Assembly (NCBI GenBank): GCA_043803945.1
Contig: JAZDJN010000036.1
Coordinates: 1 to 15,520 of the forward strand
Direction of reading: 5' to 3'
Length of the DNA: 15,520 bases
DNA from: a bacterium
Lineage (GTDB): Bacteria; Bacteroidota; Ignavibacteria; UBA10030
Made by a program: the position numbers and the translations under genes
Shown here: one piece after another, positions 1 through 15,520 of the stretch
How the letters are laid out: every line of letters begins with the position of its first letter
Numbering within the stretch: the first letter of the stretch is position 1
The notes under the pieces: model-generated
The model's database searches: none
Told to the model about the DNA's origin: nothing
The model's input: the letters and a program-made list of their open reading frames with translations, nothing else

Positions 1-192
1 ACGTGTTAGTCGCCATTGTGAAAAAAGAACTCGGACTCAAACAATCACTCTACACAATTCTACAGATTTTAAGCATAACTCTTTTTCAGAAAGACCCTTT
101 GTATCAAGCACTTACACCAATTGATCTACAAATTCATAACCCTTGCCCTGCTAACCAGTTGAATTTATTCAACTTTTAACCGGACAGTAGTG
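1..192 (+). mobile_element. 3' part and right end of an IS4-family insertion sequence (left part outside the window)
   Basis: The transposase-like C-terminus ends at 179 and is followed directly by ccggacagtagtg (180-192). This reads CACTACTGTCCGG from the outside in, with the 5'-CA terminus typical of IS4-family elements. The sequence switches abruptly to the octamer array at 193. Confidence 0.8.
3..179 (+). CDS. IS4-family (DUF4372-type) DDE transposase, C-terminal fragment
   Basis: Not in the ORF track. My translation from position 3 is VLVAIVKKELGLKQSLYTILQILSITLFQKDPLYQALTPIDLQIHNPCPANQLNLFNF*. It matches the recognisable C-terminus of these transposases (LVAIxKK...SLYxILQILSxTLF...NQLxLF). 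Confidence 0.85.
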   Translation: MLVAIVKKELGLKQSLYTILQILSITLFQKDPLYQALTPIDLQIHNPCPANQLNLFNF

Positions 193-328
193 CACTGAGT
201 CACTGAGGCACTGAGAGTCTTTCTCCGTGTCTCCGTGGTTTTTTTTACCACTGAGACACTGAGGCATTGAGAGTCTTTCTCCGTGTCTCTGTGTCTCTGT
301 GGTTTTTTTTACCACTGAGGCACTGAGA
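193..328. repeat. Tandem array of imperfect hairpins (REP-like) built from octamer repeats
   Basis: Unit = ac(cactgagN)2-3 + gtctt + (tctcYgtg)2-3 + g + T8. Unit 1 is 193-246, unit 2 is 247-310, and the left arm of unit 3 is 311-328. Left and right arms are reverse complements with one regular mismatch per octamer. Confidence 0.95.
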
Positions 329-331
329 GTA

Positions 332-706
332 TCACAAAACCATTCGTCGTATTCCTTCTTTTAGTACCGGCACATAGAAATTCAAGATAAAGCCAACCTT
401 AATACCTGATAATTTCAAATACGTCAACAACTGTGCTTCATGTACCGGCGCGATTGCATCAACGCACTTCAGTTCGATGACGACACGATGATCGACGACA
501 ATATCCATCCGATAACCGCATTCAAGCTTCACACCCTTATATTCAACCGGAAGAGGCCGTTGTCTCTCGAACGGGATTTGCTGCAGCTCCAGTTCGCGAC
601 AGAGACATTCTTCATAAACACTTTCCAGCAATCCCGGACCCAACGATCGATGAACTTCAATAGCCGCTGCCAGAATTTTATCTGTTAATTCCTTTTCGTA
701 TAACAT
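332..706 (-). CDS. GxxExxY protein (predicted PD-(D/E)XK nuclease fold), 124 aa
   Basis: Family motif GLLESVY, plus RMDIVV...IELK (D...ExK) and [10 protein letters not shown]-rich RBS (aggggggaaag) precedes the ATG. Confidence 0.95.
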
Positions 707-727
707 CTTTCCCCCCTATTTTTCTTT

Positions 728-772
728 TCTCCGTGTCTTCGTGTCTCCGTGGTTTTTTTAACCACTGAGTCA
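728..772. repeat. Right arm of hairpin unit 3, T-tract, and short left arm of a fourth unit
   Basis: tctccgtg-tcttcgtg-tctccgtg-g-T7 (728-759), then accactgagtca (761-772), which overlaps the stop codon of the response regulator. Confidence 0.92.
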
Positions 773-1399
773 TTCAATTAAACCGTTTCTTATAGCATAC
801 AGCGTCAGATCCGCATTCTTCCGCATTCCCATTTTTTCGAGGATGCGCGCACGATAGGTACTGACAGTTTTACCGCTGAGAAAAATCTCATGGGCAATTT
901 CCGTCACAGATTTTCCTTTTGCAAGCAGACACATGATCTGGAATTCCCGTTCTGAAAGTTTCTCGTGCGGTGTTCTATCAAGGTCTTTCTTGTCGCTAAA
1001 GAGATATTTTTCTGCAAGATCGGCGGAAATATATCTGCCGCCGGCAGAAATTTTCCTGATTGCAGATGCCAATTCTTCATACGCACTGTCTTTCGATAGG
1101 TACCCCGATGCACCCAAGCGCAACGCACGAGCTGCATATTGTGTTTGCGGGAAGATGCTGAGAACAAGAACGTGTGTCTTAATATTTTTTCTCTTCAGCG
1201 TTTGGAGGATATCAAGCCCGCTTAATCCCGGCATCGAGATATCGAGTATCACCAAGTCGTATCCGGATGATTCAATTTTCTCCAGAGCTTCCTGGCCGTC
1301 ACTGGCTGTTTCGACGACCGAGACCTCATCGAGCCTGTTGACAATGTCTTTTAAGCCTTCCCGTACAACTAAATGATCGTCGGCAATGAGTACTTTCAT
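770..1399 (-). CDS. NarL/UvrY-family DNA-binding response regulator (REC + LuxR HTH), 209 aa
   Basis: ADDH acidic pocket, LDISMPG phosphoacceptor, VLS, GYLSK, and the C-terminal LSEREFQI...KTVSTYRARILEKMG HTH. The start overlaps the kinase stop (TAATG, 1397-1401). Confidence 0.96.
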   Translation of the reverse strand: MKVLIADDHLVVREGLKDIVNRLDEVSVVETASDGQEALEKIESSGYDLVILDISMPGLSGLDILQTLKRKNIKTHVLVLSIFPQTQYAARALRLGASGYLSKDSAYEELASAIRKISAGGRYISADLAEKYLFSDKKDLDRTPHEKLSEREFQIMCLLAKGKSVTEIAHEIFLSGKTVSTYRARILEKMGMRKNADLTLYAIRNGLIE

Positions 1400-4300
1400 T
1401 ATTCCCTCTCTAAAGGGATAATGACTGTTACTTCTGTACCCTGAGGTTGAAGGGAAGTTATTTCTACTCTTCCGTTAAATTTTCTTGTTCGTTCACGCAT
1501 TCCGATGATCCCGAGCGATTTATTCGAGTTGATTTTATGCTCATCGATACCGATACCATTATCAATGATTTCGAGGATAAGATCGTTCTTCCTTTGATGA
1601 AGCTTGACTTCGACAATCGTGGCGTTTGCATGACGCACAACGTTCGTCAATGCCTCCTGTGTCACTCGAAAGAGGGTGAGGTTGATCTGCATATTGTGAG
1701 ATTGGATTTCTTCAAGATCTGAGTCGCATCGGATACCGGTTCGTTTTTCGAATTCTTCACAATACCATTCAATTGCAGGGATTAATCCTAAATCTTCTAA
1801 TATATCCGGACGGAGCTCGGAAGCGATTTTCTGAACATCTCGAATGGTGTTGTTCACGATATCGATCATTCGAGCCAATTTCGTTTCAATCTCACCCGTC
1901 AGGGAAACGTTGTCATGCAGCCAGTTCATATCGATCTTTAATGCGGTTAACGATTGACCCAGCTCATCATGAATTTCTCTCGAAATTCTTGCCCGATCGT
2001 TCTCTAACGCTTCGACGAGATGCTGGCTGAATTGTTCTAGTTGTGCCTTGGATTGTCTGAGCAGATCCTCTGCCTGCTTGCGTTCGGTGATGTCCCGGGC
2101 AGTCGTGTGCAAGTAGTTCTCTCCCGCAATCGACACACATTTGTTGTTGAACTCTGTGTATACTTTCACGCCATCAGGCCGCAGGATCTTTGCCTCGCTC
2201 AGGATCTGTTCTCCACCCCAGATTCGCTGATGATATGTCGTGTACACATCCAAATCGGGCTGATCGTAAAGATCGGGAATTCGCATTCCGAGTAACTGCT
2301 GATGCGAGTATCCTGTGAGAGCACATGCTGCACTGTTAACCGCAACAAATCGAGAATCTTGATCTGAAATGAACACGGCATCGCGTGAGCCTTCAAAGAT
2401 TGCCTCTTGCCATGCGAGAGCTTGTTTGAGGTTATCATCCGTACGTATGCGCTCGGTGATGTCGATCGAAACCGTGGAAAGTTGCTCCACCTCGCCGCTC
2501 GGCGACTTGTTGGCCAAAAGGGTCATCAAAACCGGAGTCTCACGGCCGTTCCGGTCCAGGAAAGCGGATCTGCCTGTCCACATACCGACGTTGATGGCAG
2601 TGGGGATAATCTCGTCGCGTAACAGCTTGTACGCCCACTCTGGATGAACATCGGCTATCTTGAGTTGGGACACGTCCTCCTGAGCCTGGACGCCGACCAT
2701 CTTCCGTCCGGCAGGATTGATGTAGAGGATGTGGGTATCCTTGGCATCAGCGAAACCCACGAAACCGGGCGTCGCGTCAAGTAGGGCTACCAGGAACACC
2801 CGGGTTTGCTCTGCCCGCTTCCGTTCGGTGATGTCGCGGGCAGTTGTAAACAACAAGACCTTTCCCGCTACCAGTACTCTACGGATAGTGGTTTCGAGAA
2901 ACACATAAGTACCGGATATAGTCCTATACCTATATTCCACATTTGTAAAAGCGGACGTGTCTCTTTCCATTGTATGAAATGCGTCGAGGAACAGGGCGCG
3001 GTCCTCAGAATGAATCTTCTCAAAGGGATCACCCAGTGTTTCTGGTGTGTATCCCAGTGTATTCTGCCATGCTGGGTTAGCCCATAGGATCTTTCCACTT
3101 TCGTTGGCAACTGTCAACAAGTCGTGCGAATGTTCAAACATTTTTCGGAAACGCTCCTGGCTCTCGCGCAGAGCCTCCTCCGCCCGCTTGCGATCGGTGA
3201 TGTTTTCCACGACACTAAGAATCCGTGGAATCTTACCATCTTGTGCATATAAAGGCACAGTGCGGAAAAGCTGGTGCTGGCTATTGAAAAAGAGCTCGAA
3301 TGATTGCCCTTGACCTTCGAACGTTTTCAAATAGTGTTCGCGTATAACGGGCGTTTGGTCGCCAAAGATCTGTTCGAGCTTCATGCCAACGAATTCATAC
3401 GGATTCAGATTCTGTTTCTTGAATTCCTGCCCCGCAGTAAAACTGATTGTCAGGTCTTTTTCAATGATGGAGAGATAGGAATTCGGATAGTTCTCAGCAA
3501 TTGTGCGCAAAAGCGCTTCGCTCTCTTGCAGCGCTGCTTCCGCGAGCTTACGCTCGGTGACGTCGCGGATATTCATAACAAAGCCGTCAACCGCCGGATT
3601 ATCAAAAAGATTATTGCCGAGACCTTCAAGAACACGCTCCGAGCCATCCTTATGACGCATGCGAAATGAGTTGGGAATAACAGTATCCTTTATGAGAATT
3701 GCTTTACCAAAATCAGCAATAGCGCGCGGGAGGTCGATTGGTTGAATAAAGCTACCCACGCTTTTACCAATCAGTTCCTCTTGTGTATACCCAAGATAAC
3801 GCTCAATAGAAGGACTTACATATTTTATAATCGCTTTCTTATTCACAATAATAATAATGTCCAAGGTATTCTCAGTGACTGCTTTAAAATATTCTTCGCT
3901 TCTCTTGATTGCCTCCTCCGCCTTTTTGCGCGCGGTAATGTCGCGGACAACAACCTGCGTGGCCGCCTTGCCTTGATAAGTGATGGGAATTCCGGCGACC
4001 TCTACATCAATCGTCGTTCCGTCAAACTTGATAAACTTTTCTTCAGCGAGCGGTGCGTTTTCCCCTTCTTCCGTTTGCCCGACGCGCTGAACGATGCTGT
4101 CTCGATAAGCTGGATGGACAACGTCGAGAATCGGCTTCCCAACCAGTTCTTGGGGGTCATTTGCGCCTATGAGTTTCACACTAGCCGGGTTTACGTAAAC
4201 GAATTTGCCCTGTTGATGGACCACAATTGCATCGGGAGACATTTCGACCAAATTGCGATACCGCTCCTCACTCTCGCGCAGCGCCTCCTCTATCTGCTTG

Positions 4301-7164
4301 CGCTCGGTGTCATCGAATAAATAGCCTTGGAGCTCGACCAGTTCGCCTCTCTCATCGAACACACCGCGAACATTCTCGATGATATGCACATCGGTGCCGT
4401 CGTGTCGCTTCAACCACGCTTCCTGAAATTCCAGGAATCCGTTTTCTCGGACCGATTGAAGGAATAATGAACGCGCGCCCGGGCTCGGGTACAGCTCATG
4501 CGTATTAGTTGCGAGCGCATCGTCAACGGACTTGAACCGGAAGACGTGAGCAAAGGCAGCGTTGCAGGCGATCAGCTTTCCTGCTGGAGTTGAAATATAG
4601 TCGCCCGCTAGATCTCCCTCGAAGAGTCTGCGATATCGCTCCTCCGATGCACGCAACATATCCTCAGCGCGCTTGTTCTCCAATTCGGCGAGCTTGCGCT
4701 CGGTGATATCGTGGATGAACATGCTCGTTCTTTCGTTTCCGCGAGAATCCTTGAAAACCTTTGTGGATACCATACCGGGGAAGATCGTGCCGTCTTTTCT
4801 GAGTAAGTTTATTTCACCGTTGAATTGCCCTGTTCTGCTTCTCACTTCAAGAGCCGCTTGCAGGCGCGGGTCGTTTGTATCTACAATTCCTCCTCTGCCA
4901 AGTTTTATGATTTCACTTTCGCTCCTTCCGAAAATCCGGCATGCTTCTGGATTAGCGGAATAAATCGTACCATCCGGTTTTGTGAACAAGATTGCTACTC
5001 CACTGTTTTCAAAAAGCAGACGATAACGCTCTTCACTCTCCCGCAACGCTCCTTCTGCCAGCTTTCTTTCGGTGATATCCTGAAGAACACCCAATGAACC
5101 GATTGATTTGCCCTGTTCATTCAAAATTTGTACCGCTGAATCGTTGATCCAGCGTATCTCTCCATTCCTGGTTCTAATCCGAATATCGGCAAGCCATTTC
5201 TTGATTGTACCGGCTCCTGCAAGCTTTCCTGCTTCCTCAAAGCTTATTCCGGTTGCATCTCCAAGCATTTCTGCATCCAACCGGATCTCGTTCCATAGCG
5301 AAGGAACAAATTCTTCAGCAGCGTATCCGGTAAATTGCAGAATACCTTCCCCTATGAATGAATATCTCTCTTGATCATCGTATCGGAGATACGGAACTGC
5401 TTTTACCTGGATTAGAGCGCTTCGATACCGGTCATGCAATTCGATTATTTCTCTTTGACCTCTTTTGCGTTTGGTAATGTCGCGCACGATGGCAGACATC
5501 GCTGCTGGCTGTCCGGCATTATCGCGGACGAGAGACACGCGCAACTCTACCGGGAAGACACTGCCGTCTTTGCGGCGGTATTCCTTCTCATAAACACCGG
5601 AAAAGCCTTGAGTCAAAATCTGCTCCTGGAGAATGCTCGCCTCGAAAGCGTGCCACTTTTGCGGCGTGATATCCAGATAGGTCAACTGGCGTATTTCGGA
5701 CTCTGAATAGCCCAGCATCTCTCGATAGGTCTGGTTGCATTCCAGAATGTGCCCGGCCATGTCCACCAACACGAATGCGTCGGTCATGGTTTCGTAGAGC
5801 CGGCGGTATTTCAATTCGGATTGTTGTAGCGCCTCCTCAATCCGCTTGCGCTCGGTGATGTCTGCGGCGATCCCCACCAGTCCGAGCGGCTGTCCCTTCT
5901 CATTGCGGACAACGGAGGTAGAAAGACTGATCGGAAATTCAGTTCCGTCTTTTTTTCGGTTGACAAGCTCACCTTGCCAACCGTTTTGAAGCGTTGCACT
6001 TAGAATTTTATCAGTCGCCGGTTCAGTGGTCGGTGAACGGACAATAGCAATAGGCTTACCGATAAGCTCATCTGCAGCGTAACCATACGTTCTCAAGAAG
6101 GCGTCATTAACAAAGAGAATCTTGTTTTCCGCATCGGTGATACTAACACATTCACCAATACTCCGAAGTGCGTGCGCAACGATGGCAATCGACTCCTCCG
6201 CACGTTTGCGGTCGGTGATATCGGCCATAAGGGCCAAGGTATGGACGACATTGTCGGCGGTTGTTAATGTGGAAGTAGAAATTGATAATATTTTCTTTTG
6301 GCCGTCTTTACGCGTTATCTCCCATTCTTCGGTGACAAGATTATCTCCTTTGCGCATCATGCTCATGCGCTCTTTTGCCTTTTCCTGAAGCTTTGGATCT
6401 GGGTACATGCTCTGATACCATCCCTGATGGTTGATCTCCTCCATTGTGTAGCCGGTAATCTCATCCATGCGACTGTTCCATACCGTAAATCCAACATAAG
6501 GATAGTCGGCAATTTCATGACACACAGCTATCCCTTCAGCGGTGTTATCAATGACGGAATTACGGAATGAAGCTGCATCTTTTAACTTCTGCTCCACCCG
6601 CTTGCCTGCCTGTTCGGCAGACAGGCGCTCGGTGATGTCAACCACTGCAATGTTGCACTCTTGCTCTTCACTGCCAGGCGTTGCCTCAATGTGTACAAAA
6701 CGCTGTTTATTCCCTCCATGGAGCGAAGTCTCGCAATTTAATTCTGTTTTGCTTTCAAATACTTTCTGCAGGAATTCATTGAAGGCCGGGCGCGAGTTTT
6801 CAGAAACGAAAAATCCGAAACGACGTTTCAATAATTTTGAGCATTCGAGGCCGAGCAGAAGAGCGCCTGTGAGGTTTGCCTTACAGATCGTACCATCGCG
6901 TTTAAGGGTTAGATAACCCGTCGGAGCAAAATTGTAGAAGTCGATGTATTGCTTCAGTTCCTGTTCTACCTCTTCCCTCGATTGCTGTAGTTCCTCCTTC
7001 ATCATCTCCAGCTCGATTTGATGAATCTGTAGTTCTTGCACCAGCCGAAGTAATTCTTCTTTCGTTCCCGGGAGGGTTTTTTCCTTCGAAATCTTCTTCA
7101 ACCGTTTCTCTGCCTTGCGGCGAAGCTCTGTGGTATCCATGAAGGTGGTGTTTTTCTTTTTCAT
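1399..7164 (-). CDS. Soluble multi-PAS sensor histidine kinase (13 PAS/PAC modules, HisKA_3, HATPase_c), about 1921 aa
   Basis: 13 modules each end in a D(I/V)TxRK-type motif. N-terminal coiled coil ELQIHQIELEM. H-box RISREIHDELGQ, N-box QEALTNVVRHA, DNGIG and LGIIGMRER. No transmembrane segment is apparent. I prefer ATG 7164 (GAAGGA upstream) over the TTG at 7200. Confidence 0.95.
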   Translation of the reverse strand: MKKKNTTFMDTTELRRKAEKRLKKISKEKTLPGTKEELLRLVQELQIHQIELEMMKEELQQSREEVEQELKQYIDFYNFAPTGYLTLKRDGTICKANLTGALLLGLECSKLLKRRFGFFVSENSRPAFNEFLQKVFESKTELNCETSLHGGNKQRFVHIEATPGSEEQECNIAVVDITERLSAEQAGKRVEQKLKDAASFRNSVIDNTAEGIAVCHEIADYPYVGFTVWNSRMDEITGYTMEEINHQGWYQSMYPDPKLQEKAKERMSMMRKGDNLVTEEWEITRKDGQKKILSISTSTLTTADNVVHTLALMADITDRKRAEESIAIVAHALRSIGECVSITDAENKILFVNDAFLRTYGYAADELIGKPIAIVRSPTTEPATDKILSATLQNGWQGELVNRKKDGTEFPISLSTSVVRNEKGQPLGLVGIAADITERKRIEEALQQSELKYRRLYETMTDAFVLVDMAGHILECNQTYREMLGYSESEIRQLTYLDITPQKWHAFEASILQEQILTQGFSGVYEKEYRRKDGSVFPVELRVSLVRDNAGQPAAMSAIVRDITKRKRGQREIIELHDRYRSALIQVKAVPYLRYDDQERYSFIGEGILQFTGYAAEEFVPSLWNEIRLDAEMLGDATGISFEEAGKLAGAGTIKKWLADIRIRTRNGEIRWINDSAVQILNEQGKSIGSLGVLQDITERKLAEGALRESEERYRLLFENSGVAILFTKPDGTIYSANPEACRIFGRSESEIIKLGRGGIVDTNDPRLQAALEVRSRTGQFNGEINLLRKDGTIFPGMVSTKVFKDSRGNERTSMFIHDITERKLAELENKRAEDMLRASEERYRRLFEGDLAGDYISTPAGKLIACNAAFAHVFRFKSVDDALATNTHELYPSPGARSLFLQSVRENGFLEFQEAWLKRHDGTDVHIIENVRGVFDERGELVELQGYLFDDTERKQIEEALRESEERYRNLVEMSPDAIVVHQQGKFVYVNPASVKLIGANDPQELVGKPILDVVHPAYRDSIVQRVGQTEEGENAPLAEEKFIKFDGTTIDVEVAGIPITYQGKAATQVVVRDITARKKAEEAIKRSEEYFKAVTENTLDIIIIVNKKAIIKYVSPSIERYLGYTQEELIGKSVGSFIQPIDLPRAIADFGKAILIKDTVIPNSFRMRHKDGSERVLEGLGNNLFDNPAVDGFVMNIRDVTERKLAEAALQESEALLRTIAENYPNSYLSIIEKDLTISFTAGQEFKKQNLNPYEFVGMKLEQIFGDQTPVIREHYLKTFEGQGQSFELFFNSQHQLFRTVPLYAQDGKIPRILSVVENITDRKRAEEALRESQERFRKMFEHSHDLLTVANESGKILWANPAWQNTLGYTPETLGDPFEKIHSEDRALFLDAFHTMERDTSAFTNVEYRYRTISGTYVFLETTIRRVLVAGKVLLFTTARDITERKRAEQTRVFLVALLDATPGFVGFADAKDTHILYINPAGRKMVGVQAQEDVSQLKIADVHPEWAYKLLRDEIIPTAINVGMWTGRSAFLDRNGRETPVLMTLLANKSPSGEVEQLSTVSIDITERIRTDDNLKQALAWQEAIFEGSRDAVFISDQDSRFVAVNSAACALTGYSHQQLLGMRIPDLYDQPDLDVYTTYHQRIWGGEQILSEAKILRPDGVKVYTEFNNKCVSIAGENYLHTTARDITERKQAEDLLRQSKAQLEQFSQHLVEALENDRARISREIHDELGQSLTALKIDMNWLHDNVSLTGEIETKLARMIDIVNNTIRDVQKIASELRPDILEDLGLIPAIEWYCEEFEKRTGIRCDSDLEEIQSHNMQINLTLFRVTQEALTNVVRHANATIVEVKLHQRKNDLILEIIDNGIGIDEHKINSNKSLGIIGMRERTRKFNGRVEITSLQPQGTEVTVIIPLERE

Positions 7165-7174
7165 AATTCGTTTT

Positions 7175-7194
7175 CCTTCGTGTACCTTCGTGGT
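7175..7194. repeat. Single arm related to the GxxExxY-associated repeats
   Basis: ccttcgtgta-ccttcgtggt has the same cttcgtg core as 737-743, the same gtggt end and the same orientation as the right arms. Its period is 10 instead of 8. Confidence 0.5.
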
Positions 7195-7250
7195 ATTCAA
7201 CCTCGTTTTCGGTGCTATAAAGAGAAGGAGCTAAGTCATAACAGCCCTGG

Positions 7251-7294
7251 CTATAAATCTACTACTATAAATATAACTACGTAGTATGGTAGAT
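7251..7294. promoter_or_regulatory. Dyad cluster in the divergent intergenic region, possible regulator site
   Basis: Perfect palindrome actacgtagt (7276-7285), outer inverted pair atctac/gtagat (7257-7262 and 7289-7294), and direct repeat ctataaat (7251, 7265). Confidence 0.35.
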
Positions 7295-7432
7295 ACAACC
7301 AGTCGCAAATAATCCCAAAGTATTATTCTTTCCAGACTTTTTCTCTCTGCCTTTAATAAGGCTTAGTGTAGAAGTTACAAACTCCCTCAATGACCATCCT
7401 GTCATTTGTACAGAAGAATACAACGAAGTTTC

Positions 7433-7448
7433 TGGCACTATTCTGGAA
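7433..7448 (+). promoter_or_regulatory. Weak sigma54-like promoter
   Basis: TGGCACTATTCTGGAA has a good -24 element, but the -12 position is GA rather than GC. It lies 42 bp before ATG 7491. Confidence 0.3.
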
Positions 7449-7490
7449 GCAAGCCTTGTAACTAAACTTTACCCTGATACTGGAGAATAT

Positions 7491-8741
7491 ATGACCCTGA
7501 TAAGCCCAGCCTCAACATTTAATCCGGCGGGGATCGCACTCCGCTCCCAGGTCCAAAGCGAATCCGAACTATTCTTCGATGCCGCACTTCTGACAAAGAT
7601 TCTCAATGCAGTCCCCGATATTATCCTTGTTCTTAACAACCATCGTCAGATTGTCTATTCAAATGAAAGTTTGCTCCATGCCCTCGAACTAAGTACGTCG
7701 AATGGTGTCCTGGGGTTGCGGCCTGGAGATGTGCTCCAATGCGCCCATGCAGAAGAGAGTGATGGTGGTTGCGGCACCACAGAATTCTGTCAAATGTGTG
7801 GTGTGGAGCAGGCTTTTCTCGAAGCTCAACGCAAAAATGAATCAATTCAGGAATGCCGGATATTGCGAAAACGGCTCAATCCGCTCGACATGCGTGTATG
7901 GGCCGTGGCGCTTCATCTCAAAGGTAAAGACTATATCGTCGTTGCTCTTGCCGATATAAGCCACGAAAAACGCCGGCGTATTTTAGAGCGGATATTCTTT
8001 CATGATGTTCTCAATACAGCCGGAGGATTATTCGGATTCGCTGAATTGCTAAAAGATGCAAATCCGGAGGAACGGGAAGAATATACCGCAATTATGCACC
8101 AGCTTTCAGCACAGCTTATCGATGAAATCCAATCGCAACGCGATCTTGCTGCGGCAGAAAACAATGACCTTGTCACAACATTCACCTCGGTTCATTCTCT
8201 AATGCTCCTTCAGGAAACAGCAAGGTTCTACCAGCGTCACGTCGCGGCGTTTTCAAAAGTGATCAATATCGATAAATCATCAGAAAATATTGGACTAACG
8301 ACCGACCGAACTCTGCTAAAAAGAGTAATTGGCAATATGATCAAGAACGCGCTTGAAGCAAACAAAGAAAGCGAGACCGTCACGGTTGGGTGTCGAAGAG
8401 AAAGTGGCGAGATAGTATTCTGGGTCCATAATGTTGGATTTATCCCGAACGATGTTCAGCTTCAGCTTTTCCAGCGCTCTTTTTCCACCAAAGGCGCCAA
8501 TCGCGGTCTCGGCACCTATAGCATCAAACTATTGACGGAACGATATATTCAAGGGAGCGTAAGTTTTGAATCATCTCTAAAAACCGGAACAACATTTTAT
8601 CTTCACATTCCCCTCTCAATAGAACAGCCAAAGAAAGTTGATGAATCCCGGTTATTGGATAACACTCAACCCAAATCAGTCAAATCAGGTTATAAATTAT
8701 CCTCCAAAGAAGCGGATCAAGCTGTTTTAATAGAAAAGTAG
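7491..8741 (+). CDS. Cytoplasmic sensor histidine kinase with Cys-rich PAS-like input domain, 416 aa
   Basis: PAS-like start ILNAVPDIILVLN, motif CAHAEESDGGCGTTEFCQMC, H-box FFHDVLN, N-box NMIKNALEA, and FSTKG..RGLGTY. RBS ggaga. Confidence 0.93.
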   Translation: MTLISPASTFNPAGIALRSQVQSESELFFDAALLTKILNAVPDIILVLNNHRQIVYSNESLLHALELSTSNGVLGLRPGDVLQCAHAEESDGGCGTTEFCQMCGVEQAFLEAQRKNESIQECRILRKRLNPLDMRVWAVALHLKGKDYIVVALADISHEKRRRILERIFFHDVLNTAGGLFGFAELLKDANPEEREEYTAIMHQLSAQLIDEIQSQRDLAAAENNDLVTTFTSVHSLMLLQETARFYQRHVAAFSKVINIDKSSENIGLTTDRTLLKRVIGNMIKNALEANKESETVTVGCRRESGEIVFWVHNVGFIPNDVQLQLFQRSFSTKGANRGLGTYSIKLLTERYIQGSVSFESSLKTGTTFYLHIPLSIEQPKKVDESRLLDNTQPKSVKSGYKLSSKEADQAVLIEK

Positions 8742-8968
8742 AGGCGGTCTATTAATTAGGGTGGCAGGGACCAATCTCTGCCATAGAACAATCCCTCAGT
8801 TGCAGGAATAACTTTTCTGAGTATAAATTAAGATGAATTTTCTTCTTCTCACCTTGCGTTTGAAGCATAACATCCTTCTCACTACCACTTACCTTGTCAC
8901 AGATTGTAGATTCTACAACACAAGCCCTAAATCGCCTCTTAGAACTATATACCAAATCCATCTTTTAT

Positions 8969-8984
8969 TGGCACGCCTTATGAA
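8969..8984 (+). promoter_or_regulatory. Sigma54-like promoter upstream of the receiver/DZR/ATPase genes
   Basis: TGGCACGCCTTATGAA has a consensus -24 (TGGCACG) and TGA at -12 instead of TGC. Confidence 0.4.
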
Positions 8985-9024
8985 TGCAATAAGTAGAACA
9001 ATGGAAACAAACCCTGAGGCTCTA

Positions 9025-9441
9025 ATGCAAAACCAACAATCCATTCTCATCATCGATGATTCGTCGCATGTCCGCTTTCTTCTTCTGAGAATGTTGAATC
9101 GGCTCGGCTTCATAACCGTCGATTCAGCAGACGACGGAATCATCGGTCTGGAAAAAGTCCATGCTTCTCCTCCAGATTTAATTTTCCTTGATGGCATCAT
9201 GCCCGGGAAGGATGGTTTAGCAGTTTTAAAAGAAGTTAAGCAATGCTTTCCGGAGATTGTGGTCATCATGTCAACTTCCCTGACGGAGAGAGAGAAAATA
9301 TTTGAATATAAAAATTCAGGTGCCGACTTCTACCTCCTCAAACCATTCGAAGATACAAAGTTGAAAGAAATTCTTTCGAGAGCCATTCCTCTCATTTCTC
9401 AACGGAAACAGGAGGTGCACTATGCAGTGTCCTCAGTGTAA
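9025..9441 (+). CDS. Single-domain CheY-like response regulator, about 138 aa
   Basis: ILIIDD, FLDGIMP, MSTS and LLKPF. The start is moved from 8833 to ATG 9025 (gagg at 9016-9019); ATG 9001 is an alternative. Confidence 0.9.
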   Translation: MQNQQSILIIDDSSHVRFLLLRMLNRLGFITVDSADDGIIGLEKVHASPPDLIFLDGIMPGKDGLAVLKEVKQCFPEIVVIMSTSLTEREKIFEYKNSGADFYLLKPFEDTKLKEILSRAIPLISQRKQEVHYAVSSV

Positions 9442-9748
9442 CTCCGAAAATGACCAAATCCGAAAATTCTGTAACAGTTGCGGTGCTCCACTCGGTAAAA
9501 TCTGCGATCGATGCGGGGTGGTGAACCGGCATGAAGATAGCTATTGTGGCACATGTGGTTTATCACTCGCTCCGTCACTTCAGCGACAACGCTCAGTATC
9601 TGCATCGGGACTTCCCACCCCATCAGCAAAACACCAATTCACCGAGAGAGAGATTGAAGACCTTCTCGTCTTACGTCGATCTCTTAACATCGATGCAAAA
9701 ACATTCTTCACAATGGCCCAACATGAAATCGACACTTTATTTGGATAA
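9422..9748 (+). CDS. Double zinc ribbon (DZR) protein, 108 aa
   Basis: Four CxxC pairs (CPQC, FCNSCGAPL, CDRC, YCGTCG). Strong RBS ggagg. Overlaps the upstream gene by 20 nt. Confidence 0.88.
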   Translation: MQCPQCNSENDQIRKFCNSCGAPLGKICDRCGVVNRHEDSYCGTCGLSLAPSLQRQRSVSASGLPTPSAKHQFTEREIEDLLVLRRSLNIDAKTFFTMAQHEIDTLFG

Positions 9749-11450
9749 TCCGATTGCACTGAGTCAAAGCGATCAAGTACTAGACTCACTTCAAAATAAG
9801 CATCTCATCGATGTGGATATTCTTATCGCTAAGAAGAATCAATTTCAGGAAGCTAAACAACTCCTGGGATTCACCCGTGCCATGATCTCGGTACTAGGAG
9901 TTGACGAAGAGATACTTGCCAACAGTATTTGCCAAACCGTTGGATTGGCACGTATGACTATTGCAAAAGAGATGGGGACCGCTCCTGCTCAAATAATAAC
10001 ACAGGAGGAGATCCTTCAATTTCGTGCAATACCCGTGTTCAAAATAGGTCTTGAGATCACATTCGCTTTTATCGATCCTCCCGATACATCTCTTCGGCGT
10101 CACCTGCAACAATTAACCGGCTCACGCGTTCTTCCCGTTATCACAACGGTCTCTGATTTCAATCTTGCTGTAAAACAGTATACAGGTTCGCTGGATAAAC
10201 TGCAGCGCCTCAGCTCTAACATCGATCTGAAAAAATTAGAATCGTCCTTTCGCCGGAATGAAGGCGGCGTGCTCATCGAGTCTCCAGCCGGCGAATCCAA
10301 CATGGAAAGCCTGGTTAATGAATTACTCTTGCGGGCAGCAAAAACGGGAACAAGCGATATTCATATCGAACCTGGCGAGAATGATTCACTCGTCCGTTTT
10401 AGAATCGATGGCGTCTTGCAGAAAATCATCACACTCCCTAAGGAGGCACATGCGAGCATGATTGCCATTCTGAAGGGAAAATCAGGGATGGATATGTTCG
10501 AACGCTCAATTCCTTTGGATGGCCGGATGTCGTTGAACTTCGCTGATCGTTGCTTCGATGTTCGCATTAGTACACTCCCACTTCTCTACGGCGAAAAAAT
10601 GGTGTTACGTGTTCTCAGTAAAACAGCGATGATGGTGAATCTTGAAAATCTCGGTTTCTCTGAAGGTAACCTCAAGAAATTTCGTTCACTCCTCGCCCTT
10701 CCTAACGGCATAGTTCTGGTCACCGGACCAACTGGAAGCGGCAAAACAACTACCCTGTATGCTGGATTGAATGAAATTAAGGGAATTGGCCGAAACATCA
10801 CGACAGTAGAGAATCCTGTTGAGTATAAACTTCCTCTTGTGAATCAAACTCAGGTAATACCCGAACGCGGCTTAACATTCGCCACCGCTCTTCGTGCGAT
10901 TCTAAGACAGGATCCTAATGTAATTCTCATCGGCGAAATTCGCGATGTTGAGACAGGTACTATCGCCACAGAAGCTGCACTAACGGGCCACCTCGTCCTC
11001 AGCACTCTTCATACCAATGATGCAATAGGCGCTATTCCAAGAATGATCAACCTCGGCATTGAATCGTTCTGGGTCAGCTCATCCATCATCGGGGTCGTAT
11101 CCCAGCGCCTTGTTAGAAGAATTTGTGTGCGTTGCCGGGAAGAATATCTTCCAGATGAGAATTCACTCCAGGAACTTGGCCTGGATAATTTCCCCCGAAC
11201 CTTACCAATGTTCCGTGGTCGTGGCTGTGAATACTGCAATGGGATCGGATATAAAGGCAGGGTGGCAATTCACGAGGTCCTCGTCATCACAGAAGAGATG
11301 AGGGAAATAATTATTGGTGAAGTGACCTCAAGCAAAATACGGGCGCTCGCTTTGGCAAGTGGCTATAAAGATCTGTTCTACGATGGCCTGCAAAAGGCAA
11401 TTGCTGGTATAACTACCACCGACGAATTGCTCAGGGTAGCAAGACATTAA
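9723..11450 (+). CDS. GspE/PulE/PilB-family secretion or pilus assembly ATPase, about 575 aa
   Basis: SDIHIEP, RFRIDGVL, Walker A GPTGSGKTT, Asp box TVENPVEY, Walker B LRQDPNVILIGEIRD, His box GHLVLSTLHTND and Zn motif CVRC...CEYC. The start is uncertain (ATG 9723 or TTG 9741); the 9531 start overlaps the DZR gene too far. Confidence 0.93.
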   Translation: MKSTLYLDNPIALSQSDQVLDSLQNKHLIDVDILIAKKNQFQEAKQLLGFTRAMISVLGVDEEILANSICQTVGLARMTIAKEMGTAPAQIITQEEILQFRAIPVFKIGLEITFAFIDPPDTSLRRHLQQLTGSRVLPVITTVSDFNLAVKQYTGSLDKLQRLSSNIDLKKLESSFRRNEGGVLIESPAGESNMESLVNELLLRAAKTGTSDIHIEPGENDSLVRFRIDGVLQKIITLPKEAHASMIAILKGKSGMDMFERSIPLDGRMSLNFADRCFDVRISTLPLLYGEKMVLRVLSKTAMMVNLENLGFSEGNLKKFRSLLALPNGIVLVTGPTGSGKTTTLYAGLNEIKGIGRNITTVENPVEYKLPLVNQTQVIPERGLTFATALRAILRQDPNVILIGEIRDVETGTIATEAALTGHLVLSTLHTNDAIGAIPRMINLGIESFWVSSSIIGVVSQRLVRRICVRCREEYLPDENSLQELGLDNFPRTLPMFRGRGCEYCNGIGYKGRVAIHEVLVITEEMREIIIGEVTSSKIRALALASGYKDLFYDGLQKAIAGITTTDELLRVARH

Positions 11451-11671
11451 CTGTCCCATGAATCCCTTATAGAATAATCCCTGAGCCCATCGGGTCGCAG
11501 ATATAGTGCTTCCTTGTTCCTTCTTTTATTGCTTATCAACAATAGTGTCTCCTTCTAACCCTTATTGCCGAATCACTCTCTGAAGAATTTTCAACAAATG
11601 AGCGGGAACTCTTCTTGGATTATCCTCTATAAAATAATGGGAATTATAGAAGATCATTCGAATAGCCGTAA

Positions 11672-11687
11672 TGGCATACTCCTTGCT
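11672..11687 (+). promoter_or_regulatory. Sigma54 (RpoN) -24/-12 promoter of the pilin-like operon
   Basis: TGGCATACTCCTTGCT has the GG and GC dinucleotides at consensus spacing. It lies 72 bp upstream of ATG 11760. Confidence 0.75.
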
Positions 11688-11759
11688 CCTATTTGGGATA
11701 AAGAGTTGTCTCAATGAAGTATGATGATTTGGATCTCAAACAACTAAGAGGATAATCCT

Positions 11760-12326
11760 ATGGCGCAAATGTTGTTAGTTATGGGAGCGTTTGCAATGCT
11801 CTCAACGCTTGCCCTGAGCATCAATGGCATGATGACAGGCTCTATGCAGCTCGGCATCGAAATGGAGGCAACGATGAATGCCGTCTCCATTGGCCAAAGC
11901 TTGATAGATGAAATTATGGCGAAGGATTTCGACGAGCACTCAACACACAACGATCAGATGTATGCGACGTCTGAAGCGACCCCTGCCGGTTCTTTTGGTA
12001 TTGACGGAGCAGGCGAAAGTTGTTCCGGTGCCGGCGGGGTTGGGTACGATACAACGTACGCCTCTCTTACCAAGTTCGACGACGTCGATGACTATCACCA
12101 TTATATTCGGTGGGTGCGGGATTCGCGCCTCGGATGGTTTGTCGATTCTGTCACCGTAGAGTATGTTGATGAAACAACACCCACGACAGCCTCTGGTTCA
12201 CAAACATTTTTCAAAACCATTACTGTTTCTGTCACAAACGATAATATGCCAAAGCAGCTCAATAACCTTGCCAGGGTTCAGCCGTATTACGTTCGAGATA
12301 TTTCCATTTACCGGCGGTACTTTTAA
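11760..12326 (+). CDS. Minor pilin-like protein (MshD/PilV-like), 188 aa
   Basis: N-terminal hydrophobic helix, segment IGQSLIDEIMAKDFDE and motif FDDVDDY resembling MshD-type pilins, and a late strand KTITVSVT. No G|FTLIE leader. Confidence 0.65.
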   Translation: MAQMLLVMGAFAMLSTLALSINGMMTGSMQLGIEMEATMNAVSIGQSLIDEIMAKDFDEHSTHNDQMYATSEATPAGSFGIDGAGESCSGAGGVGYDTTYASLTKFDDVDDYHHYIRWVRDSRLGWFVDSVTVEYVDETTPTTASGSQTFFKTITVSVTNDNMPKQLNNLARVQPYYVRDISIYRRYF

Positions 12327-12341
12327 AGGAGGGATAAGACA

Positions 12342-12941
12342 ATGCATGTAATGCTCGATATCGTTGGCTCGATGTTCATTTTCGGTTTTCTCATTTTGAC
12401 CGTAGGACGGGTCCAGCAAAATTTGAACACGACACTTTACCAGTCAACCTATAATATTCAGACACAGCGCAATGCGATTGAATTAGCAAAGCAAATCGAA
12501 TTCGAATTTACAAAAATTGGCTATGGGGTAAACAGCAACCAGTTGGTCTATGCAGATTCTAATCGGATCATTTTCAGGGGCGATATGAAAAACACCGGAC
12601 AAGTCGATTCTATCCGCTATTCAAAGGGTACAACCTCGCTGGCAACATCTTCTACCAATCCCCGCGACTTTCCATTAATACGCCGCTCAAAAGTTAGCAA
12701 TGATTCACTGACTCAGCATTTTGGCATTACCCGTTTAACGTTCGCGTATTACGACTCCACAGGTACTGCAATGACAACGCCGGTATCATCCGGCCTGATG
12801 ATCAATGTTCGGGCAATTAATGTTGCATTCCGGGTAGAGAGTTTTGAATCCGTTTACGACCCGGTATCCGGTGACACAACATGGTTCGCAGTGAACTGGC
12901 AAAAAAGGATTTATCCAAGAAACTTAAGCAATTACAGGTGA
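12342..12941 (+). CDS. Minor pilin-like protein (PilW/GspJ/MshO-like), 199 aa
   Basis: N-terminal hydrophobic helix, amphipathic helix ending in EFTKIGYG, LTFAYYD, VRAINV and a terminal PRNL motif. RBS aggaggg. Confidence 0.62.
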   Translation: MHVMLDIVGSMFIFGFLILTVGRVQQNLNTTLYQSTYNIQTQRNAIELAKQIEFEFTKIGYGVNSNQLVYADSNRIIFRGDMKNTGQVDSIRYSKGTTSLATSSTNPRDFPLIRRSKVSNDSLTQHFGITRLTFAYYDSTGTAMTTPVSSGLMINVRAINVAFRVESFESVYDPVSGDTTWFAVNWQKRIYPRNLSNYR

Positions 12942-12944
12942 GAT

Positions 12945-13127
12945 ATGGGATGTTCAGCGATGTTTCTGGTGACGGGGCTCGGTATGGCCTTTGCAATGAT
13001 AGGCTTCAACATCAATAAGACAGGGAGCCAGGCCGTTGAGGTACAGATGGAGTATATGAAATTTGCCAATGCCCGCAACATTGGCAATCTGAAGAACTAT
13101 AGAGTATTGAGATGGTACGAGCAATAA
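12945..13127 (+). pseudogene. PilX-like third minor pilin, apparently with a large in-frame internal deletion (60 aa)
   Basis: A hydrophobic N-terminus and ARNI segment typical of the PilX-like N-terminal helix are joined directly to a PilX-like terminus, YRVLRWYEQ. It starts 3 nt after the previous stop. Confidence 0.5.
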
Positions 13128-13282
13128 CCTCAGGACCATCTCTTGCTCCTTCCAAGGTGTTTTCCCGATGGAGGGAAGATTATTGTTTTGCGTGAATGGT
13201 ACTATGTTGCTTTTAGACCAGTCTTTGGCGATCAGACTTATTGAAGTATTGACACCTACTCGTACAGCCTTTTGCTGAAATA

Positions 13283-13513
13283 TTATTCTGCAATGTTTTT
13301 CTCTAAATAGAGTTTGATGTTGTCCGAAAGATAGAACACACCAAGTATCGGCATATCAAGATAACTGAGTGACGTTGTAGAGTTCCATTGTGTTCCAATT
13401 ATATTCATCTCAGATTTTACCCCTTTCGTCGAATACATCAACTCCGCCTGCAAGGCAAACTGAGGATCGAAATTGTCAAGCGTATAGCGAAGGAAAATAT
13501 CGTGTGAACGTCC
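13283..13513 (-). pseudogene. Fragment of an outer-membrane beta-barrel (PorT/porin-like) gene
   Basis: Not in the ORF track. My translation is IFLRYTLDNFDPQFALQAELMYSTKGVKSEMNIIGTQWNSTTSLSYLDMPILGVFYLSDNIKLYLEKNIAE*. The FxLQxELxYSxKG and YLDxPIL motifs are typical of this family. The family N-terminus/signal peptide and C-terminal half are missing. Confidence 0.7.
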
Positions 13514-13677
13514 TCACAGTAGGCCAACTTGTCAAAGAACGAGAATATGAAACCATAAATCTGATTATTTGATTTTTCCCCCTACCCGATGATGACATTT
13601 TCTCAAATCGGGTAAAGAATGTATCACTCAAAATCTTGACCAGAACAAATCTTCAATTGGTGCTTTTTAGAGCAAAC

Positions 13678-13791
13678 TCAACACTGTTTGTTTGTTCCTG
13701 TCGATCGTACAAACCTTTTACCCCGAAATCGGAAATCTACATAATACACGTATTCTCCGCTCTGGTTCTTACGTCGACGTAGACAAGACAT
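13678..13791 (-). pseudogene. Tyrosine integrase N-terminal (arm-binding) remnant, 37 aa
   Basis: Not in the ORF track. MSCLRRRKNQSGEYVYYVDFRFRGKRFVRSTGTNKQC* follows an AAGGAG RBS (13799-13804). The YYVDF..GKR..RSTGT pattern is typical of phage/island integrase N-termini. It lies next to a broken tRNA. Confidence 0.7.
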
Positions 13792-13808
13792 TCCGGTTCT
13801 CCTTGCGT

Positions 13809-13916
13809 GGTTACAAAACGGTAACATGGATAGGCGGGGCTGAGAAATAGATTTCAAAAACTCATAAACACTAATGTTTGCAGCCTATTTATCACGCCCC
13901 GTTTTTTTCTGAGAAA
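13809..13916. mobile_element. Putative attachment-site arm of an integrated element
   Basis: Lies between the integrase start and the tRNA break. Contains tandem ggttaca/ggtaaca 11 bp apart (13809, 13820), direct repeat ctgagaaa (13840, 13909) and inverted cggggc/gccccg. Confidence 0.5.
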
Positions 13917-13957
13917 AGCTTGGAAGGCTGTGACTCTATCAACTGAGTTACTCCCGC
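13917..13957 (-). pseudogene. 5' half of tRNA-Gly(TCC)
   Basis: GCGGGAG TA ACTC AGTTGATA GAGT C ACAGC CTTCCAA GCT gives the acceptor 5' strand, D arm, anticodon loop with TCC and 3 nt of the 3' stem. No T arm or 3' acceptor strand follows. Confidence 0.9.
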
Positions 13958-13961
13958 AGAG

Positions 13962-14044
13962 TGGGCAGGGAAGGATTCGAACCTCCGAAGGCATGAGCCG
14001 TCAGATTTACAGTCTGATGCGTTTAACCACTTCGCTACCTGCCC
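13962..14044 (-). tRNA. tRNA-Tyr(GTA)
   Basis: Acceptor GGGCAGG/CCTGCCC-A, anticodon arm TCAGA CTGTAAA TCTGA, long variable arm and GGTTCGAATCC. CCA is not encoded. Confidence 0.97.
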
Positions 14045-14057
14045 ATTATCGTCGTCG

Positions 14058-14130
14058 AGCTGGCGATCGGACTTGAACCGATGACCTGCTGATTACAAGT
14101 CAGCTGCTCTACCAGCTGAGCTACGCCAGC
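14058..14130 (-). tRNA. tRNA-Thr(TGT)
   Basis: Acceptor GCTGGCG/CGCCAGC-T, anticodon arm GCTGA CTTGTAA TCAGC and T arm ATCGG TTCAAGT CCGAT. CCA is not encoded. Confidence 0.97.
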
Positions 14131-14186
14131 AAAGAAAACGCCCAAAAAACCGCTTTCTTGATTCGTACGCAATTTTTGAGCTTTTT

Positions 14187-14214
14187 AATATAGCGAAAAA
14201 TACTAAAGAGTCAA
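14187..14214 (-). promoter_or_regulatory. Sigma70-type promoter of the tRNA operon
   Basis: TTGACT, 16 bp spacer, TATATT on the minus strand, about 55 bp upstream of tRNA-Thr. Confidence 0.7.
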
Positions 14215-14265
14215 CGTAAATCTTGTATGAAAAATATTTTAGAGAGGAAAAAGTCTATAGACGGA

Positions 14266-15520
14266 TTAGCGAATCTGATTTCGAGGAATCATTGATTCAA
14301 ATTGCTGAATCCGCTTTCGAAGCTCCTTTGCCCAAGTATGATTAGGCTCCACTTTTTCAATAGCATCTAACCATAGCAAAGAGATTCCCGACTGATTAAC
14401 GTTGAATGCATAGAGAGCATTATCCCTGCTCATTCGGATGAAAATGGCCTTTAATTGAGGTGTTAAGCGGCTCTCGTTTGTTGGAAAAGTGAGCTCTGGA
14501 ATTTCCTTACATGGTATGGGGAGAACCTCTGGCGGCGTCAATTGGTATAACATACCCTGGGGAATTCTCTTGAATTTTGAACCAAATTCAATCTCAATTT
14601 CAGGGCCAACGTACACCGGCCGAGTCTTCATTGCCTGTTCAATTAGAGTATTAATCATCTGAACATAACGAGTTTCAATGACGCGAGGATCATAAGGCAA
14701 ATTATGCTCAAATTTATAAAGTTCTGCTAGAAAAGCATCCACTTCCGGCCAGGCTTTTTCGAAGAATTTAGGGTATCTCGACCGTAAGGAAATAAAATAC
14801 CAAGATCGCCTTAGAAGTTCTTTATCAATAATAATAACATCAGGTCTTACGTTTTGAACTGTCTGAAGATAGAGCGAAGCTGCAACAAAATAATCCCATT
14901 GATAGCTTAAAATCATTGCATTTGGCTGAACAGATAAGAAAATAAATTGCGAATAATCCCTCACAATAGTATTCTTCGATCCATCGACATTTTTGATATT
15001 ATTCAGGTATTGAATTAACGGAAAGATGAAAAAAATGAGATAGATTCGAGAGAAGGATCGGGGGACCTGTCTCAACAACGGATTAATAAGAATAATCAGA
15101 CCCACAACAAAGAATAAACCTGCTACAAGGAAAACAATGATAAAATAAGAATCGATATCGTGAATGTCATAGTTGATGGAATAGAGGATTCCCGTCACAA
15201 ATGAAATGGAGAAAAACCAAAAATAGTTCTTTTGAACATTCAGCAGTTTCAGGAAACCAACAAGGATAAAGGGAAGCAACAACCAGTGATACTCCGAAGG
15301 AAAATGATTAAGGAAATGATTGAATTGCTTCTCAGCACTTTCAAAACTCGAGAACATCCAACTTCGGTATTGCTTACCTGAAATATGCCAGAAGAATCTG
15401 GTGAGTTCGGCAGGATGCCCCCAATCGAGTAAAGGATTGGATGTGGAGCGAATTGGCAAGACGAGATATAAAGAACAACCGATGAAGAAAAATGGAATCG
15501 AACGTGATGCCAGAATTAGA
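14266..15520 (-). CDS. DUF2723/TMEM260-like polytopic membrane glycosyltransferase, 5' truncated by the window edge
   Basis: The frame is open to the window end (LILASRSIPFFFIGCSLYLVLPIRS...). Motifs YLVLPIRS..P..DWGHP, HISGKQY, DIDSYFI and YLQTVQNVRPDV, with several hydrophobic segments. Confidence 0.85.
   Translation of the reverse strand, partial: LILASRSIPFFFIGCSLYLVLPIRSTSNPLLDWGHPAELTRFFWHISGKQYRSWMFSSFESAEKQFNHFLNHFPSEYHWLLLPFILVGFLKLLNVQKNYFWFFSISFVTGILYSINYDIHDIDSYFIIVFLVAGLFFVVGLIILINPLLRQVPRSFSRIYLIFFIFPLIQYLNNIKNVDGSKNTIVRDYSQFIFLSVQPNAMILSYQWDYFVAASLYLQTVQNVRPDVIIIDKELLRRSWYFISLRSRYPKFFEKAWPEVDAFLAELYKFEHNLPYDPRVIETRYVQMINTLIEQAMKTRPVYVGPEIEIEFGSKFKRIPQGMLYQLTPPEVLPIPCKEIPELTFPTNESRLTPQLKAIFIRMSRDNALYAFNVNQSGISLLWLDAIEKVEPNHTWAKELRKRIQQFESMIPRNQIR

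Follow-up and report, generated by a model that had tools for sequence, protein, structure and literature searches.

Small enzyme genes accompanied by inverted repeats have been described in several systems. In the Ssn system, nucleases of the GIY-YIG type (cd10448) are associated with NTS/SRM repeats: a small single-domain nuclease gene is flanked by its own inverted repeats, each homologue has its own repeat variant, many copies of the repeats are gene-less, and the layout has been likened to that of REP/RAYT (PMC11893778). In REPIN/RAYT systems, inverted doublets with a variable spacer form gene-less units that far outnumber the genes and track gene presence (PMC8049555, PMC8266576, PMC6006769, the last of which covers TIRYT); they are inherited vertically, amplified locally in tandem and rare on plasmids. 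In Geobacter metallireducens, the "class 2 predicted global regulator binding sites" (consensus TCTCCGTS(Y)), published in 2009, consist of three tandem repeats paired on opposite strands at a variable distance, and the text on these sites takes them as IHF/HU sites and draws no link to a nuclease (PMC2700814). The 23S rRNA intervening sequence (IVS) is a unit of ~430 nt with a small ORF (S23p, a four-helix bundle) that was horizontally gained and then vertically retained (PMC4990558).

Here we describe a hairpin array with a GxxExxY gene that is a real and widespread nuclease-repeat pairing of the REP/RAYT and Ssn kind but a member of neither. The analogy with REP/RAYT drawn in a preliminary description of this DNA holds at the level of layout, since an enzyme gene is flanked by cognate inverted repeats and gene-less doublets are commoner where the gene is present. 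Unlike Ssn, for which nuclease activity has been shown, the GxxExxY protein is not GIY-YIG but a predicted PD-(D/E)XK nuclease of the Cas4/RecB type, and its arms are tandem 8-9-mers that bracket the gene. In contrast to REPIN/RAYT, the system has no HUH/Y1 enzyme, its arms have no GTAG-type tetranucleotide foot, up to 13 divergent paralogues occur per genome instead of one, and the gene usually lies inside one large hairpin. Unlike the IVS, the cassette is found in mRNA operon junctions rather than in an rRNA gene, and carries a nuclease-fold cargo and no S23p. The Geobacter repeats have the word of the right arm described below and, like the array here, three tandem words paired on opposite strands, so that gene-less pairs with this word were already known; the link to the GxxExxY gene we found in no paper, in a literature that included part of the supplement of PMC2700814. 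Published mentions of the name GxxExxY were passing annotations among the matches listed.

The window, that is, the whole stretch of 15,520 nt analyzed here, is a whole contig, and the array lies near its left edge. Gene-less unit 1 (193..237) comprises three CACTGAGN words (193-216), the loop GTCTT (217-221) and two TCTCCGTG words (222-237), followed by G and T8; gene-less unit 2 (249..301) comprises three left words (249-272), the same loop (273-277) and three right words (278-301), again followed by G and T8, and the two units are 93% identical over 45 nt. In unit 3, left words at 313-328 and right words at 728-751, the latter followed by G and T7, enclose an insert of 399 bp (329-727). The linker G-T8-AC at 238..248 recurs at 302-312 and, as T7-AAC, at 752-762, and a single fourth left word (763..770), whose last base is common with the stop codon of the adjoining response-regulator gene, forms the outer edge of the array. 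Three units of the arm, loop, arm, G and T7-8 layout are therefore present where the preliminary description had placed them, with four corrections of detail. The linkers can also be read as loops in an alternative hairpin register, since, given the word at 763-770, the array also parses as arm, T/A7-8 loop and arm (z -3.5/-6.3). Unit 2 folded far better than its shuffles (z = -6.9 as RNA and -5.5/-6.5 as DNA; 0 of 200 shuffles as good); the fold of unit 1 alone was not significant against shuffles (z -1.4 to -1.7). The arms are imperfect, with the central base mismatched in all seven in-register word pairs (7/7).

Unit 1 lacks the leading "ac" because the end of an insertion sequence (IS) adjoins the array at 192. 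This IS 3' end with its right terminus (1..192, plus strand), which we take to be IS4-like, is context outside the system. It recurs at 98-100% identity on three contigs of the genome (C31, C71 and C78), and none of six other matching IS ends, or of one unrelated match, lies within these repeats; targeting of the arms by the IS was rejected, as its other copies sit at unrelated sites. The 57-aa protein piece that it encodes had no Pfam match and finishes in a QLNLF-like tail, presumably resembling a sliding-clamp motif. The IS separates the array from its former downstream DNA, which in orthologous loci contains a second regulator.

The insert of unit 3 contains the GxxExxY gene (332..706, minus strand, 124 aa), identified by matches to PF13366 (E 2e-44) and TIGR04256 (E 1e-45) with a score above the curated cut-off, in agreement with the first assignment. 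It is the one minus-strand ORF of at least 60 aa in 329-727; a plus-strand ORF of 82 aa (440-688) that overlaps it was read as a shadow ORF, and a G6 run at 711..716 (minus strand) is a likely ribosome-binding site. The arm 3' of the gene (313..328) has two words and lies 3 nt from the stop codon, and the arm 5' of it (728..751) has three, reading CACGGAG/CACGAAG/CACGGAG on the gene strand. The preliminary description had further placed the gene at the loop position. It does lie between the arms of unit 3, but the insert, which starts with gt and ends with tcttt, contains an extra T compared with the empty loop, within a pyrimidine run, and these ends therefore speak only weakly for insertion at a fixed site.

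The response regulator next to the array (LuxR/NarL type, 770..1399, minus strand) is a host gene co-oriented with the GxxExxY gene and is the probable source of its transcription by read-through; no promoter-like site was found in 150-900. A 1933-aa histidine kinase coupled to the regulator (1399-7200) combines a HisKA_3 core with 10 or more PAS domains, and its PAS repeats account for the direct repeats of 360-380 nt there. Elsewhere in the window, a double-zinc-ribbon ORF (9422-9748) overlaps, in another frame, the annotated start of a T2SS/type IV pilus ATPase ORF (9531-11450), which probably starts later than annotated; the small ORFs after it (11760-13127; 188, 199 and 60 aa) have hydrophobic N-termini and appeared pilin-like by eye, with no Pfam match for the two tested; and tRNA-Thr and tRNA-Tyr genes lie at 13961-14130 on the minus strand.

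The encoded protein models as a minimal nuclease of the predicted Cas4/RecB type. G25, E28 and Y31 of the name-giving motif were found in 225 of 225 homologues, as were the predicted catalytic residues E28, D68 and K80, with E78 in 224; E28, D68, E78, K80, Q92 and Y96 were each conserved in 97-100% of the 225. These residues correspond to the RecB motif set as described for Cas4 (PMC8610317), with E28 as motif I, D68 as motif II, E78-x-K80 as motif III and Q92-x3-Y96 as QxxxY, an equivalence that is inferred rather than taken from superposition. In the AlphaFold model (pLDDT 95.8), the top fold match was Cas4 SSO0001 (VIA Z 8.0, near background; rmsd 3.8; 99 aligned residues), and the best matches, all middling, were Cas4, lambda exonuclease, AddAB and other PD-(D/E)XK folds. 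Foldseek gave no match at E <= 0.001 for the predicted structure (best E 5e-3), no solved structure was found that matched the protein by sequence, and the matching clusters of an atlas search were PF13366 only. The four-cysteine Fe-S staple of Cas4 was not found in this 124-aa protein, as the homologues share no conserved cysteines at 85%, and there are no cas genes in the window. Purifying selection was evident in one genus (dN/dS 0.117, with 16 of 45 pairs usable), compared with 0.016 and 0.020 for the neighbor genes.

Inverted tandem arms proved to be a property of the gene family. From 235 distinct homologous proteins extracted, we kept 225 with full flanks, a set skewed by an over-representation of close homologues (80 loci at 59-77%) and of one phylum. 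With a motif-free test, in which one 7-mer had to occur in tandem on both sides of the gene in inverted orientation, arms were detected at 162 of the 225 loci, compared with 2 of 400 control ORFs of the window genome; the remaining 63 loci failed. The gene lay in the loop at 113 loci and between hairpins at 19, recognized words were absent at 21, and 72 were partial or ambiguous; the median distance from gene to arm was 29 nt upstream and 15 nt downstream. The outer flank consensus of the arms ended in (T)(T)CAC/AAC. The closest homologues came from at least 17 phyla, and 115 of 201 sampled genomes of the window's phylum had the gene. At least seven triple arms were present in 42 of these 115 genomes versus 1 of the 86 without the gene, a comparison in which kin are not independent and gene-adjacent arms add to the counts; the one arm-rich genome without GxxExxY also had a high reversed-pattern control. 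In a converse search that started from arms only (80 of 124 loci taken, one overlap dropped, leaving 79), we observed 35 gene-less pairs, 2 GxxExxY genes, 3 loci whose loop contained other DNA and 39 that lacked a strict partner arm, and no recurrent cargo other than GxxExxY. The window genome itself has 12 GxxExxY matches, with different words among the paralogues; seven of the 12 passed either scripted arm test, and the arms of the others were degenerate by eye. Arms of the GxxExxY type were found at none of its 8 four-helix-bundle genes and none of its 12 Y1 genes. Tandem inverted arms made of other words flank 3 of the 8 four-helix-bundle genes, for which no nuclease motif is known, and four-helix-bundle genes (TIGR02436) with inverted tandem 7-mer arms were seen at C65:12077, C104:93694, C12:369, C87:62513 and C62:7192.

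That the array is a set of terminators, in which each hairpin with its T7-8 stops plus-strand transcription from the IS, is suggested by the T8 after each right arm on the plus strand and by one terminator-like match at 225-238. A T run stood beside the arms at only 12-13 of 94 loci, so termination was rejected as the function of the family, and it would leave the link with the gene unexplained; we give this explanation hardly any credence and regard termination as at most a local side effect.

The word of the arms followed the protein. On a fast tree of 225 proteins with 188 labelled rows, the word class changed 59 times, compared with at least 102 times in each of 200 shuffles, and a protein shared its word with its nearest cross-phylum neighbor in 51 of 65 cases, compared with 23.8 expected. 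Left and right arms agreed in register across 113 loci (0.86 vs. 0.51 shuffled at position 2; 0.89 vs. 0.57 at position 5), and this agreement exceeded that within an arm at positions 2, 3 and 7. Among the rows listed, the word could not be predicted from any residue in independent pairs under phylogenetic control (median p 0.5-1). Linkage alone can produce co-variation, and this pattern shows co-inheritance of word and protein, not recognition. We infer recognition and cleavage of the arms from the linkage, the fold and the Ssn precedent together, which makes the 8-base repeat the likely, if putative, target of the enzyme.

The origin of the gene-less units was addressed in the window genome, where 65 gene-less pairs were counted against 0 in a Markov null. 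The preliminary description had regarded such units as derivatives of the gene-bearing one, and this applied to part of them. Units of family C (20 copies) align with two broken GxxExxY genes, and 11 of the 20 keep the gene's first codons (p <= 0.01 vs. shuffles), a count obtained after a first version of the test that reached past the breakpoint (3 of 62) had been re-anchored on the N-terminal 11 residues, in a window chosen after the remnant had been seen. These remnants show that family C, at least, arose by deletion and is a deletion derivative that multiplied; in families A and B, no remnant of the gene was detected (0 of 16 and 0 of 34). The two gene-less units of the window have loop and linker in common, which suggests that a deletion occurred first and that the product was then duplicated locally in tandem.

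A 21-bp end encloses the units of families A and B and corresponds to the left terminus of a broken DUF772/DDE transposon, presumably of the IS1182 family, and MITE-wrapped copies were up to 99-100% identical. Of the 65 gene-less pairs, 30 adjoin such an end, 10 another MITE-like end and 25 neither, against backgrounds of 2 and 17 per 1000 for the two ends; with 40 of the 65 thus next to a MITE-type end, gene-less units have recently spread through this genome largely by piggy-backing on such ends. The window's two gene-less units are among the 25, and, in contrast to IS1182-type MITEs, neither they nor the gene-bearing cassette have such ends, the arms being cargo of the MITEs. The broken transposon lies at G000:C13:472 (L305:164-1777), with ~50 sites genome-wide, and its 21-bp left end bounds two MITE families (16 and 34 copies) whose members contain arm pairs and often lie head to tail with a common CTAG; many contigs break at these MITEs. 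The second MITE-like end, GTAA(C/T)T(A/G)CTCAG (138 matches), encloses family C as well as several hairpin cargoes of unrelated kinds, and no transposase was seen beside GTAAYT-type ends in the window genome. In several gene-less units, unrelated small hairpins interrupt the arms, often at one and the same word (C40:6131, C10:70725, C38:207 and others).

These data raise the question of whether the arms are kept or moved by a host DNA-binding protein or by DDE transposases, with GxxExxY merely linked to them. The 30 pairs beside IS1182-type ends, with their near-identical copies, are in line with such a passenger role, as are the published interpretation of paired TCTCCGTS(Y) words as putative sites for IHF/HU (PMC2700814) and the occupation of one junction by different word classes, including 7-mers (see below). 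It is difficult to reconcile with words that differ among the paralogues of one host and follow the protein, with the rarity of arm-rich genomes that lack the gene (1/86) and with the lack of any other recurrent cargo between the arms; we consider it improbable.

Comparison of orthologous loci revealed both filled and empty loops, between species. In a genus represented by 23 genomes, one junction was filled in 10, decayed in 1, occupied by arms only in 1 and free of arms in 11; the arms-only genome was sister to a filled one, and the arm-free genomes were mostly outgroups. This distribution is that of one gain, long retention (10 of 12 arm-bearing species) and occasional loss. At an acidobacterial carboxylase/lyase junction, for which 28 of 30 loci were examined, with two unpublished genomes left out and states classed by eye, 2 loci were filled, 1 had an empty pair and 2 had partial arms of the same word, 2 had empty pairs of related words, ~9 had 7-mer arms, 3 were bare and the rest had other states, all scattered on the host tree. 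This junction (L275-L304) is a recurrent hot spot, with at least 6 hairpin word classes across species. An orthologue of the window's regulator, 69-73% identical, was present in 3 of 85 family genomes, none with arms, and both arms and gene were absent at the three orthologous kinase-regulator loci; one contig of run X1 matched the regulator over 785-1399, with 87 differences in 615 nt. No target-site duplication was evident by eye at the orthologous junctions compared. By crude ORF calls, 63 of 100 cassettes had the orientation of both neighbors and 4 were antisense to the two of them (p 1e-14), and cassettes started no more than 20 nt past the upstream stop codon at 35 of 56 loci.

This sense bias, the proximity to the upstream stop and the stronger agreement of the arms in register than within an arm would fit an element acting at the RNA level, in which, as in the ORF-bearing IVS, pairing of the arms within the operon mRNA would extrude the ORF as a loop, and RNase III or the protein itself would process the arms; a precedent exists in the IVS, with its four-helix ORF and RNase III excision (PMC4990558). 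Yet G-U and A-C pairs on the gene strand showed no clear preference (69 vs. 55 at positions 2, 4 and 5), every word pair of the window contains a mismatch, the whole cassette folded no better than shuffles (z 0.63), the best fold matches are DNases, and Rfam gave no match near the gathering score, only six miRNA-type matches far below it. We therefore regard an RNA-level element as possible but unlikely.

A further explanation, advanced in the preliminary description, is that the unit with the gene is autonomously mobile, by excision or self-copying, and also mobilizes the empty units. Independent arrivals at operon junctions, cross-phylum neighbors in the protein tree, deletion derivatives that multiplied and the 25 of 65 gene-less pairs without either MITE-type end could be so explained. 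Against autonomy, near-identical gene copies are lacking in the window genome, where 9 intact paralogues are only 33-77% identical; one gain was followed by vertical retention in the genus of 23 genomes; junctions show no target-site duplication by eye; and GxxExxY was found in 0 of 50,697 phage records, 7 of 72,556 plasmid records and on 2 viral contigs, both with arms. Moreover, the protein is a 124-aa hydrolytic nuclease, and to our knowledge RecB-type hydrolytic nucleases have no evident strand-joining chemistry. On single-copy, vertical inheritance, as known for RAYT genes, the observations point both ways: inheritance is vertical in one genus, but the window genome has 12 matches and protein neighbors cross phyla. 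Autonomy was thus not upheld, and we consider it quite improbable.

In place of these alternatives, we favor, at about even odds, the proposal that the nuclease recognizes its own word where the DNA is single-stranded or forms a hairpin and that the copying is left to host repair. The history of the window's locus is well supported: a GxxExxY gene with two inverted tandem-octamer arms arrived at the stop codon of the response regulator; a gene-less version of the unit, presumably formed by deletion between the arms, underwent tandem duplication, and an IS of unrelated origin subsequently inserted at the array edge. The nuclease, expressed by read-through from host operons, may recognize its own word, CRC-N-RAK, with the central base loosely held, in a hairpin, a cruciform or single-stranded DNA, and nick at or near it, after which host repair and recombination would amplify, delete or relocate the arms. 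DDE-type MITE ends may capture gene-less units and so spread them further. The gene would persist under purifying selection, as do RAYT or Ssn, rather than as a self-sufficient transposon. Beyond this, we tentatively suggest, as a broader idea that may well not hold, that GxxExxY proteins are a large undescribed family of word-specific Cas4/RecB-type hairpin or ssDNA nucleases that seed arms, with or without the gene, just past operon stop codons, and form a third enzyme class driving hairpin repeats beside the HUH RAYTs and the GIY-YIG Ssn, and that the four-helix-bundle genes with 7-mer arms are a parallel system competing for sites.

For PDDEXK_3, a family whose function has been classed as "Unknown" (PMC3424549), the arms provide every clade with a specific candidate substrate, so that the function of GxxExxY can be tested directly with short oligonucleotides. 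Should cleavage prove to be word-specific, the family would account for an abundant class of intergenic repeats formerly taken for regulator sites, bring a new nuclease fold under the REP/RAYT principle and make very small sequence-specific nucleases available.
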